Positions 1 through 64,000 of a stretch of 64,000 nucleotides of DNA are shown here, piece after piece. Made by a program: the position numbers and the translations under genes. How positions within the stretch are numbered: position 1 is the first letter of the stretch; each line of letters starts with the position of its first letter. The notes below the pieces were generated by a model. It was not told where the DNA came from and did no database searches. It was given only the letters and a program-made list of their open reading frames with translations. This DNA comes from Escherichia phage ime. The DNA lies in sequence record MN850576.1; one strand, given 5' to 3'.

Positions 1-564
1 CGGATTCTCCTCGGTATTTGCGGATTTTGCAACATCATCCACCTCGGTAGTTTTATCCACCTCAGCAGGTTCCTGTACCGCCTTGATCAGGTTCCCTTCT
101 TTATCGAAGAGATCAGCGGTTACTTGTTCAAAAATCTGTTGTGTTTTTAACAGGCTGTACTGATCTACCACACTAAGCTGCTTGCCTTCTTTTGCAGCCT
201 TATGAATGGTCACGTTATCACAACGCTCTTCCAGCCATGCAATACAAGACTCTGCGTCAGCTTGCGCCCATTCCCAATCAGGATGCTCTTTAGCCCAAGC
301 CTCCTCTTCAATCTCAAAACCAAGCATGTGTGCAAGTGCTTTAGCATCATCATACCACATATCGAAGAAACGACGCAGGTATTCTTCAAAACTAAGCTCC
401 ACAGTAACTTGGCGAAGTGCCTTAACAATATCGTCTGTTAACTGCTCAGGCTTAAGATCACTCTTCATCAAAAGAGATACAGGTCTGTTGTTAGCGCTAT
501 AGCCTTGCGCCTTATGGCACAGGGCAATCCCCTTCTCTTTAATAGTAATCGTTTTTTCAGACAT
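1..564 (-). CDS. hypothetical acidic protein, partial (3' end beyond window); possible scaffold/head-assembly protein
   Basis: Minus-strand ATG at 562-564 overlaps stop of upstream gene (TAATG); frame stays open to window edge; absent from ORF track because truncated; SD-like GAAGAGGG upstream; lies downstream of portal candidate. Confidence 0.4.
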   Translation of the reverse strand, partial: MSEKTITIKEKGIALCHKAQGYSANNRPVSLLMKSDLKPEQLTDDIVKALRQVTVELSFEEYLRRFFDMWYDDAKALAHMLGFEIEEEAWAKEHPDWEWAQADAESCIAWLEERCDNVTIHKAAKEGKQLSVVDQYSLLKTQQIFEQVTADLFDKEGNLIKAVQEPAEVDKTTEVDDVAKSANTEENP

Positions 565-995
565 TATTCATTGCCCTCTTCTACAACACTGATCCCGAAG
601 TTTACGTTGGTAATTTCACCAGTTTCTTCATCAACATTACCTGTTGCCTGAATGCTTAGGCCACCAACAATGCCAGCCTTCTTAGCTTCCCATAATTCAG
701 GATTATTGTATTTAACTTTAGCAACCCAAGAGCCAGCCTTGATGACCTGCTCAGTGCCAATTACTACAACATCAAACTCTTCTTGAATCCACGTCTTTTC
801 AATAGTGAAAGCATCTGTAGAGGTCAAGTGGAAAAGGTTTTCAGAAACTAGGCCTGCAGCGTATGCTGCGTCCCAGTTATCTTTAGCCTTTTTGATGGTG
901 TCTTTACTCATCCACTCACCGTGAGCATCTTTAGTGTCAGGCTCGTAGATGATTTCGTAGGAAATCATTTCTTCCTGTGGCATCTTATTCCCCAT
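564..995 (-). CDS. hypothetical protein (head-module gene downstream of portal); start uncertain
   Basis: ORF 564-1139 overlaps portal 3' end; internal Met starts at 995/983/968 avoid overlap, AGGAAG SD precedes the 968 Met. Confidence 0.35.
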   Translation of the reverse strand: MGNKMPQEEMISYEIIYEPDTKDAHGEWMSKDTIKKAKDNWDAAYAAGLVSENLFHLTSTDAFTIEKTWIQEEFDVVVIGTEQVIKAGSWVAKVKYNNPELWEAKKAGIVGGLSIQATGNVDEETGEITNVNFGISVVEEGNE

Positions 996-1050
996 GTGGA
1001 TTATTTTATCACGCCAAAGGAGGTTTTGCAACCCCCTGTGTTGATAATTT

Positions 1051-2607
1051 TTAATTTTCCATGTTGGATATGGAATTATCTCTGGTTGATGATATCTTAG
1101 AAGTGCCGTTGCCAGTGGATCCTGCAGCCATTCCATCACCAGCTCTACTGATGTCCTGGCCCAAGAGCTTCATCAGCTCTTCCTGATCCATGTCCTCGTC
1201 AAATCTTTCATCAAACCCGCCTACTTCAAGAATCTTATTAATTACTGCAGGAGTTTTTGGCAAGTAACCTACAGCACCGATCCTCTGGACAAACTTGGAG
1301 AAGCTCTCCATATCCACTTCTTCAATCAGACCAGGTTTCAGTTTAGGCATATCATCATCTTCAAGGATGATACCATTCAATGCCAGAAGCTGTGGAATAA
1401 GATCCTTATTGAAGGCTTCAGTGATAATATCTATATCACGCTGAACAAAATGACCATGGATAGACTGTTTTGACTCAGACAGAGAGAAGGATCCAACGTT
1501 ATCGTTACCGAGGTTAATAAAGCCAGCACCGAAACGGTCAAGAATCGCCTTCTTACGGGCATCAATCAAATCTTTAGTGGAATACTGCTTACCCATACCG
1601 TCAACCCCCTTCAGGGTCATGGAGTAAAGCTCTTTACCAGACTTATCTCTATCAGACGGAAGTATAAAGAAACTTTGCTCACCACTATGGGCGTTTGCTG
1701 CGTCAAGCATAAGATCTGCAACCATTCTCCCTTCCATTGAATTCGGGTCAATGCTGGCCTTGTTCAAAATATTGGAAGGAATTTTCAGCTCAAGTACACC
1801 ACCAAGGTCTTTGGAACAGCCAACAACCTCAAGGTTTTCAATCAGAACTTTCTCACGGAAAGATCTGTAGCAACCTATCATCGGTGACACACCTGCAGGG
1901 TTAGATTCTGTTCCTGACAGGGTCATGAGCATAAGCTTTTTAGCAGGGATGAAAATTTCAGGCTCATTAAAGCCTTTTGAAGGCATTGCAGCAAGAGGTC
2001 CAGCCCAGCGTGCATTCTGAGTGTTTAGAAATGCATTAGGTGACTGATAAATACCTGTCAGTGTTCTACTATTCTTGTCAAAAACAAACGGCTCTGATCT
2101 GGACAGGCTGGCCTGAGGTCGGAATGCAATTTTATCAATAAGAAGCATCCCGGCATATTTACCTTCTTTCTCTCTGCGGTATACTTTCTCAAACAGTGAA
2201 AAACCATACTCGTTAAAGGTAGCTGCGCTTCTTGCAATATCTCGAAGAGTTTGTTGGTTTGCCAAATTACGCAAAGAATACTCTATAAGCTCGGCAGCTT
2301 TCTTAGAGTCTTCACTTTTAACATTATAAAGGATCTTAAAATCATTGAATGCTTTCGTGATGAAAACATATTTTGTATCTAAGGCAGTAGCAACTGTGGA
2401 ATCACATTTCATAGTCTCCACTGTGGCAATCAGCTGAGGCCAACGCAATTCCTCAACCATCATAGATTGCGATTCTGCCATAATTTGGGAAAGTGCGCCA
2501 GAACCGATCTCACTCATACGAACATTATGAGTTGGTGCGCCTGCGTTCCCAGATTTATTCACAGTTTTGGCTGTGGCGTTGTGTTTCCTGCGGTTCTTTT
2601 TGGACAC
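1051..2607 (-). CDS. putative portal protein
   Basis: 518-aa ORF immediately downstream and co-directional with large terminase; size and position typical of portal; no motif-level confirmation. Confidence 0.5.
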   Translation of the reverse strand: MSKKNRRKHNATAKTVNKSGNAGAPTHNVRMSEIGSGALSQIMAESQSMMVEELRWPQLIATVETMKCDSTVATALDTKYVFITKAFNDFKILYNVKSEDSKKAAELIEYSLRNLANQQTLRDIARSAATFNEYGFSLFEKVYRREKEGKYAGMLLIDKIAFRPQASLSRSEPFVFDKNSRTLTGIYQSPNAFLNTQNARWAGPLAAMPSKGFNEPEIFIPAKKLMLMTLSGTESNPAGVSPMIGCYRSFREKVLIENLEVVGCSKDLGGVLELKIPSNILNKASIDPNSMEGRMVADLMLDAANAHSGEQSFFILPSDRDKSGKELYSMTLKGVDGMGKQYSTKDLIDARKKAILDRFGAGFINLGNDNVGSFSLSESKQSIHGHFVQRDIDIITEAFNKDLIPQLLALNGIILEDDDMPKLKPGLIEEVDMESFSKFVQRIGAVGYLPKTPAVINKILEVGGFDERFDEDMDQEELMKLLGQDISRAGDGMAAGSTGNGTSKISSTRDNSISNMEN

Positions 2608-2707
2608 AAGCTTTACCCCTCAAAACAGTATAACAAAATAGCCCTCGTCAGAGGGCTAGTATCTCCAATTACTTTATTGTACCACATCTAATTAAGATTG
2701 GCAACAC

Positions 2708-4255
2708 TTAGATAAAACGCTTGAACATAGAAGGTGATGAGATTGATGGAATCACACAAGGAAGTGCTACCTCCTCTTTCTCCAGGAAATTAATCGCAGA
2801 AGCTACACAGTCGGCCCAGTCGTCTTTTCTGTTAAATGTTGATCTTTCCCCGTTGAATTTTTCAAGTTCAGTCAGAAATGCTTCCAGAGTATCAGGATGG
2901 AAACTGGATTTTACAATCCTCACCATTCCTTGTTGGGCAAGATTGGCAAAAGGTGAGAACCTTGTCAGTTTAGACTTGTTGGAAGGCATTGGGTCTTCTT
3001 CAACCCTGAACCCTTCGGCAAGCAAGGATCTGGAGGAGGTTAAGAACTCACTCTTACCTGCCTGCCCTGGGTCCACAGAGAAGACGATTATGCAATCATC
3101 ACCATCGAACTGCGCCTGTTTCCTGATGATCACATCTCGTTCACCAGCCTTTTTACAGAACTTGCCTTCCAGACCTGTGGAATACCTCCCGTCATCCACG
3201 TTCTCAGGACAATAATCACCGGACAGGTAATAAAAGCCGTCGCTATCTTTACTTACCTTAACACTGGCAGTAAAGTCAGGAAATTTATTACCGGAAGTTC
3301 TCTCGGTTCCTGCCTTATCCCATGCCCTGCAAGATACTGACCCAAGAGGTACTCTATCGGCATCACGAAGGAAAGATCTTTGAAAATAGTTTGCACCCTC
3401 AGGCTTTGCAAACCAGTTACCATGGAGAAGCTGAGCTTTTTCCAGCTCTGGTAGACCTTCGAGGAAAGCAAGGTATTCTGGGTTGTCTCTCAAACAGACA
3501 GGATTATCGAATATTGTTGCGCCTATGAACGAGAATGACAACGGTCTTGGCTTGATCTCTACGCCAAGTCCGTTAACCGTGGTGTATTTCTCTATCAACT
3601 CTTCTTTAGAGTCTCCCCAGATAAATTCACCGTCGCGTCGGATAAAATATCTTTTCTTACCGCATTTCTCCGGATCTGGATACCCTTCATCGTCCAACCA
3701 CCATCTAACCAGTTTGGCAAGCATGTGTTCTGAATCGGGGTTACAGCTGATAACCATTCTTGATGGATACTTTGACTGAGATCGCAGACGAGACATCAGA
3801 TAGTCTATCTGCTCCCATTCGAACTGCGTGCCCTCATCGAAGCAAACCATGGTGTACTCAAGCCCCTGATGGTTAAGCTTATCTTGTACATACTCCATAT
3901 GGCAGTATTTTACAACAGCTCCCTTTTTGCTTCTATCCCACTTACCAGTGTTCGGATCAAACCGTGGAAAAATGAACTTATGATCCTTCTCTCTGAACTT
4001 TGGCTTAATGTTTTCAGGCAGATCACTGTAAATAGCTACTGCTTTAGGCCATAGTCCACCCTCACCTTCCAACTGTGGGGTTGTTCTTCGGAACATAACC
4101 ACAGAGCTGTGGGGGTCATCAATAATTTTAAGTGGCATCAACTGCAAGAGGAACGACTTGCCAGACCCTGCGGCACCGCCGATTACCAAAATATCTGCAT
4201 CGTTTTCTAGGATCATCTTCTGCTTTTCAGAACACGGTCCGTAAATCTTAGACAT
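2708..4255 (-). CDS. terL: terminase large subunit
   Basis: 515 aa; N-terminal Walker A ILVIGGAAGSGKSF; size and two-domain architecture typical of phage TerL. Confidence 0.8.
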   Translation of the reverse strand: MSKIYGPCSEKQKMILENDADILVIGGAAGSGKSFLLQLMPLKIIDDPHSSVVMFRRTTPQLEGEGGLWPKAVAIYSDLPENIKPKFREKDHKFIFPRFDPNTGKWDRSKKGAVVKYCHMEYVQDKLNHQGLEYTMVCFDEGTQFEWEQIDYLMSRLRSQSKYPSRMVISCNPDSEHMLAKLVRWWLDDEGYPDPEKCGKKRYFIRRDGEFIWGDSKEELIEKYTTVNGLGVEIKPRPLSFSFIGATIFDNPVCLRDNPEYLAFLEGLPELEKAQLLHGNWFAKPEGANYFQRSFLRDADRVPLGSVSCRAWDKAGTERTSGNKFPDFTASVKVSKDSDGFYYLSGDYCPENVDDGRYSTGLEGKFCKKAGERDVIIRKQAQFDGDDCIIVFSVDPGQAGKSEFLTSSRSLLAEGFRVEEDPMPSNKSKLTRFSPFANLAQQGMVRIVKSSFHPDTLEAFLTELEKFNGERSTFNRKDDWADCVASAINFLEKEEVALPCVIPSISSPSMFKRFI

Positions 4256-4542
4256 TAACCTCTCTCCTTTGGAAACAGTGTTCTAATATAGTCTTGCAAA
4301 ATGATCAATTTAGCTCTATCATTGCTACAAGACAGATTATTATCCCTCATAATGCCAGAATTCACTGCATCTGGCGCACCTTTCTTCAAAGGCATAGCTT
4401 TAGCAGGTGGTTTCATGGCACCTTCCGGGGGTTTAACAATCAACCTTCCTACATCCGGAGGGTCAATCTTGTATTCTCTCTCAACGCTGGTTGCACACCC
4501 ACATAATAACAAGCACACAATAAACAGTGTAGCAACTCTCAT
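4255..4542 (-). CDS. putative o-spanin (outer-membrane lipoprotein, Rz1-like)
   Basis: 95 aa; N-terminal signal with Cys-containing lipobox-like LLLCGCATS; proline-rich mature part; 4-nt overlap with upstream i-spanin candidate. Confidence 0.55.
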   Translation of the reverse strand: MRVATLFIVCLLLCGCATSVEREYKIDPPDVGRLIVKPPEGAMKPPAKAMPLKKGAPDAVNSGIMRDNNLSCSNDRAKLIILQDYIRTLFPKERG

Positions 4543-4937
4543 CTACCCTCCTGATTAATACTCTCATTATAAATATCTATAAGCTGATCAGGGAGTGTTG
4601 ACTTCTTACCCTCAGGTGACTGGAGGTAAATAATCTGCTTTTCTTTACCTGCCTTCTCAGCCATATTTAATTTATCCTGTAGATCAGAAAGGGATTTTTC
4701 AAGGTTTTTAACCTCCTCTGCGTGGCCCATTTTAATTTTGTCGGCCTGCTTTTGTTGCTGATCAAGGATCCGTTCCCACTTTAACTCTGTTGCTGACACA
4801 CCTTCTTGGTAGGCATCATTAAGCTTAGAGTTAAACCAATACACGGCCCCAAGATAAGCTGTACCTATCGCAGCTGCAAAAACTAAACCTTTTATGATCC
4901 CTCTATACCTGCTCAGCCATGTTAAAACTGAAATCAT
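4539..4937 (-). CDS. putative i-spanin (Rz-like)
   Basis: 132 aa; N-terminal TM segment (LVFAAAIGTAYLGAVYWF) then coiled-coil-like charged region; paired with overlapping lipoprotein gene. Confidence 0.55.
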   Translation of the reverse strand: MISVLTWLSRYRGIIKGLVFAAAIGTAYLGAVYWFNSKLNDAYQEGVSATELKWERILDQQQKQADKIKMGHAEEVKNLEKSLSDLQDKLNMAEKAGKEKQIIYLQSPEGKKSTLPDQLIDIYNESINQEGR

Positions 4938-4950
4938 TTTAAGGCTCCAG

Positions 4951-4990
4951 AAACGAAAAAACCCCGCAGCTATACAGCTAACGGGGCGGG
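4951..4990 (-). terminator. rho-independent terminator (minus strand)
   Basis: On minus strand: GC stem CCCCG...CGGGG with inner palindrome, followed by TTTTTTCG; downstream of gene 5043-5312. Confidence 0.5.
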
Positions 4991-5042
4991 TTAAAATTGA
5001 GTAACCTAAATAGATCGAAACTAACTAAAAGGAGACTAATAC

Positions 5043-5312
5043 TTATCGAGGCACTCGGTGGATGATTCTAACAGTAACTGCATTTTCATTCATCAAGTAT
5101 GCATCTACATCTCTGTAAATATAAAACTTCTGCTCACTATCAACAACACAAGCTACCGCCCCTTCAGAGTTGTCTTCAAAAAAGACCACCACTGCATCGC
5201 AGCTGAGTTCATGATATGACTCTCGAAGATTTACAGCCAGAGGATTGAAATCGTCACGAAAATCTACGGTATGGGTTGGATTTACACGCTCTACAATTTT
5301 AAGTGTATACAT
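5043..5312 (-). CDS. hypothetical protein
   Basis: ORF track 5043-5402 trimmed to Met at 5310-5312 because N-terminal extension overlaps tRNA-Pro; SD AAGGA 9 nt upstream. Confidence 0.4.
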   Translation of the reverse strand: MYTLKIVERVNPTHTVDFRDDFNPLAVNLRESYHELSCDAVVVFFEDNSEGAVACVVDSEQKFYIYRDVDAYLMNENAVTVRIIHRVPR

Positions 5313-5358
5313 TTTAAAGGTTCCTTTTGTTTGTATATGTTTAAAGTATAACTGAAAG

Positions 5359-5435
5359 TGGTCTCCACGGAGTGATTCGAACACTCGACCTCCTGATCCC
5401 AAATCAGGCGCTCTACCAAGCTGAGCTACGCGGAG
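5359..5435 (-). tRNA. tRNA-Pro (anticodon TGG)
   Basis: Manual cloverleaf: C1-G72 acceptor (typical of Pro), D-arm TAGCTCAGCTTGGTAGAGC, anticodon stem CCTGA/TCAGG with loop TTTGGGA, T-loop TTCGAAT, encoded CCA. Confidence 0.85.
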
Positions 5436-5446
5436 TATTTATTATT

Positions 5447-5521
5447 TGGTGGCCCTGGGTGGAATTGAACCACCGTCTGGCGATTATGAGTCGCTTGCTT
5501 GAACCTTCCAGCTACAGGGCC
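5447..5521 (-). tRNA. tRNA-Met (anticodon CAT; elongator-type or Ile-CAT not distinguishable)
   Basis: Manual fold: acceptor GGCCCTG/CAGGGCC, anticodon loop CTCATAA, T-arm GGTGG-TTCAATT-CCACC, encoded CCA; G1-C72 pair argues against initiator. Confidence 0.75.
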
Positions 5522-5522
5522 A

Positions 5523-5598
5523 TGGTGCTGATGGCAGGACTTGAACCTGCAACCTATTGATTACAAATCAATTGCACTACCAATTGTGCTACATCAGC
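5523..5598 (-). tRNA. tRNA-Thr (anticodon TGT)
   Basis: Manual fold: acceptor GCTGATG/CATCAGC, D-stem GCAC/GTGC, anticodon stem ATTGA/TCAAT loop TTTGTAA, T-arm GCAGG-TTCAAGT-CCTGC, CCA. Confidence 0.85.
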
Positions 5599-5603
5599 AA
5601 AAA

Positions 5604-5702
5604 GGTGCTAGGTGATGGAATCGAACCACCTATGTATTCAACGACTACCTCGTCTATTTTCAGGATTAAAAATCCTCGCCCTTGCCAAAGGGCTTACCTA
5701 GC
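5604..5702 (-). tRNA. aberrant tRNA-like element (Lys-TTT-like anticodon arm; about 25-nt insertion in variable region); possible pseudo-tRNA
   Basis: Perfect 7-bp acceptor GCTAGGT/ACCTAGC, D-arm GCCC-TTTGGCAA-GGGC, T-arm GGTGG-TTCGATT-CCATC, anticodon arm AGGA-TTTTTAA-TCCT; about 30 nt between anticodon and T arms; CC but no terminal A encoded. Confidence 0.4.
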
Positions 5703-5800
5703 TCAGTATGTTGACCATGTTGCTAGTCGGCGATGACGACTGTAACATTTGATAATCCGGTTCTGCTTCCGGCTTTCGCTTAATTACAAGGTCAACAATA

Positions 5801-5891
5801 TGGCTGAGGGTAATGGAATCGAACCATCATCAAGTCATCCTCAACGGGACGGTTTTCAAGACCGCTTGAGCACCATTGCTCCCTACCCTCA
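5801..5891 (-). tRNA. tRNA-Ser (anticodon TGA), type II with long variable arm
   Basis: Manual fold: acceptor TGAGGGT/ACCCTCA, anticodon stem GCGGT/ACCGT loop CTTGAAA, long variable arm, T-loop TTCGATT, encoded CCA; 91 nt. Confidence 0.8.
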
Positions 5892-6005
5892 TTTATAAAC
5901 AATACTGATAATGACACTGATTTTCGAGCAGTTAGTGACTAGTATAAACGACGATAAATATCAATGCCATTATCTGTATGATTTATGCATTTAAAACTAT
6001 AAATT

Positions 6006-6092
6006 TGGTGGGGAGTGGTGGAGTCGAACCACCCGAGTCGCAATGACAATAGATTTACAGTCTACACCGCTACCCCTACGGGATAACTCCCC
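6006..6092 (-). tRNA. tRNA-Tyr (anticodon GTA), type II
   Basis: Anticodon arm GTAGA-CTGTAAA-TCTAT, variable arm about 15 nt, T-arm GGTGG-TTCGACT-CCACC, acceptor GGGGAGT/ACTCCCC, CCA; resembles bacterial tRNA-Tyr layout. Confidence 0.8.
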
Positions 6093-6096
6093 AATT

Positions 6097-6171
6097 TGGC
6101 ACCCCGTACTGGACTCGAACCAGTGTCAACGGCTTAGAAGGCCGCTGCTTTATCCACTAAGCTAACAGGGC
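6097..6171 (-). tRNA. tRNA-Arg (anticodon TCT)
   Basis: Acceptor GCCCTGT/ACGGGGT (2 G-U pairs), D-stem GCTT/AAGC, anticodon stem GCGGC/GCCGT loop CTTCTAA, T-arm ACTGG-TTCGAGT-CCAGT, CCA. Confidence 0.8.
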
Positions 6172-6267
6172 ACTGGGTGGCTTTCTTTTACACCTTAGCC
6201 GCCAGAAAAGGTGGGAGACCATGTTTACAATATTACACTGTTAAGCAAAGTTTGTCAAGAAAATATT

Positions 6268-6606
6268 TTAGCTATTGCCAACAGGTTGTATTTCTGTGGT
6301 AAATGGCATAAAAGGTGCTGGTTTTTCAGCCTCTTCTACTACCACCTCTTCCTCTTCACCAAACATCTCATCATATTCTTCCTGCATTCGGTCTGCCTTA
6401 TCAAGAACATACTCTGCAATGCTTTGACGAATATTTTGTTTGGTTTTCGGGTCCAACATCAGCTCTCTTAAAACTTTGTGAGCTTCTGGAACCATCGCTA
6501 TAAAAGATTCCTTCATATCAAGGATGTTCTTCTCTAGCTGAATGGCGTTGGACTCCTCTTTCAGAGGTCTGCCTCTACGGCGACGCTTTTTAGTTGTATC
6601 CGCCAT
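6268..6606 (-). CDS. hypothetical protein with AT-hook-like basic motif (KKRRRRGRP) and acidic tail
   Basis: ORF track 6268-6726 trimmed to Met at 6604-6606 preceded by GGAGG SD; RGRP AT-hook-like motif near N-terminus. Confidence 0.45.
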   Translation of the reverse strand: MADTTKKRRRRGRPLKEESNAIQLEKNILDMKESFIAMVPEAHKVLRELMLDPKTKQNIRQSIAEYVLDKADRMQEEYDEMFGEEEEVVVEEAEKPAPFMPFTTEIQPVGNS

Positions 6607-6950
6607 GTTTCCTCCATTATCACGTGATAGGTGGATTTTATCATAGCAAATACTGATTGTCAAGTTCGCCGCAGGGTGGTATTCCCTGCGACTTGTCCAG
6701 CGTCCTGGACCAGCAAGACCCAACAAGTGGGTTACCAGAGCCCATTACCGCACTTTGGCTCGACCTTATTACAGGTTGGCTGGGGTCACATCGTCATGTG
6801 CTGGCTGCCCCTACCATTTTAAGTGTGGTGCACTATCAAGCCCTCTAAGGGGAACTCAGCCTTCTCCGAACCCTGTTTCAAAGCATCCGGAGATAAAGCC
6901 ATCAAATTCATCTTTAAATTGGATATTCATCATGATACACGAAAACAACC

Positions 6951-7193
6951 TCATTGTAAAGCACAAATAAATAAAACATACTTAATTTGTTTGTTATCAG
7001 GCTCAGGGTAGAAGTAGAAGATCTTGCTATCACCGATCTGAACACCACCATCCCAACAGCATAGCCCATAACCCGTATTCATACAAGCTAAGTCGTTGGC
7101 AAAATCTATTGCATCATCCAGTGCACGAAATTCACCTTCATCTTCTAAATAATCCTCATTCATGGAACGAAAAACGAGCTTAACCTTAAACAT
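6951..7193 (-). CDS. hypothetical protein
   Basis: 80-aa ORF in leftward block; no recognisable domain. Confidence 0.35.
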   Translation of the reverse strand: MFKVKLVFRSMNEDYLEDEGEFRALDDAIDFANDLACMNTGYGLCCWDGGVQIGDSKIFYFYPEPDNKQIKYVLFICALQ

Positions 7194-7269
7194 AGCATTA
7201 CCTGTAGACCTCGTAAGTTAAAATTGCATCACATCATATTGCAGATCTTATCAGGTAACACTATTTTTG

Positions 7270-7479
7270 TCAACAGATTCCTGCCTTATCCTTCCTGTCT
7301 GCGTATTCTTTAATCGCAACCTCATCTGCATTAGTGACCAGGTCTTCAAAGTAACTCTCAAGCTCCTCGTCAATGTCAGGAGACCAGCTCTTTTTCCTGT
7401 CAGTGTGAATTGCAGACTTGTTGAACTTATTACAGTTCTTTGCTACCGGGTTGTTCATTAAGCGCTCCTCAGCGTTCAT
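7270..7479 (-). CDS. hypothetical protein
   Basis: 69-aa ORF, co-directional, overlaps next gene start by 11 nt. Confidence 0.35.
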   Translation of the reverse strand: MNAEERLMNNPVAKNCNKFNKSAIHTDRKKSWSPDIDEELESYFEDLVTNADEVAIKEYADRKDKAGIC

Positions 7480-8047
7480 AGTAAATCTTATTTAACATTA
7501 CCTCATCCTTTGCAGAAAGGATATCAAGATATGCATCACCAAATCTTCCTGCAACAACCTCTGCATGATACATCACTTCGTTAACATCGTCAAGAGTGAT
7601 AACCGGATGACCATATCTTTCTGAATATTGTCTCAGGGTGCGATGTAACGAGTCGTCATCATATGCAGACTTTTTAATATCACAAACACGACGAATAGCC
7701 TTGATGTCGAAAAAACCTGTGCGATACCACCCAAGAAAAAGGTTTCGTGCAGTGTCAACATCTACATTGATACCATCAAGAACCTTATCTACAAGATAGC
7801 TGTCATCCTTTGGACCAGCGTCCTTAGTGCGAATGTAGTTGCCATCTTTTCCAGGCGACATCTCCTTCTCATCCCCAACCTGCATGCCATCATTTGGCGG
7901 TGTTAGCCACTTATCCGGATGCTTACGATCACGAGCGTTAGAATGATTACGCTGGAAACCGGGCTTCCACTTGAAAGTTTTCTCCATCTGTTCTTCATTC
8001 TGATAACGTTTTGCAATCTTTTCACGGTCATCTTTGCGTGAACCCAT
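7469..8047 (-). CDS. hypothetical protein
   Basis: 192-aa ORF; GAGGAGG SD immediately upstream of ATG at 8045-8047. Confidence 0.5.
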   Translation of the reverse strand: MGSRKDDREKIAKRYQNEEQMEKTFKWKPGFQRNHSNARDRKHPDKWLTPPNDGMQVGDEKEMSPGKDGNYIRTKDAGPKDDSYLVDKVLDGINVDVDTARNLFLGWYRTGFFDIKAIRRVCDIKKSAYDDDSLHRTLRQYSERYGHPVITLDDVNEVMYHAEVVAGRFGDAYLDILSAKDEVMLNKIYYER

Positions 8048-8132
8048 AGCTGCCTCCTCTTCAAGTTATAGAAAAACTAACTGTATCGCTTTGTAACGAG
8101 CTTTTCTATCAAACTGGTGCGATTGCATTACC

Positions 8133-8141
8133 TGGTATAGT
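8133..8141 (+). promoter_or_regulatory. candidate extended -10 promoter element (TGGTATAGT)
   Basis: TGnTATAGT matches the extended -10 consensus; sits just upstream of the GC-rich ORF-free island. Confidence 0.3.
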
Positions 8142-8149
8142 TTATATAG

Positions 8150-8450
8150 CTGTGGAGCGATTTAGGGGCCTTCTTGTCAGTTTCCACACATAAACTTCAT
8201 CCAAGCTCGCGCGGGAGACTCTCAACCGACTCCTTACGGCGCTGGCAAGCTTTCGTCGGTGGTCCACATCAGTGCTCGGCCTTTGGCCTGCGCTATCGCT
8301 TCGCTCCCACACATGTTAACAGACCTGTATGTATGAACTTCTGTTATTGTGTGCACCAAAGAGGCCCGGCATCTCGCCCCTCGTAGGCGAGTGCCAATGA
8401 AGGGCCGACACTGCCCATAGTAAGTAATAAATTTAAAACATGGTACTTAG
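8150..8450 (+). ncRNA. candidate non-coding RNA (GC-rich ORF-free island between extended -10 and strong terminator)
   Basis: About 250 bp visibly GC-richer than surroundings; only one RBS-less TTG-initiated ORF; bounded by promoter-like element and hairpin plus T-run; no match to any RNA family I can recognise. Confidence 0.25.
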
Positions 8451-8523
8451 GATCTAGTATATTCTACATAAGTTAAGTATATGTACTTGGTACCATAAGT
8501 ACTAGATCTTTTATTTTTTTTTT
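8451..8523 (+). terminator. rho-independent terminator (plus strand), long-loop hairpin plus T-run
   Basis: GATCTAGTA (8451-8459) pairs with TACTAGATC (8500-8508), followed by TTTTATTTTTTTTTT. Confidence 0.5.
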
Positions 8524-8555
8524 ATTATTTAGTTATTTTAGTTATATTCTTTATG

Positions 8556-8636
8556 TGTCCGTATCACGGACAGTTAGTGTCCGTATTACGGGCAGATGTG
8601 TCCGCGTGACGGACAGTAGTGTCCGTATCACGGACA
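8556..8636. repeat. array of four phased 17-bp palindromes TGTCCGYRTNACGGRCA (operator- or iteron-like)
   Basis: Copies at 8556-8572, 8578-8594, 8599-8615, 8620-8636 (21-22 bp period) plus degenerate fifth copy about 8643-8662; half-sites TGTCCGT / ACGGACA. Confidence 0.8.
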
Positions 8637-8711
8637 GTTAATAGTATCCGTTCCATGGCGAACATAAAACATACGAATCCTTATAGTACAGATATTTAAG
8701 TTTTTACTGGT

Positions 8712-9062
8712 CTAACCAGTTGTTGACATCCGAATAACTTCTTCTGGTGGCAAAACTTTGGAAAATGTGCATCTTTTACCTCTCCCTTGTGTGGATGTCT
8801 CAACCACTCCTGCACATTCTAAAGTTTTAACGCACGCTGCTGCTTTTGTTTTCTTTATCCCAACATCTGCTGCAATTTTCCTTGTGCTTGGTGTGAAGCG
8901 TGAATTTCCTCCAAGCTTATACCAGTTATGCAGGTAGCAGTATACGATCTTGTCATACAAGTCAAGAACAACAACCTCCCCAGTTGTGTCATTCAAAACT
9001 TTTGACATAGATAGTATTTCAAGGGGGACTTTAAGATATAGCAGCTTATCCCCATCTTTCAT
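8712..9062 (-). CDS. putative helix-turn-helix DNA-binding protein
   Basis: 116 aa; C-terminal segment STRKIAADVGIKKTKAAACVKTLECAGVV resembles a winged-HTH recognition region; adjacent to palindrome array. Confidence 0.45.
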   Translation of the reverse strand: MKDGDKLLYLKVPLEILSMSKVLNDTTGEVVVLDLYDKIVYCYLHNWYKLGGNSRFTPSTRKIAADVGIKKTKAAACVKTLECAGVVETSTQGRGKRCTFSKVLPPEEVIRMSTTG

Positions 9063-9109
9063 ATCTCCTGATTCTCCTTGTGTGGCAATTTTCTTTAAAA
9101 TAGCAGGGA

Positions 9110-9664
9110 TTACTCCCTGCTGTCAATATCAAAACTCATTGCAATACGGTATGCCTCTTCTAATGGTAAGAGTCTCCCCCACACATCCCAACCGACATCA
9201 AGCTGCCTGCCAAACAACTGTTGTGTGGTTCCGTGAGCATGACCGAACAGTTGGACTGATCCGTGAGGCTTTCTGTTCCACTTTGCAAACTGGTAATGGC
9301 TCATACAGATCAAATTCTTGTTGTGGCGAAGCTCGTAATAATCTACAACCTCATGACCGAACTCTTTCATAATTCTGACAGTCGTCCTTGTGTCATGGTT
9401 GCCACGAACAAGAATAATATGTCCGTTCAACATATTTAGAATATCTGGAAGCAAGTTGTTGATATTCTTATCATTAGTGCACGCAATATCTCCCAAGTGG
9501 AACACAGTGTCTGCAGGTGACACAACAGAGTTCCACTCGGCGATGATTCCCGCATTCATACTGTCAAGATTGTGATCATACTGAGATCTGTGTTTTTGAC
9601 ATGAATCAAACTCCATGACCCGCTGGTGGAGAAAGTGTGTGTCGCTTGTTACAAAGTATTTCAT
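9110..9664 (-). CDS. calcineurin-like metallophosphoesterase
   Basis: Starts MKYFVTSDTHF; motifs GDIACTNDKN and GNHD typical of metallophosphoesterases; ORF track start trimmed to Met at 9662-9664 with GAGGA SD; directly follows kinase stop. Confidence 0.7.
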   Translation of the reverse strand: MKYFVTSDTHFLHQRVMEFDSCQKHRSQYDHNLDSMNAGIIAEWNSVVSPADTVFHLGDIACTNDKNINNLLPDILNMLNGHIILVRGNHDTRTTVRIMKEFGHEVVDYYELRHNKNLICMSHYQFAKWNRKPHGSVQLFGHAHGTTQQLFGRQLDVGWDVWGRLLPLEEAYRIAMSFDIDSRE

Positions 9665-9671
9665 ACATTCC

Positions 9672-10139
9672 TCATTTAAGTTTAATGCAGTTTTTAAGCT
9701 GGCGTTCCATACGATCCACAACCTTGTCTGGAACATCATGAATGCTTTTATTACCGTGGCGGTTTTCAACCACGATCACGGTATAACTATACCCATGACT
9801 GATTGCCATGTCAACATATTCCTGCACATGTTTTTCTTTTGTAAACGTATTACTTACCACGATACGGTCGTATCCCATACGCATCATATCTTCTACGTTA
9901 TCTTTGCACCATTTTGCTGCGAGTGTTACTTTACTTGCATCCCAGTTGTAATTGCCGTCATCGTCATACCAGAACATGTCGTTCTCAAAATGTGGATACA
10001 GACCCTCTAAAGATAGCGCATTTGCCAGTGTTGATTTGCCAGACCCTGGTAGACCACGCACGATATATAGCATTTTAGACATAGTGACCCTCCGTTTTAA
10101 TTTCAACGGTAGTATACCTAACTGTTTTGTTAATTTCAA
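9672..10139 (-). CDS. P-loop kinase, polynucleotide-kinase-like
   Basis: 155 aa; Walker A GLPGSGKSTLA near N-terminus as in T4 Pnk kinase domain; followed by phosphoesterase gene. Confidence 0.55.
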   Translation of the reverse strand: MKLTKQLGILPLKLKRRVTMSKMLYIVRGLPGSGKSTLANALSLEGLYPHFENDMFWYDDDGNYNWDASKVTLAAKWCKDNVEDMMRMGYDRIVVSNTFTKEKHVQEYVDMAISHGYSYTVIVVENRHGNKSIHDVPDKVVDRMERQLKNCIKLK

Positions 10140-10203
10140 GTGTTGACACTAGGTTATTTGTGTGGCAGGATAGACTGACAAAATGACAAATGAGGAACGT
10201 ATA

Positions 10204-11118
10204 ATGAAGTATTTTAATGCAGACGACCTGGTTGACAAAGGTCTTGTAACCAGTAGGTATTACCCAGATCTCGGGTTAAAGATCTATAAATATGCTAGAA
10301 AAGTATTTTACAACAATTTATGGCATTTGTCCCCTCGTTTACTGGAGTGCCGAGGCATTGTTGTAGGTAATGAAGGAAATGTTGTGGCATGGCCCTTCAC
10401 AAAAGTGTTTAACTTGGGAGAAAACTCCACCAACCTGCCTGACAATAAGCTTGTGACTGCGGTAGAGAAAAAGAACGGATTCCTTGGTGTGGTATCATCT
10501 CATAAAGGTGACCTATTGTTCTCAACAACCGGGTCTCTTGATTCTCCATATTGTAACCTTGCAAAGGAAACCATCCAAGAGCAATGTGGTAATTTAGATC
10601 TTATCAAGAAGGTTATGGGCAATGAAAACATGACATTCATGTTTGAAATTTGTCACCCTTCAGATCCGCATATTGTTCAAGAAGACCATGGCGCATATTT
10701 GATAGGTTGCAGATATAATGATTCTGGAATAATGCTACCAGAAGCAGCTTTAGATGGGATTGCCAAATACCTTGGTGCAAAACGTCCTCACACTGTGCGT
10801 GAAATCCCGTTCAGCTATGCAAAAGAATTAGCCGCAGAAACAAGGGGCGAAGGGTATATGATCCGTAAGCCTTACTACCCTTATGACCTGCAGCTGAAGA
10901 TCAAGTCTCCATACTACCTGGCACGGAAGGCCGTAATGAGGGGTAAAGCTTGGAAGATTTGGGATGATGATATCTTTAAACGTGTTGACGAAGAGTTTTA
11001 CGGCATGGTAAACTTCATTCGTAACAATTACACAGAAGATGTGTGGAACTGCCTCCTGGAGCAGGAACGCCGTGAGATACTTGATTACTATTTCCACAAC
11101 GAGAACTATATGCAATGA
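10204..11118 (+). CDS. putative RNA ligase-like nucleotidyltransferase
   Basis: Covalent nucleotidyltransferase motifs: motif I KKNGF (KxNG), motif IV-like EGYMIRK, motif V-like LKIK; start set at Met 10204 with GAGGA SD (ORF track start 10183). Confidence 0.5.
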   Translation: MKYFNADDLVDKGLVTSRYYPDLGLKIYKYARKVFYNNLWHLSPRLLECRGIVVGNEGNVVAWPFTKVFNLGENSTNLPDNKLVTAVEKKNGFLGVVSSHKGDLLFSTTGSLDSPYCNLAKETIQEQCGNLDLIKKVMGNENMTFMFEICHPSDPHIVQEDHGAYLIGCRYNDSGIMLPEAALDGIAKYLGAKRPHTVREIPFSYAKELAAETRGEGYMIRKPYYPYDLQLKIKSPYYLARKAVMRGKAWKIWDDDIFKRVDEEFYGMVNFIRNNYTEDVWNCLLEQERREILDYYFHNENYMQ

Positions 11119-11465
11119 AGAAGTTGATTGTGTGGCTGGATGACTTGAGAGATCCGTCAAATTATGGGCTCCCCGACGCTATTTGGCTAAAGAATTCCTC
11201 CGAGTTTATAGATTTTATTAACGATAGGGGAAAGCTCTACAGACGCGTTTCTGAGTGGCACATGGACAACGACCTTGGAGAGTTGTTCGAAGGGTACGAT
11301 TGCCTATCTATGTTGGAGGAAAAATTTGTATTTGGTAAGCCCCCTGTAGTTGACAACGTGAAGATTTTCGTGCATACTTCTAACCCATCAGCGGCTCGTA
11401 AATTCATGCTTGCAGCTGACTCGTTTAAAAAGTTTGGAATAGAGATTAAACAAAACATCTACTGA
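11115..11465 (+). CDS. hypothetical protein (inside RNA-repair/Sir2 cluster)
   Basis: 116-aa ORF with ATGA overlap to upstream gene; no domain recognised. Confidence 0.45.
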   Translation: MKKLIVWLDDLRDPSNYGLPDAIWLKNSSEFIDFINDRGKLYRRVSEWHMDNDLGELFEGYDCLSMLEEKFVFGKPPVVDNVKIFVHTSNPSAARKFMLAADSFKKFGIEIKQNIY

Positions 11466-11473
11466 GGACACTT

Positions 11474-12235
11474 ATGCGACGACTGATTATTATCTCCGGT
11501 GCTGGTTTGAGCGCTGAATCTGGTATTCCCACTTTCCGATCTGGTAGCACTGCAATGTGGGAGAATTTCAGCATCGATGAGGTGTGCAACATCCACACCT
11601 TTGCCAAGAACTACTACAAGGTGCATGACTTTTACAATGCACGTCGTGTAGCTCTAGGCGGTGTTGAGCCTAACCTTGCACATCTTCGGATCGCTGAGTG
11701 GTATTCCCGCTGGTCTGGTCGTGTGATCAACCTTACCACCAATGTAGATGATTTGCTGGAGCGTGCTGGTGTAAAACATGAAGATATTTTACATGTTCAC
11801 GGGTATTTGCCAGAAATAGTCTATGAGGACGATGAAGGAAGTGACGTCATTAAGGACATTGGATACTCTGAGGTAGATGCAGGAAAGTATACCTGGGTTA
11901 AACCTAATGTGGTGTTCTTCGGAGAAGTAGCTCCGAAGTATACAGACATGTATGACCTGTTGACTTCTCTTACAAGCAATGATATGGTTATCCTTGTAGG
12001 GTGTTCCAACACAGTTATCAATTTTAACTGGGAGCTATTCCCTGCCTGCAATAAGGGCACCAAACTGCTGATCGTTAACAAATACGACTCACAGCATCTA
12101 GAGGAGAATGGCATTTCACGTAGTGATATTTACCAGTACGAGGATCGCGGCATCCCGGTTTGGTTTAACGGGGCGGTTGACGCTTTCTCTGATAAAACAT
12201 TCATTGAGACCGTAGAAAACTTTATGGAACTTTAA
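11474..12235 (+). CDS. Sir2-family (sirtuin-like) NAD-binding protein lacking the zinc-ribbon module
   Basis: N-terminal GAGLSAESGIPTFRSG, TTNVDDLLERAG and HVHG motifs match sirtuin NAD-binding/catalytic signatures; no CxxC pairs anywhere in the protein. Confidence 0.8.
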   Translation: MRRLIIISGAGLSAESGIPTFRSGSTAMWENFSIDEVCNIHTFAKNYYKVHDFYNARRVALGGVEPNLAHLRIAEWYSRWSGRVINLTTNVDDLLERAGVKHEDILHVHGYLPEIVYEDDEGSDVIKDIGYSEVDAGKYTWVKPNVVFFGEVAPKYTDMYDLLTSLTSNDMVILVGCSNTVINFNWELFPACNKGTKLLIVNKYDSQHLEENGISRSDIYQYEDRGIPVWFNGAVDAFSDKTFIETVENFMEL

Positions 12236-12248
12236 AAGGAGACCTTTA

Positions 12249-12962
12249 ATGCTGAATACTAAACTGATCGACAACCTGGAAAAACTGTCTCAGCCTGAAA
12301 ACTACCTTTGGTCTGCCAACTGGGTGGAAAACTGGAACCGTGTGGCAGCTAAAGTGAAAAAATCATACACACCATTCGAATTACAGCTTAGCTTCATTGA
12401 GGAAGAGTTCAATGAGGTTTTGGAAGAGCTGGAGAAAGGTGATGGTGGAGATCACCTGCTAAAAGAGGCCTGCGATCTTCACGTTGTCACAAGTTATGCC
12501 GCTTATCTTGTTAATGATAATCACGAAAAGTGGTCAAACCTGTTTGATAATCCACGAGGTCTTAAGTTCAAGATCGGTGAGTTCTATGATACACTGATCG
12601 CTGCGAAAAACACATCCAAGCAAAGAGCGTCAGCTTACCGCTTAGCGGAGTTGTCAACAGCTTTGCTGTTCCAGCTTCGCGGCGATGTGTGTGGGATGAT
12701 GCGGAAGGTTCTCAAATCTAATGACAGCAAGTTTGCACGGATCAACCATCTACGATATTCTCACGGTGCCAGTGCAGATATGTCTACTGAATTGCTCATA
12801 GAGTTAGAGATTGAAGATCTTGAGCGTCGTTTTGGTGGTCGCTACGAAGGTTTCGTTGCTAAAGAGGAGTTCTACAACGGTAATAAAGTTATTATATTCC
12901 TTGACAGTAAAGGTAAGATTATGAAGCCTTCGAGCTTCAAGGATGTAACAGAGTATATTTAA
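12249..12962 (+). CDS. hypothetical protein, possible MazG-like nucleotide pyrophosphohydrolase domain
   Basis: EEEFNEVLEEL ... KEACD segment resembles MazG EExxE...ExxD metal-binding pattern; weak. Confidence 0.3.
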   Translation: MLNTKLIDNLEKLSQPENYLWSANWVENWNRVAAKVKKSYTPFELQLSFIEEEFNEVLEELEKGDGGDHLLKEACDLHVVTSYAAYLVNDNHEKWSNLFDNPRGLKFKIGEFYDTLIAAKNTSKQRASAYRLAELSTALLFQLRGDVCGMMRKVLKSNDSKFARINHLRYSHGASADMSTELLIELEIEDLERRFGGRYEGFVAKEEFYNGNKVIIFLDSKGKIMKPSSFKDVTEYI

Positions 12963-12968
12963 CAACAT

Positions 12969-12997
12969 AGCCGGGATTACCCGGCTTTACTTATTAT
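12969..12997 (+). terminator. rho-independent terminator
   Basis: Hairpin AGCCGGG-ATTA-CCCGGCT followed by T-rich TTACTTATTAT, immediately after stop at 12960-12962. Confidence 0.5.
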
Positions 12998-13024
12998 GGA
13001 AAGTATGCAGTGAGGTAGTTAGTT

Positions 13025-13333
13025 ATGTACAAGCATTCCAGAGATCTTGAAAAAGATGCTGTGTTTGGCGACCAGATGAAGGAGCTGATCAAACTTATAG
13101 GTAGAATGGAAGATAAGTTTGACACTAAAATCTACATCGATAGCAAGATCTTCAACCACAAAATATGGACAAATGTGTGTGTTGGGCTACATGGTGATAA
13201 AGATATTGTAAATTTGGTTGTAATAAAGTTCATAGTGTGGCAGAATAGGACTATACGTTATTCCGATCCACACTTACTTGTTTATCCTATAAAAGACCTA
13301 CTACAGAAGGAGGACTGCAATGCCGTTATTTAA
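13025..13333 (+). CDS. hypothetical protein
   Basis: 102-aa ORF in rightward block. Confidence 0.4.
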   Translation: MYKHSRDLEKDAVFGDQMKELIKLIGRMEDKFDTKIYIDSKIFNHKIWTNVCVGLHGDKDIVNLVVIKFIVWQNRTIRYSDPHLLVYPIKDLLQKEDCNAVI

Positions 13334-13589
13334 TCTTGCTAAACCTGTAGAAGCACACCAGTTTGATGGAAGCTCTTCATCAGTATCTGATCTGCAACGG
13401 TGGATTGATACAGGTGTGTTTACATCGTCACCTGTTCGGACCAGAGATATTCGTCGCATGTGTGAGCTTGTTGAGCCGTTTGGCAACTTGGTTTTGTACC
13501 AGGGAGATTGGTTAGTTGACTTTATGGGAGACTGGTTGGTAATGAGTAAAGAAGAGATGTTTAAAATTTTTAAGGAAGAGGCCGAGTAA
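13320..13589 (+). CDS. hypothetical protein
   Basis: 89-aa ORF; overlaps neighbours by a few nt (coupled). Confidence 0.4.
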   Translation: MPLFNLAKPVEAHQFDGSSSSVSDLQRWIDTGVFTSSPVRTRDIRRMCELVEPFGNLVLYQGDWLVDFMGDWLVMSKEEMFKIFKEEAE

Positions 13590-14872
13590 TGCATCAAATC
13601 AAAACAACACTGTACGCACTGAACAAAGATGGCAGCTACCAACAGTGGAAAGTATTCACTGATGGCGAAAAGGTTATCGTAGAGTTTGGCAAGCTTGACG
13701 GTAAATTGCAGTACAAAGAGACGGTATGTACACCTAAAAACGTAGGTCGTGCCAACGAGACTACAGCTGAGCAACAGGCCGAGCTTGAGGCTATCAGCAA
13801 GTGGGAAAAACAAGTCCGTCTGGGGTATGTTGAAAACATGGAAGATTGCGAGCAGGGTGTTGATCTTTTACCTATGCTGGTGCATGACTACCTGAAGCGT
13901 GGCAAGGCACTTAAATTACCTTGCTGGATCTTGCGTAAGTTAGATGGCCTTCGTCTGCTTGTTGTTTTCCAAAATGGTGAGCCTAAATTTATTTCCCGTG
14001 GTAATAAGTCCTACCCTATTCAAGGAAAGCTTTTAGAGCAACTTCGTTCTTTCCATTCTACCACTGGGATTAAACAACTTGATGGGGAACTATACATTCA
14101 TGGTCTTCCTTTGCAGAAAATAGTGTCTCTTGCTAAACGGTGGCGCACACAGGAAGAGATTCAGGCCGAGATCGATAAAGACTATGAGGCAGATAAAAAA
14201 CGCCGTCATGCAGCAATTAAGGCAGGCTTATCAACATACAAAAACTTCAACAAGGTAGATATTCCTGTCGATGTTGAGCCTGTTCGTGATGATTTGCGTT
14301 ACGGTGGATACTGTAGCTACGATCTGGAGTATCACATTTTTGATATTCCTAGCGACAAGGTGTGGTGGGATCCAGAAACAGAGTCTGGACGCTGCAAGGA
14401 TCTTATGGATGCAGAGGATACCGTTACCACTCTGATGCTTGATCATATCAAGGTTGTTGACGCAGAGCTTGCGTACACAGTTGATCATTGCGAAGAATCT
14501 GTTGGTATATTCATGTCCGAAGGATATGAAGGTACTATCATGCGTAATTTCTGCGGTAAATATGAGTATGGTCAGCGAACATCTGAAGCATTGAAATGGA
14601 AAAAGTTCAACGACGCAGAGGTGAAAGTTATTGACGTTGAGAAAGATAAGAATGATGAAGGTGTTCTTATCTGTGTTGACAAGGAAGGTGTTGTTGTTAA
14701 AATGAAGATGAAAGGCACGCACGAGGAGCGTAGCTATGACAGGATGCAGGAAATGATCGGCAAGTTTGTCACCTTCAAATACCAAGCAAGGACAGAAGAC
14801 AACAACTACCAATTCCCTGTCGGTATCTGCGTCCGAAATGTTAACCCAGACACTTGGGAGGTGCTTGAATGA
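13589..14872 (+). CDS. ATP-dependent DNA ligase
   Basis: Motif I KLDGLR (KxDGxR), motif III-like LDGELYIHG; 427 aa. Confidence 0.75.
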   Translation: MHQIKTTLYALNKDGSYQQWKVFTDGEKVIVEFGKLDGKLQYKETVCTPKNVGRANETTAEQQAELEAISKWEKQVRLGYVENMEDCEQGVDLLPMLVHDYLKRGKALKLPCWILRKLDGLRLLVVFQNGEPKFISRGNKSYPIQGKLLEQLRSFHSTTGIKQLDGELYIHGLPLQKIVSLAKRWRTQEEIQAEIDKDYEADKKRRHAAIKAGLSTYKNFNKVDIPVDVEPVRDDLRYGGYCSYDLEYHIFDIPSDKVWWDPETESGRCKDLMDAEDTVTTLMLDHIKVVDAELAYTVDHCEESVGIFMSEGYEGTIMRNFCGKYEYGQRTSEALKWKKFNDAEVKVIDVEKDKNDEGVLICVDKEGVVVKMKMKGTHEERSYDRMQEMIGKFVTFKYQARTEDNNYQFPVGICVRNVNPDTWEVLE

Positions 14873-14995
14873 TGTAGGAAGGTTCAGTAGGTAACGGTAG
14901 CCAATTGAATGATGGTTTTCAATCGGCACCTACATAACCACACTGTGTAGTGTTGTTGATCGTGTTAGTTATGAGTAAACTGGAGAGTATGAAAA

Positions 14996-15466
14996 ATGAA
15001 ACTTGATAAAAATGTTCAACGAAAAGCTTTCTTGGACATGATCGCATATTCGGAAGGTACAGATAATGGTAGGCAACCCACTAAGGATCGGGGATACGAT
15101 GTCATAGTTGGTGGCAAGCTGTTTAGCGATTACAGCAAGCATCCAGGTGTGTACGTTAAGCTAAATGCTAAACTTACCTCCTCCGCTGCTGGTCGTTACC
15201 AGGTTTTGGAGAAGTTTGCTAAACACTACATGGAACAGTTAGGATTGCCAGATTTTGGCCCCGCCAGTCAGGACAAGATTGCGTTGCAACTGATCCGTGA
15301 GTGCAAGGCTCTCGCCGACATTGACGAAGGGCGTATCCACGAGGCTATCCATAAATGCCGTTCCCGCTGGGCTTCGTTACCTGGTGCTGGATATGGTCAG
15401 CATGAACAGAAGATCGAGAAGTTGATCGAGGTGTTTAAAAAGGCAGGCGGTGTTGTCCTTGATTGA
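14996..15466 (+). CDS. endolysin, lambda R-like lytic transglycosylase
   Basis: N-terminal KAFLDMIAYSEGTDNGRQPTKDRGYDVIVGG and C-terminal WASLPGAGYGQHEQK closely recall phage lambda R. Confidence 0.85.
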   Translation: MKLDKNVQRKAFLDMIAYSEGTDNGRQPTKDRGYDVIVGGKLFSDYSKHPGVYVKLNAKLTSSAAGRYQVLEKFAKHYMEQLGLPDFGPASQDKIALQLIRECKALADIDEGRIHEAIHKCRSRWASLPGAGYGQHEQKIEKLIEVFKKAGGVVLD

Positions 15467-15529
15467 TCATTGACATAACCACACGGACGTGGTATTGTTA
15501 CCTCATAAAATGTTTAGGAGGGCTTAACC

Positions 15530-15736
15530 ATGAAAGATTTTCTGTTGGCAATTTTGTTCATGGTAGCATGTCTGTCCTGTGGTGTCGTGTTTGCAGGTGA
15601 AACAGCGTATCTTGTCGATGTATATCGGGACAATGGTAAACGTATTTGCCTTTATGAGACAAGTCAAGGTGAGCTCTACGAGCTTGTGAAACAAGGTGAG
15701 GCAGGTTCCTGCCCTCGCACCCATTTCTTTGAATGA
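15530..15736 (+). CDS. small secreted protein or lipoprotein
   Basis: 68 aa; strong SD AGGAGGG; N-terminal hydrophobic signal with Cys residues (MVACLSCG); adjacent to endolysin. Confidence 0.45.
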   Translation: MKDFLLAILFMVACLSCGVVFAGETAYLVDVYRDNGKRICLYETSQGELYELVKQGEAGSCPRTHFFE

Positions 15737-15764
15737 GGGAGAACACGTGGAAGACGGACGTTTA

Positions 15765-16211
15765 ATGAAGTCTGAACGCAGGCTTATTGTGCAACTGATC
15801 CCAGAAACAGCTTGGTATAATAACCTCCGAAACGCTGTGAAGAAGAGTGAGTGGGATAAGATACGTAAGAAGTGCTATAGAGAAGCCAACTACACTTGTG
15901 AGGTGTGCGGCGGTAAAGGCAGCAAACACCCAGTGGAGTGTCATGAACTTTACACTTTCGAAGAGGGAGTGATCCGGCTTGTCGGACTGATAGCACTGTG
16001 CCCGGATTGTCACACATCGGTGCATCCTGGGTTAGCAAATATCCGTGGAAAGTATGCTCAGGCAGTTAATCAGTTGGCTAAGGTGAATAAGATCACCAAG
16101 AGTATGGCAGAGGCGTATTACCGAGACTGCTTTGCAGAGTGGCGTGAGCTTAGTAAAGTTCCAGAATGGAAGACTGACTTTTCGTGGATAGAGGGTTACC
16201 TTGATGGCTAA
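15765..16211 (+). CDS. HNH endonuclease
   Basis: CEVCGGKG ... HELY ... CPDCH: His-Me finger with two Cys pairs; start set at Met 15765 (ORF track 15696 overlaps upstream gene). Confidence 0.7.
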   Translation: MKSERRLIVQLIPETAWYNNLRNAVKKSEWDKIRKKCYREANYTCEVCGGKGSKHPVECHELYTFEEGVIRLVGLIALCPDCHTSVHPGLANIRGKYAQAVNQLAKVNKITKSMAEAYYRDCFAEWRELSKVPEWKTDFSWIEGYLDG

Positions 16212-16494
16212 GAGACCTGTAAAAGAGAAATTCGATAAGACAGCTTTTGTATTCGATACACCTCTGGACGACATCATTAGAGGTATGCAATCATTGTATC
16301 GGAAGGCTGAATCTGAGCAGCTGTCGGAATCAGAACTTTACTGGCTCGGTTGGTGGGAGTTAAACCTGCCTAAAGCTGAAAGTTCTTCTCTGAGAACTGT
16401 TAAAACGTGCGCCCAAGAAAACGCTGCACTTGGAATCTACCACAAAAGGAAAAGATCAACAAAAAGCTCTCCAAGAAAGACTAAAAAGTCTTGA
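16201..16494 (+). CDS. hypothetical protein
   Basis: 97-aa ORF, basic C-terminus. Confidence 0.4.
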   Translation: MMAKRPVKEKFDKTAFVFDTPLDDIIRGMQSLYRKAESEQLSESELYWLGWWELNLPKAESSSLRTVKTCAQENAALGIYHKRKRSTKSSPRKTKKS

Positions 16495-16520
16495 CAAAAG
16501 TGTTATTAATCTGATATTAT
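16491..16520 (+). promoter_or_regulatory. sigma70-like promoter (TTGACA-N18-TATTAT)
   Basis: -35 TTGACA 16491-16496, -10 TATTAT 16515-16520; upstream of gene 16554. Confidence 0.5.
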
Positions 16521-16553
16521 CGGTCAGATATCTATAAACTAGGAGAACTAGAT

Positions 16554-16862
16554 ATGCTTAAAATTTTTATTGTTGAAGATAAAGATATTGTCCAGTTGTA
16601 TGCAAACGAGAATCATAAAGGTATGATTCTGAAGAAGGCAAGCAACCTTCATGAAAACACAATTCAACCTGGCGATGTAATTAAGATCTGTGGTTATATG
16701 ATACCAGACTCCTTGATGAAAATAACCCACCACTGGGGGTCTAATCCGTTCCTTTTTGAAAAGTATTGGGATGTTGAGTCACTTATTGCAGAGAGTGATG
16801 ATGCATTCCATTACAGCATCCAACCATCTTGCAGAATAACTAACAGGAGGGTCTTTGAGTAG
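16554..16862 (+). CDS. hypothetical protein
   Basis: 102-aa ORF following promoter. Confidence 0.45.
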   Translation: MLKIFIVEDKDIVQLYANENHKGMILKKASNLHENTIQPGDVIKICGYMIPDSLMKITHHWGSNPFLFEKYWDVESLIAESDDAFHYSIQPSCRITNRRVFE

Positions 16863-17994
16863 AGAATATCCACTTATTGAGTCCATAGATTGTCTGGCTG
16901 ATCTTCTTGAACCTGACGCTATAGTTTATTATGACTTCGATCAGGTTGCATATCAAGCTGCAGCAAGTTGTGAAAAAAGGACAATTGAGGTAACACACAA
17001 AGCCTCCGGACGTAAGAAGATGTTTAAAACACGAACAGAGTTCTGGGGGCGGCAGAAGAACACAGTTGGTGGTTGGTTAAAAGCTGAGAATACCAACCGT
17101 GAAGCTGCATGTAAAAAGGCTGGCAAGGAGTTTATTCCGTGGACACGAGAAGATTTCGATGTCTTGGATATCCAAACCCCTGATCCTGTAGAGAACTGCT
17201 TGCACACAATTAAGTGTAAAGCGAATGCAGTCCTTAATTATCTCGGTATTCCGGAAGATCGGTGCGTGGGGGTACTTGGAGGCACAGGTAATTTCAGACT
17301 AGATCTTCCCATGCCGGAAAGATATAAAGCCAACCGTAACAATACTCTTCGACCACTGCTGCTTGGAGATGCAAGACAGTATCTCCAAAAGCAGTATAAT
17401 GCTCAAGTGATCAACGGTATCGAGGCTGACGACTGGTTAGCTATCCAGCAATTTGAAGGTTGGAACCACTACCAAAAAACAGGTAAGTTCAACAAGTTTA
17501 TTATCTCTATTGATAAGGACCAAAGAACACTGCCGGGGCTTGTGTTCGATCCCATGCGAAACGATAAGGGAGATTTTGTAAGGGAAACCCCTATGCTGAT
17601 CGATAACGGTATGGGGAACATCTTCATGAAGCCTAATGGAGAGGTTGGTGGTTACGGAATGCTGTTCTTCGGATACCAAATGCTGTGTGGTGACTCTGCC
17701 GACAATATCAAGCCGTATCAAGGACTTATCGGTAAGGGTAAGTTCGGGGATGCCTCAGCATTCTACCTACTGTCTCAGTGCAGCACTCCAAAGGAGATGT
17801 GGGTGGCTATTATTGATCAGTACAAGAAGTGGTTCCCGAAAGGTGTTGTTAAGTATACTGACTTCAATGGTGTTGATCGTAGAATTTCCGTAGGTCAATG
17901 GATGAGTATAATTTTTGACTGTTTGTATATGAAGCGAACATTCAATGATCAAACAAAACTTGTTAACGTTCTTAGAAATGTTGGAGCAATTTGA
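16855..17994 (+). CDS. flap endonuclease / 5'-3' exonuclease (FEN family)
   Basis: INGIEADDWLA and CGDSADNIKPYQGLIGKGKFGDASAFYLL match FEN metal-binding and helix-hairpin-helix signatures; TTG start after GGAGGG. Confidence 0.7.
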   Translation: MSREYPLIESIDCLADLLEPDAIVYYDFDQVAYQAAASCEKRTIEVTHKASGRKKMFKTRTEFWGRQKNTVGGWLKAENTNREAACKKAGKEFIPWTREDFDVLDIQTPDPVENCLHTIKCKANAVLNYLGIPEDRCVGVLGGTGNFRLDLPMPERYKANRNNTLRPLLLGDARQYLQKQYNAQVINGIEADDWLAIQQFEGWNHYQKTGKFNKFIISIDKDQRTLPGLVFDPMRNDKGDFVRETPMLIDNGMGNIFMKPNGEVGGYGMLFFGYQMLCGDSADNIKPYQGLIGKGKFGDASAFYLLSQCSTPKEMWVAIIDQYKKWFPKGVVKYTDFNGVDRRISVGQWMSIIFDCLYMKRTFNDQTKLVNVLRNVGAI

Positions 17995-18326
17995 TGACTA
18001 AAAATTCTGTAGATAGTGCAATTATGGAAGCTGTTTTTGAGGATGATCATACAACAGGGACACTTAAAACAAAAAATACATTCGTTGTTGCCACAGGTAT
18101 GTGGCGGTTGTATGAAGATGACACCATTTCATACATCCTGTACACTGATGATTACGCAGATGACCGTGTATGGTCTGCTGTTTTAAAAGAGGATTGTGAA
18201 CTGATTGAGGGCGAGCGGTTATGCATGTTCACCAGTGTGGAAACAGATGTTAAGCTTTGCTCTCTCGTCTTGTTCAAAGATAAGGCTTATGCTCCTGATG
18301 AAGGAGAGGAGGATGAGGAAGTATGA
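17991..18326 (+). CDS. hypothetical acidic protein
   Basis: 111-aa ORF, ATGA-coupled. Confidence 0.4.
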   Translation: MMTKNSVDSAIMEAVFEDDHTTGTLKTKNTFVVATGMWRLYEDDTISYILYTDDYADDRVWSAVLKEDCELIEGERLCMFTSVETDVKLCSLVLFKDKAYAPDEGEEDEEV

Positions 18327-18952
18327 GAGAGCGTCTATTATCCATAGACCAGTCGTTGACACACACAGCTTGCGTTGTATGGGACGATGGAAAGCCTGTT
18401 CATAAGGTTGTGTTACGAACTCAAAGCTCATCTGCAAAAGAGAAGAAACCAGGGACGGTTTCTTTTGCAACAGCTGCTGAGCGTATTGACTGGATCTGCA
18501 AACAGGTCAGATATTATATCCACACGCACGGAGTTGACACCGTGGTTATGGAAGGACTTTCCTTCGGATCTCGCGGGGATGCCACACGTGAACTGGCTGG
18601 GTTGTTTTACGGTCTCGAAGTTATGCTTTGGGATGCTTTAGCTGATTGTGAAAATGACGGCCTGTTTAAGGTTCACACAGTGACACCAACAACTGCCAAA
18701 AAGTTTGCTCGTAGTCATCTTCCTGAAGAACTTGCTTTTGAGGAGAAGAAAAAGCTTGACAAAAAGACAGGTAAAGAGCATACTGTGAAGAAACCTGTTA
18801 CGATGGATAAAAAGTTGATGGTTAAGGCCTGCGAAGTATCTGAACCAGGGTTCCTAGATGGGATCAATTTGGTACAAGGTAAGGCCGATCTCGCAGATGC
18901 TTATTGGATAGGCAGGGCGCATCTGGAGGGGTTATCGCAAAGCGTAAAATAA
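18323..18952 (+). CDS. putative RuvC-like (RNase H-fold) junction-resolving nuclease
   Basis: N-terminal LSIDQSLTHTACVVWD and VVMEGL segments resemble RuvC/YqgF fold motifs; weak. Confidence 0.35.
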   Translation: MRERLLSIDQSLTHTACVVWDDGKPVHKVVLRTQSSSAKEKKPGTVSFATAAERIDWICKQVRYYIHTHGVDTVVMEGLSFGSRGDATRELAGLFYGLEVMLWDALADCENDGLFKVHTVTPTTAKKFARSHLPEELAFEEKKKLDKKTGKEHTVKKPVTMDKKLMVKACEVSEPGFLDGINLVQGKADLADAYWIGRAHLEGLSQSVK

Positions 18953-19509
18953 GAAAGAAAGCTGTCAAAGCCCCCGTTCATAGCGGGTGGCTAAAAGATT
19001 CTAAGGACATAGCCAACTTTCGAAAAGAATTGTCAGAGGAGCAGGATGGTCTTGATCCGATCTTGTGCGAGCCACTTCGTAAGCCTTGTTTAGATCATGA
19101 TCATCTGACTGGTCGTTGCAGGGGTGTTTTGTCTCAGTGCACTAATACCTTTGAGGGGTATGTGCTTAAATACTGGATGAAATACTGTAACGAGTATACA
19201 GATTGCAGTTTATCAGAGGCGTTGCGCCGGATGGCTGACTATCTGGAGAAAGACTACAGCGACTTCCCGCTCCACAAAAACTACAGAGATGATATGACAA
19301 AGTTCTTGAGGAGATGCTCTAAAGCTACGATTATTGCACGAGCAGAATCAGATCTCAATCTTGTCATTAATCCAGAGTGCACCAAGCATGAGGCTATTGA
19401 GTCCTACATGCAGGAGTTTATAAAGAAAACTGAGGAGAGAGATTTCTATGGGGATGAAAAAGGTATTCAATCCTTGCGACTCAGTCCTGATCAGGATGAA
19501 ATACCGTAA
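18904..19509 (+). CDS. endonuclease VII-like (T4 gp49-type) nuclease; start codon uncertain
   Basis: CLDHDHLTGRCRGVLSQCTNTFEG matches the Endo VII Zn/His-Me core; ORF track start is TTG without SD and overlaps upstream gene. Confidence 0.55.
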   Translation: MDRQGASGGVIAKRKIRKKAVKAPVHSGWLKDSKDIANFRKELSEEQDGLDPILCEPLRKPCLDHDHLTGRCRGVLSQCTNTFEGYVLKYWMKYCNEYTDCSLSEALRRMADYLEKDYSDFPLHKNYRDDMTKFLRRCSKATIIARAESDLNLVINPECTKHEAIESYMQEFIKKTEERDFYGDEKGIQSLRLSPDQDEIP

Positions 19510-19669
19510 CTGGAAAGGTGTTGTTGCAGATCGCTGCGTTACTGAGCCTAATTTATGGTTTGGCTCTACAGAGTATCATAAAGAAGAGCAGTGGTTGATG
19601 CATGCCTTTGATGTAGACAAGGGCGAATATCGTGACTTCGCTTTAAAAGACATTCTTCAGTTTTACTAA
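19448..19669 (+). CDS. hypothetical protein
   Basis: 73-aa ORF; overlaps upstream gene, start uncertain. Confidence 0.3.
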   Translation: MGMKKVFNPCDSVLIRMKYRNWKGVVADRCVTEPNLWFGSTEYHKEEQWLMHAFDVDKGEYRDFALKDILQFY

Positions 19670-19681
19670 GGAATTTTGACG

Positions 19682-20665
19682 ATGATGACAAAGTTAACTC
19701 TTGAGCAAATTTTAACACTAAAGCAGCAGGGATACACTAATAGACAAATTGCTCGTGAATTTTTAGGCCGTGAGTCACGTGAGAGTTGGATCCGACTACA
19801 GCTTAAACGTGCACAAGAGAATATGTCAGAGATTGTAGGAGAAGCAACGGAGCGCTTCCTTGAAGAACACAAAGGAGCTAAAGTTTGGGTGTATGATACA
19901 GAAACATCACCAACAAACGGCTGGTTCTTTGGGCACTATAAGACCAACATTCAAACCTGCGGTATTGAAATTATGCCCTATATGCTAACTTTCGCAGGTA
20001 AGTGGTTAGACAGTCCTAGTGTGGTTGACTGCGCTCTTCCCGATTACAAAATGTGGGATGAGGATATTCACAATGACCTCGAATTGATTCAGGACTTGTG
20101 GTATTATCTGGATAAATGTGATGTCGCAGTAGCCCACAATTCAGGTTTTGACTGTGGGTGGGCAAACCAACGATTTGCATTTCACGGGTTGCCTCCAACA
20201 AGCCCATACAAAGAGGTTGACACCCTTAAAATGATCAAGAAGGCATTCCGTTTGAATGCAAACACTTTGGAGTATGCATGCAAATACTTCCAACTTGCCA
20301 GACAGAAACTGATTGACCACACATTTGAAATGTGGATCAAGTGTGTTCATGGTGATCTTGAGGCGTTTAAACAGATGCGGGAGTACAATGTTGGTGATAT
20401 CCTATCTCTGGAAGGCCTGTATTTGCTGGCACGCCCGTTTGCTAAGCAGCACCCCAACATGTCATTGTACTACCAGGATGAGGAGCCAAAAGTTCGTTGC
20501 CCACGCTGCGGTGGAGAACACCTTCACGAGGAAGAAGCTTTGGCGTATACTCAACTGAGTGCATTTAAAACATATCGCTGCGAAGGTTGTGGATCTGTTG
20601 TTCGTGACCGTAACAACATCCGTACCAGAGAAGAAATGAAAAACACCCTGATTCAGATAATCTAA
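19682..20665 (+). CDS. DEDD-family 3'-5' exonuclease with C-terminal zinc ribbon
   Basis: VWVYDTETS (Exo I), AVAHNSGFD (Exo II), HGDL...YNVGD (Exo III-like); C-terminal CPRCG...CEGCG; ATG 19682 with AAGGA SD. Confidence 0.6.
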   Translation: MMTKLTLEQILTLKQQGYTNRQIAREFLGRESRESWIRLQLKRAQENMSEIVGEATERFLEEHKGAKVWVYDTETSPTNGWFFGHYKTNIQTCGIEIMPYMLTFAGKWLDSPSVVDCALPDYKMWDEDIHNDLELIQDLWYYLDKCDVAVAHNSGFDCGWANQRFAFHGLPPTSPYKEVDTLKMIKKAFRLNANTLEYACKYFQLARQKLIDHTFEMWIKCVHGDLEAFKQMREYNVGDILSLEGLYLLARPFAKQHPNMSLYYQDEEPKVRCPRCGGEHLHEEEALAYTQLSAFKTYRCEGCGSVVRDRNNIRTREEMKNTLIQII

Positions 20666-20674
20666 TCAAGTATA

Positions 20675-20702
20675 GGGAGGCTTGCGCCTCCCTTTTCCTT
20701 TT
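20675..20702 (+). terminator. rho-independent terminator
   Basis: GGGAGGC-TTGC-GCCTCCC hairpin followed by TTTTCCTTTT, right after stop at 20663-20665. Confidence 0.6.
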
Positions 20703-20711
20703 GGAGGCACT

Positions 20712-21530
20712 TTGAGCAAGAAAGAGTCCAACGACAAATATTACACAAACCCTGAGTATGCAGAATATCTTGTTGGTAAAGTAAAAGATAAGTATGGAAA
20801 TTGTGCATACGTTGAGCCTTCTGCTGGAAGGGGTTCTTTTTCAAAACTATTTTCAGAGATACTGTCTTACGATCTAGTACCAGATCCTGAATTTGAAGGA
20901 CCAACACCGTGCATTCAGGCAAACTTCTTGGAGGTGCATCCCAAGGCAGATGTCTTCATAGGTAACCCACCATTTGGCAAGAATTCATCTTTAGCTTGCA
21001 AATTCTTTAACCATTGTGCATCATTGCTAGAGCTTGGAGGGGCTATAGCCTTCATCTTGCCACGGACATTTGAAAAAATATTTTTTGCAAACAAACTGGA
21101 CATGTCGATGCACCTTGTCTACAGTGAAAGGTGCCCTAAGAACTCGTTTCTACTTAATGGCAAACCTTATGACGTGCCGTGTGTTTTCCAAATTTGGGAG
21201 AAAAAGGCGTGCAACAGGGATCCTGTAGAGATTGGGGAGAATAAGTTATTTTCTTTTAGCACTCCAGATGACTACGACTTCTGTGTAAGACGTGTTGGGT
21301 ATAATGCTGGAAAAGTATTGGGGGAGGATGACCCAAAATCTGAAGAATCAACATATTTCATAAAATCTTTAGTTGACGGTGTTGACAGAGTGTTTGCTGA
21401 ATGCTATTCTTCTTTTCAAGAAGAAGCAGGTAAGACTGCCGGAATGAAGAGTATAGGTAAGAAAGAACTACAATACATTTTGGAGACTAGGTATGATCAA
21501 AAGCATAGACTTGACCAAAGAACTTACTGA
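20712..21530 (+). CDS. N6-adenine DNA methyltransferase
   Basis: Motif I-like EPSAGRGSF and motif IV IGNPPFG; ORF-track start 20682 lies inside the terminator hairpin, so in-frame TTG 20712 after GGAGG is proposed. Confidence 0.65.
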   Translation: MSKKESNDKYYTNPEYAEYLVGKVKDKYGNCAYVEPSAGRGSFSKLFSEILSYDLVPDPEFEGPTPCIQANFLEVHPKADVFIGNPPFGKNSSLACKFFNHCASLLELGGAIAFILPRTFEKIFFANKLDMSMHLVYSERCPKNSFLLNGKPYDVPCVFQIWEKKACNRDPVEIGENKLFSFSTPDDYDFCVRRVGYNAGKVLGEDDPKSEESTYFIKSLVDGVDRVFAECYSSFQEEAGKTAGMKSIGKKELQYILETRYDQKHRLDQRTY

Positions 21531-21951
21531 TGCAAAAGCTTTTGGTGAGACAGCGGTACAAAGGGGGCAGGCGATGGGACTGGCACTACCTTTCGTATTA
21601 AAAGAGCACTTTACAGATTTTCAACTTATCAAGGGTGATAAGGGAATGCTTATCCTGGAGCATAAGTTGAGTAAGAAACGCTATAAAGTTGTTTTTAATT
21701 CTAAAGCTCCAACAAAACTGGGATTCAGAACTTACAATCTTAACCCATCCTACACTAAGGGTGTTGGAAGGGTAGAACAACAGCATTTCAGCGCCAGAGC
21801 TTCTTTAGCCCCTTTGATGCTAAATTTCTCAGGGGTGGCTTTAGGATACCTTGATAAGAAAAGAGTTCTTCATGTCCGTTTCACAGACTTTGTAACGCTT
21901 CTAGCCAACAACGAGGTTGATGAAAAGGGACGTGTAAAAACAAACTTCTAA
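21493..21951 (+). CDS. hypothetical protein
   Basis: 152-aa ORF; ATG preceded by GGAGACTAGG. Confidence 0.45.
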   Translation: MIKSIDLTKELTDAKAFGETAVQRGQAMGLALPFVLKEHFTDFQLIKGDKGMLILEHKLSKKRYKVVFNSKAPTKLGFRTYNLNPSYTKGVGRVEQQHFSARASLAPLMLNFSGVALGYLDKKRVLHVRFTDFVTLLANNEVDEKGRVKTNF

Positions 21952-21966
21952 TAACGCATAGTATGA

Positions 21967-22170
21967 TTGGAGAACGCAATGACACTAAAGTTAACAATTC
22001 CAGACAGCTTTTCAGAAGACTTTATCCCAGAAATGATGGGTAAGATGCGATCATTGCTTGATCAGATCGAGGAAGCTGTTTGGGAAGACGATGCTGTAGT
22101 GGCTAACGAGCTGGTAGATAAGTGTAAAAGTATTATTGATGCAGTTGAAGAATACCACGGAGGTTTTTGA
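21967..22170 (+). CDS. hypothetical acidic protein
   Basis: 67-aa ORF, ATGA-coupled to next gene. Confidence 0.4.
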   Translation: MENAMTLKLTIPDSFSEDFIPEMMGKMRSLLDQIEEAVWEDDAVVANELVDKCKSIIDAVEEYHGGF

Positions 22171-22784
22171 TGGATATTATTGTTCTTAACGCCCCACCCA
22201 GCAGTGGTAAGGATCACATTGCAGATCTCTTGTTGGAAGCTATTCCTAACTCACACCACCGTGAGGTTAAGGAGATGCTCTTCAGTGTGGCAATTAAGGC
22301 AGCTGGTGTAACTCCTCAACTCTGGAATGCACTTTATGACCGCCACTACAAAGAAGAGCCTTGCCCTTTCTTAATGATAGACGGCAAGCATGTTTCTCCG
22401 CGAGAATGGATGATCCATTGTAGTGAAAATCTGATTAAACCTATCTTTGGTGAAGATGCTTTCGGTAAAGCCGCAGTCGCATCTTTGAAGAAAGATTTCC
22501 CTAAAGGTAAAGGGGTTGTTGTTTACTCCGATGGTGGATTCAAAGAGGAGCTGGCATGCCTTAGCGAGTACGCGTACAGCACAGGTGGAGATCTGTTGTT
22601 GTTCCGTATTCACCGTGTCGGATATGACTGGGGAAATGATTCCAGAACCTATCTAAGTCTGGAAAAGAACGGAATAAAAGGAATTGAGTTCGATGTTGTA
22701 AACCCTGAAGGTGCACCTTGGGAATGTGCATCGGAGATTGTGTGCAAGTATATTGATGCTAAAGAGGCCCAAGAAGAATGTTAA
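22167..22784 (+). CDS. deoxynucleoside monophosphate kinase-like P-loop kinase
   Basis: N-terminal IIVLNAPPSSGKDHIADLL resembles T4 gp1 dNMP kinase P-loop (GxxxSGKD). Confidence 0.55.
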   Translation: MMDIIVLNAPPSSGKDHIADLLLEAIPNSHHREVKEMLFSVAIKAAGVTPQLWNALYDRHYKEEPCPFLMIDGKHVSPREWMIHCSENLIKPIFGEDAFGKAAVASLKKDFPKGKGVVVYSDGGFKEELACLSEYAYSTGGDLLLFRIHRVGYDWGNDSRTYLSLEKNGIKGIEFDVVNPEGAPWECASEIVCKYIDAKEAQEEC

Positions 22785-23371
22785 TCGGTATTGATGTAGA
22801 TTTGACACTGGTAGATTCAGGAACAGCATGGTGGGAGTGGTTGGAGCGTTTATATGGTCCAGCCAGTAAGACAGTCACTAAACCTTCTAATGGGTTAATG
22901 TATTACGATCTGTCAAAGTATTGGCCTAATCGCCCCAAAGAAAACATCATAGGGCCTTTTGATTTCTGGAGTGACCCGTTCCTCTACGACTTTCTTAAGC
23001 CTGAAGAGGGGGCTATTGAGGTTATGAAAGATTTGGTGGCTCGTGGTCACAAGCTTGCATTTATCTCGGTATGCAAGAAAGGTCACCTTGCATCTAAATC
23101 AAGGTTCTTAAAGCGTTGGACTAGTGATTTTATGGATCTGGACGATCACACCCAGGGTCACGGCTTCTACGCCACGCATTTCAAGGGAAATGTGGCTGTA
23201 GATGTTATAATTGACGACAGGCATGAATACCTGAACCAATTCGCTTCACGCCCTGAAGTTATTAAAATCCTAAAAGATACGCCTTATGAGCAATTTGAGG
23301 AGTTAAAGGTTAGTGTTGACTATACCGCTAATAGCTGGTATAAAATAGGAAAGTTTTTAGAAGGTATTTGA
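22778..23371 (+). CDS. HAD-superfamily hydrolase (possible 5'-nucleotidase)
   Basis: N-terminal IGIDVDLTL = HAD motif I (DxDxT); sits between dNMP kinase and thymidylate synthase genes. Confidence 0.5.
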   Translation: MLIGIDVDLTLVDSGTAWWEWLERLYGPASKTVTKPSNGLMYYDLSKYWPNRPKENIIGPFDFWSDPFLYDFLKPEEGAIEVMKDLVARGHKLAFISVCKKGHLASKSRFLKRWTSDFMDLDDHTQGHGFYATHFKGNVAVDVIIDDRHEYLNQFASRPEVIKILKDTPYEQFEELKVSVDYTANSWYKIGKFLEGI

Positions 23372-23372
23372 A

Positions 23373-23573
23373 ATGGGCAGATGTTCTAAAGGTGGCGATC
23401 CTGTAGTCAGATACGGTGACTGGCTAGAGGTGTATGATCTGGGAGGTAAGCTGGTGTATGCCTCCAGGATCACCCAAGACATGTGCTCCGATATGCTCAA
23501 CAGATACCTTGCATTTAAGGCCAACATAAACCCAGACGAAATTTCCAAAATTAAAACAAGGAGAGCTAAATAA
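23373..23573 (+). CDS. hypothetical protein
   Basis: 66-aa ORF, coupled to thyX-like gene. Confidence 0.4.
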   Translation: MGRCSKGGDPVVRYGDWLEVYDLGGKLVYASRITQDMCSDMLNRYLAFKANINPDEISKIKTRRAK

Positions 23574-24556
23574 TGCTAAAACTGTGCACTGCAAAGATCA
23601 TTGCTGACAGCATTTCCGAGAAAGGTAAGCGCATCACAACTTTTGAGCTAGAGTATCCTCGAATTATTCACTCAGAGCTTATGACGCACCGAGTGTTCAG
23701 CCGAAACGCCATGTCTTCCCGTGCAGTGCCTGTCGGAAAGATGCTGCAACAGATTGTGGAGAATCCGGCAATGCCAGTTCGCTTCGGTGTAAATAAGCGA
23801 GGAATGGAAGATGGTGGGGAACACGATCAAAAGATCCGTGTAGAGTACACTGATATGGAGCTAACTCCGGAAGAGTTTTGGAAAGAAGCTGCAAAAAACG
23901 CCGCTTGGCATGCAGAGAAGTTTGCCCTTGCTGGTTACCATAAGCAAGTATGTAACCGCTTAGTGGAGCCTTTTCAGCGCATGAAAACAGTTGTAACAAG
24001 CACCGAGTGGAATAATTTTTTCCACCTCCGTTGCTGGCACGATGCGGATCCTACGATTCAGATGTTAGCTAATTGTATGTGGGAGGCTCTTGTGAATAGC
24101 ACTCCTGAAATCCTTAAACCGGGTCAATGGCACACTCCATATGTAGAGCACGTTTATTTGGACGGGGAGTTTAACTACGCTGTACGTGACACAGAAGGAA
24201 AGCTCTGCATTCTCGATACTAAAGAAGCTCTGTCTATCAGTGCTAGTTGCTGTGCACAAGTATCTTATCGAAATATTGACAGCACGTTTGAAAAGGCAGA
24301 CAGTGTGGCTAAAAAATTGATTGGTGGGGATCGTATTCATGCAAGCCCTTACGAGCACCAGGCAACACCTATGGATCACGATAACGCAATGGAACGTTTA
24401 AACTACTACCTGTCTTCATGTGAAATCACACAAGACATCAGTACTTGGCAGGAAGGTGTAACCCATCAAGACCGTGATGGTAAATTCTGGTCTGCCAACT
24501 TTTGTGGGTGGGTTCAGCACAGACAACTGCTTAATAACCACTTCGTGAAAGGTTAA
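23573..24556 (+). CDS. thyX: flavin-dependent thymidylate synthase (ThyX-like)
   Basis: HSELMTHRVFSRNAMSSRA fits the ThyX RHR-x7-S signature (T substituting first R); nucleotide-metabolism context. Confidence 0.55.
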   Translation: MLKLCTAKIIADSISEKGKRITTFELEYPRIIHSELMTHRVFSRNAMSSRAVPVGKMLQQIVENPAMPVRFGVNKRGMEDGGEHDQKIRVEYTDMELTPEEFWKEAAKNAAWHAEKFALAGYHKQVCNRLVEPFQRMKTVVTSTEWNNFFHLRCWHDADPTIQMLANCMWEALVNSTPEILKPGQWHTPYVEHVYLDGEFNYAVRDTEGKLCILDTKEALSISASCCAQVSYRNIDSTFEKADSVAKKLIGGDRIHASPYEHQATPMDHDNAMERLNYYLSSCEITQDISTWQEGVTHQDRDGKFWSANFCGWVQHRQLLNNHFVKG

Positions 24557-24585
24557 TCCTATCACAGCGATAGGTAACTTTTGTG

Positions 24586-24614
24586 TTGACTAATAGTATT
24601 AGATAATCTATAAT
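24586..24614 (+). promoter_or_regulatory. sigma70-like promoter (TTGACT-N17-TATAAT)
   Basis: -35 TTGACT 24586-24591, 17-nt spacer, -10 TATAAT 24609-24614. Confidence 0.6.
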
Positions 24615-24642
24615 AATGGCTCACTTTGTTGGTGAGCCAGAA

Positions 24643-25116
24643 ATGGAGACAGATATGAGTAATGTTATGATTCCTAAAAAGACATTTATTTCAGTTACTT
24701 TGGATTTCCTATCTACCGTTCCCGGGTTTAACGTTCGCACACGAAACGGTCTCCGAGCTGCACTCTTTGCCGTAGGGTTTGATTTAAAAAGTATTGATGT
24801 TCTTCGTGGAAAAAACGTTCGATGCAAAAATAAGCCAACACATTATCGAAAGGCAGATGTATTTGCTGGTGTCATGCGTGCAGACTTTAGATACCCGCAA
24901 ATGTATAACGGTGTAGATATTTTAGATGTGGATAAAGCACCTGGTGAGGCAATGCTTGTTCAAGATCTTCCGTATGATATTCCTGTAGAGGATCGTGTTA
25001 ATGTAAGAAAGTATACAAAACAATCTGAAAAGGCTGAAGATATTCATATTGTTGATGAACCTTTCAATTTTGAAGATCTGCATCGCCTGGAAAAATTATT
25101 CGGTATTGAAAGCTAA
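24643..25116 (+). CDS. hypothetical protein
   Basis: ORF track start 24616 lies upstream of predicted transcription start; in-frame Met at 24643 or 24655 proposed. Confidence 0.4.
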   Translation: METDMSNVMIPKKTFISVTLDFLSTVPGFNVRTRNGLRAALFAVGFDLKSIDVLRGKNVRCKNKPTHYRKADVFAGVMRADFRYPQMYNGVDILDVDKAPGEAMLVQDLPYDIPVEDRVNVRKYTKQSEKAEDIHIVDEPFNFEDLHRLEKLFGIES

Positions 25117-25126
25117 GGTGGTGAAG

Positions 25127-25357
25127 ATGAGTCATAACTCCAAGTGGAAGGATCTTGGTTTTGCAAGTCGGTCAGAGTATGTTGGTTGGCTTTGGTTCAA
25201 CGGCCTGACAAACGATATTAAAATGTATGATGATGTTTATTATGACGAGTATACAGGCAAAATTATAAATATCTCTGTAGAAGAGGATACCTTTATCCAG
25301 CAAGATACTGATACCTGCCTTGATAAATACGTTGATGAAGTGGAGGAAGCAAATTGA
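25127..25357 (+). CDS. hypothetical protein
   Basis: Met at 25127 after AAGGTGGTGAAG; 4-nt overlap with nrdA start. Confidence 0.4.
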   Translation: MSHNSKWKDLGFASRSEYVGWLWFNGLTNDIKMYDDVYYDEYTGKIINISVEEDTFIQQDTDTCLDKYVDEVEEAN

Positions 25358-27669
25358 TCACCAAGGTAATTAAAAGCAACGGATGTGAAGTGGCATTCGA
25401 TCCAGAACGTTTAAATAAGGCAGCTATTTTCGGTGACGACGGTAACGGCAATTGGTCACATATTGCACTGGATGCATACAAACGACTGTATGATGGATGT
25501 ACAACCAAAGAAGTTAACCAAGCTATCATAGACTCCTGTGTTAGCCGTAAAGACGAAGCACATTCCCGTATGGCTGGTCGTGTTCTTATTGGTCAGATTT
25601 ATAAAGAGGCTTTTGGAGGGTTTACAAAGATCCCTTCCTTACCATCATTTTACAACGACATGGTTGAGAAAGGGTATTGGGAGGATATGGGATATAGCTT
25701 TACCGAGCTAAACACTTTAGACGCTGTTATTGACCACAGTAAAGATCTCGGTTATGGCTATGCAGTCCTTAAACAGTTTCGCGACAAATACGGGATCAAG
25801 GATACTCTTAAAGACACCTTGTTTGAATCTCCCCAGATGATGTTTATGGGGATAGCAATGGCTGTCATGAAGAATATGCCGAAAGAACGTCGTATCAACG
25901 ATGTTGTAAAATTATACACTTATCTGTCCGACTTAAAGATCAATGCCCCGACACCGTACTTAAACGGGCTGCGCACAGGTAAGACAGGGTATGCATCTTG
26001 TTGTGTAATAAAAGCTGACGATACAGCAAAATCTATTGGTGTGGCACGTGAAGTTGCGTACACAATGACGGTTAACCAAGCAGGTATCGGCTACTATTTA
26101 TCATCAAGATCTGCAGGTGATGGTGTTCGCGGTAACACTATTAAACACATGGGTAAGATTCCATATTATCGAGGTATTGACGCTGGGGTTAAGGAGAACA
26201 GGCAACAATCACGTGGCGGTTCTGCAACAGTATCATTCCTTGCACTAGACCCGCAGATTGATGAGCTAATCCGCTTGAGAAACCCTATGACTGTTGCTTC
26301 AAAAAGAATCAACACCATGGACTACTCCATCGGTATTAATAGGTCGTTTATCAACCGTGTGGCTAAGAATTTAGATTGGATGCTTGTTTCTTATAAGCAC
26401 GCTCCTCAACTGCATGAGGGTATCTTCACCATGTCTATGGAGGAGTTTGATGCAGAGGTTGATCGTATTGCTAAAGATGACAGTATCCCTAAAACATGGA
26501 TCCGAGCCAGAGATCTTGCTGTTGAACTGATCACGCAGCGTACTGAGGTGGGAAGGCTGTATGTATACTGGACAGATGAGATGAATAGACATACACCTTT
26601 TAAAGATGTGATCTATTCAAGTAACCTGTGTGCAGAAATAGCCCTCCCTACAAAAGGCTATTCAGATATGCGTAATATCTTCAAGTACGATGCTGATGAT
26701 GGAGAGGTTGCATTGTGCTTCCTGTCATCTCTTGTAGCTGGAAGGGTTACTCCAGAGGAGTATGAGGATGTTGCATACTACACGGTGCTTATGATTGACA
26801 ATGTTATGGAAATCATGACATATCCGTATGAAAATATGGAAAGCACAGTTAAAAAACGCAGATCCATCGGGGTTGGCCTTACCAATGCTGCACATTTTAT
26901 TGCCAGCCACAAGGTTACTTACGGATCTCCTGAAAGTAAACAGCTTGTTCACGATCTTGCAGAACTTCACAGCTACAGCTTGCATAAGGCAAGTTTACGG
27001 TTGGCAAAAGAGCGTGGTGTCTGCGAGTGGATGCATAAAACAAAATATCCAGAAGGTTGGTTACCAATCGACACCTATAACAAAGAGGTCGATAGCGTGG
27101 TGAAAGATCCTTCTCTTAAACAGGATTGGGAAGGGTTACGTAAAGAAATTATTGAAAATGGTGGGCTACGTAATAGCGTTCTTGAAGCATATATGCCTAA
27201 TGAAAGCTCTTCGCTGGCAACAAACACCACTAACGGGGTTTATCCTGTCCGTGAGCACATTATCTTTAAAAAGTCGCCACAAGGGCAGGTGCTGTTTATC
27301 GTTCCTGACTATGATGAGTTGAAAGAGTATTACACCTCGGCTTGGGACGTTGATACTAACGACATGATCGATATGTATGCTGTGATTCAAAAATTTACAG
27401 GTCAGGCAATCAGCGCGGATTTATACATAGACTACACCAAGTTGAAAGATGGTAAAATTTCAATGAAGGAGCAGCTAGGGTACCTTATCCGTGCCACTAA
27501 ATTCGGGATGAAGACATGGTATTATTTAAACTCCAGGGTTGGTGCTGGTGACTCATTGGCAGAGGAACTTCATGCCAAGAAACAGGCTGAAGATGAAACC
27601 AGAAAGAACTACCCTTTGATTGCAGATAGTTCGGTTGAAGATCCGTATTGCGAAAGTTGTGCACTATAA
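25354..27669 (+). CDS. nrdA: ribonucleoside-diphosphate reductase large subunit (class I)
   Basis: 771 aa; SSNLCAEIALPT catalytic-site motif, C-terminal CESCAL Cys pair as in E. coli NrdA; TTG start after GGAGG. Confidence 0.9.
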   Translation: MITKVIKSNGCEVAFDPERLNKAAIFGDDGNGNWSHIALDAYKRLYDGCTTKEVNQAIIDSCVSRKDEAHSRMAGRVLIGQIYKEAFGGFTKIPSLPSFYNDMVEKGYWEDMGYSFTELNTLDAVIDHSKDLGYGYAVLKQFRDKYGIKDTLKDTLFESPQMMFMGIAMAVMKNMPKERRINDVVKLYTYLSDLKINAPTPYLNGLRTGKTGYASCCVIKADDTAKSIGVAREVAYTMTVNQAGIGYYLSSRSAGDGVRGNTIKHMGKIPYYRGIDAGVKENRQQSRGGSATVSFLALDPQIDELIRLRNPMTVASKRINTMDYSIGINRSFINRVAKNLDWMLVSYKHAPQLHEGIFTMSMEEFDAEVDRIAKDDSIPKTWIRARDLAVELITQRTEVGRLYVYWTDEMNRHTPFKDVIYSSNLCAEIALPTKGYSDMRNIFKYDADDGEVALCFLSSLVAGRVTPEEYEDVAYYTVLMIDNVMEIMTYPYENMESTVKKRRSIGVGLTNAAHFIASHKVTYGSPESKQLVHDLAELHSYSLHKASLRLAKERGVCEWMHKTKYPEGWLPIDTYNKEVDSVVKDPSLKQDWEGLRKEIIENGGLRNSVLEAYMPNESSSLATNTTNGVYPVREHIIFKKSPQGQVLFIVPDYDELKEYYTSAWDVDTNDMIDMYAVIQKFTGQAISADLYIDYTKLKDGKISMKEQLGYLIRATKFGMKTWYYLNSRVGAGDSLAEELHAKKQAEDETRKNYPLIADSSVEDPYCESCAL

Positions 27670-27676
27670 TTTTAAA

Positions 27677-27696
27677 GGGGCTTCGGCCCCATTTTA
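27677..27696 (+). terminator. intra-operon terminator or attenuator between nrdA and nrdB
   Basis: GGGGC-TTCG-GCCCC hairpin followed by ATTTTA. Confidence 0.45.
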
Positions 27697-27708
27697 GAGG
27701 TTAGAATA

Positions 27709-28797
27709 ATGGCTGTATTTAATGCTGAGAACACCGCTCATAAAACTGGTGACTATCCGCTGTTTCTAGGACAGCAAATGGGTATGTATGACTCTATCAA
27801 CAAAAAATATCCACAACTGTTTGAACTATACAAAAAACAAAAAGAGCAAGATTGGGCAGAGGATGAAGTGGATTTGTCGCAATCTATTTCAGATTTTGTA
27901 ACATGCTCCAAGTCAACTTATGACGTGATGGTGCAGACCTTGATGTGGCAATGGGAGGCTGATAGCGTTGCGGCAAGATCGATCATCTGCCTCTTTTCAC
28001 CATTCATCACTAATAGTGAGCTTTTCACTCTATTGATGAAACAGTCAGAGATTGAAGTTCTTCACGCACTAACTTACTCAGAGATTGTTAGACAATGCCT
28101 CCCCAATGCCCGTGAGATTATAGAAGAGATTCAGGAAAACCAAAACGTTCTGAGCAGATCTGGCGTTATTGTCAAATACATGCAAGAGCTTGAGGTTATT
28201 GGTGCAAAATACCGACTGGATCCTTCTAGTGTTGAAGAAGATATTGTGCGGAAATGCATTCTTAGAGCGCTTTTTGCACTTTTAGCCCTGGAAAGTATTG
28301 AGTTTATTGCAAGTTTTGCATGCACTTTCGCAGTAGCTGAACAGGGTATTTTTGTTCAGGTGGCGCAGCTTGTTCAAAAAATCATGCTTGACGAAATGCT
28401 ACACTCGAAAGGTGATTTTGCCATCATTGATATCCTGCTTAATGATCCCACATGGGAGAAAAGCTTCCTTGAGATAAAGGGGGAGTTAAAAGAGATTCTT
28501 GATGAAGTACGAACCAAAGAGTACGGTTGGAGTGACTATATTTTCAGCGAAGGAAGGGCGATTATAGGTCTTAACTCACCGTTGCTTAAAGAATGGGTTG
28601 ACTATAACTGCTCACCGATTTATGATTACTACGACATCGACAAAGACTTTGTGCCGCCAACAAAGGACCCGCTACCGTTTATGCAGGTGTGGATGAAACC
28701 TTCATTGCAACAGACGGCGAACCAAGAAATGTCGAACACTGACTACCGCGTCAACACAACTGTTAACGACGCTGAAGAAGAAATTTGGGAGTTTTAA
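27709..28797 (+). CDS. nrdB: ribonucleoside-diphosphate reductase small subunit (class I)
   Basis: 362 aa directly after nrdA; helical ferritin-like protein with conserved E/H-rich segments typical of R2. Confidence 0.8.
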   Translation: MAVFNAENTAHKTGDYPLFLGQQMGMYDSINKKYPQLFELYKKQKEQDWAEDEVDLSQSISDFVTCSKSTYDVMVQTLMWQWEADSVAARSIICLFSPFITNSELFTLLMKQSEIEVLHALTYSEIVRQCLPNAREIIEEIQENQNVLSRSGVIVKYMQELEVIGAKYRLDPSSVEEDIVRKCILRALFALLALESIEFIASFACTFAVAEQGIFVQVAQLVQKIMLDEMLHSKGDFAIIDILLNDPTWEKSFLEIKGELKEILDEVRTKEYGWSDYIFSEGRAIIGLNSPLLKEWVDYNCSPIYDYYDIDKDFVPPTKDPLPFMQVWMKPSLQQTANQEMSNTDYRVNTTVNDAEEEIWEF

Positions 28798-28800
28798 TAT

Positions 28801-29079
28801 ATGAGCTGCGAAAAATCTTTTTTCATCATCATTTACGGTAAGGATAACTGCCCACATTGTGTCAGAGCAAAAGAATTTGCAATCAGCAAAGGTCTGCCTT
28901 TTGTATATAAGACACTTGGCGAGGGCTACACAAAAGAAGAGCTTATTGAGAAGTGTAGTCCAATCGTCCCCCGAACGTTGCCGCAGATCTTCTTAGAAAG
29001 CGATCTTGACAGTATCCATATAGGCGGTGCCGACGATTTCATCTCTTTTGTTAAGAATGGTTTTGGAGAGAAAAAGTGA
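28801..29079 (+). CDS. nrdH: glutaredoxin-like protein (NrdH-like redoxin)
   Basis: 92 aa with CPHC redox motif near N-terminus; between nrdB and nrdD. Confidence 0.65.
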   Translation: MSCEKSFFIIIYGKDNCPHCVRAKEFAISKGLPFVYKTLGEGYTKEELIEKCSPIVPRTLPQIFLESDLDSIHIGGADDFISFVKNGFGEKK

Positions 29080-31199
29080 AAGTTGTAAAACGGGACGGTA
29101 GAGAAGAGTTCTATAACGGAATTAAGGTGATCAAGGCGGCAGAGTCCGCCTTACTTGAGTCTGGACATACTGAAGAAGAAGCTTACCGGATCGCCTGCGC
29201 GGTTAATGAAGTTGTTGCTAACAATCTACCAACCGACCAGTGCACAATCTCTGTAAAAAATATCCATATCCTTGTTGAAGATGCTCTTATGGATATGGGT
29301 TTAAAATGTGCAGCCAGAGAATACATCCAGTATAGACAGACAAGAGATAATAACAGAGAGGCAGGTGGAAAACTGCTTGCAGATATTAGTGGCTTCTTGG
29401 ATCGAACTTGTGATGAATTTACAAAAGAAAACGCAAATAAGCCTACTAATCATGTACACACTCATCGCGACCTGCTTGCAGGTATTCTTAGCAAACACCT
29501 TGCATCAACACAGATCCTGCCAGACCGTGTCTCCGAAGAGCACAATAAAGGCTTCATCCATGTGCATGATCTTGACTACTTGATCAGTCCGTTAACAAAC
29601 TGTTGTTTGGTAAATTATCCAGATATGTTGGAAAACGGATTCAACATTGGTAACGCCCATGTCAGTAAGCCGAAGTCAATAGGGGTTGCAACAACAATCC
29701 TTAGCCAAATTTCTAGTGCGGTAGCTAGTGCTCAATATGGTGGTCAGACTATGAGCCATATTGATCATTATCTGGCACAGTATGCTGAAGCAACCTATGA
29801 GAAGAACCTTAAATTTTGCCAGGAACATTGGTTGCCAAATGCTGAGAGTGTTGCAATGCAAATGACAGATAAAGACGTATTTGACAGCATGCAGACTTTG
29901 CTCTATCAAATCAATACGTTAACTTCTGTCAACGGGCAAACTCCATTCATCACATTGAGTTTAGGACTGGATACCTCGGTCTTTGGTAGAATGATTACCA
30001 AAAACTACCTGAAAGTCCACAAAATGGGTCTTGGTGAAGAACGTATTACACCTGTGTTCCCTAAAGTGCTGTTCTTCCTAGAAGAGGGTGTCAACATGAA
30101 CCCTGGGGATCCTAACTATGATTTGAAACGATTAGCTCTGGAATGCTGTGCAGAACGTATCTACCCTGACTTCGTATCTGTACCACTAAATAGAAAAGTG
30201 ACAGGCTCGACAGATGGCAAAGTAACGAGCATGGGTTGCCGGAGTTTTCTTAGCAAATACAATGACTTGGAAACAGGCGAGGAGAAATATCTTGGTAGAT
30301 TTAACTTAGGCGTTGTTAGCCTTAACCTGCCAATGATTGCGGCAAAAGCCAAGACGGAAGGTGTTGATTTCTTTGCAGTTCTTGACGAATACTTGGATCT
30401 TGCATACGAGGCTCACCTTGTAAGGGTTAATCGTCTAAAAGGAACAAAGGCAGGGCAGAACCCCATCATGTGGTGTGAAGGCGCTCTTGCTCGCCTGGAT
30501 CCTGAAGAGAGTATTGATAAACTCTTCTATGACGGGTACGCTTCCATCAGTATTGGGTATATCGGTGTGTATGAAACCTGTCAGATTTTGGGTAGAGAGG
30601 GTGACAAGGCTTTAGCTCTTGAAATCCTTCAGCACATGAGAGATGCTTGTGAGCGATACAAGAAGGAAAGTAGACTAGCATTTAGCTTGTACGGCACTCC
30701 TTCTGAGAGTCTATGCTATAAAGCTGCAACCTGTCTGGATCGTGAATATCCGGAAGTGTTGAAGCACGAGCATGAATATCTCACCAACAGTTTCCATCAG
30801 CCAGTATGGATAAATAGCTCTCCTTTTGATAAGTGGGAGTATGAGGAAGGTTTTGCTATGATCTCCTCTGGTGGCAACATCGGATACGTAGAAACACCTA
30901 ACCTGAAAAACAACCTGGATGCTTTAGAGGCTCTTGTTGACTTCGGGTATAAACACATTATGTATTTTGGTATTAACCAACCTGTAGATAAATGTCTCAA
31001 GTGTGGTTTCTCTGGTGAGTTCAGTGCAACAGCTAAAGGCTTTGTATGCCCAGAGTGTGGAAACCATGAAGAGGGAACTATCAGTGTAATTCGACGTGTG
31101 TCTGGATACCTTTCCAGTCCTAACTCCCGTCCTTACAATAAAGGTAAGCAAGCGGAAGTTATCGAGCGAGTTAAGCACTATGGAAGTTGTAGTTGCTGA
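29076..31199 (+). CDS. nrdD: anaerobic ribonucleoside-triphosphate reductase
   Basis: 707 aa; C-terminal zinc ribbon CLKCG...CPECG and glycyl-radical motif RRVSGYL. Confidence 0.9.
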   Translation: MKVVKRDGREEFYNGIKVIKAAESALLESGHTEEEAYRIACAVNEVVANNLPTDQCTISVKNIHILVEDALMDMGLKCAAREYIQYRQTRDNNREAGGKLLADISGFLDRTCDEFTKENANKPTNHVHTHRDLLAGILSKHLASTQILPDRVSEEHNKGFIHVHDLDYLISPLTNCCLVNYPDMLENGFNIGNAHVSKPKSIGVATTILSQISSAVASAQYGGQTMSHIDHYLAQYAEATYEKNLKFCQEHWLPNAESVAMQMTDKDVFDSMQTLLYQINTLTSVNGQTPFITLSLGLDTSVFGRMITKNYLKVHKMGLGEERITPVFPKVLFFLEEGVNMNPGDPNYDLKRLALECCAERIYPDFVSVPLNRKVTGSTDGKVTSMGCRSFLSKYNDLETGEEKYLGRFNLGVVSLNLPMIAAKAKTEGVDFFAVLDEYLDLAYEAHLVRVNRLKGTKAGQNPIMWCEGALARLDPEESIDKLFYDGYASISIGYIGVYETCQILGREGDKALALEILQHMRDACERYKKESRLAFSLYGTPSESLCYKAATCLDREYPEVLKHEHEYLTNSFHQPVWINSSPFDKWEYEEGFAMISSGGNIGYVETPNLKNNLDALEALVDFGYKHIMYFGINQPVDKCLKCGFSGEFSATAKGFVCPECGNHEEGTISVIRRVSGYLSSPNSRPYNKGKQAEVIERVKHYGSCSC

Positions 31200-31262
31200 T
31201 ACTTGACAAAAGCCACAAGGATGTGGCATATTATTGACACACAGTGAGCTAGGAGGTGCAGT

Positions 31263-31379
31263 ATGTCTAAAGGTATTTATAAAATTTGCAAGTGTGGTTG
31301 TCGTTGTAATCTTCGTTGGTGCAAGGCATTGGACGATTTTATTTGGCATTGCCCTGAATGCGATGCGGAGTACTTATAA
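31263..31379 (+). CDS. small Cys-rich (zinc-ribbon-like) peptide, 38 aa
   Basis: ATG 31263 preceded by AGGAGGTG at ideal spacing; MSKGIYKICKCGCRCNLRWCKALDDFIWHCPECDAEYL; below ORF-track length cut-off. Confidence 0.45.
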   Translation: MSKGIYKICKCGCRCNLRWCKALDDFIWHCPECDAEYL

Positions 31380-31530
31380 GCATAAGGGGTCGAAATGCGG
31401 AAATCTATCAAGAAAATCAAGATAAAATTGTTAGCATTGAAGCGTAAGTATAAAAAGTTATACGGCTTCATCAAATGGACTTTTATAGGTTTATCTTGAA
31501 TAGAAGCACACCACAGAAGAGAGGTTCCTT

Positions 31531-31767
31531 ATGATAGGTGTCTGTGTAAAAGATAACAGATGGTTTACATTCGGCAAGGATTACGAAATTATCTTTCATT
31601 CGGACAGAGCCACAACAGTAGAAAGTGATGATGGGTGCTACTGGTTCGTTAGTTACCAGGGTGATGGGTATTATAGATCTACTGATTCCAGAGGGGAAGA
31701 AGCTGTTTTCTTAGATAGAGCTTATTGTGGGCCTGAATATCCCTATCTCAAAGAGGGTAAGGAATGA
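31531..31767 (+). CDS. hypothetical protein
   Basis: 78-aa ORF, ATGA-coupled to nrdG. Confidence 0.4.
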   Translation: MIGVCVKDNRWFTFGKDYEIIFHSDRATTVESDDGCYWFVSYQGDGYYRSTDSRGEEAVFLDRAYCGPEYPYLKEGKE

Positions 31768-32237
31768 ATGTTGTCAATATTATAGAGTGTAGCATGGTTG
31801 ACGGCCCAGGTATCAGGACAACGGTGTTCTGTTCTGGTTGTCCACATCACTGCGTCGGTTGCCAAAACAAAAGTGTTTGGTCCCCCGCTAAAGGGGAACC
31901 GTTAACAAATGACACAATCGAGAGCATACTTAGCTCTATAGAACCAAACCATATTACCGGCGTTACATTATGCGGTGGAGAGCCTTTAGCGCCTTACAAT
32001 ATTGATGGTATGTATTCAATCATTTGCGCTATCCGTGAACGCTTCGGCAACACAAAAACTATCTGGGTGTACACAGGGTATTTGTTTGAAGAAGTCCCCG
32101 ATTACATTAAAGATAGTGTTGATTACATTATGGACGGTAAGTACGAAAAAGATAACCCCACCAAAAAACCCTTTAGAGGCAGTGATAACCAAAGAATGTT
32201 TAAAAAGGTAGCAGATGGTTGGGTTCAGGTTGACTAA
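31764..32237 (+). CDS. nrdG: anaerobic RNR activating protein (radical SAM)
   Basis: CPHHCVGC = CxxxCxxC radical-SAM cluster motif; 157 aa; follows nrdD. Confidence 0.8.
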   Translation: MNVVNIIECSMVDGPGIRTTVFCSGCPHHCVGCQNKSVWSPAKGEPLTNDTIESILSSIEPNHITGVTLCGGEPLAPYNIDGMYSIICAIRERFGNTKTIWVYTGYLFEEVPDYIKDSVDYIMDGKYEKDNPTKKPFRGSDNQRMFKKVADGWVQVD

Positions 32238-32240
32238 TCG

Positions 32241-32270
32241 TTGACAAAGCTTTGTTAAGTCGGTTATAAT
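32241..32270 (+). promoter_or_regulatory. sigma70-like promoter (TTGACA-N18-TATAAT)
   Basis: -35 32241-32246, -10 32265-32270. Confidence 0.6.
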
Positions 32271-32299
32271 TGTCGTAATGAAAGCAGAGGAGGTGCCAA

Positions 32300-32413
32300 A
32301 TGGCTAAAAAAGCCTTGAAGAAGGCGTACAAGAAAGAGATTGCGCTTGAGCTTAAGAAAAAACACAAGCGTGAAAAGAAACATCATGAAGATGAAGAGGG
32401 GGTGCAACAGTGA
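32300..32413 (+). CDS. small highly basic peptide, 37 aa
   Basis: ATG 32300 after GAGGAGGTG; MAKKALKKAYKKEIALELKKKHKREKKHHEDEEGVQQ; below ORF-track cut-off. Confidence 0.4.
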   Translation: MAKKALKKAYKKEIALELKKKHKREKKHHEDEEGVQQ

Positions 32414-32760
32414 CACAAGAACGTATCGATTTGGCTAATAAGTTTGTAGATCTCATTTTGCCACGGTTAGTTACTCAACATGCAGATGCTATTTCCACTA
32501 ATCTTGATGGCTTACGCCTAATGCTGAATCGCACAGATGACCCTCGTATTCGGGCTGATTTAGAAGCCTCTGCCAACAAACTGGAAAAGTTCTTGCAAGT
32601 AGACACGCAAGAAGCCTTGCACAAGATTATGGTGGAAGGTTTCTCTAAAGAATTTACCATTAAAGAGCTTAAGGAGCTGATCCACCAAGAAGAGATGAAT
32701 ATTCGAGTTCAGGCTGTTGCAAGCAGCATGGAAGCGGCTATTGAAAAACTGTTGCAGTAA
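32410..32760 (+). CDS. hypothetical protein
   Basis: 116-aa ORF, GTG start overlapping upstream stop. Confidence 0.4.
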   Translation: MTQERIDLANKFVDLILPRLVTQHADAISTNLDGLRLMLNRTDDPRIRADLEASANKLEKFLQVDTQEALHKIMVEGFSKEFTIKELKELIHQEEMNIRVQAVASSMEAAIEKLLQ

Positions 32761-32798
32761 AAGTACTTGGCACATCTCAATCTGAAAGGAGTCCCAAC

Positions 32799-33587
32799 AT
32801 GGGTCGAGCTAAAGAAACAAAACGCATGCGTGATGAAGCTAGAGAGGCTCGCAAATCTGATCGCCTGCGTAAGGCTGCTGAGAAATTTGCTGACGAAAGA
32901 GAGCACACCGCTCCAGCTCTCCGACCAATGAATAAGAAGCAGCAAAAGTATCTTGATTATCTAGGGTCACGTAAGATTATTATTGTAAACGGTGTGTTTG
33001 GATCCGGTAAGACATTTATGGCATCTGCATATGCAGGTGATCTTCTGCGTAAGAACGAGATTGATAAGATCATTGTTGCACGTCCTTACGTCCAGACAGG
33101 AAAGACTTCAGGATTTAAACCCGGAAATGCAATGCAGAAACTGTGGCCCTATCTTCGAAGCATGATGGACACGATTTGTCGTCGTGTTGGCAAAGGTGCT
33201 TTTGCCGCAATGCTGGGAGACGGTCAGAACAGTCGTATCGAGATTTGTGAAGTTGAAAGCATTCGTGGTCGTAGTTTCGATGAGCGATGCTTTGTCCTGA
33301 TTGACGAGGCACAGCAAACTAACCCTGAAGAAATGTTGTCAATTATCACAAGGATCTCTGATCAAGCCACCCTTGTAATTATGGGTGATAATAGCCAACG
33401 TGACATCCCTGGTAAATCTGGCCTTGCATGGGTGACGGATTTCTTTACTCGTCATCCAGATCCTGAGGTTGGAATGATCAGCTTTGATAGTCCAGACGAT
33501 GTCGTTCGTTCCGGGTTGGGTCGTCAAATCGCACTCAATCTTATTGAGGATCGTGCAAATCATATTTGGACCCCTGTTTCCGAGTAA
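32799..33587 (+). CDS. phoH: PhoH-like ATPase
   Basis: P-loop GVFGSGKTF and overall PhoH-like layout; 262 aa. Confidence 0.8.
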   Translation: MGRAKETKRMRDEAREARKSDRLRKAAEKFADEREHTAPALRPMNKKQQKYLDYLGSRKIIIVNGVFGSGKTFMASAYAGDLLRKNEIDKIIVARPYVQTGKTSGFKPGNAMQKLWPYLRSMMDTICRRVGKGAFAAMLGDGQNSRIEICEVESIRGRSFDERCFVLIDEAQQTNPEEMLSIITRISDQATLVIMGDNSQRDIPGKSGLAWVTDFFTRHPDPEVGMISFDSPDDVVRSGLGRQIALNLIEDRANHIWTPVSE

Positions 33588-33631
33588 TACAGAAGGGTGG
33601 TTATTCCACCCTTAAATATCTAAAACAGTTG

Positions 33632-33660
33632 TTGACAAATAGGCAAGCTTTAGATATTAT
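33632..33660 (+). promoter_or_regulatory. sigma70-like promoter (TTGACA-N17-TATTAT)
   Basis: -35 33632-33637, -10 33655-33660. Confidence 0.6.
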
Positions 33661-33688
33661 TATCGGACAAAACAAAGAGAAGGACAGT

Positions 33689-34000
33689 ATGGCTACAATA
33701 CAAGAGAAACTGAATAAAATATACTGCCTATTTGTCTATAACGGTGAGACAATTTTGGCAAATAAAGGATCCAAGAATGTGTGGACCAAGGACAGCGGTG
33801 GTAATATAATCAACTTAGCGTTGCTACGTGAGCGCCGACACAGATTCTTTATCGAGTCTCGAATTATTGAAAGCAGCACTTGCTACAGAACAGGCGATAA
33901 AGTAATTGTTGACAATGATACGTGGTATGTGGTAGATTGGCAATCATTGAGTTGTGATGCTTCTGACAATCGTAAGTACTCCATAGTGATTGCTAAATAA
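33689..34000 (+). CDS. hypothetical protein
   Basis: ORF track start 33566 precedes the promoter; Met 33689 after AGAAGGACAG proposed. Confidence 0.45.
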   Translation: MATIQEKLNKIYCLFVYNGETILANKGSKNVWTKDSGGNIINLALLRERRHRFFIESRIIESSTCYRTGDKVIVDNDTWYVVDWQSLSCDASDNRKYSIVIAK

Positions 34001-34060
34001 AGGTAAATGTGAATCAGGTTTAAATAAATAGCTTTCAACTTCCAATATTAAGGATTTCTC

Positions 34061-35110
34061 ATGAATTTAACACCTCGCAGCACCATGGTACACGGCATGA
34101 AAGAAAAACAGAACGGTTTCGAACCTATGAGTAATAAAATGTTTGGTATGCCGGGCGGTATCATGGAAACATACAGCTACCCAACACCTGTTGTTGACCA
34201 CGTTCTTTATATCGACGATTTGGAGGACCTGCAGGATCATATGTCTCGTCTGCAGACGATCCGTATGGCTCAGCCGGAAGAAAGCATTCGTGTGATCATC
34301 AATAGCCCTGGTGGTTGCGTGCACATTGCAATGGCCTATCTGCAGGCATTCCGCGAGTCTCAGGCAAGCGTTGTTGCACATGCTGAAGGGATGTGCTGCT
34401 CTGCTGGAACAATCTTATGGCTTGGTTGCAAAGAACGTACTGTGGCTCCGGACACAGAATTTATGTTCCACTACTATCAAGGTGGCACTTATGGTAACGG
34501 TGTTAACATGAATACTCAGGTCAGCTACTGGAAAAAACGTTTTGAACACCTGATCGAAAAATACTACGGTGGGGTGCTGACAGAAGATGAGATAGCATCC
34601 ATCACAGCTGGTGGCGAAGTGTGGTTGGACGGAGAAGAGTTGGCAGCACGCACTGGAGCTATTATTCTGGATGAAGGCAACATACAACGCATCCAGAACG
34701 GACAAAAACCGAAAAAGCTTCTGGCAAAAGGTGATGAAGAAGGCGTGTTAGGTGAAGCAGGTCTTCCGGAGATTCATCAGTGCACATCTTTAGATGAGTT
34801 AGTTCATGCTGTTGAATCTGCAAAAGCGGGTGGTTCGAAAGGTGATGTTCACACTGTGTTCCTGAATCTGCAGATGGAAAGTGGCGAGACCGTCCGAATT
34901 GCCCTGGGTGAGATTACTTCAGAAGATCTGCAGAGATTCTCTGTCGTTGAACTTCAGGATATTCTGTCTCAATTGAAGACTACTCTGAACGGCGGTGAAG
35001 AGGTTAAGGTGAAAGATAAGACTCGCAAGCGTCTTGTGGACAATATTATTAAAACAGCAAAAGAGCTCAATGAAAAAATCCTGGGTGCAGGAATTGTCGA
35101 AGAAGCTTAA
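34061..35110 (+). CDS. ClpP-family serine protease with acidic C-terminal extension (possible prohead protease/scaffold fusion)
   Basis: IRVIINSPGGCVHIAMAYL and GMCCSAGTILWLG match the ClpP INSPGG / GxAASMG active-site region; C-terminal 150 aa acidic. Confidence 0.7.
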   Translation: MNLTPRSTMVHGMKEKQNGFEPMSNKMFGMPGGIMETYSYPTPVVDHVLYIDDLEDLQDHMSRLQTIRMAQPEESIRVIINSPGGCVHIAMAYLQAFRESQASVVAHAEGMCCSAGTILWLGCKERTVAPDTEFMFHYYQGGTYGNGVNMNTQVSYWKKRFEHLIEKYYGGVLTEDEIASITAGGEVWLDGEELAARTGAIILDEGNIQRIQNGQKPKKLLAKGDEEGVLGEAGLPEIHQCTSLDELVHAVESAKAGGSKGDVHTVFLNLQMESGETVRIALGEITSEDLQRFSVVELQDILSQLKTTLNGGEEVKVKDKTRKRLVDNIIKTAKELNEKILGAGIVEEA

Positions 35111-35122
35111 ACATTAATTCTA

Positions 35123-35145
35123 AAGCCCTCTTCGGAGGGCTTTTA
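35123..35145 (+). terminator. rho-independent terminator
   Basis: AGCCCTC-TTCG-GAGGGCT hairpin followed by TTTA, just after stop. Confidence 0.6.
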
Positions 35146-35161
35146 TGATCTGGAGATTTGC

Positions 35162-35695
35162 ATGACTTGTGCTAGAAAACCTGATGAACAACGTAACGCC
35201 TACGATGAGTATGTGACACCGGAGTGGTGTGCAGAAGGGCTGTATGACCTTATTCCGTTCCCAGAAGACTGGACCTACTTAGAGCCTTGCAGGAATAGTG
35301 CCTCAGGTGTGTTCTACTCCCGTATGCCGTTAGGATCTGCATGGGGAGAAATCCAAGAAGGTGTTGACTATCTGAATACAGAATACAACCATGTTGACTG
35401 TATTATCACCAACCCGCCGTACAGCCTGGCTCGTGAGTTTGTGGACAAGGCGTTGAAAGATGCCGACGTAGTTATTATGCTTTTGCGTCTTAATTTTCTG
35501 GAAAGCAAGGCCAGATTTGAATGGTGGCTTGATAATGCACCTACCACTGTGATCACAATATCTAAGCGTCCGTCATTCCAATCTAATGGTAGAACGGATG
35601 GGCAGGCATATGCATATTTTGTATGGGACAAGAAAAACCGTCTAGACTTGCCGCCATTTATGTGGTTGGCACCACCAGAGGCAGACTTGAAATGA
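35162..35695 (+). CDS. N6-adenine DNA methyltransferase (small, NPPY-type)
   Basis: DCIITNPPYS catalytic motif; 177 aa. Confidence 0.6.
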   Translation: MTCARKPDEQRNAYDEYVTPEWCAEGLYDLIPFPEDWTYLEPCRNSASGVFYSRMPLGSAWGEIQEGVDYLNTEYNHVDCIITNPPYSLAREFVDKALKDADVVIMLLRLNFLESKARFEWWLDNAPTTVITISKRPSFQSNGRTDGQAYAYFVWDKKNRLDLPPFMWLAPPEADLK

Positions 35696-35976
35696 AAATG
35701 AGTGCTAAGGACAAGTTGCACCAGTTAGCGCTAAAACGTCCTGTAACGCTTCCTGACGAGCTTAACTCTATTTATGATGCGATTGTTGGGGAGATACAAA
35801 ATAAAGCGTTAGCAGGCTTTCTGGGATGTGGATTTTCGATAAATCTCCCATCACACCTCTCAGACTACTTCCCACACATTGTTGGGGATTTGAGGGCAGG
35901 AGGTCTGCAGGTGGATGTTGTTGGCATCTCTCCGGAGAAAAATAACACAGTTGCCTACTTGACAGTGACCTGGTAG
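35692..35976 (+). CDS. hypothetical protein
   Basis: Met 35692 overlapping upstream stop (ATGA); ORF track start 35623 trimmed. Confidence 0.4.
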   Translation: MKMSAKDKLHQLALKRPVTLPDELNSIYDAIVGEIQNKALAGFLGCGFSINLPSHLSDYFPHIVGDLRAGGLQVDVVGISPEKNNTVAYLTVTW

Positions 35977-36011
35977 TAGTGTATTTTGTTTTCAACAAGA
36001 GGGGGCCATTT

Positions 36012-36251
36012 ATGTACAAGTCATTCTCAATCTACTCAAGACAGGCGAAACACTACACAGAGATCCTGATCACTCAGAAAAAGTCTGTAGAAGGTGAGTG
36101 GGAGTATCACCATAAAATGTTGCGTCCAGATTGGGTTTTTGATAGACTTATTGCTATGATCCCTCTTGGAGAAGTATACCCTCTGACAGGTCATAGGGAT
36201 GCTTGGGATTTAATTGATTACATAGATTCATTTAAGGAGCCTAGATTATGA
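36012..36251 (+). CDS. hypothetical protein
   Basis: Met 36012 after GAGGGGG. Confidence 0.4.
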   Translation: MYKSFSIYSRQAKHYTEILITQKKSVEGEWEYHHKMLRPDWVFDRLIAMIPLGEVYPLTGHRDAWDLIDYIDSFKEPRL

Positions 36252-36646
36252 AGATTGAGATTACTAAAGAAGGTAAGAAAGTGTCCGGCAACTATGCAAC
36301 AGTAATTCGGGATTTAATGTTTGAAGCCACCAAGATCGGTACATCTAAAGTTGGTCAAACTGTTAGTGTGAAAAGTAATATCGCCACAGGAGAGAAGGTA
36401 TTCATTGTGGTCAAAGGGCAGGATCCCGTGGAAGGAACAGTGGGCCGAGGTGGCTACCTGTGCATTTCTGAAGAGCCGCGTATGTTAGTGGCTGACGCTA
36501 CTATGGGTGGGAAACGTGTGTGCGAGGCGGATGAGGTAATGATTATCCAACCTGTTGATCCAGATGACCCAGCAACTTGGGTGGTAGGAAATGAAATCTT
36601 CTCTTTAGAAGAGTTATCCTTCCCAGCACCGCGCTCTGTTCAGTAA
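36248..36646 (+). CDS. hypothetical protein
   Basis: 132-aa ORF, ATGA-coupled. Confidence 0.45.
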   Translation: MKIEITKEGKKVSGNYATVIRDLMFEATKIGTSKVGQTVSVKSNIATGEKVFIVVKGQDPVEGTVGRGGYLCISEEPRMLVADATMGGKRVCEADEVMIIQPVDPDDPATWVVGNEIFSLEELSFPAPRSVQ

Positions 36647-36683
36647 TAATTTATCTTACCAGGGACGGTAGGTAGGAGGTAGC

Positions 36684-36917
36684 ATGAAAGTTAAATTTCT
36701 TACAGATTTAGGGTACCCTTCCTTGGTTGACTGTGTTGGTAAAATTGTGGAAGCAAAACGGCTATCTGCAAACGAGAATGTTGTCCTGGTTAAAGGGAAT
36801 GATTTACTAGCTGCAGGTGCAGAGTCTGGCAGGATCTCTCCTGATTATATGTATTACCTATCTTTAAGTAATCTGCCAGAGCGAGGCGGTAAAGGCCTTG
36901 AAGTTGTGGAGGAGTGA
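36684..36917 (+). CDS. small acidic protein, paralog family A
   Basis: Strong SD AGGAGG; MKVKFL...VLVKGNDLLAAGAES...LEVVEE shares N-terminal, central VKG-DL-AAGA and acidic C-terminal patterns with 40329, 40546, 42418, 42686. Confidence 0.5.
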   Translation: MKVKFLTDLGYPSLVDCVGKIVEAKRLSANENVVLVKGNDLLAAGAESGRISPDYMYYLSLSNLPERGGKGLEVVEE

Positions 36918-36922
36918 CAGGT

Positions 36923-37447
36923 ATGCTTCTGATTAACTGGGAAGACCTCTATGGGGACAAAGACCCTGTTGCGTTTGTTGATCGTAGGTGGAGATATACT
37001 GAAGAACAACTGGCGGCAAAAAATTTAACTGCAAAACGCAGAAAGATCATCCAGTGCAAGTACAAATACGCACAGTTCGCTGCAAAAGTGTCTCCACAAA
37101 TCGAGAGCTTTGTGCTTAAATTGTATGACGAGTACCTCAAATTCAAATTGGATTTTGTGCAGGTGTACCGTGCACAGGTACGACCAGATACCAACATATG
37201 TAGATGGAAGGTTGTTTGTGAAGGTAAAGATTTGCCGCTCAGCTTGACAATTGAGTGGCGTTATGGGTATCATGAGTGTGGTCTGTATGATATTTGGGAT
37301 GTCATTGTAGATCCTGCTAAGCATCTGAACACAGAGGAGCTGGAATATATCAATAAGGTTATTCTCGATATGTTTTTCAGCTACACACATGAAAACTCTG
37401 AGAAAGAACGGGATAATTTTCTTGACACCCTCAGCGACCATTTGTAG
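36923..37447 (+). CDS. hypothetical protein
   Basis: ATG 36923 after GGAGGAG. Confidence 0.45.
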   Translation: MLLINWEDLYGDKDPVAFVDRRWRYTEEQLAAKNLTAKRRKIIQCKYKYAQFAAKVSPQIESFVLKLYDEYLKFKLDFVQVYRAQVRPDTNICRWKVVCEGKDLPLSLTIEWRYGYHECGLYDIWDVIVDPAKHLNTEELEYINKVILDMFFSYTHENSEKERDNFLDTLSDHL

Positions 37448-37477
37448 TGTACAATTTAACCTACAAAGGGAGGACCA

Positions 37478-37705
37478 ATGAGTATAAATGTTGTGCTAAT
37501 AGCTTACCTGGTAATGTCCGTTATAACAGCGGTATTCTTGACAGGTGTATGCATCGTGTCCAGACGAAGGGTGAAGTTTGATGATTTTATCACCATCATC
37601 ACTGCTGCACCTTTTTGGCCTGTTGTTATCTTCATCGTAATAATGTGCCTAGTTGATTACTACAAGAATATCAGGAAGGAGAGTAGGGATGGAGACCGCA
37701 CCTAA
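37478..37705 (+). CDS. small membrane protein (two predicted TM helices)
   Basis: SD AGGGAGGA; hydrophobic segments VVLIAYLVMSVITAVFLTGVCIV and AAPFWPVVIFIVIMCLV. Confidence 0.45.
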   Translation: MSINVVLIAYLVMSVITAVFLTGVCIVSRRRVKFDDFITIITAAPFWPVVIFIVIMCLVDYYKNIRKESRDGDRT

Positions 37706-37841
37706 AACTATCTATACTGTTCTTAAAGAGATTGCGTTCTACGCAGATCTTAGCCAGGCACCTTTATGGGAAAAGAGCATGTATTTAAAATGGTGCGTTA
37801 ATTTAGGGAGACCTTCCAGTGTTTCAAGCCATGTTTATTGA
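37689..37841 (+). CDS. hypothetical small protein
   Basis: Met 37689 after GGAAGGAG; overlaps end of previous gene. Confidence 0.3.
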   Translation: METAPKTIYTVLKEIAFYADLSQAPLWEKSMYLKWCVNLGRPSSVSSHVY

Positions 37842-37924
37842 GATGCTATCTGGGATATTGTTACTGGTAGCCATCTTAGGTGGTGCAGTTCTGATGTATA
37901 ACTATCTTGAAAAAGGAGACAGCA

Positions 37925-38110
37925 ATGGCAAAAAATAAATCTTTAGAGCAGGCTGAAAACCTTCTCCACGAGCTGGTAAAGGAGTGGAAAGTTGAATACT
38001 CAGATTTTAATGCACGAGAGGGTGAAGATTATTGGCCTACGGAGCGCTCAGAGGGCGAATGGTATCAAGATTTCATAGAGTGGTTATATCAGACGTGCGA
38101 TGAGGGGTGA
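37925..38110 (+). CDS. hypothetical small acidic protein
   Basis: Met 37925 after AAAGGAGA. Confidence 0.35.
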   Translation: MAKNKSLEQAENLLHELVKEWKVEYSDFNAREGEDYWPTERSEGEWYQDFIEWLYQTCDEG

Positions 38111-38568
38111 CGATGTTTGTTAAATATGTAAAAACGTGCCTCAACAATCTTGGTAGAGAGCATTGGTACACCTTGCTTGAAAAAGGAGAAATTTTAACAA
38201 AATCTGGAAAGATAACTTTAATACCCTTGGACGATAAAGACCCGTCACTACTTATCATAGATGATTACGTTACAGGTGTGTCGTACGAGGTCTCTGTGGA
38301 GAGGTTAATACGCAGATCTGGAGGTCCTTATGACCGAAGAGAGTATGTTTTCGATTCTATTACAGAGAAGGAAGATCCGTCTCTAATGTTTAGGATGGTA
38401 ATCAGGGATATGAAATCATCTATAAATAGGATCGTAAAGGACATTAAGGAACCTTTTAGAGTAAAAGTTAAGAAGTTTTTCGATTCTAAGATTAACATAC
38501 TCGCCGTTGCACTAGGTGTAGTTCAACTTCTGTTAATTTTGCACTATTTTGGACTACTATTTAAGTAG
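38107..38568 (+). CDS. hypothetical protein with C-terminal TM anchor
   Basis: 153-aa ORF, ATGA-coupled; C-terminal hydrophobic LAVALGVVQLLLILHYFGLLF. Confidence 0.45.
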   Translation: MTMFVKYVKTCLNNLGREHWYTLLEKGEILTKSGKITLIPLDDKDPSLLIIDDYVTGVSYEVSVERLIRRSGGPYDRREYVFDSITEKEDPSLMFRMVIRDMKSSINRIVKDIKEPFRVKVKKFFDSKINILAVALGVVQLLLILHYFGLLFK

Positions 38569-38630
38569 TGGTTGAGATATGGCACAAAGGATGTGCCATA
38601 GTGAAATAAACTAAGAAAGAGGTAGAGAGA

Positions 38631-38978
38631 ATGCCAAAGATTAAAACGTTATTAATGTGGGTAGCTGTTTTAGCTTTTATAGGGTACTGGACTTGGGAAA
38701 CTGAATTAAAAGATATCGGATATACCAGTCTTGAGAGCAAGGCGTGCATTGGTATAACCGATGCATTCAGGCAAAATGCTATGGATCACGAATGTGTCGA
38801 TGCAGACATAGATGATAAACTGTCTAAGGACAAAGACTTCTACCACGGGTATGCTTTGCTTGACAGTGGGGACACTGTAGAGTTCTGGTCGTGGTTTCGT
38901 GAAGATGGAACAATAAAAACAGCAGTAAAAATCTCCAACAAAGAGTTAATGCTGTTGCAGCAGAAGGAGGTTCAATGA
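38631..38978 (+). CDS. hypothetical protein with N-terminal TM/signal segment
   Basis: SD AAGAGG; N-terminal LLMWVAVLAFIGYW. Confidence 0.45.
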   Translation: MPKIKTLLMWVAVLAFIGYWTWETELKDIGYTSLESKACIGITDAFRQNAMDHECVDADIDDKLSKDKDFYHGYALLDSGDTVEFWSWFREDGTIKTAVKISNKELMLLQQKEVQ

Positions 38979-39262
38979 TCTGGATATCCTATGCGGATGG
39001 CACCATGCTGTATACTGCGGGTACCCGATACGAAGTTCAGGAGAACGATAAAAAATTTATCGTAAGAACATTTGACAAGGACGACAACCTTTTGCTAGAA
39101 TTGACTTACAAGGTTGGAGAGGTATCCAATATCCAATTGGATTGTGGTCATAAAGATAACCCACTCAAAAAACCTGGAATAGGCAAGGCTTCAGAAGAAC
39201 GTTTGTCTCGTATTGCAGAAAGCGTTTCTACACAAAAATCTAAGAAGGGGACTAGAAAATGA
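38975..39262 (+). CDS. hypothetical protein
   Basis: 95-aa coupled ORF. Confidence 0.4.
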   Translation: MIWISYADGTMLYTAGTRYEVQENDKKFIVRTFDKDDNLLLELTYKVGEVSNIQLDCGHKDNPLKKPGIGKASEERLSRIAESVSTQKSKKGTRK

Positions 39263-39453
39263 AAAACTTACGTTTTAACACTTATTACTACAACACATTG
39301 AATGATTTGTATTATATTGTTCGAAGTAAAAGTCCTGAAACAGTCCTATTCTGCCGCGAACCTTTCAAAGGGGAGGAAGTAGAGTCTGAGATGAATGTTA
39401 GCCAGATCACCTCTTTGTTGCTCTCAGGTGCAATGGAAGAAGCAATATTCTAA
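39259..39453 (+). CDS. hypothetical protein
   Basis: 64-aa coupled ORF. Confidence 0.4.
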   Translation: MKNLRFNTYYYNTLNDLYYIVRSKSPETVLFCREPFKGEEVESEMNVSQITSLLLSGAMEEAIF

Positions 39454-39470
39454 ACCAGGCGGGGGGTTTT

Positions 39471-39656
39471 ATGAAGCACTATTGCCTGTCTGGTAGAATG
39501 GGTGCAGATTGTGATTGGGTTTTCTTAAAACTTGTCAGCATTCGAGAGTTCATCCCAGAGGAAGAGCAAGAAAGCGAGCTGATGTCATGGATCAACCATT
39601 ACGGTAACACTTTTCGGCATGTTAAGGTAGAAGAGTTGCCAAGCGAGGCTGATTGA
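39471..39656 (+). CDS. hypothetical protein
   Basis: 61-aa ORF. Confidence 0.35.
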   Translation: MKHYCLSGRMGADCDWVFLKLVSIREFIPEEEQESELMSWINHYGNTFRHVKVEELPSEAD

Positions 39657-39658
39657 CT

Positions 39659-39748
39659 ATGATTGCATCAATATTAACGTTTATGGGTGGCGTGGCATTC
39701 GGATTCATTGTTTGCCTGTTTATAGTGATTATGTCTATGCGAGGCTGA
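39659..39748 (+). CDS. hydrophobic micro-peptide, 29 aa
   Basis: ATG 39659 overlapping upstream stop; MIASILTFMGGVAFGFIVCLFIVIMSMRG; below ORF-track cut-off. Confidence 0.3.
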   Translation: MIASILTFMGGVAFGFIVCLFIVIMSMRG

Positions 39749-39751
39749 ATT

Positions 39752-40048
39752 ATGAAACTTTTTGAGTGGTTTAAAAAGTTTAAATATAAAGCTGTAGCCA
39801 TCGTGCCGTGGTCCATTCAGTGGGTTGATGAAGGTGGTCTACCGATACCTGGTGACAAAGATACTGGGTACTGGATTATGATGGAGAACGGGTTTGGAAA
39901 GCGAAAGTATACGTGCACAAACTCTACTCGATCTGCACTTAATAGAGTTCCTGGTTACAAACTTATGGTTGTGTGGAAAATGTCAGGCGTGCCTCCAGCC
40001 AATGCTCAATTTCTTACTGACAATCCGACCACGGTAGAGGGAGATTGA
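39752..40048 (+). CDS. hypothetical protein
   Basis: 98-aa ORF. Confidence 0.4.
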   Translation: MKLFEWFKKFKYKAVAIVPWSIQWVDEGGLPIPGDKDTGYWIMMENGFGKRKYTCTNSTRSALNRVPGYKLMVVWKMSGVPPANAQFLTDNPTTVEGD

Positions 40049-40332
40049 TAATGAAAAAGATTAACAGTAGTGAAGTAGAGTTTAAACTTGTCGGAAAAGG
40101 CACTTACTGGGAAGTTCGTCAAAAGGTATATTTGTTCGGTATTATTCCCTACTGGTCTAAATTCTACTGGGGAGCTAACGAGTGGGGAAGATACGCCACC
40201 AAATCAATGGCACTTATTGGTATAGCAGAGTACATTGCAGCCCGAGATAGGGTTGGAACCACTTATTACTACACTGCTGACGATATTCGTAACAGTGTTT
40301 ACATCCCACAACCGCCTGAGGGAGACCGTTGA
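40045..40332 (+). CDS. hypothetical protein
   Basis: 95-aa coupled ORF. Confidence 0.4.
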   Translation: MIMKKINSSEVEFKLVGKGTYWEVRQKVYLFGIIPYWSKFYWGANEWGRYATKSMALIGIAEYIAARDRVGTTYYYTADDIRNSVYIPQPPEGDR

Positions 40333-40556
40333 TGAAAGTTAAAGTTTTAGATTCAAGCTTCTATATTGGTCAGGAGCCCTTAGTGGGGAAAGTGTTTACC
40401 GCTATCCCTAACGAAGATTATCCTGACCTTTTAAAAATAAAAGGTGCAGATCTTATTTCCGCTGGTGCATCTCAGGACTGCTTTGACAGCCAGTGGACCT
40501 ACAACTTTGCCCTTGGTGAGGATGTAGAGATAGTGGAGGACGAGAATGAAGGTTAA
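40329..40556 (+). CDS. small acidic protein, paralog family A
   Basis: MMKVKVLDSSFYIGQEPLVGKV...LLKIKGADLISAGAS...VEIVEDENEG; first gene of duplicated cassette copy 1. Confidence 0.5.
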   Translation: MMKVKVLDSSFYIGQEPLVGKVFTAIPNEDYPDLLKIKGADLISAGASQDCFDSQWTYNFALGEDVEIVEDENEG

Positions 40557-40800
40557 AATTCTTGATTCTAACGTCTACTTGGGACAATCCTTCCTGAAGG
40601 GAAAGGTCGTTCCTGCGGTATACTTTGAAGGGTTGCCGTGGGATGATCCTGTGCGGCAACATCGCAGTTATGTAGGCCACAACGTGGTGTTTATCTTGGG
40701 ATCAGACCTGATCGCTGCTGGTGCACCGGAATATTATTTCGGGGAAGAATCCTATTATGCCTTTGGGGCAGGGTCAGATGCAGAGATTGTAGAGCTGTGA
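40546..40800 (+). CDS. small acidic protein, paralog family A
   Basis: MKVKILDSNVYLGQSFLKGKV...VVFILGSDLIAAGAPE...AEIVEL; second gene of cassette copy 1. Confidence 0.5.
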   Translation: MKVKILDSNVYLGQSFLKGKVVPAVYFEGLPWDDPVRQHRSYVGHNVVFILGSDLIAAGAPEYYFGEESYYAFGAGSDAEIVEL

Positions 40801-40812
40801 TGGGTAACCGTT

Positions 40813-41211
40813 GTGAAAAATAAACTGTTCAAAGTTACAATGAAAATTCGCGGAGCTTGGAGCGTAAAGCAAGGGCGTATCCCAGAATTTGAGAAAGACT
40901 TCTACGTAGTCTCCACCTCGGAGGAGGCTGCATGCTGGCAGGCTGGCTATGCATATGCAAGAACCTGGTACGAAGGATACCAGACTGGTGGCTATGACGG
41001 AGAAATTATCAGCAAGGGTGTAGAAGAAATTAATGTGTTGACAAGTGAAAAAGTTTTTGTTATAGTGCATCCAGATTCCAGAGTGAAGCATTACTGGAAT
41101 GCCAGAACAAAAACTTGGACACCGTTTGCAGATTCTGCTACACCACTTTTAAACCAGAAAGCTCTTGACTCTGTCCCGAGCTATGGGGTTGTTGAAGAAA
41201 AGCTAAACTGA
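40813..41211 (+). CDS. hypothetical protein, paralog family B
   Basis: VFVIVHPDSRVKHYWNARTKTWTPFADSATPLL aligns with 43018 gene (KFVMRHPHSNIAYYWDVLNNEWTPDLQKATVLTPFL); third gene of cassette copy 1. Confidence 0.5.
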   Translation: MKNKLFKVTMKIRGAWSVKQGRIPEFEKDFYVVSTSEEAACWQAGYAYARTWYEGYQTGGYDGEIISKGVEEINVLTSEKVFVIVHPDSRVKHYWNARTKTWTPFADSATPLLNQKALDSVPSYGVVEEKLN

Positions 41212-41228
41212 AACGGTGAGGTACTAAC

Positions 41229-41519
41229 ATGATTGATTTAGTTCTAGACACTGATAACACCGGAGCGTTTAAAAAGGATGGTGTAACAAGCGTTGACCAA
41301 TCATTCCCTGCCAAGATTGACTCAAAATGGACCTACAAGTTTGATGGAGAGATCTTCGCAAATGATGAGAAGGTTGTAGATGCTGCAGCCATTTTGAACG
41401 CTCTAGGGTACGACCCTGTGAATTCTTTGATCAAGGATCCTGTTGAGTTTGCAGAGTATGTTCGAAAAATGGCAGATCTTGCTGTGGATATTTTAAAAAC
41501 TATCGACAACAATCTGTAA
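41229..41519 (+). CDS. hypothetical protein
   Basis: 96-aa ORF. Confidence 0.4.
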   Translation: MIDLVLDTDNTGAFKKDGVTSVDQSFPAKIDSKWTYKFDGEIFANDEKVVDAAAILNALGYDPVNSLIKDPVEFAEYVRKMADLAVDILKTIDNNL

Positions 41520-41524
41520 AAACT

Positions 41525-41553
41525 GTTGACACAACGCTTCAGATTTAGTATCA
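41525..41553 (+). promoter_or_regulatory. sigma70-like promoter (TTGACA-N17-TATCAT)
   Basis: -35 41525-41530, -10 41548-41553; directly upstream of HPF-like gene. Confidence 0.55.
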
Positions 41554-41601
41554 TTGTTTTCAAAGAGGGTTTGGTTCCCTCTTCTTTAAAAGGAACACGT
41601 T

Positions 41602-41919
41602 ATGCAAATTGAAATCACTGGCAACGTAGAAATCACTGAAGGTATGGTGTCTTTCATTTCCCACAAAATGTCTAAGCTGGAGCGTTTGCATCCCTCTGCC
41701 AACTATGCACGTGTGAGTGTAAAAGTTGAAAATGATCACCAGGAAGTTATGGCGTTCATTTTTGACAATTCTGGAAAAGAAGTTATTGCCAAAGCTAAAG
41801 GCAGTGATGCTTACGAGGCAACTGACCGTATGGTAGATGTTGCAGCACGTCAACTGGCTAAATGCGGTGGAAAGAAAGGTAAGGGGAAAGGCAAAGTAAA
41901 GATTGACTTTGGAGAATGA
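41602..41919 (+). CDS. hpf: ribosome hibernation promoting factor / RaiA (YfiA) family homolog
   Basis: MQIEITGNVEITEGMVSFISHKMSKLERL ... VSVKVEND ... AKAKGSDAYEATDRMVDVAARQLAK parallels E. coli HPF/RaiA along its whole length (from memory); own promoter; Lys/Gly-rich tail. Confidence 0.8.
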   Translation: MQIEITGNVEITEGMVSFISHKMSKLERLHPSANYARVSVKVENDHQEVMAFIFDNSGKEVIAKAKGSDAYEATDRMVDVAARQLAKCGGKKGKGKGKVKIDFGE

Positions 41920-41928
41920 GGTGCTACA

Positions 41929-42030
41929 ATGGGTGTGATCAAGAAATTAGTCCCAAATGTAGAGATTGCATGCTTTGAAATTATGTTTGCAATCGCAGTT
42001 GTAGTTAATGTGTTAGGTTACGGCTATTAA
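41929..42030 (+). CDS. hydrophobic micro-peptide, 33 aa
   Basis: ATG 41929 after GAGGTG; MGVIKKLVPNVEIACFEIMFAIAVVVNVLGYGY; below ORF-track cut-off. Confidence 0.3.
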   Translation: MGVIKKLVPNVEIACFEIMFAIAVVVNVLGYGY

Positions 42031-42056
42031 TATCAAATAATTGAGGAGACCTCTAA

Positions 42057-42326
42057 ATGAAAATTAAATTATTCAAAACTGAGCTGGCAGACAAAAACTG
42101 TGGACTGGTTGAAGGTATGATTGTCGAAGCACAACCAGTTGACTATATGAAGGTGGTTCGTGATGCCCTGGGTGAAGGTTTTGATCTGATGGAGCCAGCT
42201 CTGCGAGAAGATGTTATCGAGATGGCTAAAAAGCACACACCTGAAGGCATGGTGGTGTTTGTTGCACCGGGTAACGGAGAAGAGTTGATTGTAACTCCGG
42301 ATGTGTATGAGATTGTAGAGGAATAA
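42057..42326 (+). CDS. small acidic protein (distantly family A-like)
   Basis: MKIKLFKTELADKNCGLVEGMIVEA...EIVEE; N- and C-terminal patterns as in family A. Confidence 0.4.
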   Translation: MKIKLFKTELADKNCGLVEGMIVEAQPVDYMKVVRDALGEGFDLMEPALREDVIEMAKKHTPEGMVVFVAPGNGEELIVTPDVYEIVEE

Positions 42327-42417
42327 TCCTGCTTGGATTAGCATACTTCCTCGATAAGGAAGGTTTGTAATTATTTGTGGGAAAGGAATCCCAATCTCTT
42401 ACCAGAGGTGATACTAT

Positions 42418-42681
42418 ATGATTGTTTATTTTAAAACTTCAGGTGGATACCCTGATTCTCAAAGCTTGATCGGAAAAACGTGCACAGCATACTCACCTCT
42501 TGATGAGGAGGTAGGCGATATTCTACGAAATATGTATCGGATTGATCCTCAAGAAGCTTTTGATCAAAACCTTGTATTTGTCAAGGGCTCAGACATGAAG
42601 TCTTTGGGAGCATTCCCTGAAGCAGATGATGATGCCGTTTATTCGTTCATGACCCCTTTTGAAGCTATGGTTGTTGGGTGA
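42418..42681 (+). CDS. small acidic protein, paralog family A
   Basis: ...YPDSQSLIGKTCTA...LVFVKGSDMKSLGAFPE; first gene of cassette copy 2. Confidence 0.45.
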   Translation: MIVYFKTSGGYPDSQSLIGKTCTAYSPLDEEVGDILRNMYRIDPQEAFDQNLVFVKGSDMKSLGAFPEADDDAVYSFMTPFEAMVVG

Positions 42682-42685
42682 TAAT

Positions 42686-43018
42686 ATGAAAGTACGCTTT
42701 ATTGGTGAAACAATTCCTGTGCATCTCCGGTCGCCTGAGGATTCTGCAGATCTTGCATCTCAAAAGGCGAGAGGTTATGATAAGAAAGTAACCTCAACTG
42801 ATGTAGTGCTTGAGGCTACTAGTCTACCTGACCCTGCTGCATTCTTTAATCATTATGGGTACTATTTCAGCAATCTGATGAATATCGGTGAGCTTGTGTT
42901 TATTAGTGGTGGAGAGATTGTTAGCAAGCTTGGCGGCGATCCGGATGTCTTTCATGAAACCTGTCCTTTTGCATTTGTGGTAGGTTCAGATGTGGAAGTT
43001 ATTGAGGAGGTGCGGTAA
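42686..43018 (+). CDS. small acidic protein, paralog family A
   Basis: MKVRFIGE...LVFISGGEIVSKLGGDPD...VEVIEEVR; start set at Met 42686; second gene of cassette copy 2. Confidence 0.45.
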   Translation: MKVRFIGETIPVHLRSPEDSADLASQKARGYDKKVTSTDVVLEATSLPDPAAFFNHYGYYFSNLMNIGELVFISGGEIVSKLGGDPDVFHETCPFAFVVGSDVEVIEEVR

Positions 43019-43413
43019 TGGTAAGCCTATACCGTGTTGAGTATAGCTCAGATACTGTATACAACGTAAGAAGCAAAGATCGCAGCGACAGAGTGCAAGA
43101 AATGTATGTTCTTGCCGACAGTCCGTTATCTGCAGCGTTCAAGGCAGGGGCTCTTGCATCTCGTTGGAAATTTGAAGGCGGATCTTTCTATGAAGAAACC
43201 CTTGAAGATTCTGTTGTTATTTCTTCTGTAGAGGTTTCAGATGACTACGAAGGGAAAAAGTTCGTAATGCGGCACCCACACAGCAACATTGCGTACTACT
43301 GGGATGTTCTGAACAACGAGTGGACCCCAGATCTTCAGAAGGCTACTGTGCTAACACCGTTTTTGGCAGATAAGTTCCCACCAGAAGGTAATTTATCCGC
43401 ACTGTTTCAGTAA
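43018..43413 (+). CDS. hypothetical protein, paralog family B
   Basis: Paralog of 40813-41211 (shared HP-S---YW------WTP and A-KAG-A--W-EG segments); third gene of cassette copy 2. Confidence 0.5.
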   Translation: MVSLYRVEYSSDTVYNVRSKDRSDRVQEMYVLADSPLSAAFKAGALASRWKFEGGSFYEETLEDSVVISSVEVSDDYEGKKFVMRHPHSNIAYYWDVLNNEWTPDLQKATVLTPFLADKFPPEGNLSALFQ

Positions 43414-43489
43414 TTTTCTTGCACACAGGTGTTGACAACGCCAACCCTGTGTGAAATAATACCTTCATCTTAACAAGACAGGAGACCGA

Positions 43490-43750
43490 TTGATGAAGAT
43501 TAAATTGAAAAACCTTGAAACGGCAGAGATTCAGGACGGTGTTGATTTCCGTTCTAAAGATGGTGACATCTTAGAGGTAAATATTCCAACCTACGAGCTG
43601 ATTAAAGGTTTTGGCAACGTTCCGGAAGAGGATATTACAGAAATTCTTATGATGTTGATTCTTGACGGAACTGTGTTTGTAGGTGAAGGTGAGAACGCTA
43701 TTGCAATCCCAGGCCATTTTTATGAAGTAGTTGACGAAGAGGTGCTGTAA
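43490..43750 (+). CDS. small acidic protein
   Basis: MMKIKLKNLE...EVVDEEVL; preceded by TTGACA-type promoter at about 43432. Confidence 0.4.
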   Translation: MMKIKLKNLETAEIQDGVDFRSKDGDILEVNIPTYELIKGFGNVPEEDITEILMMLILDGTVFVGEGENAIAIPGHFYEVVDEEVL

Positions 43751-44101
43751 ATGAAAGTAGAAATTACCGGTTTTGATGTGAATGTGGTTCCGGAAGATAT
43801 TTTAGCTAAACTTCCAGAAGGTTTTGGTAACGGCGTTGTGGTGGATGCTGTTCCTCCTACCAAAGACATTCTGCTGCAGTATGGTGTAGCAGAGGAAGAT
43901 GTCGATAAAGTTCTTACAATGATGGCAATCGATCGTGTTGTCGTTGTTAAAGGTCTCGATAATTTTGAGAGTGATCCCCTGATTATTCGTGGAGATGACT
44001 ACAAAATCATCGATAATGAAGGCCAAGAGTTCTATGAACCTTGTGCAGAAGATATTCTTAACTTATTACTGGAAGCAGGCACCGAAGAGGAGGACGAATA
44101 A
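43751..44101 (+). CDS. small acidic protein (family A-like)
   Basis: MKVEITG...VVVVKGLDNFESDP...; 116 aa. Confidence 0.4.
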   Translation: MKVEITGFDVNVVPEDILAKLPEGFGNGVVVDAVPPTKDILLQYGVAEEDVDKVLTMMAIDRVVVVKGLDNFESDPLIIRGDDYKIIDNEGQEFYEPCAEDILNLLLEAGTEEEDE

Positions 44102-44430
44102 TGAAGATTGACCCGTTACTGAAGGCTCGTGCAGAAAAAGCGTACACTATTAAGCTGACTAATCTGGTTCCTACTTGTCATCCGGATGTAGGTTGGCCCG
44201 AAGGTCTGGTAGAGGGAACTGTAACAGCTGCATACCTTCCTAACATCAAGTACCTTATGGAGATCTTAGAGATGGATGAGGAAACTGCAGAACAGTTCCA
44301 GTTAGATATGAAACAGAGTGGGACTCTGGTTATTCACGGGTGGTATAATACTAAAGATGCAGAAGACCCTCTGGTAACTTCTAATCTGGCATATGAAATC
44401 TTAGGGCCTTTGAACCTGGAGGAAGACTAA
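44101..44430 (+). CDS. hypothetical acidic protein
   Basis: 109-aa coupled ORF. Confidence 0.4.
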   Translation: MKIDPLLKARAEKAYTIKLTNLVPTCHPDVGWPEGLVEGTVTAAYLPNIKYLMEILEMDEETAEQFQLDMKQSGTLVIHGWYNTKDAEDPLVTSNLAYEILGPLNLEED

Positions 44431-44717
44431 TGAAAGATCTGGTTAAGATTAAGATTAAAGATACCAATGGAGAACTCAGCCATTTTGGAATTAATGATGG
44501 TGACGAGCTGATCGCACACCTGCCTACTAAGGAGGTTGTAAGCAAAGCAGTTGCCGGAGAAGAAGCTGCAATGCAGGCTGCAGGTGTGGATGAAAACTAT
44601 GTAGCTATGTGCATGTGCCGAGATCAGGTTGTTCTGTATAAAGCGTATCGACCAAACGGAGCCACGGAGTGGCTTGTATTCCGACCCGAAGGATATGAAA
44701 TCTTAGAGGCACTATGA
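44430..44717 (+). CDS. hypothetical protein
   Basis: 95-aa coupled ORF. Confidence 0.4.
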   Translation: MKDLVKIKIKDTNGELSHFGINDGDELIAHLPTKEVVSKAVAGEEAAMQAAGVDENYVAMCMCRDQVVLYKAYRPNGATEWLVFRPEGYEILEAL

Positions 44718-44806
44718 TAAATCTTGCCAAGGTTGCAACGGCACTGTTAATTATTTGCTGGTCTGTAACCTTAACACTGTGTCTTGTATTTCAGTGAGGT
44801 GCTTGT

Positions 44807-45070
44807 ATGAACATCCTGATGTGGGTTATAGCAGTGGCGTTTGTTGCATGTTTTTGCTGCTGGGTTGCGGTGAGGATTTCTGTAGCTACCCTTCGGAAGT
44901 TGGGGTTCTCAGAATGGGATATTAATATCCTTTCTTTTCGCAATGAAACAATCTCAGCCGCCCTGCTTTGTAAGAAATTCAAGTGGGAACCTTGTGAGGT
45001 CATGAGCTATCTAAGAACAGGCGATATCCCTGAAAGATTTAAAAAAGTTCTTGACGGCAAGGATAAATGA
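44807..45070 (+). CDS. membrane protein (N-terminal TM helix)
   Basis: N-terminal ILMWVIAVAFVACFCCWVAV. Confidence 0.4.
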   Translation: MNILMWVIAVAFVACFCCWVAVRISVATLRKLGFSEWDINILSFRNETISAALLCKKFKWEPCEVMSYLRTGDIPERFKKVLDGKDK

Positions 45071-45225
45071 CAGTATAGTGACTAACAAGAGGTGAGGAGT
45101 GACTGATTTTACTGAAGCTTTAATGATGGCCTTGTCTGTTTTAGCGCTATCGGTGTGTTTTGGGGCGTTATTCACATCTCTGGTTAAAGTTTTACATACA
45201 GTATTATTACCCAAGGAGCGCAGTA

Positions 45226-45477
45226 ATGACGAAGATTGACTTGAATGCTGGCGACCATGTTGTTGTCAAATGCATCGGAGATTATCTTGGATTCACAATC
45301 GGTAATACTTACGAGGCGGTAGTGGCGAAGGTTTATCATGATAAAGTCCTCAGTCTTGTATTTGACTGCGATGATGATGGAGATGACCGATACGTCTGTG
45401 AGGTGCTGGCACGAGACGACAGTGAAGACCAGAAATTCTTGGTTATTGAACTGAACGGTATTTTTGTAGAACGTTAA
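45226..45477 (+). CDS. hypothetical protein
   Basis: Met 45226 after AAGGAG; ORF-track start 45160 trimmed. Confidence 0.4.
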   Translation: MTKIDLNAGDHVVVKCIGDYLGFTIGNTYEAVVAKVYHDKVLSLVFDCDDDGDDRYVCEVLARDDSEDQKFLVIELNGIFVER

Positions 45478-45505
45478 TTTAAAACAACATAAGGGGACTC
45501 TTACT

Positions 45506-45811
45506 ATGGCTAAATCTAAAGTTGAACTGTTCACCTCTCTTCCTTCTGACACTGCAGAGCGTGATCGCCTTCGCAAGACAATCGAAGAACTGGTGGAACT
45601 CCAACTTCAGATTAAAGATCTGAAAGATGCCATTAAGGATATCATTCTCGTTGAGAAGCAGGATCACCTGTATTCTCCTAAATTCATCAAATCTCTGGTG
45701 GCTACCGAGTTCGATATTCGCTATGAGGCTGAAAAACGTCGAGCTAAAATCGAAGAAGAGGTTGAGCACATGTCCGAGGCAGACATTCTGTTCAAACGCT
45801 CTGTAGAATAA
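45506..45811 (+). CDS. hypothetical coiled-coil protein
   Basis: ATG after AAGGGGA; heptad-like charged sequence. Confidence 0.45.
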   Translation: MAKSKVELFTSLPSDTAERDRLRKTIEELVELQLQIKDLKDAIKDIILVEKQDHLYSPKFIKSLVATEFDIRYEAEKRRAKIEEEVEHMSEADILFKRSVE

Positions 45812-45819
45812 TGACAAAA

Positions 45820-45843
45820 AGAGGGGCCCAAGCCCCTCTTTTT
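45820..45843 (+). terminator. rho-independent terminator
   Basis: AGAGGGGC-CCAA-GCCCCTCT hairpin followed by TTTTT. Confidence 0.65.
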
Positions 45844-45866
45844 ACTATCTATGAAGGAGATTTGAG

Positions 45867-46199
45867 ATGGGTATACCGATCACTGTAAAAGAATTGAATG
45901 AACGTGATGCAGGTGGTCTATGGCCTGCACGAAAAATACGCTGCATCCGTATGAAAGAGAACCTTGAGCATCTTGAGCAACAGAAACGGATTGAGGTTGG
46001 TGATATTTTCGAAGTATTTTATTCTGATCGCCGTAACTGGGAAACCATTCAACCTTCCGGTTTTGTTCTTGCTAAGCTTGACACTGGAGAAGTGATTGTT
46101 CCTGGGTTGGATATTGTCTTCGAAATTATCCAGGAGTGGGATCCGGACAAGATTAGATACGAAGAGCTATTCGGTGAAGGTATTATCAAACCTGTGTGA
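45867..46199 (+). CDS. hypothetical protein
   Basis: 110-aa ORF after AAGGAG. Confidence 0.45.
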   Translation: MGIPITVKELNERDAGGLWPARKIRCIRMKENLEHLEQQKRIEVGDIFEVFYSDRRNWETIQPSGFVLAKLDTGEVIVPGLDIVFEIIQEWDPDKIRYEELFGEGIIKPV

Positions 46200-46207
46200 G
46201 GTGGATT

Positions 46208-46507
46208 ATGTCTACAAAGGCGGCTAAATACTCCTACATGCCATCAACCTCTGCAGAGGTAGACTTTAGTTTCGATGTGTTTCCACTGTTTGAGGTGGTT
46301 CTGGCATACCCAACAATACTATCTACTCCTGAATCACTTGTGCCTGTTAAGTTGCAGAACGCTATGCATTCCATGCACTACAACAACAAATGTAGGCACA
46401 GATGGTGTCAGGACGAGGAAAAAGATTTGGATAGTTTGAGAGATTTTGACAGTCACCTTTTGACACCTTTCAGCTACTCCAACCTTGATAAGCCCTCGTG
46501 GGTATAG
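46208..46507 (+). CDS. hypothetical protein
   Basis: Met 46208 after GAGGTGG. Confidence 0.4.
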   Translation: MSTKAAKYSYMPSTSAEVDFSFDVFPLFEVVLAYPTILSTPESLVPVKLQNAMHSMHYNNKCRHRWCQDEEKDLDSLRDFDSHLLTPFSYSNLDKPSWV

Positions 46508-46531
46508 CAAAATATCAAATTTAAGACACCT

Positions 46532-46558
46532 AGGACGCTCTGTGGCGTCCTTTTCTTT
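46532..46558 (+). terminator. rho-independent terminator
   Basis: AGGACGC-TCTGTG-GCGTCC(T) hairpin followed by TTTTCTTT. Confidence 0.6.
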
Positions 46559-46720
46559 ATCTGGTGCACGATTGCATACCTTGGGCAGTTAATCTCATTA
46601 CAGAGCGTTTAAGAGCTCCCTACAAACAACTCCATATTTCGAGCGTAGCGAGAACGCACGTCCGTTTTGACCCAAATCACCATACGCTCGGATTTTAACC
46701 AAACCCTCGCGGCGTTTCTG

Positions 46721-46749
46721 TTGACACATTACCGATCCAGTGATAGTAT
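46721..46749 (+). promoter_or_regulatory. sigma70-like promoter (TTGACA-N17-TAGTAT)
   Basis: -35 46721-46726, -10 46744-46749. Confidence 0.5.
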
Positions 46750-46781
46750 CCACACATAGTTTGTAGAATATGGAGTACACA

Positions 46782-46871
46782 ATGAGAACATTGTCCGAAG
46801 TTTTAGTGGTGATCCTGATGATCATTACGTCCATAGCGGCTGTTGCCGGAATACTCACGGGTGGAACATGA
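46782..46871 (+). CDS. hydrophobic micro-peptide, 29 aa
   Basis: ATG 46782 after GGAG; MRTLSEVLVVILMIITSIAAVAGILTGGT; ATGA-coupled to next ORF. Confidence 0.35.
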   Translation: MRTLSEVLVVILMIITSIAAVAGILTGGT

Positions 46872-47080
46872 TAAACACACATGCATCTGAAGAGACATCC
46901 AAAGGAGTGACTATATGTCCCTTGGCTGAGCCAGTGAAAGAGGAAAACTTAGATTCTGAAGATTCTCCATCTTCGCTCCAGGTAGATCCTGAGGCTGATG
47001 ACCTAACGTGGGAAGACATCGTAGATATCTGGTTCTCTATTATGCCTGAGCACGAAGAGTTCAGGGGTGGTAGACTATGA
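46868..47080 (+). CDS. hypothetical acidic protein
   Basis: 70-aa ORF. Confidence 0.4.
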   Translation: MINTHASEETSKGVTICPLAEPVKEENLDSEDSPSSLQVDPEADDLTWEDIVDIWFSIMPEHEEFRGGRL

Positions 47081-47201
47081 AGCACCGAGCCCACACAGGT
47101 TCCTCATGCTAAAGCATGGCCTGAAGAGGCAAACGTGCATAATTCCTGTGCATCGGAACGTATAAAACCCTGTTCACACTCTCATTTCCAGAGGAGATTT
47201 C

Positions 47202-47417
47202 ATGAAGATAGAAATATTTGGTGGAGCTGACAACACTCGTGGCCTGATTTACCTTGAATTCGATGAATCATACCTGCCAGAGGTGTTAAATATGGACTCT
47301 GTTGCTGATGCTTTGGGAGTAAGTCCTAAAGATCTCTACTCTGGTGCTGAGATTGATGGTTGGGAGGAGACCATGAACATTGATTTCAGTGAAGTAGGTG
47401 ATGAACCACTGGACTGA
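47202..47417 (+). CDS. small acidic protein (family A-like N-terminus MKIEIFGG)
   Basis: 71-aa ORF after GGAGA. Confidence 0.4.
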   Translation: MKIEIFGGADNTRGLIYLEFDESYLPEVLNMDSVADALGVSPKDLYSGAEIDGWEETMNIDFSEVGDEPLD

Positions 47418-47546
47418 CACACAATTAGCTGCCAGGCTAAAGTGCTGGAAGCGCACCTATAACACATCTTTCAACTAAATTTCCTACCACCACAATCACT
47501 TACCTCCCACACATGACTGTTTGCTTGTTTAGTGAGCAGTCATGCC

Positions 47547-47574
47547 TTGACATTCTTGCCTATCCTGATAAAAT
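47547..47574 (+). promoter_or_regulatory. sigma70-like promoter (TTGACA-N16-TAAAAT) facing an ORF-free region
   Basis: -35 47547-47552, -10 47569-47574; no ORF of 60 aa or more downstream on plus strand for over 2 kb. Confidence 0.45.
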
Positions 47575-47579
47575 TAAGT

Positions 47580-47860
47580 TCTTCTCTTTTCTTTTACCGA
47601 GTAATTCGGGTTTTCTGTTCTCTTCGGTTTGAAGGGGTATGGAGATACACCTGAGTGAACAGGGTGAACAACCGAACCATTGGCTATGGCATTAGCATGG
47701 CGAAGCGGACGGGTGACGAAAGAGGGGCCGGAGGACACCAGTCACTGCCATATGGTATATGGGTGATAACCTGAAGAGTCTGAATAAGTGTTTAAGTACC
47801 AGTCAGAGGAAAAGGTGAATGGTAGCCGAAGGGGGAGGGGGGTTTCTTGTATCTTTAATT
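47580..47860 (+). ncRNA. candidate non-coding transcript (unclassified)
   Basis: Promoter-proximal ORF-free stretch with locally elevated GC and G-rich tract (GAAGGGGGAGGGGGG) followed by TTTCTTGTATCTTT. Confidence 0.2.
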
Positions 47861-48912
47861 TGTATATTATGTATACACTTGTAAACCAATCTCATCTGAA
47901 TCTGTTTACCACACAAAGCGGATAGAGACAAATATCACCTATTAAACTTGAATTATTTATAGAAAATACCACAACACCACTTAAGTCTTTGATTTTACAC
48001 ACAAATCCTACAGATATTCAACCTCCATATTTAACATACTTGTAACATATTCCATACTCTACCTGTCTGATCAATCTACCCAACCACATCCTTCATATTT
48101 TCCCTGTCTGTACCACCCCTGCCCCGCCGGGAGTCCCGTCATATCTGGCTTTCCAGTAAATAGCACACCCACAAATATCATTGCCTGAAGAGGGTTTCAT
48201 CCCATAATACATGCCTTACCTGAAGAGCGCTTCATACACCACGTAAATTTTTTAATTGACCTGCAATTTTCCCGTCATGACCCCCCCCCTGCCCCGCCGG
48301 AGAGGTTGGCTTTTCCCACACAGACCTGAAGAGTCAGCCAGAAATATCTGAACAGGTCCAGTTCTGCCTTGTCATGAGCCGTAGCGACTGGAGTGCTGCC
48401 AGGCGGACGGAATGGGAATACTTCTCATTCTTATAATAATTCTCAAATATCGAGGCAGTGAGGCAAATTAATAGGTGAGGCCGTTCACACAGTGGCACAA
48501 CATTTGCAATCTATTTTGTGAGGGTGAATGAGAATACCTATCATTGTGAGAACCTTTATCATTACGGGCAATTTAACATAATACCCATTATGCGCACCAC
48601 TGGCGATACATACAGGGATTGATACCATGAGTTACAGTTTACGCATATAACAATCATATTTCTTACTATTTGTGTGGGATATAGTTAGCAACCAATAGAT
48701 TAGATATTGACCTACAGACTTCCAACCGTCTAGACGTCTAAACGCCCACACACCAAGGGTTATACATACATTACTGAATGTAAACAGGGCCGCAAAAATG
48801 CTACCATACCAGTTTGTAAATTTTTCATGCAGCACTTGACAAAGAGGAGAAAAACTTGTCTGACATAATGTGACCTAACTGACACAACATGACACTTTTA
48901 CACACCTATTAG

Positions 48913-48984
48913 TTTACACACTGGATTGTTTACATTCCTGATTGTTCACATGCTAACCATTTACATGATTGACTGTTTACACAC
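48913..48984. repeat. iteron-like direct repeats (five TTTACA/TTCACA copies, loosely DnaA-box-like)
   Basis: GTTTACACA 48913-48921, TGTTTACAT 48927-48935, TTGTTCACA 48942-48950, ATTTACAT 48959-48966, TGTTTACACA 48975-48984; further copies near 49395-49455. Confidence 0.55.
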
Positions 48985-48993
48985 CGATAATCA

Positions 48994-49251
48994 GCCATGC
49001 CATTCGTTTGCATGACAATAATTATACATGACAATAATCGCACTGATTATAATTAGCATGACATAATATAAAAGCAGGGCAACTATTAGCAGATCTATAG
49101 TTGCCTTGCTTGTTATGTCATGATTAACTAAATACAAGGCAACTATGATCTGATTAATAGTTTGCAGACAAACTATCACGGGGGTGATGGTTACTGCTTT
49201 TATATTATGTCGCGACTCCGTCGCGCCATGCCATTCGTTTGCATAGTTGCC
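48994..49251. repeat. composite repeat: 20-bp direct repeat, 18-20 bp inverted repeat, four GGCAACTAT/ATAGTTGCC copies
   Basis: GCCATGCCATTCGTTTGCAT at 48994-49013 and 49225-49244; ATGACATAATATAAAAGCAG 49058-49077 vs its reverse complement 49194-49211; GGCAACTAT at 49078, 49138 and ATAGTTGCC at 49097, 49243. Confidence 0.7.
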
Positions 49252-49861
49252 TTATTGTTACAGATAAAATAATTGTATTGTTAATTATTTCTTATCTTTC
49301 TATTAGTCATCTAATGATTTCAGTTAATATAGTAACGTACAGTAAACATTAGACGACTAAAGATTTCTCTGCTTATGGTAACCTAACGTGACAATTCCAG
49401 ACTGTTTACGAAAAATGTTGACACCTGGGCCGATTTATGTTATGCAGTTTACACGAATAATTATTTTATGCAGGTATTGACTATTCCGTTATTCTATGGT
49501 TGGAATAAATGCTTAGCAGGCTATAGAATGGCGAGCGTACGTAAATTCTGAGATCTGGCGGCTATAGTTATACTCGATTTTTCACGTAGAAAACGCTTTT
49601 GTAGCTATGTAAGTGTATGACTTATAAAGATTTTTAGTTGTTGACAAGATATTGGAGATGTGCATCAGATTAAATTTTGTGCAATAGCTACATTACGTGC
49701 ACTTTTGGAAGAAAAAACGTGTAAAAATGGCCCTGCTACCACACAATGAAAGATTATGCAATAGTTATTTTATATGTATATTTGTACAGTGTGTGGGATT
49801 AATGGCTAGTCAATTATTCCACTTGCCAGGTAGGGCCGTTTATGGTAGGAGAAGAGCAGAC

Positions 49862-49886
49862 AAAAAGAAAGGGGCCTTTAAGCCCC
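49862..49886 (-). terminator. rho-independent terminator (minus strand)
   Basis: On minus strand GGGGC...GCCCC hairpin followed by TTTCTTTTTG; downstream of gene 49907-50326. Confidence 0.55.
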
Positions 49887-49906
49887 TTGATAATTCAGTT
49901 AAGAAA

Positions 49907-50326
49907 TTATAATGATTCGTATATTTCAAAAATCCGATTTGCCAGGTCGTTACGGTAGCGGAATTTTTCATCACGCTTGATCATTAAATCCTTATAGCCG
50001 TACTCTTTAAGCACTTCATTAACTTTATGGCGGCATACCTGCATATTATCTTGAGCGTCACCAATAAACTTGTTGCTGTGGTGCATTGCTTTAATTTCTT
50101 CTTCCAGGACCAGGGCAACTACCCGGACCGGATCAAGCTGGTAGGCGGTAACATCCATGCGGCATTGTAGACGGCTTTTAACGTCTGCCACCGGATATAC
50201 TGCAACCTCTTCCCCGTCAACATTAACAATAACTAGTTTACCATCGATTTCGAATCCTTTCGCCGCCGGACCGTGACAAAAAGCGTTATCAAAGCTATAT
50301 GCCGGATTATCAGATTTAATGTTCAT
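49907..50326 (-). CDS. hypothetical protein
   Basis: 139-aa ORF; minus-strand promoter TTGACA-N17-TATATT and SD AAGAGG upstream. Confidence 0.5.
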   Translation of the reverse strand: MNIKSDNPAYSFDNAFCHGPAAKGFEIDGKLVIVNVDGEEVAVYPVADVKSRLQCRMDVTAYQLDPVRVVALVLEEEIKAMHHSNKFIGDAQDNMQVCRHKVNEVLKEYGYKDLMIKRDEKFRYRNDLANRIFEIYESL

Positions 50327-50469
50327 GGTGTTTTTACCTCTTAGTTAATTTTCTTACAACTTCCCTTCAAAAAGAATATAGCAAAACTGCCGATCCCTGT
50401 CAACCAAGGATAGCATAATTTTTATGTGATCAAGGGGCTTTATTGCCCCTGACCATGTAACTTGTTGTA

Positions 50470-50733
50470 TTATTTGTTGCTCATCCAGTTTTCCCAAGCT
50501 GCCTGATAATCTGCCTCACTACGGCGGATCTCTTCTTGTTCTTCACGCCGGATCTCTTCTTCCAGGTACCCCAGTATATCGGCTTTTTTGGTCTGGCGTA
50601 ACATCCAATCATCTTTTTTACGAGTAAAGATCTTATAAGCTTTCTCGCAAACCTCTTTTTTGCTACCTTTCTGGACTTCAAGAATTCTGTAGGCCATGTA
50701 CTGAACTAATTTAAGCTGATCCAGACGTTTCAT
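50470..50733 (-). CDS. hypothetical protein
   Basis: 87-aa ORF in leftward block. Confidence 0.4.
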   Translation of the reverse strand: MKRLDQLKLVQYMAYRILEVQKGSKKEVCEKAYKIFTRKKDDWMLRQTKKADILGYLEEEIRREEQEEIRRSEADYQAAWENWMSNK

Positions 50734-50810
50734 GATGTTTCCTCTTTATGTGGTTCGTTTTGATTAGTTGATAATACAGCAGTTCGCAGATCAGTCTTTA
50801 GCAATTCATG

Positions 50811-51029
50811 CTATTTACTCACAACGGTGTCGAAAACAAATTTTTCTTTATTGTCTAAACTCACGTATCCGATTCGACCACGCAAGCCGCAAGTAGTGCC
50901 GTACTCGTAACCATTAAGGCCTTTAACCTTCCAATCCGTACCCATTAAAACCGCATTATATTCCTGACCAACTACAAAAGCGCCCCCAGTCGATTCAATG
51001 CAAACAACTTTAATTTTACGGGTTGTCAT
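50811..51029 (-). CDS. hypothetical protein
   Basis: 72-aa ORF. Confidence 0.4.
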   Translation of the reverse strand: MTTRKIKVVCIESTGGAFVVGQEYNAVLMGTDWKVKGLNGYEYGTTCGLRGRIGYVSLDNKEKFVFDTVVSK

Positions 51030-51089
51030 TTTCTTTCTCTCTTTGTGTGGTTCTGATTAGTGGACCTTTTGGCCCGTGTCATTATCTTA

Positions 51090-51362
51090 TTACTTGCGGC
51101 GGCAGAATTCAAGCGTTTTTAATTGATAATCTTCCTCAGCCTGGAGTACTACCGCCTCGATCATTTCGTTGGCATTGTTAAAGCCATAACCTTTAGCGAA
51201 CTCATCCGCGCCACCTTCGTGATCATGTTCTGCGTTCATCGCTTCCACAAAATGGAATTCCAAATTGTTGAGGTAGGGGCTTGATGTGCCGTCTTCTTTT
51301 TCGATGAGATCCCAAATAGCATTAAAACGTGATTCGACTTCTTGATTAATCCAGCTTGACAT
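51090..51362 (-). CDS. hypothetical acidic protein
   Basis: 90-aa ORF; SD GGAGAGAGG; GC hairpin in leader. Confidence 0.45.
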   Translation of the reverse strand: MSSWINQEVESRFNAIWDLIEKEDGTSSPYLNNLEFHFVEAMNAEHDHEGGADEFAKGYGFNNANEMIEAVVLQAEEDYQLKTLEFCRRK

Positions 51363-51573
51363 AGTGTTTTCCTCTCTCCTGGTTATTGTGTGGGCACTTT
51401 TGCCCCTTCAAGATAAATGTTACCCCACCCCATGGCAGATGTCAACGGTTTTTATAGTTCTTATATGACAGGCAGGCCCGGTGATTGTCTCCACCCGTCG
51501 CCAGGTGCCTGCCGTGAAACAAGTATAACAAAAAACAGGACCATTGCAAGCCCTGTTTTGTAGTTTATAAGGA

Positions 51574-51765
51574 TTATATTTTTTCGCCTATGTAGTCCGG
51601 TCGGTTTTTCTCTGTCATGCGCTTGAGCAATTCTTGCATGTTGCTTATGGCTTGCAGTGTATCCCCTTCCAGACTTGAATCAACATAATCAGGATCGTCT
51701 ATAACCTTTCTATGATTATGATAACGCAGTACCGCCAATACCTTTCTAACTTGTTCGATATTCAT
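51574..51765 (-). CDS. hypothetical protein
   Basis: 63-aa ORF. Confidence 0.35.
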   Translation of the reverse strand: MNIEQVRKVLAVLRYHNHRKVIDDPDYVDSSLEGDTLQAISNMQELLKRMTEKNRPDYIGEKI

Positions 51766-51914
51766 TTTTATCGCTCTTTAAAACAAGGTGCCAACCGTTC
51801 CCAATAGATCACTGACTACCAGGACAATACTGATCAGCACATACCTAACCATAAGGGGAAAGAGCGCCAGCGATCCAGCCACAATCCCCAAGGTGATGAT
51901 TATCTTTCTCATGG

Positions 51915-52199
51915 TTAACGGTTTACGTAAGCTTTACCGTTTACGGTGATGGGCAGGTCTTCCAGGTCTGGATCTTCCTTAAGGTCGCGAGCAAGCTCAC
52001 CGCACCGGATACCCTCGAATCCGTAGTACTCTGTTGTGCCGTCATTAAAAGTTTTAGCGGCAAGGCATAAGCGATAAGTAACCCCGATTTGATTGACGGC
52101 ATGGATATCCGTTAGATTAACCTCTTTTGCCAGCTCTTTAGCCATTACAGGCGCATTAAGTCCAACAACCAGGGCAACTACTGCGATCATCTTTTTCAT
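51915..52199 (-). CDS. secreted/periplasmic protein (signal peptide)
   Basis: N-terminal MKKMIAVVALVVGLNAPVMA signal-like sequence. Confidence 0.45.
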   Translation of the reverse strand: MKKMIAVVALVVGLNAPVMAKELAKEVNLTDIHAVNQIGVTYRLCLAAKTFNDGTTEYYGFEGIRCGELARDLKEDPDLEDLPITVNGKAYVNR

Positions 52200-52290
52200 T
52201 GTGTCTAGCCTCTTTCTGCTACGTTTAAGGCGGCGGTAACCGCCTGTTTATGATTTATTGGTTAATTTTCAGGTATCGCTATAAATTAAA

Positions 52291-52515
52291 CTATGCTGTA
52301 CGCTCAACTATAACAACGGTTTGAGGGATCTCACCTTCTACCACTATCAAGGCCTTTTTCTGCGTGATGGATATCTTTACCCGTTGCAGCGTGGCGGTGA
52401 AGTCTTTCATTTCGTCACGTGGTGTTTTAGTGCAATGCCAGATCTCAGGCTTACCTATTTGCAAGCCGCGTAAAAATTCTGTTTTACCTGTCTTATTCGT
52501 GATCATTTGATTCAC
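52291..52515 (-). CDS. hypothetical protein
   Basis: 74-aa ORF. Confidence 0.35.
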   Translation of the reverse strand: MNQMITNKTGKTEFLRGLQIGKPEIWHCTKTPRDEMKDFTATLQRVKISITQKKALIVVEGEIPQTVVIVERTA

Positions 52516-52516
52516 C

Positions 52517-52621
52517 TTAACCGATACCGTGGGAAGATAGGATCATGTTAGCCATAGTTGCAACCACTCCAACCGATAATGCCAGGCCAACTACTACAAC
52601 CGTGAAAATTTTCTCTAACAT
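52517..52621 (-). CDS. hydrophobic micro-peptide, 34 aa
   Basis: ORF track 52517-52720 trimmed to Met at 52619-52621 preceded by GAGGGTAG; leader TTAATGAGGGTA shared with next small ORF. Confidence 0.3.
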   Translation of the reverse strand: MLEKIFTVVVVGLALSVGVVATMANMILSSHGIG

Positions 52622-52704
52622 GATTCTACCCTCATTAATGGGCGTTGCCTTATTGCCCCGCCCTACGAAATACAGTCTATCAAGTAATAAACTATTGTCA
52701 AGAT

Positions 52705-52842
52705 TTATTTTACTTCCCAAACGGAAAATTCACTACCTGGCGGAATCATCTTTTTAATCTTGTTTGCTGCTGCTACCAGATCCACGGCTTGTACTGTAAT
52801 AATATAACCAATTGTCGAGGCTGTTGCGTTGAAAGTTTTCAT
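52705..52842 (-). CDS. small protein, 45 aa
   Basis: Met at 52840-52842 preceded by GAGGGTAA and palindrome GGCGGGAA-N3-TTCCCGCG; below ORF-track cut-off. Confidence 0.3.
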   Translation of the reverse strand: MKTFNATASTIGYIITVQAVDLVAAANKIKKMIPPGSEFSVWEVK

Positions 52843-52860
52843 TAAATTACCCTCATTAAT

Positions 52861-52878
52861 GGCGGGAAGTATTCCCGC
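52861..52878 (-). promoter_or_regulatory. leader palindrome GGCGGGAA-N3-TTCCCGC (copy 1 of 3)
   Basis: Inverted repeat about 20 nt upstream of a minus-strand start codon; see copies at 56939 and 58828. Confidence 0.45.
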
Positions 52879-52926
52879 GCTATGTAGTACACTTTACCAG
52901 ATTGTTGACTGTTGTCAAACTATTTT

Positions 52927-53100
52927 AACGATAATCATCATATGCTTTATTGACCTGGCGAATATAACATTCAAAAGCTAAATCAATAGATTTATATTCA
53001 CGGATATATTCACCATAGGAAACCACATACATTTCTATAGCTTCCTCATATGCGAGGAGAATAGAATCTAAGCCTACGATCTCAGTCTTTGCAATAATAG
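52927..53100 (-). CDS. small protein, 57 aa
   Basis: Minus-strand ORF MAIIAKTEIVGLDS... with SD AAGAGGA; GC hairpin in leader; below ORF-track cut-off. Confidence 0.3.
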
Positions 53101-53179
53101 CCATGATTTTTATCCTCTTTGTGGTTGGTGGGGCTTGTTGCCCCCTTTGATTTATATTCTACAGTCTTATAAGGTCATG

Positions 53180-53389
53180 TCAACTATTTTCAAAAAATTT
53201 TTCTGCTGTAATATTTTTCCCGGTAGGGTTCGCTACTTTCAAAATTTTATCATGCACTGGACGCCCAAAAGAATAATCGCCGTCAGGCTGTACTATTACA
53301 GCCGCATAGGGTACGCCTTTTTCGTTTTTGCTGACAAAATAGATCACGTTGCCATTAATAGCCTCGGCGCGTTTAATTTGTTCCATCAT
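53180..53389 (-). CDS. hypothetical protein
   Basis: 69-aa ORF; SD AGAGAGG. Confidence 0.4.
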   Translation of the reverse strand: MMEQIKRAEAINGNVIYFVSKNEKGVPYAAVIVQPDGDYSFGRPVHDKILKVANPTGKNITAEKFFENS

Positions 53390-53445
53390 GATGATTTGCC
53401 TCTCTTTATTTTCATAATTGGGGGGCCTTTTCGGCCCCGCCAGGT

Positions 53446-53730
53446 TTATTTATTGATAGCGTGCAGCGGGAAAGGTACGCCAGGTTGATAGATAACTTTT
53501 ACAACCTCATCAGAGCAAAAGAAATTACAAAATTCACCCTGGTAAGCCTCATCCTCTTTTAATTCTTCATCAACATACTGGAAAAAGTAGTCAATGCTTG
53601 GATAATCCTGACCGGGATTATATTCAACCATGGTTAATAACAATTCTTGATCATTCCGTATGATATGCATACCAGCTTTTAAGTATTTGGCTTCCATTTC
53701 TACTACATCGCCAACGGTAACAATAGCCAT
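53446..53730 (-). CDS. hypothetical acidic protein
   Basis: 94-aa ORF. Confidence 0.4.
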   Translation of the reverse strand: MAIVTVGDVVEMEAKYLKAGMHIIRNDQELLLTMVEYNPGQDYPSIDYFFQYVDEELKEDEAYQGEFCNFFCSDEVVKVIYQPGVPFPLHAINK

Positions 53731-53870
53731 GGTTTTAACTCCTATCTATCCGGTTAATGATTGGAGGCCTCACCGCCCCCCCCCGACACCCTTTATTATC
53801 CATATTGTAGGACTTGATGCAAGTACTTCTTTAAAAATTTTTTAAGCGCCTTGGGGGCCGCTGTAACGCC

Positions 53871-53902
53871 AAAATAATAAAGGCTATGCAACCGCATAGC
53901 CT
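53871..53902 (-). terminator. rho-independent terminator (minus strand)
   Basis: On minus strand AAGGCTATGC-GGTT-GCATAGCCTT followed by TATTATTTT. Confidence 0.5.
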
Positions 53903-53939
53903 TTATGTGATTATATCGCTGCAGGCCCTGCCAGGGGCC

Positions 53940-54290
53940 TTATTTTGCATTCTTTCCTATATTGCCGCTACGGTACCAGCGTTTACGGTGAAAATGGTAA
54001 TAATCACCATCGGCATTAAACATCAGATGATTTTCAATAACCAGCTTACGAAGGTGGGCCGGATCTTGTTCCATTCTTGCCAGATTCTGGCGGCTGTTAC
54101 GTAAGCGGATAAATTCTATATTCAGGCCGTTGATTGCAGCATGGATGTCAAAGTAACCACCTTTGAGACGTTCACGCATGGCGTTAAGCTCAACACAATA
54201 TACAGATTTCTCACAAATCAAGGTATTAGCCAGGGCGCGGACCTGGGCAAGGGGGTTAAGCTCATTAAGGTAATATAGTTTTACTTTCAT
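53940..54290 (-). CDS. hypothetical protein
   Basis: 116-aa ORF. Confidence 0.4.
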   Translation of the reverse strand: MKVKLYYLNELNPLAQVRALANTLICEKSVYCVELNAMRERLKGGYFDIHAAINGLNIEFIRLRNSRQNLARMEQDPAHLRKLVIENHLMFNADGDYYHFHRKRWYRSGNIGKNAK

Positions 54291-54307
54291 AAAATCACCT
54301 GCTGAAA

Positions 54308-54628
54308 TTAGTTTGAGAAAACATCGTTCACAATAGCGATCACAATGCCGCCCACCTTGTCACGGTCAACAATGCACAAATCACCATAAATCATGTGGTA
54401 GTCTGGATGATCTTTGACGGAATAGTCGATAAGTGTTTTCTTGTCATCCAGCTTACTAACTTCCATTCTCATAACGATATGAGAATCATCAAAGGCATTA
54501 TTCCGAAAAGTCATAACCTGACCGCCAGGGCACCCGGTGATTTCCACCTCCACGCCGTCTACGATCTGACCATCAAAGAAATAAAGATTATTAGCCTGGA
54601 TAAACATGATCATTACTCCTTTTTGCAC
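54308..54628 (-). CDS. hypothetical protein
   Basis: 106-aa ORF. Confidence 0.4.
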   Translation of the reverse strand: MQKGVMIMFIQANNLYFFDGQIVDGVEVEITGCPGGQVMTFRNNAFDDSHIVMRMEVSKLDDKKTLIDYSVKDHPDYHMIYGDLCIVDRDKVGGIVIAIVNDVFSN

Positions 54629-54651
54629 TGATTATTTTAACAGGGTTTAAA

Positions 54652-54696
54652 TTTACTTTATTGATGGCCCTGGAGTCAAGGCCATCTAAAAATAAA
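54652..54696. repeat. 45-bp exact repeat containing a hairpin (copy 1)
   Basis: TTTACTTTATTGATGGCCCTGGAGTCAAGGCCATCTAAAAATAAA; identical to 58367-58411; lies 2 nt beyond a minus-strand stop codon. Confidence 0.8.
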
Positions 54697-54698
54697 TT

Positions 54699-54899
54699 TT
54701 ACAGGCCTACAATCTCTTTAATTCGTTTTACTGCTGCCTCAGCGCCTTGAGGGTAAAAATTATGGTAACCAATCACGCGAGTGATACTAATCGCCGTTTG
54801 ATGATCTTCATAATCACCTTTAAAGATTTCTTGACCGTCAATCAGCACGGCAATTTTTTCTTCTTTTTTGAAGTTAATAACGCGGATATTGTTGCTCAT
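54699..54899 (-). CDS. hypothetical protein
   Basis: 66-aa ORF. Confidence 0.35.
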   Translation of the reverse strand: MSNNIRVINFKKEEKIAVLIDGQEIFKGDYEDHQTAISITRVIGYHNFYPQGAEAAVKRIKEIVGL

Positions 54900-55379
54900 T
54901 TTGTTTCTCCTTTTGGAACTTTGTCTATGCGGTGGGGAGTGTCTCCCCGTTGATTGTTATTATCCATATTCTGGATCGGATTGCAACACTCAGGGAGAAA
55001 AAAATTTGAAAAGTTAGGCCCCCATGATCGGGGGCCGTTCTTAGTTACTTACAGCGATAAAGTACATCCCTACGCCTAGCAATATTTCAAGGGCGATAAT
55101 CTCAAGCCATACCATAACGCGGCGCACCTTATCGGTGCATGGCTTATCCTTGGTTGTCATCGTCTCCCCCTTTCCTTCTGGTAGTAGTGACGCGATCTAC
55201 AATGGCCCCCAGGAGTCCTATCACGACACACACCACAAGAAAAATTATCTCCGCTGTTGTTCGATCCATTGTTATAAAATTCCTCAAGATCAGGCCTGAA
55301 AATAAAGCGTTCGTTATTGAATCCGTCACGCCAGGCGGCTGGCTTCAAATCTCCACTAAAGGGATTAATTAACGTGGCA

Positions 55380-55784
55380 TTATTTAAACGGTTGGCCCAC
55401 ATATTTTCTATTCCTCTCAAATAGGCGATCCGCCTCAGTTAAACAAATCTCATGGGCGTGATCTCTGGTTTTAGCTTCATCGAAAACCTGTTGTGCAAGG
55501 CTGCAACGTAGGGAGACTGGAAGATCACTATAATAGGCGTTGACAAACGTTTGAGCGTCGTACAGGTCTGAAAATACTTTACCCTTTCTATTATTCCCCT
55601 TGTCAACAATTGCAAGGATAACCAATACAATAGTTGCAACCACCCCCAGGAAAATAGATATAATAAACCATAAAAAGGCGGATCTTCCCATCTTGCCAGC
55701 GATCCAGGCGTTAAACAAGGCAACCAATACAGCCAAAATAATAAATTCCATTCTATGTACCTCTTTTACAGTTCTGATTAACAA
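55380..55784 (-). CDS. membrane protein (two TM helices)
   Basis: FIILAVLVALFNAWIAG and FLWFIISIFLGVVATIVLVILAIV hydrophobic segments. Confidence 0.4.
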   Translation of the reverse strand: MLIRTVKEVHRMEFIILAVLVALFNAWIAGKMGRSAFLWFIISIFLGVVATIVLVILAIVDKGNNRKGKVFSDLYDAQTFVNAYYSDLPVSLRCSLAQQVFDEAKTRDHAHEICLTEADRLFERNRKYVGQPFK

Positions 55785-55815
55785 TAAGGCGGCAAATATG
55801 CCGCCTGCTACCTGA

Positions 55816-56196
55816 TTAAAAATTATCGCCGTAAATCTTTCCGCTTTCTACCCATACCACCACGCGAGGCATACTATCCCACACGTCTTGTTTTAGATTG
55901 AGCGCGTGCAATTCTTCGGTGGTGCTCATACCGGGCACGGGCTGATTGTATACTGCAAAACGACCGCCTGCATAATCATAGGCCAGGGTTAAATCACACT
56001 GGATCATCTTTTTGATCATGGCATTAAGCATGGCGTTAGCCGCATATTGATCACGTTTTAAAGGCAACTCTTTGATTAGTTTGCGATAGTTTTCGATATG
56101 GTCGCACACTGTTTCACGAGGAAGATCTTTCATATCTTCACGGAATGTAACCAGGTTAAACATAACGGTGTCAATAGCCTTGGTAGTGTTTTTCAT
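55816..56196 (-). CDS. hypothetical protein
   Basis: 126-aa ORF; minus-strand promoter TTGCAA-N16-TATATT, GC leader hairpin and SD AGAGGA upstream. Confidence 0.45.
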   Translation of the reverse strand: MKNTTKAIDTVMFNLVTFREDMKDLPRETVCDHIENYRKLIKELPLKRDQYAANAMLNAMIKKMIQCDLTLAYDYAGGRFAVYNQPVPGMSTTEELHALNLKQDVWDSMPRVVVWVESGKIYGDNF

Positions 56197-56286
56197 GATG
56201 TTATCCTCTTTGTTTTGTGTTGGGGCAAACGTCTTGCCCCCTTGAGTTTTAATATAGCAGGTTTTTAGGTTATTGCAACACTTTAT

Positions 56287-56910
56287 TTATGAAAAAGTCA
56301 TCTCACCATATTCATCGACATCAAACCGCCAATCATTGGCCTCGATAAGGCCGATCAGGTTTTCTGCGGTGAACTGTTCTAGATAGGCCTCCTCCAGGTC
56401 TACGTAAACCTTGCGGGATAGCTCCCGTACCGTCTCGGTGATCAGTTCTTCCAGGTCTTCCACTTTGTTTTCTTGTTTGGCGGTCAGATCTAGCCAAGTG
56501 GTATCAATGTACCCGCTTACAGTGTTTTCATGGCTGTAATGGCTGTACTTGTCGCGTTCAACACTGGCTGATAACTCGCCATCGTGCATTGTGCCGAACA
56601 AGTGACGAATTGATCGGAACTTGGTCAGGGCCTTTACTTTACGCAAAAATTTTTCTAAATCCACGTTTTCAGCACTGATTGACGCGCCGTCACCCTGGCA
56701 CCAAAAGCCTGACCAATGTACTTCGGTATCTTCAAGGCCATACTCTGGAAAAACATATTCTTTATAGTATTCAATTACACTTTCTGCAAAAAAGTTATCC
56801 CCGCTGTGTTCTTCTCTTTCGCGGACCATTTCAACGGCTTTTTCTTTTTGTTCGTCGGTCAGCACGTCGAAAGATAAATTGTAACCTGCGGTAATGTTAA
56901 CGGTGGTCAT
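56287..56910 (-). CDS. hypothetical strongly acidic protein
   Basis: 207-aa ORF rich in Glu/Asp; conserved-looking HWSGFWCQGDGAS motif of unknown family; own promoter TTGACA-N16-TATACT. Confidence 0.45.
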   Translation of the reverse strand: MTTVNITAGYNLSFDVLTDEQKEKAVEMVREREEHSGDNFFAESVIEYYKEYVFPEYGLEDTEVHWSGFWCQGDGASISAENVDLEKFLRKVKALTKFRSIRHLFGTMHDGELSASVERDKYSHYSHENTVSGYIDTTWLDLTAKQENKVEDLEELITETVRELSRKVYVDLEEAYLEQFTAENLIGLIEANDWRFDVDEYGEMTFS

Positions 56911-56938
56911 GATATTTTCTCCTATTTTCTTTGTTAGT

Positions 56939-56957
56939 GGCGGGAAGTTTTCCCGCC
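56939..56957 (-). promoter_or_regulatory. leader palindrome GGCGGGAA-GTT-TTCCCGCC (copy 2 of 3)
   Basis: Perfect 8-bp arms; between predicted promoter and SD of gene 56287-56910. Confidence 0.5.
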
Positions 56958-56984
56958 TGTGTGTTTAAGTATACTTATTGAGGC

Positions 56985-57245
56985 TTACTTGTCAACACTA
57001 TTTTTTAAATTATTGTGGCGCAAAATGTTTAAAATCTCCTCAACGTCATCAACACGGCGGCAATTTTTAAACGCTACCAATTGCCCCATGATTTTAATCA
57101 CTGGGCGGCCTTGCCAGTGCCCCTGAAGAAAGCGCGCCCTGACTTTATCGGTGGAACTATCACGCCACCAAATAGCCTTGTTGTTGCAGTAGTAAAAATT
57201 ATTCAGGATAACATCAACTTTATCAAAATTTTTTAATTTACGCAT
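56985..57245 (-). CDS. hypothetical protein
   Basis: 86-aa ORF. Confidence 0.4.
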   Translation of the reverse strand: MRKLKNFDKVDVILNNFYYCNNKAIWWRDSSTDKVRARFLQGHWQGRPVIKIMGQLVAFKNCRRVDDVEEILNILRHNNLKNSVDK

Positions 57246-57427
57246 GGCGTTTACTCCTTTCTCTCTTTGATGTGGTTAGTATAGCTAACCTGTTGACGAT
57301 GTCAATGATATTTTTAACGCCATGAAACGGCCCTGGGCGATGTTTTCAGGTTAAGGGGGGCGATTGCATAGGTGGGGGCCTTTTTGGCGCTTACAGGGCC
57401 AACCAGGGGCGCTATTCGTAGGATAGA

Positions 57428-57455
57428 AATAAAAAGCCCCGCACAATGGCGGGGC
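57428..57455 (-). terminator. rho-independent terminator (minus strand)
   Basis: On minus strand GCCCCGC-CATTGT-GCGGGGC followed by TTTTTATTT. Confidence 0.55.
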
Positions 57456-57463
57456 GTTGGTTG

Positions 57464-57685
57464 TTATTTGTCTTTATGGCGGTATCGTTCTGCCTGTCGT
57501 TCACGTTCCAAAAGTAGGCCGGGCAATTTACGATCATAATGATTACGCCAGATCTTCCCAAACCTTTTTGGCTTATTCAGTTTATTGTTACGCTGGCGGC
57601 GTTCTGGCAGCTCTTCGGAATCATGAGGGCGCTTTACAATTTTCTCGAAATTAATTTTCATATATTCCCCCCTTGCTAACTTCAA
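57464..57685 (-). CDS. hypothetical basic protein
   Basis: 73-aa ORF. Confidence 0.35.
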   Translation of the reverse strand: MKLARGEYMKINFEKIVKRPHDSEELPERRQRNNKLNKPKRFGKIWRNHYDRKLPGLLLERERQAERYRHKDK

Positions 57686-58004
57686 TATTGGCCTGAATAG
57701 CCCGGATACGGCGCTTTATAACTTCCTGATCTGTGTGGTCGTATCCCCAAAAGTCTACAATTTTTGCGCCCCCCGCCTTCAGGCGGTATAGTGTTTCCTG
57801 CATTTTGTAAGCCGGGATCGGTCGCGGTGTTACTTGGTCACCTTCTTTATTTTTATACTTTATAATATAATCTTCGTTATCGTTGAATGCCCAAAATGGA
57901 TATTCTGCAAGGGCGGTACTTCCTCTTTCCTTTTTATCCTGGATCTTATTTACAATTAAAGCCGTAGCAATAGCGCCAATAATAAAACTTGCCCCGCTGA
58001 TCAT
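57651..58004 (-). CDS. membrane-anchored protein
   Basis: N-terminal ISGASFIIGAIATALIV hydrophobic segment. Confidence 0.4.
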   Translation of the reverse strand: MISGASFIIGAIATALIVNKIQDKKERGSTALAEYPFWAFNDNEDYIIKYKNKEGDQVTPRPIPAYKMQETLYRLKAGGAKIVDFWGYDHTDQEVIKRRIRAIQANIEVSKGGIYEN

Positions 58005-58077
58005 GTACTTTCTCCTTTCATGGTGTTAATAAATTATCTTTATAGATGGCCCTGCAACCAGGACCACCGAAAAATAA

Positions 58078-58323
58078 CTATTTCACAATGCCTACAAAAC
58101 AGATCCCGCCTTCACCTATATAAGCAATATCGGTCACTTTATAACTTGTCAAGATCTGCTTATTTAGTTCATTAATAAAATCGGTCATTGCGTTGGTGTA
58201 GTTGTCTTCCGTGTCTAAGGCATAATCCCAGGTGTACACCTTTTTACGTCCGAAGCCTTTTACCATGATACGGGCGCTTTTGGTGTTGGTAGGGGCATAA
58301 TATTTGGTGATTAGTGCTGCCAT
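58078..58323 (-). CDS. hypothetical protein
   Basis: 81-aa ORF. Confidence 0.4.
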   Translation of the reverse strand: MAALITKYYAPTNTKSARIMVKGFGRKKVYTWDYALDTEDNYTNAMTDFINELNKQILTSYKVTDIAYIGEGGICFVGIVK

Positions 58324-58366
58324 GGTTTTAACTCCTATGCATTAGTTCAGTGTTAACAGTATAAAG

Positions 58367-58411
58367 TTTACTTTATTGATGGCCCTGGAGTCAAGGCCAT
58401 CTAAAAATAAA
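58367..58411. repeat. 45-bp exact repeat containing a hairpin (copy 2)
   Basis: Identical to 54652-54696; lies 1 nt beyond stop codon of gene 58413-58808. Confidence 0.8.
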
Positions 58412-58412
58412 C

Positions 58413-58808
58413 TCAATAAGTTTTTAGTACTTTCCCGTCCAATCTGTCAAGCTGGATCTCGATAGCTGCAGAAAACCTATTGTAAACCACATCGCCCAGG
58501 GAGTCCAGCCAATCTATGACGTTATATACCTGCTCTTTATTCTTGCAAGTCCGGATCCGTTTCATTACGTAAGACGGATCAATATTAGCGCTCTCGTTGT
58601 TGTGGTCCTGCGCCTGGCCTGCTGCGCTAGTTATAGATTTTACAACCACCTGAAAGGGCTTTAAGGTGCCTTTTGCGTTCATCTCACGCGCTTTTGCGGC
58701 GCGGTTGTTATATGTTACACAACGGCGGCAAATGTTGACCAAATGCATATCAATAATTTTTTCATCGTTTGCCAGTTCGTTCATGATGCGGCGTACGTTC
58801 TTATTCAT
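58413..58808 (-). CDS. hypothetical protein
   Basis: 131-aa ORF; SD AAGGA; leader palindrome upstream. Confidence 0.45.
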   Translation of the reverse strand: MNKNVRRIMNELANDEKIIDMHLVNICRRCVTYNNRAAKAREMNAKGTLKPFQVVVKSITSAAGQAQDHNNESANIDPSYVMKRIRTCKNKEQVYNVIDWLDSLGDVVYNRFSAAIEIQLDRLDGKVLKTY

Positions 58809-58827
58809 GATCTTTTTCCTTTGTGCT

Positions 58828-58846
58828 GGCGGGAAACATTCCCGCC
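58828..58846 (-). promoter_or_regulatory. leader palindrome GGCGGGAA-ACA-TTCCCGCC (copy 3 of 3)
   Basis: Perfect 8-bp arms 20 nt upstream of start codon at 58806-58808. Confidence 0.5.
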
Positions 58847-58890
58847 TTTTGTGTCTAGTTTACTTAAATTTTGCAGCGTGTCAATGATTT

Positions 58891-59289
58891 TTATTCGTGG
58901 GCGCATGTTACAATGTGTTTTTTATAGCCCAGGTGGTCAGCAAGTGCCGACAAAAACTCTTCTTCGTAGATCCAGCCGTCGGCAGTGATCCCCATAGCAT
59001 TTAATGCGCTCTCAAGTGCTGCGTTAGCTTTATCGTAACCGTGACCGCTCGCCTTGCCGCCAGTATAACCGTACTTATTGTTCTTGTTGTCGTGAATCCA
59101 AAACACGCAGTAGTGAGTGTTCCCGCTGGCGGCGGCATAATACCGGATCTCAGCTACTTCGTGCAAATTATTGTCATCGTCCAGGCCCACCAGATTATAA
59201 GCCTTGTAAAATCCACGATCACGGCGGCAGTTCTTGACATCAGAAAAAGAAAAGTCCGCATTATCAAAATTAAAGGTGGTGGTTTTCAT
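58891..59289 (-). CDS. hypothetical protein
   Basis: 132-aa ORF. Confidence 0.4.
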   Translation of the reverse strand: MKTTTFNFDNADFSFSDVKNCRRDRGFYKAYNLVGLDDDNNLHEVAEIRYYAAASGNTHYCVFWIHDNKNNKYGYTGGKASGHGYDKANAALESALNAMGITADGWIYEEEFLSALADHLGYKKHIVTCAHE

Positions 59290-59353
59290 GATTTTATCCT
59301 CTTAGTGTCTTTTGTGCTTTTAGTGTATTTGGTGTCGGACTATATGTCAATAC

Positions 59354-59629
59354 TTATTTTTTATTAAACCAGTGGTTGATCTGTCCTTTTGTCAGGGCGC
59401 AACGATTAAGCTGTTGCCGGGTATAGCTCTGACCGCGACGGAATTTATAAAGGCCTTGCCCGTTGTTGATGGTTACGTCCACCTGGCAAACCATTTGATC
59501 GGTGACCACCTGGCGAGTGTTGCGACGTACTTTGATCCCGTATGCGTTCATAAATTTATCCTCTTTACTGGTTAGTGCGGTGTTGTTCACCTTGTAGGGT
59601 AATAATACCATGATTAACCTTGTTGTCAA
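59354..59629 (-). CDS. hypothetical protein
   Basis: 91-aa ORF. Confidence 0.4.
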   Translation of the reverse strand: MTTRLIMVLLPYKVNNTALTSKEDKFMNAYGIKVRRNTRQVVTDQMVCQVDVTINNGQGLYKFRRGQSYTRQQLNRCALTKGQINHWFNKK

Positions 59630-60304
59630 CGATTATTTTAAATTATTTTTATGATAGAATCCACCTGCCGCCCCCGCCAGGTTAACCACCATTTTTTCGT
59701 ACTCTTCTTTATGTTCCCGCGCTTCTGTATCATTAATCACTACATTTCCCAGGTGAGTAGCATTACCTTTCATTTTTGTACCTCCTCTTCAATTGTTTAC
59801 CCTACAGCATGGGCCTACCAGGTTTGCAAGATTTCACCCTCTCCCACCTGGTCAGTTAGGTCCTGCCAGGCTGGCCCCGCCAGGTTGCAACGGTTAGCGC
59901 ATCAGGTTAGAAAAATTTTTTGAAAAGGTGTTGACAGCGGCCCCGCCAGGGGGCACAATATACCTATCGAAAGGACGGCAGGCACCGGTGACGGTGGAGA
60001 CAACCACCGGGGATGGGCGCTGCATAAAATGAGAACGGTTATCATTATCATTTAAAAATTTATGCAAAAAATCCTTGCCTTCTTTGTCCTGTGTGATACT
60101 ATAATAACAAGCCGGGGCAACAGGGGCCGGGAGACAATCACCGGGCCTGCCCGTTATTCTGCAAACGAGAATGATTATCATTCAAAATTCTAAATGAGAA
60201 CTCCTCGCATTTAATAAATTTAATTAGCATGCTAATTACCCTCCGTAACAATTTCCTATAAAACAGTATCCCATAAAATATTCCCATATAGAAATTTTAA
60301 AAAT

Positions 60305-60486
60305 CCATTTCTGAAAACGAAAAATCGATTTCGTCCCCAAAAATTTCAGGTCGAGAGCTGGAACGATTTCCAGAAAATCCGATTCAGAAAACGAAAAACA
60401 GATCGAGTACTTGGAAATTTATCGAGAAAAATTTTCAGAAAATTCAATCTTTGAAACGAAAAACAGATCGAGTACTTGGAAAGCTG
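60305..60486. repeat. tandem direct repeats, about 66-bp period, 2.5 copies
   Basis: AAACGAAAAACAGATCGAGTACTTGGAAA at 60388-60417 and 60454-60483 nearly identical; degenerate copy at 60314-60345; TTCAGAAAA sub-motif recurs. Confidence 0.75.
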
Positions 60487-60787
60487 TACCGCAACTTCAA
60501 GATAGTGGCTGGATTATTGCCATAAAAGGCCAAGGGCGAGTGGGAAAGTTCTGGTAGAAGGATGTGAGCATGTGTGGGAAAATCTATAATGGTGGCCTGG
60601 AATATGGTGCAAACGATAGGATGAGTTATTCAGCTTGTCGCGCCTACTCTGAAAAATCCATTTTAGTTTTCGATCCATTTTCTGATTTTCTAAGAATTTT
60701 AAAATATCCAGCCCGGTGAAATATCAAAAGGAGGAAATCCATTTTAGAAATCCCCCTTATACTTGATATGCCAGGAATTTTCAAGTA

Positions 60788-61117
60788 TCAGTTGTCTTTG
60801 TTTTTAGGTTTGTACATGCGCAGAGGTATGGTCTTTGTAACATTCCATTTCCTCAACCCTTCCCAGCTCCAGTTGTGGGCGTGGTATCCGGTTATGCATG
60901 CACTACTGGAGTGATCGTAAGCATAAGAGAACGCTAAGCGCACCAGGTGGGGCCAGTCCTTCCATGGTTGTGGACCGTAAGCTTTTCTCCAACACCGACA
61001 CAAACTAAATGTCTCAAGGATAGGAAGGATAACAAACCCATACACTGTCACCAAAATAGTCAGTGCAATGATTGTCAGGAACACATACCCTGCAGTTGAA
61101 ATGATGATCTCTGTCAT
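60788..61117 (-). CDS. membrane protein
   Basis: N-terminal IIISTAGYVFLTIIALTILVTVYGFVILPI hydrophobic segment. Confidence 0.4.
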   Translation of the reverse strand: MTEIIISTAGYVFLTIIALTILVTVYGFVILPILETFSLCRCWRKAYGPQPWKDWPHLVRLAFSYAYDHSSSACITGYHAHNWSWEGLRKWNVTKTIPLRMYKPKNKDN

Positions 61118-61317
61118 TTGTCGTCCCCTTTCTTACGGATATAGATGTGAGAACCTGCCTGTATATAAATTTCTCGACCATCTTCTGCGAAGATGTGGAA
61201 TACACGGTCACCTTCGTACTCAATACGAGATATCTTCATAATGGTCTTTCCACCTGGGATACGGATCTCGTCCCCCACAGCGATGTTCCATGCAGATTTA
61301 AGCTTAAACATCTGCAC
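61114..61317 (-). CDS. hypothetical protein
   Basis: 67-aa coupled ORF. Confidence 0.4.
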   Translation of the reverse strand: MQMFKLKSAWNIAVGDEIRIPGGKTIMKISRIEYEGDRVFHIFAEDGREIYIQAGSHIYIRKKGDDK

Positions 61318-61549
61318 CCTCCTTTGGGAACTTGAACTCTGGCATAGCCATATACGCTACAACAGGGTTGTGATCAAAGTAGAACTGACCGTTAATTATC
61401 CCGGTTTTACTCACATAGTTACCAGATCCTGCAAGAACAACCTCGCAAGCTCCGAAATCTACATTGCCATCCTCATCAGCCATGGCTACGATATACTTTC
61501 CTAGAGGCATGTTTTTAACGCCGTCTACAAATGTCCACCCTTTGTTCAT
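61304..61549 (-). CDS. hypothetical protein
   Basis: 81-aa ORF. Confidence 0.4.
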   Translation of the reverse strand: MNKGWTFVDGVKNMPLGKYIVAMADEDGNVDFGACEVVLAGSGNYVSKTGIINGQFYFDHNPVVAYMAMPEFKFPKEGADV

Positions 61550-61569
61550 ACTTTATCTCCTGCACTTTT

Positions 61570-61902
61570 TTAAGGTAACCAGTAAACAATCTCGCCTTTC
61601 AGCTTCATGTCGTTTCCAACATAAATTTCCCAGCCATCCATCTTAGCAACTGTAGGCCCAAAGTCATCCGCACCCCTTACCTCTTTCCAGGCTCCGTAGT
61701 CAGGTTGCCAGATATAGAATCCACCTTCTTTGTCCCATGCTCCGTACACTACGTTTAACAGGTTTCCCATTGCAACAATGGTGGGCCGTGGGAATAATAC
61801 ATCTACAGATGCGCCACAATTTCGGGTATCTTTTAAGTTGCAATCCCAAAAGATGTCTGCCAGTGTGGCGGCGATAGCTTTACGTCTTTCCAATGTTACC
61901 AT
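61570..61902 (-). CDS. hypothetical protein
   Basis: 110-aa ORF. Confidence 0.4.
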   Translation of the reverse strand: MVTLERRKAIAATLADIFWDCNLKDTRNCGASVDVLFPRPTIVAMGNLLNVVYGAWDKEGGFYIWQPDYGAWKEVRGADDFGPTVAKMDGWEIYVGNDMKLKGEIVYWLP

Positions 61903-61912
61903 GGCACGATAC

Positions 61913-62104
61913 TCACTTGTTGTTAATAAGTTCTAAAACTTTCTGTCTTACTTTGTCAAGGTCTGTTGATTCAAAAACTGTGCGATATCCCCAACTTTGC
62001 CCATAGGAGTGACTGCAATCCCCGTAGCACCATTGCTCAATTTGATAGTATTCAAGGAACGGGTGCTGTCTAACTATGATACCATCCCGGTTAAAAATTA
62101 CCAT
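61913..62104 (-). CDS. hypothetical protein
   Basis: 63-aa ORF. Confidence 0.35.
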   Translation of the reverse strand: MVIFNRDGIIVRQHPFLEYYQIEQWCYGDCSHSYGQSWGYRTVFESTDLDKVRQKVLELINNK

Positions 62105-62167
62105 AATACATCGCTCTCTGTTAGTTTATGCGTATATTATACACTGCAGTTTTCAGATGTCAACCTC

Positions 62168-62419
62168 TTACAGATTGCTCCAGTACAATCGGCATTTACA
62201 TTTTTGGCAATGAGGTTCTTTTATGTAATAACCGTCAGTCTTTGGAACACTTTTTGGTGCAGTTTTAATATTGTACCTGGTAAAACATCGGAAGCAGGTT
62301 ACCTCTCCGATCTGTTGATCGTTAATCCACTCGCCAGAGTGAAGCTCTTTCTTGTTTCTCATAATTCTCTTCAAAATCCTCTGCAATCTTATACCAAAAT
62401 CTCCAGCCAGAAAGCACAC
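62168..62419 (-). CDS. zinc-ribbon protein
   Basis: CFRCF ... CQKCKC Cys pairs. Confidence 0.4.
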   Translation of the reverse strand: MCFLAGDFGIRLQRILKRIMRNKKELHSGEWINDQQIGEVTCFRCFTRYNIKTAPKSVPKTDGYYIKEPHCQKCKCRLYWSNL

Positions 62420-62613
62420 GGGAACACTTTGAGGATTGAATCTTTACTTGGCTCGGAAGTTCTTTTTCCGTATGGTAGGTAGAAATACCCTCCTGCAGAT
62501 TCGAATATAGCTCCTTCGGTTGTATCTACCACAGCAAGAATTAAGATTTTAGTCTCCACAGTGCTCCCCTCTCTTAGTTGTTGTGGTGACTATACCATCT
62601 CAAAAACCAGCTG

Positions 62614-63111
62614 TCAACACTTTTTGTACTCCACCACGATAATATCCATATCAAAAGTGGCAAGGTTAATAACGTCCTCTACGTGCTCCCACTTCAAACC
62701 GCCTATGCCGCACCCGATCTTAGGGATGTAGAATGGTAAAGTCGATCCACTGAATACCTCATTGACTAGCTCAAAGCCTTTCAGGATTGAGAAATATTCA
62801 GCATTAGGTCCTGGGTAGAACTGAGTATACAGATTGATTCCGTAGACAATACCTCTCGGAGATAAGTGCTCCCATCGGGAGAACGCACCCAGTTTACTTA
62901 GGCAACCATGTCTGGTCTCTTTGTCAGCTGCCAATGCTTGAGGGAACTCACGGGTAATCTGTTTTGCTATCCCCTTGCCCATTGTGTGGAAGCAGTTACA
63001 ACCGTGGATCAGGTGACCAGCACCACTCTTAAAAAGGGAGATTAAATCTCCCTCTACAGTATCAATAATCACGGTATGCCAGCTCCTCTTCCACAATTTC
63101 AAAAAACTCAT
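62614..63111 (-). CDS. macro-domain protein (ADP-ribose binding/processing)
   Basis: GHLIHGCNCFHTMGKGIAKQI matches macro-domain NAAN-x6-GGG-[IV]A motif (C for A); C-terminal GCGIGG glycine-rich loop; start set at Met 63109-63111. Confidence 0.55.
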   Translation of the reverse strand: MSFLKLWKRSWHTVIIDTVEGDLISLFKSGAGHLIHGCNCFHTMGKGIAKQITREFPQALAADKETRHGCLSKLGAFSRWEHLSPRGIVYGINLYTQFYPGPNAEYFSILKGFELVNEVFSGSTLPFYIPKIGCGIGGLKWEHVEDVINLATFDMDIIVVEYKKC

Positions 63112-63487
63112 CCCAACCTTGTGGCATATTTGAGTTGCCGAAGTGGCTTTCATAGTAAAGGTTCTCACCACTTGGGAGATAGAAATCTGTTACCTCGTAG
63201 AGTCCACAATCGTCGCACTCACCTTCTTCGAACTTGGCCTCAACCTTAATACCTAGGAAGGTGAAAAGTTTATGGATATCTTCAGTTTCGAACTCCCAGC
63301 AGATATTGTTTTCCGCATCGGTGTAGAACTGGATCAGCAGACCATTATCCAGTTTACCAAAATATTCTGTGAAGTAACTACCTTCCCAGAAATCTTTATG
63401 ACAAATAATATCCATGCGCTTGCCCATGATAAAGGTGTGGGCGTTTTGGGCATCGTCACGAATCAGTTTTGGCATTTCATAGATCAT
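63062..63487 (-). CDS. hypothetical acidic protein
   Basis: 141-aa ORF. Confidence 0.4.
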   Translation of the reverse strand: MIYEMPKLIRDDAQNAHTFIMGKRMDIICHKDFWEGSYFTEYFGKLDNGLLIQFYTDAENNICWEFETEDIHKLFTFLGIKVEAKFEEGECDDCGLYEVTDFYLPSGENLYYESHFGNSNMPQGWDEFFEIVEEELAYRDY

Positions 63488-63555
63488 CTTAGTTCTCCGG
63501 GTTCAACAGGTGGTGGTGCTACAGGAAGATCATAAAACATAGCTATCACAGTCTC

Positions 63556-63753
63556 TTACACAGGAATTGCTTCAAACAGGCCGTTATCTATACCGTCCTT
63601 CAGATAGAGATTATATTCTATGTCGGTATCTGTATAAAGGGCAGCATCCAGCATTCTATCTGTGAGTCCATCCATTGGGTGGAGAAACCACCACCCACGC
63701 CAGTCAAAGTAACAGCCTGGTGCATCTTCTCTTACACGGATTCGATAAATCAT
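63556..63753 (-). CDS. hypothetical protein
   Basis: 65-aa ORF. Confidence 0.35.
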   Translation of the reverse strand: MIYRIRVREDAPGCYFDWRGWWFLHPMDGLTDRMLDAALYTDTDIEYNLYLKDGIDNGLFEAIPV

Positions 63754-64000
63754 GGGCAGTGGCCTCCTGTTAGTTATACATCCCAGTTTTCTTCGTTCAT
63801 CACGTCCTCCCGTTCTATGAAGTTATAATTGCACACCTTTCCACCTGTGTCAACAGAAAACTTCAACAAATTCTTCCACAGTTTTAATGTCGTGTGAAAA
63901 AGGTTTACGGCTATAACGGGCAATAGCACTATCAACCACCGCCCGGTACTCCAAATCTTCAGAATATTTCATGAAGCATTGCAGCGTCTCTGGGCAGATA

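Follow-up and report, generated by a model that had tools for sequence, protein, structure and literature searches.

The DNA analysed here, hereafter the window, is a stretch of 64,000 nt from Escherichia phage ime (record MN850576.1). Its genes run rightward between 10 and 47.4 kb and leftward between 49.9 and 64 kb, as judged from the list of open reading frames (ORFs), the switch in GC skew and the annotation of relatives. The same sources delimit a first non-coding region (NCR1, 47418–49906), an ORF-poor zone of 2.5 kb in which rightward and leftward genes converge. The second (NCR2, 59773–60787) is a 1.0-kb gap within the leftward-transcribed block of small early genes. Both regions have counterparts, with 90–98% identity, in about 120 records of rV5-like coliphages (genus Vequintavirus).

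NCR1 contains the counterpart of the genome ends of vequintaviruses. In the HdK5 record, bases 1–459 are identical to the last 459 bases, which makes them a direct terminal repeat, and they map to 48402–48860 in the window (459 bp). “Short terminal redundancies of 458 bp” have been reported for EdH4 and HdK5 (Korf et al. 2019, PMC6563267). Position 48402 is the equivalent of the physical left end of the packaged DNA, and the same points are the start or the end of other records.

NCR2 contains several elements in addition to the boxes described below. A predicted sigma-70 promoter, P1 (59931–59959, plus strand, TTGACA-17-CACAAT), is directed away from the flanking genes. A second predicted promoter, P2 (60075–60105, plus strand, TTGCCT ... 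TATAAT), was recognised by sequence comparison and was not among the promoters returned by the promoter scan. A similar -35/-10 pair was seen by eye at the equivalent place in eight other genera, with a spacer of 16–17 nt versus 19 nt here. Between P2 and the boxes, alignment across loci revealed a conserved block on the plus strand (60114–60163, GGAGACAAWCACC ... TGCCCG-ATTCTGCAAA), for which RNAalifold gave no consensus structure. On the 3' side of the box array, repeat analysis detected three 57-nt direct repeats (60287–60482).

Sequence and arrangement of the boxes

The initial annotation had described a bipartite 17-bp motif shared by the two non-coding regions. All five sequences that it quoted are present, but the spacer of four nucleotides (N4) in its formula finds no match; the spacer is N3, and the motif reads TGAGAAY-N3-TATCATT (7+3+7 = 17). 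The first three copies had been placed correctly, whereas the fourth and fifth lie one base further to the right, at 60166–60182 and 60195–60211. Its statement that the motif is confined to non-coding DNA was borne out in the complete 137.7-kb genome of the relative “nomo”, where copies with at most one mismatch occur in the two NCRs only. The motif is also more frequent than expected: four matches with at most one mismatch were counted, against 0.16 +/- 0.42 in 100 dinucleotide shuffles, none of which reached four. The flanks of the copies are unrelated to one another.

Reading of both strands revealed that the 17-mer is part of a 19–21 bp palindrome, aAATGA(G/T)AAT-N-ATT(C/A)TCATTt. The two half-sites are interchangeable, each being TGAGAAT or TGATAAT. 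From 28 boxes in nine genera the consensus AAATGAGAATcATTCTCATTT was derived, with an information content of 24 bits. At position 4 of the half-site, over the 28 boxes, G accounts for 70% and T for 28%.

A matrix derived exclusively from boxes found in other genera was used to scan the window. The five best sites were at 60163, 60027, 48410, 60192 and 48526, with scores from 26.5 to 16.7; the best score in shuffled sequence was on average 10.4. The boxes were also aligned to reference forms of the operator recognised by Fur, the ferric uptake regulator, namely the 19-bp form GATAATGATAATCATTATC, the 9-1-9 form AATGATAATNATTATCATT and the 7-1-7 form TGATAATnATTATCA. The first of these is the classical E. 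coli Fur box, and the Vibrio box has been published as AATGATAATAATTATCATT, of 9-1-9 geometry (PMC7536154).

Four boxes were found in NCR1. The Fur-type box NCR1-a (AATGGGAATACTTCTCATT, 48411–48429) has a matrix score of 21.0 and agrees with the 9-1-9 consensus at 14 of 18 positions. It begins at nucleotide 10 of the virion DNA, 9 bp from the end, and in eight vequintaviruses its variation is restricted to the central bases. Offset from it by 18 bp is a weak overlapping box (48429–48447), the core of which, TTATAATAATTCTCA, agrees with the half-site at 11 of 12 positions and with the 7-1-7 consensus at 12 of 14. These two copies had been overlooked in the initial annotation. NCR1-b (AATGAGAATACCTATCATT, 48527–48545), also of Fur type, scores 16.7, agrees with the 9-1-9 consensus at 15 of 18 positions and includes the first of the copies noticed previously. 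The second of those is NCR1-c (TGTGAGAACCTTTATCATT, 48545–48563), which is weaker (score 8.4) and is offset from NCR1-b by 18 bp, the length of three hexamers; among relatives the spacer varies but the half-sites do not. NCR1 is therefore an arrangement of two box pairs, with 18 bp within each pair. All of its boxes are inside the terminal repeat, since the HdK5 repeat maps to 48402–48860.

The boxes of NCR2 lie 11.6–11.8 kb from the left end, that is at 8.4% of the 139.3-kb genome. NCR2-a (AATGAGAACGGTTATCATT, 60028–60052) is a Fur-type box with a score of 24.2, 15 of 18 matches to the 9-1-9 consensus and an overlapping ATCATT extension. Its minus strand (60031–60049) reads GATAATGATAACCGTTCTC and agrees with the classical E. 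coli Fur box at 16 of 19 positions, the best such match in the window. NCR2-b (AACGAGAATGATTATCATT, 60164–60182), again of Fur type, is the best box overall (score 26.5) and is kept across genera. It agrees with the 9-1-9 consensus at 16 of 18 positions and with the E. coli consensus at 15 of 19 (60167, minus strand). NCR2-c (AATGAGAACTCCTCGCATT, 60193–60211, score 19.9) is a degenerate box 29 bp from NCR2-b. Together, the two clusters bracket small leftward genes with sigma-70-type promoters.

Among the eight vequintaviruses, substitutions within boxes fell in the central spacer only. Footprinting within the genus is uninformative for NCR1, where a whole block of 250 bp is conserved and the boxes are not singled out.

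Resemblance to Fur operators

Fur binds DNA as a metal-loaded dimer (Fe2+-Fur), with a loose, AT-rich specificity. The best matches in the window to published Fur sequences were found at 60031 (16/19), at 60164 (16/18), and at 48527 and 60028 (15/18 each). At the threshold used, the published consensus sequences had 18 matches in the window versus 2–3 in shuffled sequence. The 7-1-7 geometry was present as the core TGA(G/T)AAT-N-ATT(C/A)TCA in the 28 boxes, and the tandem pair has a period of 18 bp, the length of three hexamers of the alternative array form (NAT(A/T)AT).

For cross-validation, a matrix made from phage boxes only was scanned over the segment 595–640 kb (45 kb) of the E. coli K-12 chromosome. 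The four best matches, with scores from 14.1 to 11.5, were located in fepB-entC (two matches), fepA-fes and fepD-entS, the Fur-controlled divergent promoter regions of this segment. The next site outside those ent/fep regions scored 4.7.

The bacterial context of the sequence was also inspected. The exact 18-mer AATGAGAATNATTCTCATT, taken from the phage consensus, is present in over 120 bacterial genomes, which belong to many phyla. Among 107 ORFs whose start lies no more than 160 bp from it, Pfam analysis returned TonB-receptor Plug domains (11), Fe3+-type solute-binding proteins (9), ZnuA/SitA (6), FUR (6), ECF sigma factors (6), FTR1 (3), PepSY_TM (2) and Peripla_BP_2 (2). The G form of the half-site (TGAGAAT) is thus what stands upstream of bacterial iron genes in the surroundings of this 18-mer. 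Because the published consensus, the E. coli scan and the bacterial context agree, the sequence, G form included, is by all these comparisons a working Fur-family operator in bacteria.

The phage boxes resemble Fur boxes in length, in dyad symmetry and in the spacing of the half-sites, with agreement at up to 16 of 18–19 positions. They differ in the preference for G at position 4, where the classical E. coli consensus has T, and in their setting: the phage copies stand in arrays with spacings of 18, 29 or 35 bp, in large ORF-free regions and in the terminal repeat of a virulent phage. We put at roughly 70% the probability of a Fur box, the kind of operator to which the host's ferric uptake regulator binds. 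When the motif was first noticed, it was proposed to be bound by some factor of the phage or of the host. The dyad symmetry and the Fur-box match support a predicted protein-binding site, and the present evidence goes further in that it points to one specific host factor.

Fur boxes are textbook promoter operators. In Fur-repressed promoters, the median position of the site is -20, overlapping the -35/-10 region (PMC10219339). None of the phage boxes overlaps the -35/-10 region of a predicted promoter: they are located at about +47 to +90 from P2, at +64 from P1, or at about -90 from P2, and the NCR1 boxes face no gene. As such overlap is absent at the promoters of phage genes, the boxes are probably not ordinary gene operators.

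Boxes in other phages and in viral contigs

Distant blastn matches to other genera, with 71–88% identity, cover approximately 60066–60223, the segment with boxes b and c of NCR2. Among the genera matched were Mydovirus, Certrevirus, Seunavirus and Phapecoctavirus (different subfamily), and further matches were to unclassified Serratia, Enterobacter and “Acinetobacter” phages. Eight loci with a homologous non-coding region were fetched. All eight contain at least one box and seven contain two to four; the spacing of the first two or three boxes is exactly 29 bp in seven of the eight other-genera loci. By eye, every locus has the same order of elements: a rightward sigma-70-like promoter, the GGAGACAAWCACC block, the boxes and direct-repeat arrays. 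In phiTE and phAPEC8, the arrays behind the boxes consist of other repeats. The Certrevirus phiTE has in addition a second cluster of at least eight boxes, about 10.4 kb away.

At least 120 IMG/VR contigs contain an exact 16-mer of the box; 85 of 120 resemble neither the rV5-like nor the T5 family. In viral contigs, 81–83% of the copies lie outside ORFs of at least 100 aa, and the median ORF-free gap around the boxes is 726–887 bp, versus 320 bp in bacteria. Boxes stand in arrays more often in viral contigs than in bacteria (26% versus 11%), and the viral spacings peak at 29–30 and 35 bp. A search of IMG/VR for the tandem pair returned one contig only.

The 111.7-kb non-redundant genome of phage T5 was scanned with the rV5-family matrix. 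Its six best sites (9576, 9611, 9472, 230, 6021 and 9507) are all within the 10.1-kb terminal repeat, and those at 9472, 9507, 9576 and 9611 score 15–30. The T5 boxes correspond to copies 1–4 of “direct repeat C” (DRC) and to palindromes E, G and I, in the untranslated Repeat Region 3 of the left terminal repeat, where the injection stop signal is situated, and they share one sequence element with the rV5-like phages, TTTTTAAATGAGAATCATTATCATTTG. The layout of T5 consists of a perfect 7-1-7 box at 233 and a main cluster at 9.47–9.63 kb, with the pre-early genes in between.

The parallel extends to the surroundings. In both cases boxes lie in the terminal repeat and at about 8% from the left end (7.9% in T5, 8.4% for NCR2), short direct-repeat arrays follow them (the DRD repeats in T5), and they bound small early genes driven by sigma-70 promoters. 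There are differences as well. The T5 repeat is 10.1 kb long with a box spacing of 35 bp, whereas here a repeat of 459 bp is combined with two separate clusters. The main cluster of T5 coincides with the calculated shear point of first-step-transfer DNA (Davison preprint). A tblastn search of the rV5-like genome with the T5 first-step-transfer proteins, A1 and A2 included, returned noise only: no protein common to both phages was detected in this region, and A1 and A2, on which two-step transfer in T5 depends, have no homologue. To our knowledge, two-step DNA transfer is known for T5-like phages only.

Candidate ligands and possible consequences

Host Fur is the likeliest ligand of the boxes. 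Because Fur specificity is loose and AT-rich, a different dimeric protein could share the site. The sites of ArgR, Lrp, IclR/KdgR, FNR, IHF and Fis were set aside, as their spacing or core presumably does not fit.

Such a protein might be encoded by the phage itself: the boxes would then be operators of a dimeric early repressor, or of an end or injection protein like T5 A2, with a specificity that either resembles or mimics that of Fur. The strong and consistent preference for G at position 4 (70%) would suit this reading, as would the fixed array spacing of 29 or 35 bp without promoter overlap, and the larger ORF-free gaps and more frequent arrays of viral contigs compared with bacteria. A candidate is also available, since an HTH_36-like protein is encoded at 8712–9062; this single, below-threshold match (HTH_36/DUF6945) was returned by the Pfam analysis of ten ORFs flanking the NCRs, and the protein is far from the NCRs. 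The boxes, however, are spread over at least nine genera and T5, and the HTH protein is limited to Vequintavirus (118 records). The T5 pre-early proteins have no homologue in the rV5-like genome, and most of the viral contigs with an exact box (85/120) belong to neither phage family. Moreover, the identical G-form palindrome precedes bacterial iron-uptake genes and fur. We consider a phage-encoded ligand unlikely. A tblastn search of the phage genome with Fur proteins gave noise only, and no Fur homologue. The most economical choice of ligand is a conserved protein of the host, because there is no phage Fur, the HTH protein is genus-restricted, and the boxes are present in the unrelated T5 and in other viral contigs.

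The boxes could instead be cis-acting sites for DNA transactions, either iterons of a lambda-like origin or terminase recognition sites near the terminal-repeat cut. NCR1-a is only 9 bp from the left genome end, and the outward promoters, box arrays and direct repeats of NCR2 resemble transcription-activated origins. Lambda-type iterons are regularly spaced palindromic initiator sites beside an AT-rich unwinding element and the initiator gene; here the spacing is regular and repeats are adjacent, and no initiator gene lies next to the boxes. The same boxes are found in Certrevirus, for which circular permutation and headful packaging have been reported (PMC7344957). In T5 the boxes are about 500 bp from the repeat boundary, and the origins are near the genome centre (Davison preprint). 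One 19-bp site would not be expected across unrelated terminases and replication proteins, and DnaA boxes (TTWTNCACA) are not enriched (10 found versus 8.2 expected). This interpretation appears quite improbable.

The palindromes might also fold into RNA or DNA hairpins and serve as terminators or processing sites, or they might be remnants derived from tRNA. The sequences are palindromic, a “tRNA-Met” is annotated over the homologous boxes in one Klebsiella phage record, and a terminator is annotated close by in phiTE. However, the hairpin is disfavoured because the commonest form, TGAGAAT...ATTATCA, fails to pair at position 4/12, where G would face A or U would face C, and changes that compensate between half-sites were not seen among the 28 boxes. 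The would-be stems are AU-rich, and the region just upstream of the boxes has no conserved structure according to RNAalifold. ARAGORN found no tRNA in the non-coding regions; the Rfam gathering search gave no match there, nor did permissive Rfam searches of the two NCRs and four relatives. The “tRNA-Met” of the Klebsiella phage was treated as a false call because neither ARAGORN nor the Rfam searches found anything there. A hairpin or tRNA origin is thus very improbable, and the element is, from its sequence, what the site of a dimeric protein looks like.

Finally, the likeness could be due to chance or be left over from a segmental duplication that links the two NCRs, readings that could appeal to the ease with which Fur-like words arise in AT-rich non-coding DNA and to a local duplication behind the tandem pair. 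This explanation is already refuted by the shuffle count (four matches versus 0.16 expected) and by the independent recovery of the sites with a matrix from other genera, the more so as the flanks of the copies are unrelated and the boxes are kept in genera whose NCRs otherwise cannot be aligned, and its probability is negligible.

If host Fur is the ligand, Fe2+-Fur dimers would coat the box arrays. Within the short terminal repeat, the first cluster would offer three to four boxes, paired at a distance of 18 bp. The second would offer three boxes 11.6–11.8 kb inward, preceded by the outward sigma-70 promoters P1 and P2 and followed by the direct-repeat array. Replicating phage DNA might then sequester Fur, as a “Fur titration assay” in nature, and host iron uptake would be derepressed. 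This may serve the phage's own iron-dependent ribonucleotide reductases, which would be at work at that time and the genes of which are annotated. By our own estimate, one infecting genome would bind a few dozen Fur monomers, and because this is so few, titration would be relevant only after replication. In the laboratory version of this assay (FURTA), attributed to Stojiljkovic et al. in 1994, multicopy Fur boxes reportedly derepress the Fur regulon. The two situations are alike in that many high-affinity Fur boxes are carried on replicating DNA and a promoter is unnecessary; they differ in that FURTA is a laboratory artefact of plasmids, whereas titration by phage DNA would take place during infection.

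Sequestration of Fur by replicating phage DNA is the first choice, though a tentative one, for the consequence of binding. It is also possible, if somewhat doubtful, that the arrays act as an iron-dependent roadblock or insulator, which would affect P1 and P2 transcripts as well as read-through where the early region begins or ends. A function connected with DNA ends or with DNA entry seems rather unlikely. One that depends strictly on fixed DNA ends is untenable for the group as a whole, because the box-bearing Certrevirus is reported to be circularly permuted.

The T5 parallel suggests a more speculative proposal, to which we give a small chance. The box clusters would mark both boundaries of the left-terminal, first-expressed portion of about 8% in T5-like and rV5-like phages; the array and its flanking direct repeats would belong to the injection stop signal of T5, or else to a device for the protection or anchoring of DNA ends; and Fur, or another binder of the boxes, would be the missing host factor. 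If so, vequintaviruses would deliver or express their DNA in two stages as well, and the course of infection would be linked to cellular iron status. The palindromes of T5, which have been described since the 1980s, would in any case gain a concrete and cheaply testable candidate ligand, by which the long-open question of the T5 injection-stop region may be approached by direct experiment.

Fur boxes on temperate phages have been described; examples are a box upstream of the sitABCD genes of lambdoid prophages and one at stx1 (PMC6969025). The likeness lies in a host Fur site on phage DNA; in those phages, however, the boxes are ordinary promoter operators of a cargo gene, whereas here the phage is virulent and no cargo gene is involved. 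Consensus-grade arrays away from gene starts suggest that virulent phages may exploit the metal sensor of the host beyond ordinary repression. Such arrays were found in rV5-like phages (terminal repeat and boundary of the early region), in T5 (injection-stop zone) and in many uncultivated viral contigs. Candidates for phage therapy from the rV5 and T5 groups could possibly differ in their behaviour in iron-limited hosts (gut, infected tissue).

The Fur box as a type of element is already known, whereas promoter-less arrays of it that occupy a terminal repeat and the edge of the early region in virulent phages, and are shared by rV5-like and T5-like phages, are undescribed in the literature that we found. 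No paper linking Fur to these phage repeats was found, and the T5 literature consulted, the newest analysis of the region included, lists the palindromes without a function and does not mention Fur. The palindrome, its Fur identity, the terminal-repeat location and the T5 parallel were likewise absent from the initial annotation. In the rV5 genome paper, the equivalent of NCR1 is labelled “non-coding”, without any motif described (PMC3606486), and in the annotation of two relatives the tandem pair of NCR1 is entered merely as a tandem repeat with a period of 18.

Repeated words in and between the two non-coding regions

Besides the Fur-type boxes, a second motif is common to the non-coding region in the convergent-gene zone (NCR1) and the gap in the leftward early genes (NCR2): a pair of GC-rich words, GCCCCGCCAGG and CTGCCCCGCCGG. 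The former is found three times in NCR2 (59667–59683, 59870–59886 and 59936–59952), one copy lying within the spacer of the predicted sigma-70 promoter P1. The latter is present twice in NCR1 (48113–48130 and 48283–48300). In other genera, GC-rich palindromes occupy the promoter spacers at the corresponding position.

NCR1 also contains three copies of the word CCTGAAGAG (48181–48235 and about 48320), two of which belong to 20-nt direct repeats separated by 35 bp. Directly beyond the right-hand boundary of the terminal repeat, the segment 48860–49260 is densely packed with repeats: an exact 20-nt repeat, GCCATGCCATTCGTTTGCAT, whose copies are 231 bp apart, and a perfect 18-nt inverted repeat with arms 116 nt apart. 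The segment also holds GCAACTAT palindromes, as well as GTTTACAC words that resemble DnaA boxes. This set of repeats may be linked to end formation or to replication.

A conserved block between promoter and boxes

The NCR2-homologous loci of eight other genera contain an RNA-like block of about 85 nt (1040–1125 in locus L009, with equivalents in L008 and L010–L015), which comes after a strong, outward-facing promoter that itself precedes the boxes. The block, CGCCACCCCACGGCGWAAAGGCGGGGCTAAC...GGAAGGTGGATCGCCGG, is highly conserved across these genera, and a search of Rfam with it returned no match. The window lacks it and carries a second promoter-plus-GGAGACAA unit there instead.

Additional Fur-type sites

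Two weak Fur-like sites (61099–61119 and 49904–49924) were found at gene boundaries, outside the non-coding regions; their score, 11.5, is near the noise level. In phage T5, a perfect 7-1-7 match to the Fur box, TGATAATCATTATCA (L136:233–247), falls within the dmp coding sequence, 233 bp from the left end of the genome. A second cluster in phiTE comprises at least eight Fur-type boxes (JQ015307, 49209–50040), in a 1.5-kb ORF-free region that adjoins the point of convergent transcription, and about 10.4 kb separate it from the NCR2-type cluster of the same phage.

tRNA annotations and record names

A 'tRNA-Met' annotated over two Fur-type boxes in a Klebsiella phage record (L008:1201–1273) was rejected, the sequence having no tRNA features; neither ARAGORN nor Rfam detected a tRNA in the homologous region of the window. 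Elsewhere, inside a cluster of seven tRNA genes, ARAGORN called a 'tRNA-???' of 99 nt (5604–5702) whose anticodon has four bases; Rfam gave it a weak tRNA score of 35.5 bits.

According to the database match tables, some 18 records named 'Campylobacter phage' are 92–100% identical to the coliphage group of the window, which looks like contamination or mislabelling within that submission series. Similarly, 'Acinetobacter phage ABPH49' falls among Enterobacter and Serratia phages.

Follow-up and report, generated by a model that had tools for sequence, protein, structure and literature searches.

Palindromes behind early promoters of an rV5-like coliphage as candidate 5'-terminal mRNA stem-loops

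The palindrome GGCGGGAA-N3-TTCCCGCC, which recurs in the leaders of three minus-strand phage genes, is best explained as a 5'-terminal mRNA stem-loop that would hinder RppH and RNase E and that is carried on promoter cassettes doubling as recombination junctions; a probability of roughly 0.55 is assigned to this explanation. A stem-loop is favored because at least five unrelated stem sequences occupy one offset after sigma70 promoters, because the loops show free variation, to the point of inversion between orthologues, because paired insertions and a 1-nt deletion change the half-site spacing, and because the predicted hairpin begins about 2-5 nt into the predicted transcript. An earlier note on this DNA had offered either a shared operator or a leader stem-loop controlling stability or translation. 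The unrelated stems at one offset, the free loops and the paired stem changes favor the stem-loop half of that proposal and disfavor the operator half, and control of translation by occlusion is unsupported, since the folds predicted for sites 2 and 3 leave both the Shine-Dalgarno (SD) sequence and the AUG single-stranded.

The window, meaning the whole 64,000-nt stretch of DNA that was analyzed, belongs to a Vequintavirus (rV5-like coliphage) and has 98% identity to EdH4. The palindrome occurs in it three times, once with one mismatch, and the pattern GGCGGGAANNNTTCCCGCC with up to three mismatches allowed returns exactly three sites. Such a set of near-identical leader palindromes had been reported previously, and it stands up to a test against chance: dinucleotide shuffles give an expectation of 0.05 +/- 0.22 matches, and three matches were reached in none of 100 shuffles. 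The exact copies are on the minus strand at 56939-56957 (site 2; GGCGGGAA-aac-TTCCCGCC) and 58828-58846 (site 3; GGCGGGAA-tgt-TTCCCGCC), each with an 8-bp stem starting 10 nt past the -10 hexamer. Site 1 (52861-52879, minus strand; CGCGGGAA-tac-TTCCCGCC) carries its single mismatch in the outermost pair, C.C, and its perfect 7-bp stem (52862-52878) begins 10-12 nt past the -10 hexamer.

On the minus strand, each of the three palindromes follows a TTGACA-16-TAnnnT promoter and starts 10 nt beyond its -10 hexamer. These sigma70-type promoters were located by a scripted promoter scan of the sequence, on the minus strand at 52891-52918 for site 1 (TTGACA-16-TAAAGT, with a TG-extended -10), 56968-56995 for site 2 (TTGACA-16-TATACT) and 58857-58884 for site 3 (TTGACA-16-TAAACT). 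Each palindrome is followed by an A/C-rich spacer containing an SD sequence, and thus its proposed placement between a sigma70-like promoter and the SD of a minus-strand gene is confirmed at the three sites. The distance from the palindrome to the start codon had been put at about 20 nt, which is right for sites 1 and 3 (18 and 19 nt from palindrome end to ATG) and wrong for site 2 (28 nt). The genes served, all on the minus strand and without annotated function, encode 45 aa at site 1 (52705-52842; SD GAGGG at 52850-52854; PHROG 29854), 207 aa at site 2 (56287-56910; SD AGGAG at 56919-56923; PHROG 5162), and 131 aa at site 3 (58413-58808; PHROG 13245).

Different GC hairpins had also been claimed at the equivalent position of other genes, and four further promoters in the block indeed carry GC hairpins of unrelated sequence, all beginning 10-11 nt past a -10 hexamer on the minus strand. 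The cassette of a 59-aa gene (52925-53104) spans 53130-53183 and joins TTGACA-16-TAGAAT to GGGGC-aacaa-GCCCC (53130-53144), and that of a 90-aa gene (51090-51362) spans 51392-51445 and joins TTGACA-17-TAACAT to GGGCA-aaag-TGCCC (51392-51405). The cassette of a 34-aa gene (52517-52621), at 52640-52701, has TTGACA-16-TAGACT followed by GGGCG(GGGCAATAAGGCAA)CGCCC (52640-52663) and has the leader CCATTAATGAGGGTA in common with site 1. A weak-stem cassette at 59579-59629, serving a 65-aa gene (59354-59550), consists of TTGACA-16-TATTAT and GGTG-aacaa-CACC (59579-59591). Conservation between cassettes is limited to the -35 and -10 hexamers, the point where the hairpin begins, the SD and the ATG, and the cassettes are not recent duplicates. 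Four strong promoters in the block, with -35 hexamers starting at 57305, 59350, 62163 and 62617, have no hairpin, which indicates that the hairpin is not essential for early expression. The window also contains a minority class, a 46-nt repeat in which the -35 hexamer lies inside a 10-bp stem-loop.

When the window was pooled with eight related phage regions, a stable hairpin (-5 kcal/mol or better) starting 8-14 nt after the -10 was found in 43 of 93 distinct strong promoters, compared with 1.1% in shuffled controls, and the start offsets peak at 10 nt (19 cassettes) and 11 nt (10 cassettes). The 5' edge of the hairpin is fixed no more tightly than its center (standard deviations of 1.8 versus 1.9 nt), a comparison that does not favor anchoring to the RNA 5' end. 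In phi92-like and phAPEC8-like phages such cassettes are packed still more densely. The layout recurs with different stems in another subfamily, where ESCO37 (Phapecoctavirus) and VEcB (Justusliebigvirus) have about 15-20 promoter-hairpin cassettes each, with GGGCGGCA/TGCCGCTC, GGGCGGGAA(A)/(T)TTCCCGCTC and GGGGCG/CGCCCC among the stem families.

The inner 7 bp of the GGCGGGAA family are invariant in 22 of 22 distinct copies from Vequintavirinae and Stephanstirmvirinae, and the loops are unconstrained (aac, cac, gtt, tgt, aca, tag, tgg), with inversions between orthologues (aac/gtt, tgt/aca). Pairs are added to or lost from both arms of a stem together, as in the paired insertions AA/TT to AAA/TTT and GGG/CCC to GGGG/CCCC, an outer pair switches from G-C to A-T, and eroded copies retain the inner stem only. 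Loop length ranges from 5 to 4 nt in the GGGGC family, and a 1-nt deletion in phage Aya alters the half-site spacing with pairing kept. Through these changes it is base pairing that is kept, and not sequence or spacing. Covariation in the GGCGGGAA family involves two outer pairs only and is not significant, and the sense-strand count of 15 G.U pairs versus 5 A.C carries little weight, given the relatedness of the copies.

In the predicted leader folds of sites 2 and 3, the hairpin alone forms (-14.6 kcal/mol for both; z -3.4 and -3.9, respectively), and the minimum free energy of the 57-nt leader of site 1 (-14.4 kcal/mol) includes a second weak helix besides the 7-bp stem. Among the other families, the GGGCG..CGCCC leader folds at -14.9 kcal/mol (z -3.3), the GGTG/CACC cassette is marginal (-4.4 kcal/mol, z -1.1), and the GGGGC and GGGCA leader folds do not exceed shuffles in stability (z -0.6 and -1.0).

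The cassette would be read, in order, as an AT-rich upstream region, a consensus sigma70 promoter, a 10-nt A-rich spacer with the predicted start site, a GC-rich hairpin, an unstructured A/C-rich leader with the SD, and a small ORF. Host RNA polymerase would be expected to start about 6-8 nt past the -10 hexamer, and from the start site that we infer, the mRNA would begin with about 2-5 unpaired nt ahead of an 8-bp hairpin with a folding energy of about -13 kcal/mol, or about -14.6 kcal/mol within the leader. If the hairpin folds in vivo as predicted, it would most likely impede RppH conversion and 5'-end-dependent RNase E entry, and the early message would be longer-lived with its ribosome site left unblocked. 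At site 1, the hairpin may be preceded by a predicted 5-7 unpaired nucleotides, a length that reaches or exceeds what 5'-hairpin protection tolerates. In read-through transcripts, the same hairpin could shield the upstream cistron from 3' exonucleases. The cassettes, repeated between many small ORFs, also serve as homology patches for the insertion, deletion and swapping of genes. There is precedent for the stabilizing step, as bla mRNA is stabilized when a 5' hairpin is appended to it, and RppH conversion is impeded by a hairpin at the 5' end (review PMC3997798, citing Emory 1992 and Deana 2008).

The hairpin might instead be an attenuator or insulator, as proposed for promoter-early stem-loop (PeSL) cassettes, that stops or damps upstream read-through and thereby leaves each small ORF under the sole control of its own promoter, or that solely 3'-stabilizes the upstream message. 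Its intergenic position directly after the upstream stop codon and promoter would suit such a role, as would the 'putative terminator' labels on several hairpins in the EdH4 and Alma annotations, the partial T-runs behind sites 2 and 3 on the plus strand, and the finding that PeSL stem-loops of RB49/phi1 cut lacZ expression like a strong terminator (PMC2839356). This is nonetheless unlikely. Gene-strand sequence behind the hairpins is A/C-rich with no U-run (ACTAACAAAG, AGCACAAAGG, ATTAATGAGG), no hairpin of the leader class in the window is followed by a gene-strand T-run, and genuine T-run terminators exist separately in the block (for example, 57455-57436 and 55036-55017). Furthermore, a terminator 3' of the promoter would hit the cassette's own transcript too and could sit at any distance from the -10 hexamer instead of the fixed 10 nt, and plus-strand transcription seemingly ends at a bidirectional terminator near 49.87 kb.

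It is quite unlikely that the palindrome is a DNA operator at which a dimeric repressor of phage or host origin, covering about +4 to +22, would silence this subset of early promoters or set their timing, with the other hairpin families being operators for other regulators or unrelated. The perfect inverted repeat, with 8-bp half-sites whose centers are 11 bp apart, does overlap the initially transcribed region, the GGCGGGAA stem is on a promoter subset only, and constancy of the inner 7 bp amid variable loops and flanks is a pattern typically produced by sequence-specific recognition. However, at least five unrelated stems at one offset would need several regulators, and no candidate regulator was identified. 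The paired insertions and the Aya deletion shift the half-site spacing with pairing kept, eroded copies retain the inner stem alone, and across the 109 kb of genome covered every copy lies in a promoter-leader context. In phage metagenomes, the same 19-mer is a terminator stem followed by T-runs in most IMG/VR matches (115 stretches; 232 hairpin orientations scored, 103 with a T-run behind), which points to a generic strong hairpin.

The cassettes are sites of genome rearrangement. About 576 bp of EdH4 are missing from the window at a junction formed by the 46-nt promoter repeat, an insertion junction in naswa and A51.2 overlaps both the promoter of site 1 and the left hairpin arm there, and site 2 of V18 is a chimera with the crossover inside the hairpin. 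That the hairpin is mainly a recombination device or passenger, kept for homologous or template-switch exchange of small ORFs with little regulatory role, is decidedly unlikely, even with indel junctions of close relatives falling in cassettes with 46-nt and 56-nt overlaps, a fused leader in A51.2, loop inversions that suggest palindrome-driven DNA events, and a precedent in PeSL elements. Homology alone leaves unexplained the common 10-11 nt offset of unrelated stems and the pairing kept through paired indels, and the unconserved spacers between functional elements keep the usable homology short. Recombination is also compatible with, and not exclusive of, a 5' stem-loop.

A protein-recognized RNA tag, either a boxB-like site for N-type antitermination or a mark of phage versus host mRNA, is very improbable: the hairpin is close to the promoter, the GGCGGGAA-family stem is invariant, and some members have a 5-bp GC stem with an A-rich pentaloop (GGGGC-aacaa-GCCCC and GGTG-aacaa-CACC, which resemble boxB), but the 3-nt palindrome loops differ across sites and orthologues and can invert, making loop-specific recognition unlikely, there is little for antitermination to do when almost all small genes have promoters of their own, the leader hairpin has no match in Rfam, and no candidate RNA-binding protein was identified.

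Among known systems, intrinsic (Rho-independent) terminators share the 19-mer stem of the IMG/VR matches and the labels these sites bear in genome annotations, whereas the hairpins described here show no U-run in the transcribed strand, and the next gene's promoter precedes them instead of following them. Stabilizing 5'-terminal stem-loops of E. coli mRNAs reportedly include the ompA 5' UTR hairpin and papA, in work attributed to Emory, Bouvet and Belasco (1992). They similarly place a stable hairpin a few nucleotides from the 5' end, which is predicted here, ahead of an unstructured leader and a strong SD, and their function is independent of stem sequence, which fits the several stem families observed. 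The 5' stem-loop of the T7 gene 10 transcript is comparable. All of these are single, experimentally tested elements, whereas the candidate module described here recurs at roughly half the early promoters in entire phage subfamilies.

The PeSL cassettes of the T4-type phages RB49/phi1, PST/T4 and nt-1/KVP40 (Arbiol et al. 2010, PMC2839356; Comeau et al. 2014, PMC4122927) likewise join a near-consensus sigma70 early promoter with AT-rich upstream sequence to a GC-rich stem-loop, SD and start codon. They too are repeated between small ORFs of unassigned function in a variable region, and they mark insertion, deletion and replacement junctions, with some crossovers inside the stem-loop. Their stem-loops, read as terminators, vary in place (upstream of the -35, overlapping either hexamer, between the two, or immediately ahead of the start site), and one subclass is matched by the minority 46-nt repeat of the window. 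In contrast, the main class here belongs to Vequintavirinae and Stephanstirmvirinae and not to T4-like phages, is fixed 10-11 nt past the -10 inside the predicted transcript, and has no U-run. Overall, 5' stabilizing hairpins and PeSL cassettes are already known, and what differs here is the fixed leader position of a repeated stem-loop.

The window comes from an rV5-like E. coli myovirus (Vequintavirus). Its identity to the related phage EdH4 is 98% in this region, to which 247 phage records have matches. When the 64 kb were searched for the pattern GGCGGGAA-N3-TTCCCGCC with up to three mismatches allowed, three minus-strand sites were recovered: site 1 at 52861-52879, which has one mismatch in the outermost pair, site 2 at 56939-56957, and site 3 at 58828-58846. 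Dinucleotide shuffles gave a chance expectation of 0.05 matches on average and never reached three. All three hairpins lie within a minus-strand block of small ORFs, and each follows a minus-strand promoter in which a perfect TTGACA is separated by 16 nt from a -10 hexamer of TAAAGT, TATACT or TAAACT at sites 1, 2 and 3, respectively. The hairpin starts exactly 10 nt past the -10 hexamer at every site. Thus, the earlier note's placement of the palindromes between a promoter-like site and an SD with its start codon is borne out for all three minus-strand copies. Its figure of about 20 nt to the start codon fits sites 1 and 3, where the hairpin ends 18 and 19 nt before the ATG, but not site 2, where the distance is 28 nt. 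The downstream products of 45, 207 and 131 aa (sites 1, 2 and 3) belong to PHROG families of unknown function, and neither they nor the neighboring small proteins have a Pfam match.

Two side observations concern the relatives of this region. About 20 records named 'Campylobacter phage' (host C. jejuni; 137-150 kb) are 91-95% identical to window positions 52000-60000 and look mislabelled or contaminated. Also, the stretch at approximately 55830-56860 has 67-75% nucleotide identity in unrelated phages, namely jumbo coliphages of 350-384 kb (G17, UB, WPEC3) and the 39.7-kb Enterococcus phage heks. The shared part is a 126-aa ORF (55816-56196), whose counterpart in heks is annotated 'membrane protein', and this gene appears from such matches to have been exchanged widely.

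Other genes in the block carry different GC hairpins at the equivalent position, as had also been claimed. Four further minus-strand promoters are followed, 10-11 nt past the -10, by GGGGC-aacaa-GCCCC (-35 start at 53183), GGGCA-aaag-TGCCC (51445), GGGCG...CGCCC (52701) and GGTG-aacaa-CACC (59629). Another four strong promoters in the block, with -35 starts at 57305, 59350, 62163 and 62617, have short leaders and no hairpin. What seven aligned window cassettes have in common is an A-rich upstream region, the -35 and -10, an AG|G junction at which the hairpin starts, the SD, and the ATG. Their spacers are unrelated in sequence, and therefore the three palindromes did not arise by recent segmental duplication; that origin for the like stems was rejected because the cassettes do not align outside the -35, -10, hairpin and SD.

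This placement was surveyed on the gene strand by scanning strong promoters in window positions 49-61 kb and in eight related regions, which derive from six Vequintavirus genomes, ESCO37 (Phapecoctavirus) and VEcB (Justusliebigvirus). The best simple hairpin within 35 nt downstream was called at a cut-off of -5 kcal/mol or better. Such a hairpin is present in 49 of 93 distinct cassettes, and in 43 of the 93 it starts 8-14 nt past the -10, compared with 1.1% for shuffled downstream sequences. The most common offset is 10 nt (19 cassettes), followed by 11 nt (10 cassettes). The positional standard deviation is 1.8 nt for the 5' edge of the hairpin and 1.9 nt for its center, so the edge is no tighter, and this comparison does not distinguish a function at the RNA end from one as a DNA site. 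In ESCO37 and VEcB, a TTGACA-16/17-TAnnnT module with the spacer consensus gtatcacata and a hairpin beginning GGGCGG or GGGGC recurs at almost every small early gene. The stem families there include GGGCGGCA-atgg-TGCCGCTC, GGGCGGGAA(A)-tgg/tag-(T)TTCCCGCTC, GCGGGAA-tag-TTCCCGC and GGGGCG-acaag-CGCCCC, and one 96-nt VEcB cassette matched 132 phage records at several places per genome.

The hairpin-cassette class is restricted to the small-ORF block when compared with the rest of the window and EdH4 positions 11-56 kb, where same-strand replication genes carry no cassette of this class. Two plus-strand promoter-hairpin combinations were seen outside the early block. One, at 24586-24640, has a hairpin (24617-24639) that starts only 2 nt past the -10 and, on the opposite strand, looks like a terminator. 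The other, at 41526-41590, has its hairpin (41562-41584; AAGAGGG...CCCTCTT) 8 nt past the -10.

The palindrome sequence itself is not phage specific. The 19-mer is found unchanged in 115 IMG/VR stretches and is followed by a T-run in most matches (103 of 232 hairpin orientations scored), where it forms ordinary terminators in unrelated phages. A promoter approximately 10 nt upstream accompanies only six scored orientations, at least four of which are from rV5-like or phAPEC8-like contigs. A phage-specific sequence motif was thus rejected, since the position is special and the sequence is not: the stem is a generic strong hairpin whose placement needs explaining. Because a search for IMG/VR orthologues through the downstream proteins yielded only 2-8 loci, annotated GenBank phage records were used to compare orthologues.

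The best-supported explanation, to which a probability of roughly 0.55 can be assigned, is that the palindromes act as 5' leader stem-loops affecting mRNA stability. The predicted leader folds of sites 2 and 3 each contain one dominant hairpin (-14.6 kcal/mol; z -3.4 and -3.9), with the SD, the AUG and all else downstream unpaired; the predicted stem of site 1 has 7 bp. Transcription by E. coli RNA polymerase generally begins at a purine 6-8 nt past the -10 hexamer, and the spacers make an A available at positions 6, 8 and 10. With a start at purines 6-8 nt past the -10, an early RNA would have about 2-5 free nucleotides at its predicted 5' end (5-7 for site 1), and then the stem. A hairpin close to a triphosphorylated 5' end is a classical brake on 5'-end-dependent decay in E. 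coli, which is why the palindromes are proposed to be 5'-terminal protective stem-loops on early mRNAs that would lengthen half-life in a manner dependent on RppH and RNase E. Among phages, the leader of T7 gene 10 offers a precedent for such an arrangement. The review PMC3997798 describes stabilization of bla mRNA by an appended 5' hairpin (citing Emory et al. 1992) and the impeding of RppH conversion by 5' hairpins (citing Deana et al. 2008). In read-through transcripts, the hairpin could double as a barrier to 3' exonucleases for the upstream cistron.

A role for the cassettes as recombination devices is supported and is complementary to the stem-loop reading. In BLAST comparisons of the window with its relatives, alignment blocks overlap by 46 and 56 nt at promoter cassettes. 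Relative to EdH4, the window has a deletion of about 576 bp (EdH4 locus L001, 6940-7514), and a promoter repeat of 46 nt marks the junction (58365-58410). The deleted stretch holds two small genes, EdH4_00023 and EdH4_00024, and a degenerate fourth palindrome, ACGGGAA-aac-TTCCCAG, preceded by TTGACA-16-TATAAT. The relatives naswa and A51.2 have an additional cassette, and its junction overlaps 52871-52926, a stretch made up of the promoter of site 1 and its hairpin's left arm. A51.2 also has the site-1 hairpin joined to the following gene by way of the shared leader CCATTAATGAGGGTA. Site 2 of phage V18 is a chimera in which the left half matches another cassette and the right half matches site 2, which places the crossover inside the hairpin.

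The loops are free to vary: site 2 orthologues have aac, cac or gtt, and those of site 3 have tgt or aca. The gtt/aac and aca/tgt pairs are reverse complements, equivalent to a flipped loop between unchanged arms. Flipped loops were seen, relative to window sites 2 and 3, at L131 7668 (A51.2), at L134 8191 (phage Aya) and at the IMG/VR locus L067. These flips point to palindrome-mediated DNA events. Separately, the 46-nt repeat TTATTTTTAGATGGCCTTGACTCCAGGGCCATCAATAAAGTAAAYT is present on the minus strand at 58365-58410 and 54650-54695, with a related copy at 58045-58068. Within it, the -35 TTGACT of a TTGACT-18-TAAAYT promoter is enclosed by a stem of 10 bp, GATGGCCTTG/CAGGGCCATC (-16.3 kcal/mol). 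In the O157 typing phage 14 record (KP869112; locus L130, 6247-6520), a run of N starts inside the site-2 hairpin, and the assembly probably broke at the stem-loop.

The earlier note had offered either a shared operator or a leader stem-loop; the stability stem-loop is now the better supported of the two. An operator would have the palindrome bound by a dimeric repressor, and both the geometry and the invariant half-site core are compatible with this. The inner seven pairs of the GGCGGGAA family are identical in 22 distinct copies, which is consistent with a repeated module evolving in concert and leaves room for sequence-specific recognition. Variation in these 22 copies is too little to be informative on pairing, with covariation at two outer pairs only and not significant. 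Sense-strand G.U pairs outnumber A.C pairs by 15 to 5 among copies that are not independent, and this excess is weak evidence for RNA-level pairing because it comes mostly from one recurrent ...CCGCTC end.

Several changes preserve pairing. A 1-nt deletion in Aya shortens the stem from 8 to 7 bp and widens the loop from 3 to 4 nt, and the GGGGC family becomes GGGG-caag-CCCC and GGG-gcaa-CCC among orthologues. In the palindrome family of the Stephanstirmvirinae, insertions come in pairs (AA/TT becoming AAA/TTT, GGG/CCC becoming GGGG/CCCC), and an outer G-C pair is replaced by A-T. The half-site spacing is thereby shifted by 2 bp (AAA/TTT, GGGG/CCCC) or by 1 bp (Aya) as pairing is kept, which fits a hairpin better than a dimeric operator. 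Furthermore, the offset after the -10 is common to at least five unrelated stems across families, the sequence is generic, and no candidate regulator is evident among the neighboring small proteins by Pfam match. The operator is therefore disfavored.

A more ambitious proposal is that the promoter, 10-nt spacing and G-rich hairpin of rV5-like, phi92-like and phAPEC8-like phages together constitute a 'self' mark. Its invariant stems (CGGGAA/TTCCCG, GGGCGGCA/TGCCGC) would be recognized by a phage or host factor, or would specifically evade a pathway of phage-induced RNA decay or host shut-off, and the mark would sort early mRNAs and drive exchange. This proposal is improbable, although if it were true, phage early mRNAs would be told from host mRNAs by their 5' ends, and one module would also drive the modular exchange of anti-host genes.

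A boxB-like tag, meaning a short stem capped by a conserved, purine-rich pentaloop to which an N protein binds, is argued against by loops that are variable and invertible: those of the palindromes have 3 nt and differ by site and by orthologue. An Rfam search returned nothing at E values up to 1 except a chance snoRNA hit.

A terminator or attenuator, in which a GC-rich stem ends transcription, corresponds to the EdH4 annotation of site 3 and the GGGGC hairpin as a 'putative transcriptional terminator'. Partial T-runs do follow sites 2 and 3, but on the plus strand only. The gene-strand flanks after the hairpins (ACTAACAAAG, AGCACAAAGG, ATTAATGAGG) have no U-run, and true T-run terminators stand separately in the block at 57455-57436, 55036-55017, 55806-55787 and 53905-53878; hence a gene-strand intrinsic terminator was rejected. 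Termination also gives no reason for a fixed distance past the -10 hexamer. Overall, minus-strand hairpins with T-runs resembling terminators occur at 57436-57455, 55017-55036, 55787-55806, 53878-53905, 51532-51559 and 49869-49888, and these are distinct from the promoter-proximal hairpins though in the same early block. The last of them looks bidirectional and lies at the boundary with plus-strand genes. Finally, an RNase III site was rejected because the 8-bp stem is too short, RNase III substrates being far longer. An N4-type hairpin promoter, of the kind used by a virion RNA polymerase, was entertained only as an idea; a consensus sigma70 promoter lies directly upstream of the hairpins.

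The rV5 genome paper (PMC3606486) counts 33 sigma70-like promoters and 20 terminators, and leader hairpins did not turn up in a term search of its text. A literature search likewise found no description of leader hairpins, and no transcript-start or RNA-seq study, for rV5, phi92 or phAPEC8 phages. If the hairpins are 5'-end protectors, roughly half of the early 'host-takeover' genes would share a standard stabilizing leader, and strong expression of tiny ORFs in the first minutes of infection would be explained. The phages concerned are large coliphages widely used in therapy collections, and synthetic biology could draw on such cassettes as compact, portable promoter-leader parts. They also mark early-gene swaps between phages and can aid the reading of mosaic early regions, and database 'terminator' labels on these hairpins would be corrected. 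Because neither the principle of a 5' hairpin nor cassettes that shuffle genes by way of a promoter and stem-loop are new, no new field is opened and specialists will not be surprised; the value is in annotation, early-gene expression and mosaicism.

Like the 5' stem-loops of ompA and T7 gene 10, the leaders of sites 2 and 3 have a stable hairpin with the SD and AUG free in predicted folds. In that class the stem begins about 0-4 unpaired nucleotides from the 5' end of the primary transcript; here the hairpins start 10-11 nt past the -10, which from the predicted start would leave about 2-5 (5-7 for site 1). As to whether structure matters more than sequence, the unrelated stems and paired indels across families would fit this, whereas in the GGCGGGAA family the inner 7 bp never change and covariation is not significant. 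The other precedent is the promoter-early stem-loop (PeSL) cassette of T4-type phages, which combines a sigma70 promoter and a GC stem-loop in hyperplastic regions subject to modular shuffling; crossovers have been mapped in the stem-loop, which takes variable places around the promoter and is regarded as a terminator (PMC2839356, PMC4122927). Both systems join a near-consensus sigma70 promoter and AT-rich upstream sequence to a GC stem-loop, an SD and an ATG, repeated in a variable small-ORF region (Arbiol 2010), the promoters here having an invariant TTGACA, TAnnnT and an A-rich upstream stretch. Both also have cassettes at indel or exchange junctions between close relatives. The 46-nt repeat class matches the PeSL subclass with a stem-loop overlapping the -35 hexamer. 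In contrast, the main class described here is fixed downstream of the -10 and lacks a gene-strand U-run, with termination judged from sequence, and it occurs in Vequintavirus and Stephanstirmvirinae, whereas PeSLs have been described only in T4-likes. The element is a lineage-specific, fixed-position variant of 5'-terminal stabilizing hairpins and PeSL-type cassettes.

What the first reader, a model, noticed from the sequence alone, without database searches (positions are those of the whole stretch)
54652..54696. 45-bp exact repeat with internal hairpin immediately after two stop codons
TTTACTTTATTGATGGCCCTGGAGTCAAGGCCATCTAAAAATAAA is identical at 54652-54696 and 58367-58411, each 1-2 nt beyond the stop of a minus-strand gene. 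The hairpin (GATGGCC...GGCCATC) lacks a canonical U-tract on the coding strand, so it may be an RNase processing or stabilising element or a non-canonical terminator; exact identity suggests recent copying or strong constraint.
Basis: seen in the sequence. Interest (0 to 1): 0.45.

Follow-up and report, generated by a model that had tools for sequence, protein, structure and literature searches.

The report
Repeated intercistronic RNA hairpin in rV5-like phage
The 45-base repeat is real and belongs to a small family of conserved RNA hairpins between early genes of rV5-like coliphages; they look like phage T7's RNase III cutting sites and also act as breakpoints where gene cassettes are lost or exchanged.

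Summary
The window is a Vequintavirus (rV5-like) coliphage.

On the coding (minus) strand each copy folds into a two-tier hairpin:
- an 11-bp A/U lower stem that overlaps the upstream stop codon
- a small internal loop
- a 10-bp G/C upper stem and a tetraloop

In 38 unique sequences from 17 genomes, 96% of cells are paired (85% on the other strand). Four lower-stem pairs change on both sides, and the loop's last two positions vary freely.

There is no U-tract on either strand, and the elements lie inside operons that have their own promoters and canonical terminators. The anatomy matches T7 RNase III sites R0.3, R0.5 and R1.1, and type A carries the canonical UA/UG distal box. An RNase III processing site is therefore my best reading (about 0.45). 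It is inferred from anatomy, not shown.

Copy 2 is a recombinant: 621 bp (two genes) between two ancestral copies are deleted. A phi92-like phage shares a promoter-gene-hairpin module that ends at the element, which resembles T4 PeSLs.

The family has 3-4 copies per genome and is lineage-restricted. I rate it a new member of a known kind, of moderate interest.

The parts
54649..54699 (-). Type A element, site c1. Full two-tier hairpin: lower stem 54689-54699 with 54649-54659, upper stem-loop 54663-54686.
   Evidence: Fold of -23.6 kcal/mol, z = -5.8, versus -16.0 on the + strand. Covariance-model score 87.4 bits.
58364..58414 (-). Type A element, fused copy c2f (upper stem-loop 58378-58401). 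It is the recombinant junction of ancestral copies c2a and c2b. The two genes (621 bp) that lie between them in EdH4, Alma and rV5 are missing here.
   Evidence: Fold of -26.5 kcal/mol, z = -5.9. EdH4 has copies at L001 6365-6409 and 6986-7030. BLAST of the junction gives two matches that overlap by 49 nt of the query.
58032..58079 (-). Type B element (upper stem-loop 58045-58068): a diverged family member with the same architecture, located after the 81-aa gene.
   Evidence: Fold of -24.6 kcal/mol versus -10.6 on the + strand. Covariance-model score 73.5 bits. Present at the same site in 16 of the 16 Vequintavirus genomes checked.
54659..54660 (-). Predicted RNase III scissile bond at c1 (...GGCCAUCAAU|AAAG...), placed by analogy with T7 ...GGCCUUUAU|GAU.
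   Evidence: Inference from the anatomical comparison. Not tested.
58374..58375 (-). Predicted RNase III scissile bond at c2f.
   Evidence: Inference, as above.
58041..58042 (-). Predicted RNase III scissile bond in type B (...GGCCAUCUAU|AAAG...).
   Evidence: Inference, as above. The 3' bulge UAU is identical to that of T7 R0.3, R0.5 and R1.1.
54650..54679 (-). Sigma70-like hexamers embedded in type A c1: TTGACT (in the loop) - N18 - TAAATT.
   Evidence: Consensus scan, 9 of 12 matches with an 18-nt spacer. The same site is annotated 'promoter' by PhagePromoter in phage Gotham.
58365..58394 (-). Sigma70-like hexamers embedded in type A c2f: TTGACT - N18 - TAAACT.
54699..54899 (-). 66-aa gene whose stop codon lies in the base of element c1.
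   Evidence: ORF list. Matches phrog_12347, function unknown.
58413..58808 (-). 131-aa gene whose stop codon lies in the base of element c2f.
   Evidence: phrog_13245, function unknown.
58078..58323 (-). 81-aa gene flanked by type A upstream and type B downstream.
   Evidence: phrog_3199, function unknown.
58828..58884 (-). Head of the cassette closed by c2f: strong sigma70 promoter TTGACA-N16-TAAACT (58857-58884) followed by the 5' leader hairpin GGCGGGAAUGUUUCCCGCC (58828-58846).
54930..54986 (-). Head of the cassette closed by c1: promoter TTGCAA-N16-GATAAT (54959-54986) followed by a 5' leader hairpin (54930-54952).
57436..57455 (-). Canonical intrinsic terminator (GCCCCGC...GCGGGGC followed by UUUUUAUUUC) that ends the operon containing c2f and type B.
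53877..53906 (-). Canonical terminator-like hairpin with a U-rich tail that ends the operon containing c1.
   Evidence: Annotated as a terminator in EdH4 and Alma.

Best explanation
The repeat is the DNA image of a conserved intercistronic RNA hairpin in early operons of Vequintavirus (rV5-like) coliphages. Read-through transcripts from upstream sigma70 promoters contain it. On that RNA it forms about two helical turns of duplex: an 11-bp A/U lower stem that starts in the upstream stop codon, a 2 x 3-nt internal loop, a 10-bp G/C upper stem and a tetraloop. I propose that host RNase III recognises this as it recognises the T7 early processing signals. It would cut in the 3' side of the internal loop (...GGCCAUCAAU|AAAG...), separating the cistrons, and leave the upstream one-gene mRNA with a protective 3' hairpin. 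That mRNA already begins with a 5' hairpin. Because the copies are near-identical DNA repeats a few hundred bases to a few kilobases apart, they are also substrates for homologous recombination. That recombination homogenises the copies, deletes or inserts the genes between them, and marks the edge of a module exchanged with a phi92-like phage. Shown: the repeat, the strand-specific conserved structure, the operon context, the deletion junction and the module boundary. Inferred: transcription through the element, RNase III cleavage and its position, and the stabilising effect.
For: - Fold: -23.6 to -26.5 kcal/mol on the coding strand (z about -5.8) versus -10.6 to -17.2 on the other strand. 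The diverged type B copy folds this way only on the coding strand.
- 38 unique sequences from 17 genomes: 96.2% of cells are paired, versus 36-58% when 3' partners are slid, and 85.2% on the opposite strand.
- Four lower-stem pairs change on both sides, for example G-C 15 / A-U 14 / G.U 5, and U-A / U.G / C-G.
- The upper stem is 100% paired, with four pairs varying only through G.U.
- G.U pairs occur at 9 pair positions and A.C at 3.
- RNAalifold independently predicts the same fold.
- The last two loop positions vary freely while the stems are kept.
- No U-tract follows the hairpin, and it is not listed as terminator-like on either strand. The operons carry their own strong promoters and canonical terminators, so the elements are intercistronic.
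- T7 R0.3, R0.5 and R1.1 fold into the same layout: an upper stem of about 10 bp with G.U pairs, a 4-5-nt loop, and a 3' bulge UAU at the known cut, above a lower stem. The stop codon of T7 gene 0.4 lies in the base of R0.5, as here.
- Published rules (PMC1540722): two helical turns; internal loops restrict cutting to one bond and leave a protective 3' hairpin; distal box U-A then U.G; no G-C at pb2 or pb4. Type A has U-A / U.G at the pairs corresponding to those of R1.1, A-U at pb2 and no pair at pb4.
- Intergenic regions within transcripts are preferred RNase III targets in vivo (PMC6212723).
- The conserved, covarying A/U lower stem is needed for an RNase III substrate but not for a simple terminator or exonuclease block.
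Against: - No transcript-end or cleavage data exist for any Vequintavirus in the searched literature.
- Proximal-box positions 1 and 3 differ from the R1.1 optimum (U-A and G-C instead of G-C and A-U).
- Type B has C-G instead of U.G at distal-box position 2 and G.U at pb2, although T7 R0.5 also has U-A / C-G.
- The internal loop (2 x 3 nt) is smaller than in R1.1, so cutting on both strands, which would destabilise the upstream mRNA, cannot be excluded.
- The covariation rests on few independent events among closely related, recombining genomes.
- In type A, loop positions 1-2 (AC) and the U.G pair are invariant, which a -35 hexamer TTGAC would also explain.
- The T7 cleavage coordinates were taken from my memory of Dunn & Studier 1983, not from a tool.
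Confidence: 0.45

Rival explanations
1. PeSL-like composite terminator/promoter. The hairpin attenuates transcription coming from the upstream one-gene cassette. The sigma70-like promoter embedded in type A (UP-like A/T tract, TTGACN in the loop, N18, TAAAYT) restarts transcription for the next gene. The repeats promote cassette shuffling, as described for T4-type phages. This can coexist with RNA processing.
For: - The layout matches the published PeSL description: stop codon in an AT-rich stretch, a stem-loop that may overlap the -35, then the SD and start codon (PMC2839356 section 13; PMC4122927).
- The type A hexamers score 9 of 12, and PhagePromoter calls the site in Gotham.
- TTGAC is retained in 43 of 44 type A copies, while the sixth -35 position and the next base vary.
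- Each type A element closes a one-gene unit of promoter, 5' hairpin and gene.
- There is a 621-bp indel between copies and a module boundary in KKE7M.
Against: - Type B keeps the whole hairpin but has no usable -35 (CTGGTT-N17-GATAAT) and is not listed by the scan.
- The 18-nt spacer and 9-of-12 score fall in the class mostly expected by chance (33 found versus 21.7 expected).
- Two type A copies have 19- or 20-nt spacers yet keep the fold.
- The variable -10 position covaries with the 5' arm (A-U versus G-C), which pairing explains and a promoter does not.
- There is no U-tract for intrinsic termination.
- There are only 3-4 copies per genome, against about 50 PeSLs in RB49/phi1.
Confidence: 0.2
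2. Passive mRNA 3' stabiliser. The hairpin is not cut. It simply stalls 3'-5' exonucleases, so the upstream cistron outlives the downstream ones, as REP hairpins do in malE-malF. That would set different expression levels within the operon.
For: - A stable G/C hairpin immediately after the stop codon, in an intercistronic position, conserved on the coding strand.
- The upstream gene also carries a 5' hairpin, which suggests selection for stable monocistronic segments.
Against: A 10-bp G/C hairpin alone would be enough for this. It does not explain the conserved, covarying A/U lower stem, the fixed internal loop, or the total of about two helical turns.
Confidence: 0.15
3. Binding site for a phage-encoded RNA-binding or dsRNA-binding regulator that controls translation or decay of the neighbouring early genes.
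For: - Loop positions 1-2 are invariant in both types (AC in type A; type B has G at position 1 and U at position 2 in all but one copy, ECP26 with GC), while positions 3-4 vary.
- The family is lineage-restricted, with only 3-4 sites per genome.
Against: - The element ends 15-27 nt upstream of the next SD, so it does not occlude the ribosome binding site.
- The flanking genes differ at every site and none has a known RNA-binding domain; all are PHROGs of unknown function.
- No candidate protein was identified.
Confidence: 0.07
4. A purely DNA-level element, such as a palindromic protein-binding or recombination site, with the RNA fold being incidental.
For: - It is an inverted repeat.
- Recombination between copies is demonstrated.
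- Loop variants are shuffled among sites.
Against: The asymmetries of the palindrome are almost all of the kind that gives G.U on the coding strand: 95 G.U cells at 9 pair positions versus 7 A.C cells at 3, and 96.2% versus 85.2% paired. A duplex-DNA site has no reason for that bias. Orientation and position relative to stop codons are fixed at every site.
Confidence: 0.05

Closest known systems
Phage T7 early RNase III processing signals (R0.3, R0.5, R1.1)
   Same: - Intercistronic hairpins in early polycistronic mRNA made by host RNA polymerase.
- An upper stem of about 10 bp with G.U pairs and a 4-5-nt loop.
- A 3-nt bulge on the 3' side (UAU in T7 and in type B, AAU in type A).
- A lower stem that brings the total to about two helical turns.
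- In R0.5 the upstream stop codon lies in the base of the hairpin.
- Type A has the U-A / U.G distal box of R1.1; type B has the U-A / C-G of R0.5.
   Different: - No detectable sequence homology beyond a shared GGCC in the 3' arm.
- The internal loop is smaller (2 x 3 nt).
- Proximal-box positions 1 and 3 are not the R1.1 optimum.
- There are only 3-4 sites, all within about 4.4 kb.
- Cleavage has not been demonstrated.
- The copies are near-identical repeats, which the T7 sites are not.
PeSLs (promoter-early stem-loops) of T4-type phages (Arbiol et al. 2010; Comeau et al. 2014)
   Same: - Repeated intergenic cassettes that start at the upstream stop codon in an AT-rich stretch and contain a stem-loop with G-T pairs.
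- They sit in regions of small genes of unknown function.
- Recombination between copies creates indels between close relatives.
- Type A carries sigma70-like hexamers with the stem-loop over the -35, which is one of the PeSL subclasses.
   Different: - A different phage lineage.
- 3-4 copies rather than about 50.
- The promoter is weak by consensus and absent from type B.
- The stem-loop is a long two-tier structure, not a short G-run/C-run hairpin.
- Terminator activity and mini-circles are untested here.
- In this window the stronger PeSL analogue is the separate unit of strong promoter plus 5' hairpin GGCGGGAA..UUCCCGCC.
Intercistronic REP/BIME stabiliser hairpins of E. coli (malE-malF)
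   Same: Repeated palindromic hairpins between cistrons, lacking a U-tract, that can protect upstream mRNA from 3' exonucleases.
   Different: - No sequence similarity.
- Absent from bacterial genomes.
- Phage-restricted, with few copies.
- Two-tier architecture.
Intrinsic (Rho-independent) terminators
   Same: A G/C-rich hairpin directly after a gene. It was annotated 'terminator' in phage Murica.
   Different: No U-tract on either strand. U-rich sequence precedes the stem and A-rich sequence follows it, on both strands. Canonical terminators occur elsewhere in the same operons.

Membership tests
E. coli RNase III processing signal, T7 R1.1 type | About two helical turns (~20-22 bp) of intramolecular duplex | tested here: met
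   10-bp upper stem plus 10-13-bp lower stem. 96% of cells paired. Requirement taken from PMC1540722 and PMC6212723.
E. coli RNase III processing signal, T7 R1.1 type | An internal loop or bulge that separates upper and lower stems, at the position of the single 3'-side cut | tested here: met
   The loop is 5' UA (or C) against 3' AAU / UAU, exactly 10 bp below the tetraloop, as in T7 R0.3, R0.5 and R1.1 folded. This tests anatomy only.
E. coli RNase III processing signal, T7 R1.1 type | Distal box U-A then U.G (PMC1540722) | tested here: met
   Type A: pairs 2 and 3 below the loop are U-A and U.G in all 30 unique type A sequences (columns 28/36 and 27/37). Type B has U-A / C-G, as in T7 R0.5. 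Mapping the box onto these pairs is my reading of the text combined with the R1.1 fold.
E. coli RNase III processing signal, T7 R1.1 type | Proximal box: G-C at pb1; A-U or U-A at pb2 (G-C blocks binding); A-U at pb3; no G-C at pb4 | tested here: inconclusive
   Type A: pb1 U-A (not optimal), pb2 A-U (met), pb3 G-C (not optimal), pb4 unpaired A/A (no antideterminant). Type B: pb2 is G.U. Natural substrates vary, so this neither confirms nor excludes membership.
E. coli RNase III processing signal, T7 R1.1 type | rnc-dependent cleavage in vivo or in vitro | not testable with these tools
   No transcript-end data for Vequintavirus were found.
PeSL (T4-type promoter-early stem-loop cassette) | Strong sigma70-like early promoter inside the repeat | tested here: inconclusive
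   Type A: TTGACN-N18-TAAAYT, 9 of 12 matches. Type B: no acceptable -35. Bona fide strong promoters in the same region score 10-11 of 12 with 16-17-nt spacers.
PeSL (T4-type promoter-early stem-loop cassette) | Stem-loop between the upstream stop codon (in an AT-rich stretch) and the downstream SD and start | tested here: met
   compared with the definition read.
PeSL (T4-type promoter-early stem-loop cassette) | Indels between close relatives that are bounded by copies | tested here: met
   A 621-bp, two-gene deletion lies exactly between copies c2a and c2b. Four deletion-bearing genomes sit on four different flank and loop haplotypes. The KKE7M module ends at the element.
PeSL (T4-type promoter-early stem-loop cassette) | Many copies (about 50) spread over hyperplastic regions of a T4-type genome | tested here: not met
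   3-4 copies within about 4.4 kb. No others were found in the window or in the rest of EdH4. The phage is Vequintavirinae, not T4-type.
Intrinsic terminator | U-tract immediately 3' of a G/C-rich hairpin | tested here: not met
   The sequence after the stem is AAUAAAGUAAA (coding strand) or UAAAAAUAAA (other strand). The element is not in the terminator-like list on either strand.
Bacterial REP/MITE-type mobile repeats | Numerous copies in bacterial chromosomes, in variable orientation and position | tested here: not met
   0 matches in 185,579 species-representative genomes. Metagenome hits lie only on contigs of about 137 kb that are Vequintavirus-like. Orientation and position after stop codons are fixed.
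Any Rfam family | Score at or above the family's gathering threshold | tested here: not met
   The best overlapping hits are rhtB at 23.1 bits (gathering score 55) and snoZ194 at 23.2 bits (gathering score 50), with E-values of 2.6-3.3.

The most novel reading that the evidence does not exclude
The hairpin is the 3' joint of self-contained, horizontally mobile one-gene expression cassettes: a strong sigma70 promoter, a 5' protective hairpin, an ORF and the 3' hairpin. It would have a dual life. As RNA it would be an RNase III or stability signal that makes each cassette's mRNA autonomous. As DNA it would carry a restart promoter and provide the homology that lets cassettes be excised, inserted and passed between phage subfamilies (Vequintavirinae to Stephanstirmvirinae). 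That would be a PeSL-like shuffling system that arose independently outside the T4 group.
Probability: 0.25. Interest if true: 0.55.

Novelty: new member of a known kind. Interest (0 to 1): 0.38.

Why it matters
The early regions of rV5-like phages consist almost entirely of genes of unknown function, and their expression logic is unstudied. These phages are used for O157 typing and for biocontrol, and they are part of the BASEL collection.

If the prediction holds, it would show that a large myovirus uses host RNase III in the T7 manner to cut early polycistronic mRNA into stabilised one-gene messages. It would also give exact coordinates to test.

The element already explains a recurrent two-gene presence/absence polymorphism among Vequintavirus genomes, and a gene transfer into a phi92-like phage. 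It would also correct inconsistent automatic annotations: 'promoter' in Gotham, 'terminator' in Murica, and nothing in rV5, EdH4 or Alma. For phage engineering, the copies mark natural, tolerated cassette insertion and deletion joints.

Tried and rejected
- **Intrinsic terminator:** rejected. There is no U-tract on either strand, the element is not in the scan list, and canonical terminators are present nearby.
- **Rfam:** nothing near threshold.
- **More family members:**
  - The covariance model with filters off found none in the window or in EdH4 12-88 kb.
  - IMG/VR gave only two Vequintavirus contigs.
  - Metagenomes gave only Vequintavirus-like contigs.
  - Bacterial genomes gave none.
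  - So no wider or more diverged family was available to strengthen the covariation.
- **MITE/REP idea:** rejected for the same reasons.
- **Function of flanking genes:** all eight proteins hit PHROGs of unknown function, so there is no clue to a partner protein.
- **Literature on transcript mapping in Vequintavirus, or a prior description of the element:** none found. The rV5 genome paper lists only sigma70 promoters and ARNold terminators.
- **Technical problems:**
  - My first regular expression missed most type B copies and was redone.
  - In alignment A2, the two type B sequences with five U's in the 5' arm are offset by one column, so a few 'not paired' cells are alignment artefacts.
  - The RefSeq T7 record does not annotate RNase III sites, so I used cleavage coordinates from memory.

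Full report
**Observation.** The 45-mer TTTACTTTATTGATGGCCCTGGAGTCAAGGCCATCTAAAAATAAA occurs exactly twice, at 54652-54696 and 58367-58411, and never in 100 shuffles. Genes here run on the minus strand. The repeats lie 2 nt and 1 nt beyond the stop codons of ORFs 54699..54899 and 58413..58808. A third copy, 77% identical, lies at 58031-58078, directly after the stop of ORF 58078..58323. A covariance model built from the copies finds these three and nothing else in the window with filters off.

**Source and distribution.**
- The region is 98.5-98.9% identical to Escherichia phages EdH4 and vB_Eco_Alma (Vequintavirus, rV5-like).
- A 63-nt query finds the element in 120 phage records at 346 places, usually 3 per genome. 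All are Vequintavirus except one Justusliebigvirus, KKE7M.
- It is absent from 185,579 bacterial species genomes. In IMG/VR and metagenomes it occurs only on Vequintavirus-sized contigs.
- Scanning the rest of EdH4 (12-88 kb) finds no further copy. The family therefore has 3-4 members per genome, all within about 4.4 kb of the early region.
- Rfam has no matching family.
- The rV5 genome paper does not mention it. Depositors left it unannotated in rV5, EdH4 and Alma. Elsewhere automatic tools labelled it 'promoter' in Gotham and 'terminator' in Murica.

**Structure.** On the coding (minus) strand, each copy folds into a two-tier hairpin:
- a 10-13-bp A/U-rich lower stem whose 5' arm begins in the upstream stop codon
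- an internal loop (5' UA or C, 3' AAU or UAU)
- a 10-bp G/C-rich upper stem (type A GAUGGCCUUG / CAGGGCCAUC; type B GGUGGUCCUG / CAGGGCCAUC)
- a tetraloop

Energies are -23.6 to -26.5 kcal/mol (z about -5.8) on the coding strand, against -10.6 to -17.2 on the other strand. The same holds for 29 instances from relatives.

I collected 59 instances (42 unique) from 17 genomes.
- On 38 unique sequences, 96.2% of cells form standard pairs, against 36-58% when partners are slid by 1-3 columns.
- Four lower-stem pairs change on both sides: G-C 15 / A-U 14 / G.U 5; U-A 29 / C-G 2 / U.G 1; and two A-U to U-A swaps between types.
- The upper stem is 100% paired, with four pairs varying only through G.U.
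- Type B has two haplotypes with U-A versus C-G at one pair, and JES2013 carries the U.G intermediate.
- On the opposite strand only 85.2% of cells pair. G.U occurs at 9 pair positions and A.C at 3.
- RNAalifold independently recovers the fold.
- Loop positions 3-4 vary freely: UC, AC, UU, GC, AU and CC in type A; UG, AG, AA and GG in type B.

I conclude that a coding-strand RNA structure is under selection. The caveat is that the genomes are close relatives that recombine, so the independent events are few.

**Context.**
- The scan shows strong sigma70 promoters and canonical U-tract terminators around the elements.
- One operon reads: promoter 58884-58857, 5' hairpin 58846-58828, 131-aa gene, type A, 81-aa gene, type B, 117-aa gene, 65-aa gene, terminator 57455-57436.
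- The other reads: terminator 55036-55017, promoter 54986-54959, 5' hairpin 54952-54930, 66-aa gene, type A, 99-aa gene, 116-aa gene, terminator 53906-53877.
- The elements are therefore intercistronic, and each type A copy closes a one-gene unit of promoter, 5' hairpin and gene.
- They are not listed as terminator-like on either strand. U-rich sequence precedes the stem and A-rich sequence follows it, on both strands.
- All flanking proteins belong to PHROGs of unknown function.

**Recombination.**
- EdH4 and Alma have type A copies at three sites (c1, c2a, c2b).
- The window lacks the 621 bp (113-aa and 39-aa genes) between c2a and c2b. Its copy 2 has the c2b left flank and the c2a right flank, and the two BLAST matches overlap by 49 nt of the query, inside the repeat.
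- Four genomes with this deletion (the window, an IMG/VR contig, magaca and ECP26) carry four different flank and loop haplotypes. This suggests recurrent events or spread by recombination.
- The same loop variants (UC, AC, UU, GC) turn up at all three sites in different genomes, which is the signature of exchange between copies.
- KKE7M, a phi92-like phage of another subfamily, shares a 475-bp module at 93% identity: the promoter (P192 of rV5), a 5' hairpin, the 113-aa gene and the element. Homology ends at the 3' end of the element.

**Mechanism.**
- I folded the T7 early RNase III sites. The cleavage coordinates 890, 1468, 3138, 5887 and 6450 come from my memory of Dunn & Studier 1983, and all fall in the intergenic gaps of the record.
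- R0.3, R0.5 and R1.1 each show an upper stem of about 10 bp with G.U pairs, a 4-5-nt loop, and a 3' bulge UAU at the cut, above a lower stem. The stop codon of gene 0.4 lies in the base of R0.5. The element has the same layout, and type B even has UAU.
- Pertzev & Nicholson (PMC1540722) state four relevant points. Substrates span about two helical turns. Internal loops restrict cutting to one bond and leave a protective 3' hairpin. The distal box is U-A then U.G. G-C at pb2 blocks binding, and G-C at pb4 blocks catalysis.
- Type A has U-A / U.G at the corresponding pairs, A-U at pb2 and no pair at pb4. Its pb1 and pb3 are not optimal. Type B has U-A / C-G, as in R0.5.
- Altuvia et al. (PMC6212723) found that intergenic regions within transcripts are preferred RNase III targets.
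- The conserved, covarying lower stem is what an RNase III substrate needs, and what a terminator or a simple exonuclease block does not.
- I therefore rank RNase III processing first, at about 0.45. I predict cuts after AAU or UAU, between 54660/54659, 58375/58374 and 58042/58041 on the minus strand.
- The direction of the effect is inferred. A single 3'-side cut would stabilise the upstream message; a double cut would destabilise it.

**Rivals.**
- **PeSL-like composite.** The PeSL description fits type A's layout, and TTGAC is retained in 43 of 44 type A copies while the sixth -35 position varies. So an embedded restart promoter is plausible and is not exclusive of processing. Against it: type B lacks a -35; the hexamers score only 9 of 12 with an 18-nt spacer; two copies have 19- or 20-nt spacers; and the variable -10 base covaries with the 5' arm.
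- **Lower-ranked rivals.** A passive stabiliser, a protein operator and a purely DNA-level site rank lower, for the reasons given under Rival explanations.

**Verdict.** The exact identity of the two copies is explained by recombination: copy 2 is a deletion junction. The element is a new, lineage-restricted member of known kinds: T7-type RNase III-like intercistronic hairpins, and PeSL-like recombinogenic cassettes. Interest is moderate.

Noticed in passing
window 52863-52877, 56941-56955, 58830-58844 (minus strand); L009 ~5760-5830: A second repeat family: the hairpin GGCGGGAA-N3-TTCCCGCC, about 10 nt downstream of the -10 of strong sigma70 promoters (TTGACA-N16-TAnACT). It would form the 5' end of the early mRNAs. 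Three were found against 0.01 expected by chance. The same promoter-plus-hairpin unit occurs in the phi92-like phage KKE7M. This is the closer analogue of T4 PeSLs and may act as a 5' mRNA stabiliser.
   Followed up: partly
window 8555-8640: Four tandem 21-22-nt units, each containing the palindrome GTGTCCGT..ACGGAC. This is the most stable local fold in the window, at -34.8 kcal/mol. Function unknown; it could be a protein-binding array or an origin-like element.
   Followed up: no
window 60287-60482: Three direct repeats of about 57 nt, spaced 65-74 nt apart, in a non-coding stretch (family D1).
   Followed up: no
window 49057-49152: A long AT-rich inverted repeat (36% GC) that folds at -28 to -31 kcal/mol on both strands. 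It may be a bidirectional terminator at a boundary between transcription units.
   Followed up: no
window 5359-6171 (minus strand): A cluster of seven tRNA genes. One is an odd 99-nt call with a 4-nt anticodon, at 5604-5702.
   Followed up: no
window ~58002-58022 (minus strand): A six-codon mini-ORF, ATGAAAGGAGAAAGTACATGA, lies just after type B. It contains the SD of the 117-aa gene, and its stop overlaps that gene's start codon (ATGA). This could be translational coupling or coincidence.
   Followed up: no
L014 10250-10273 (Campylobacter phage C9, UNVERIFIED record): The c1 copy has lost the 13-nt 3' arm of the lower stem. This is either a natural variant that shows the lower stem is dispensable, or an assembly error. 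Separately, 17 records named 'Campylobacter phage' are Vequintavirus genomes nearly identical to coliphages, so the stated host is doubtful.
   Followed up: no
L010 (rV5_ev146, 131.9 kb): This genome keeps only the c2a and type B copies. It lacks c1 and c2b, along with several kilobases of early genes. I did not check whether those deletions end at repeat copies.
   Followed up: no
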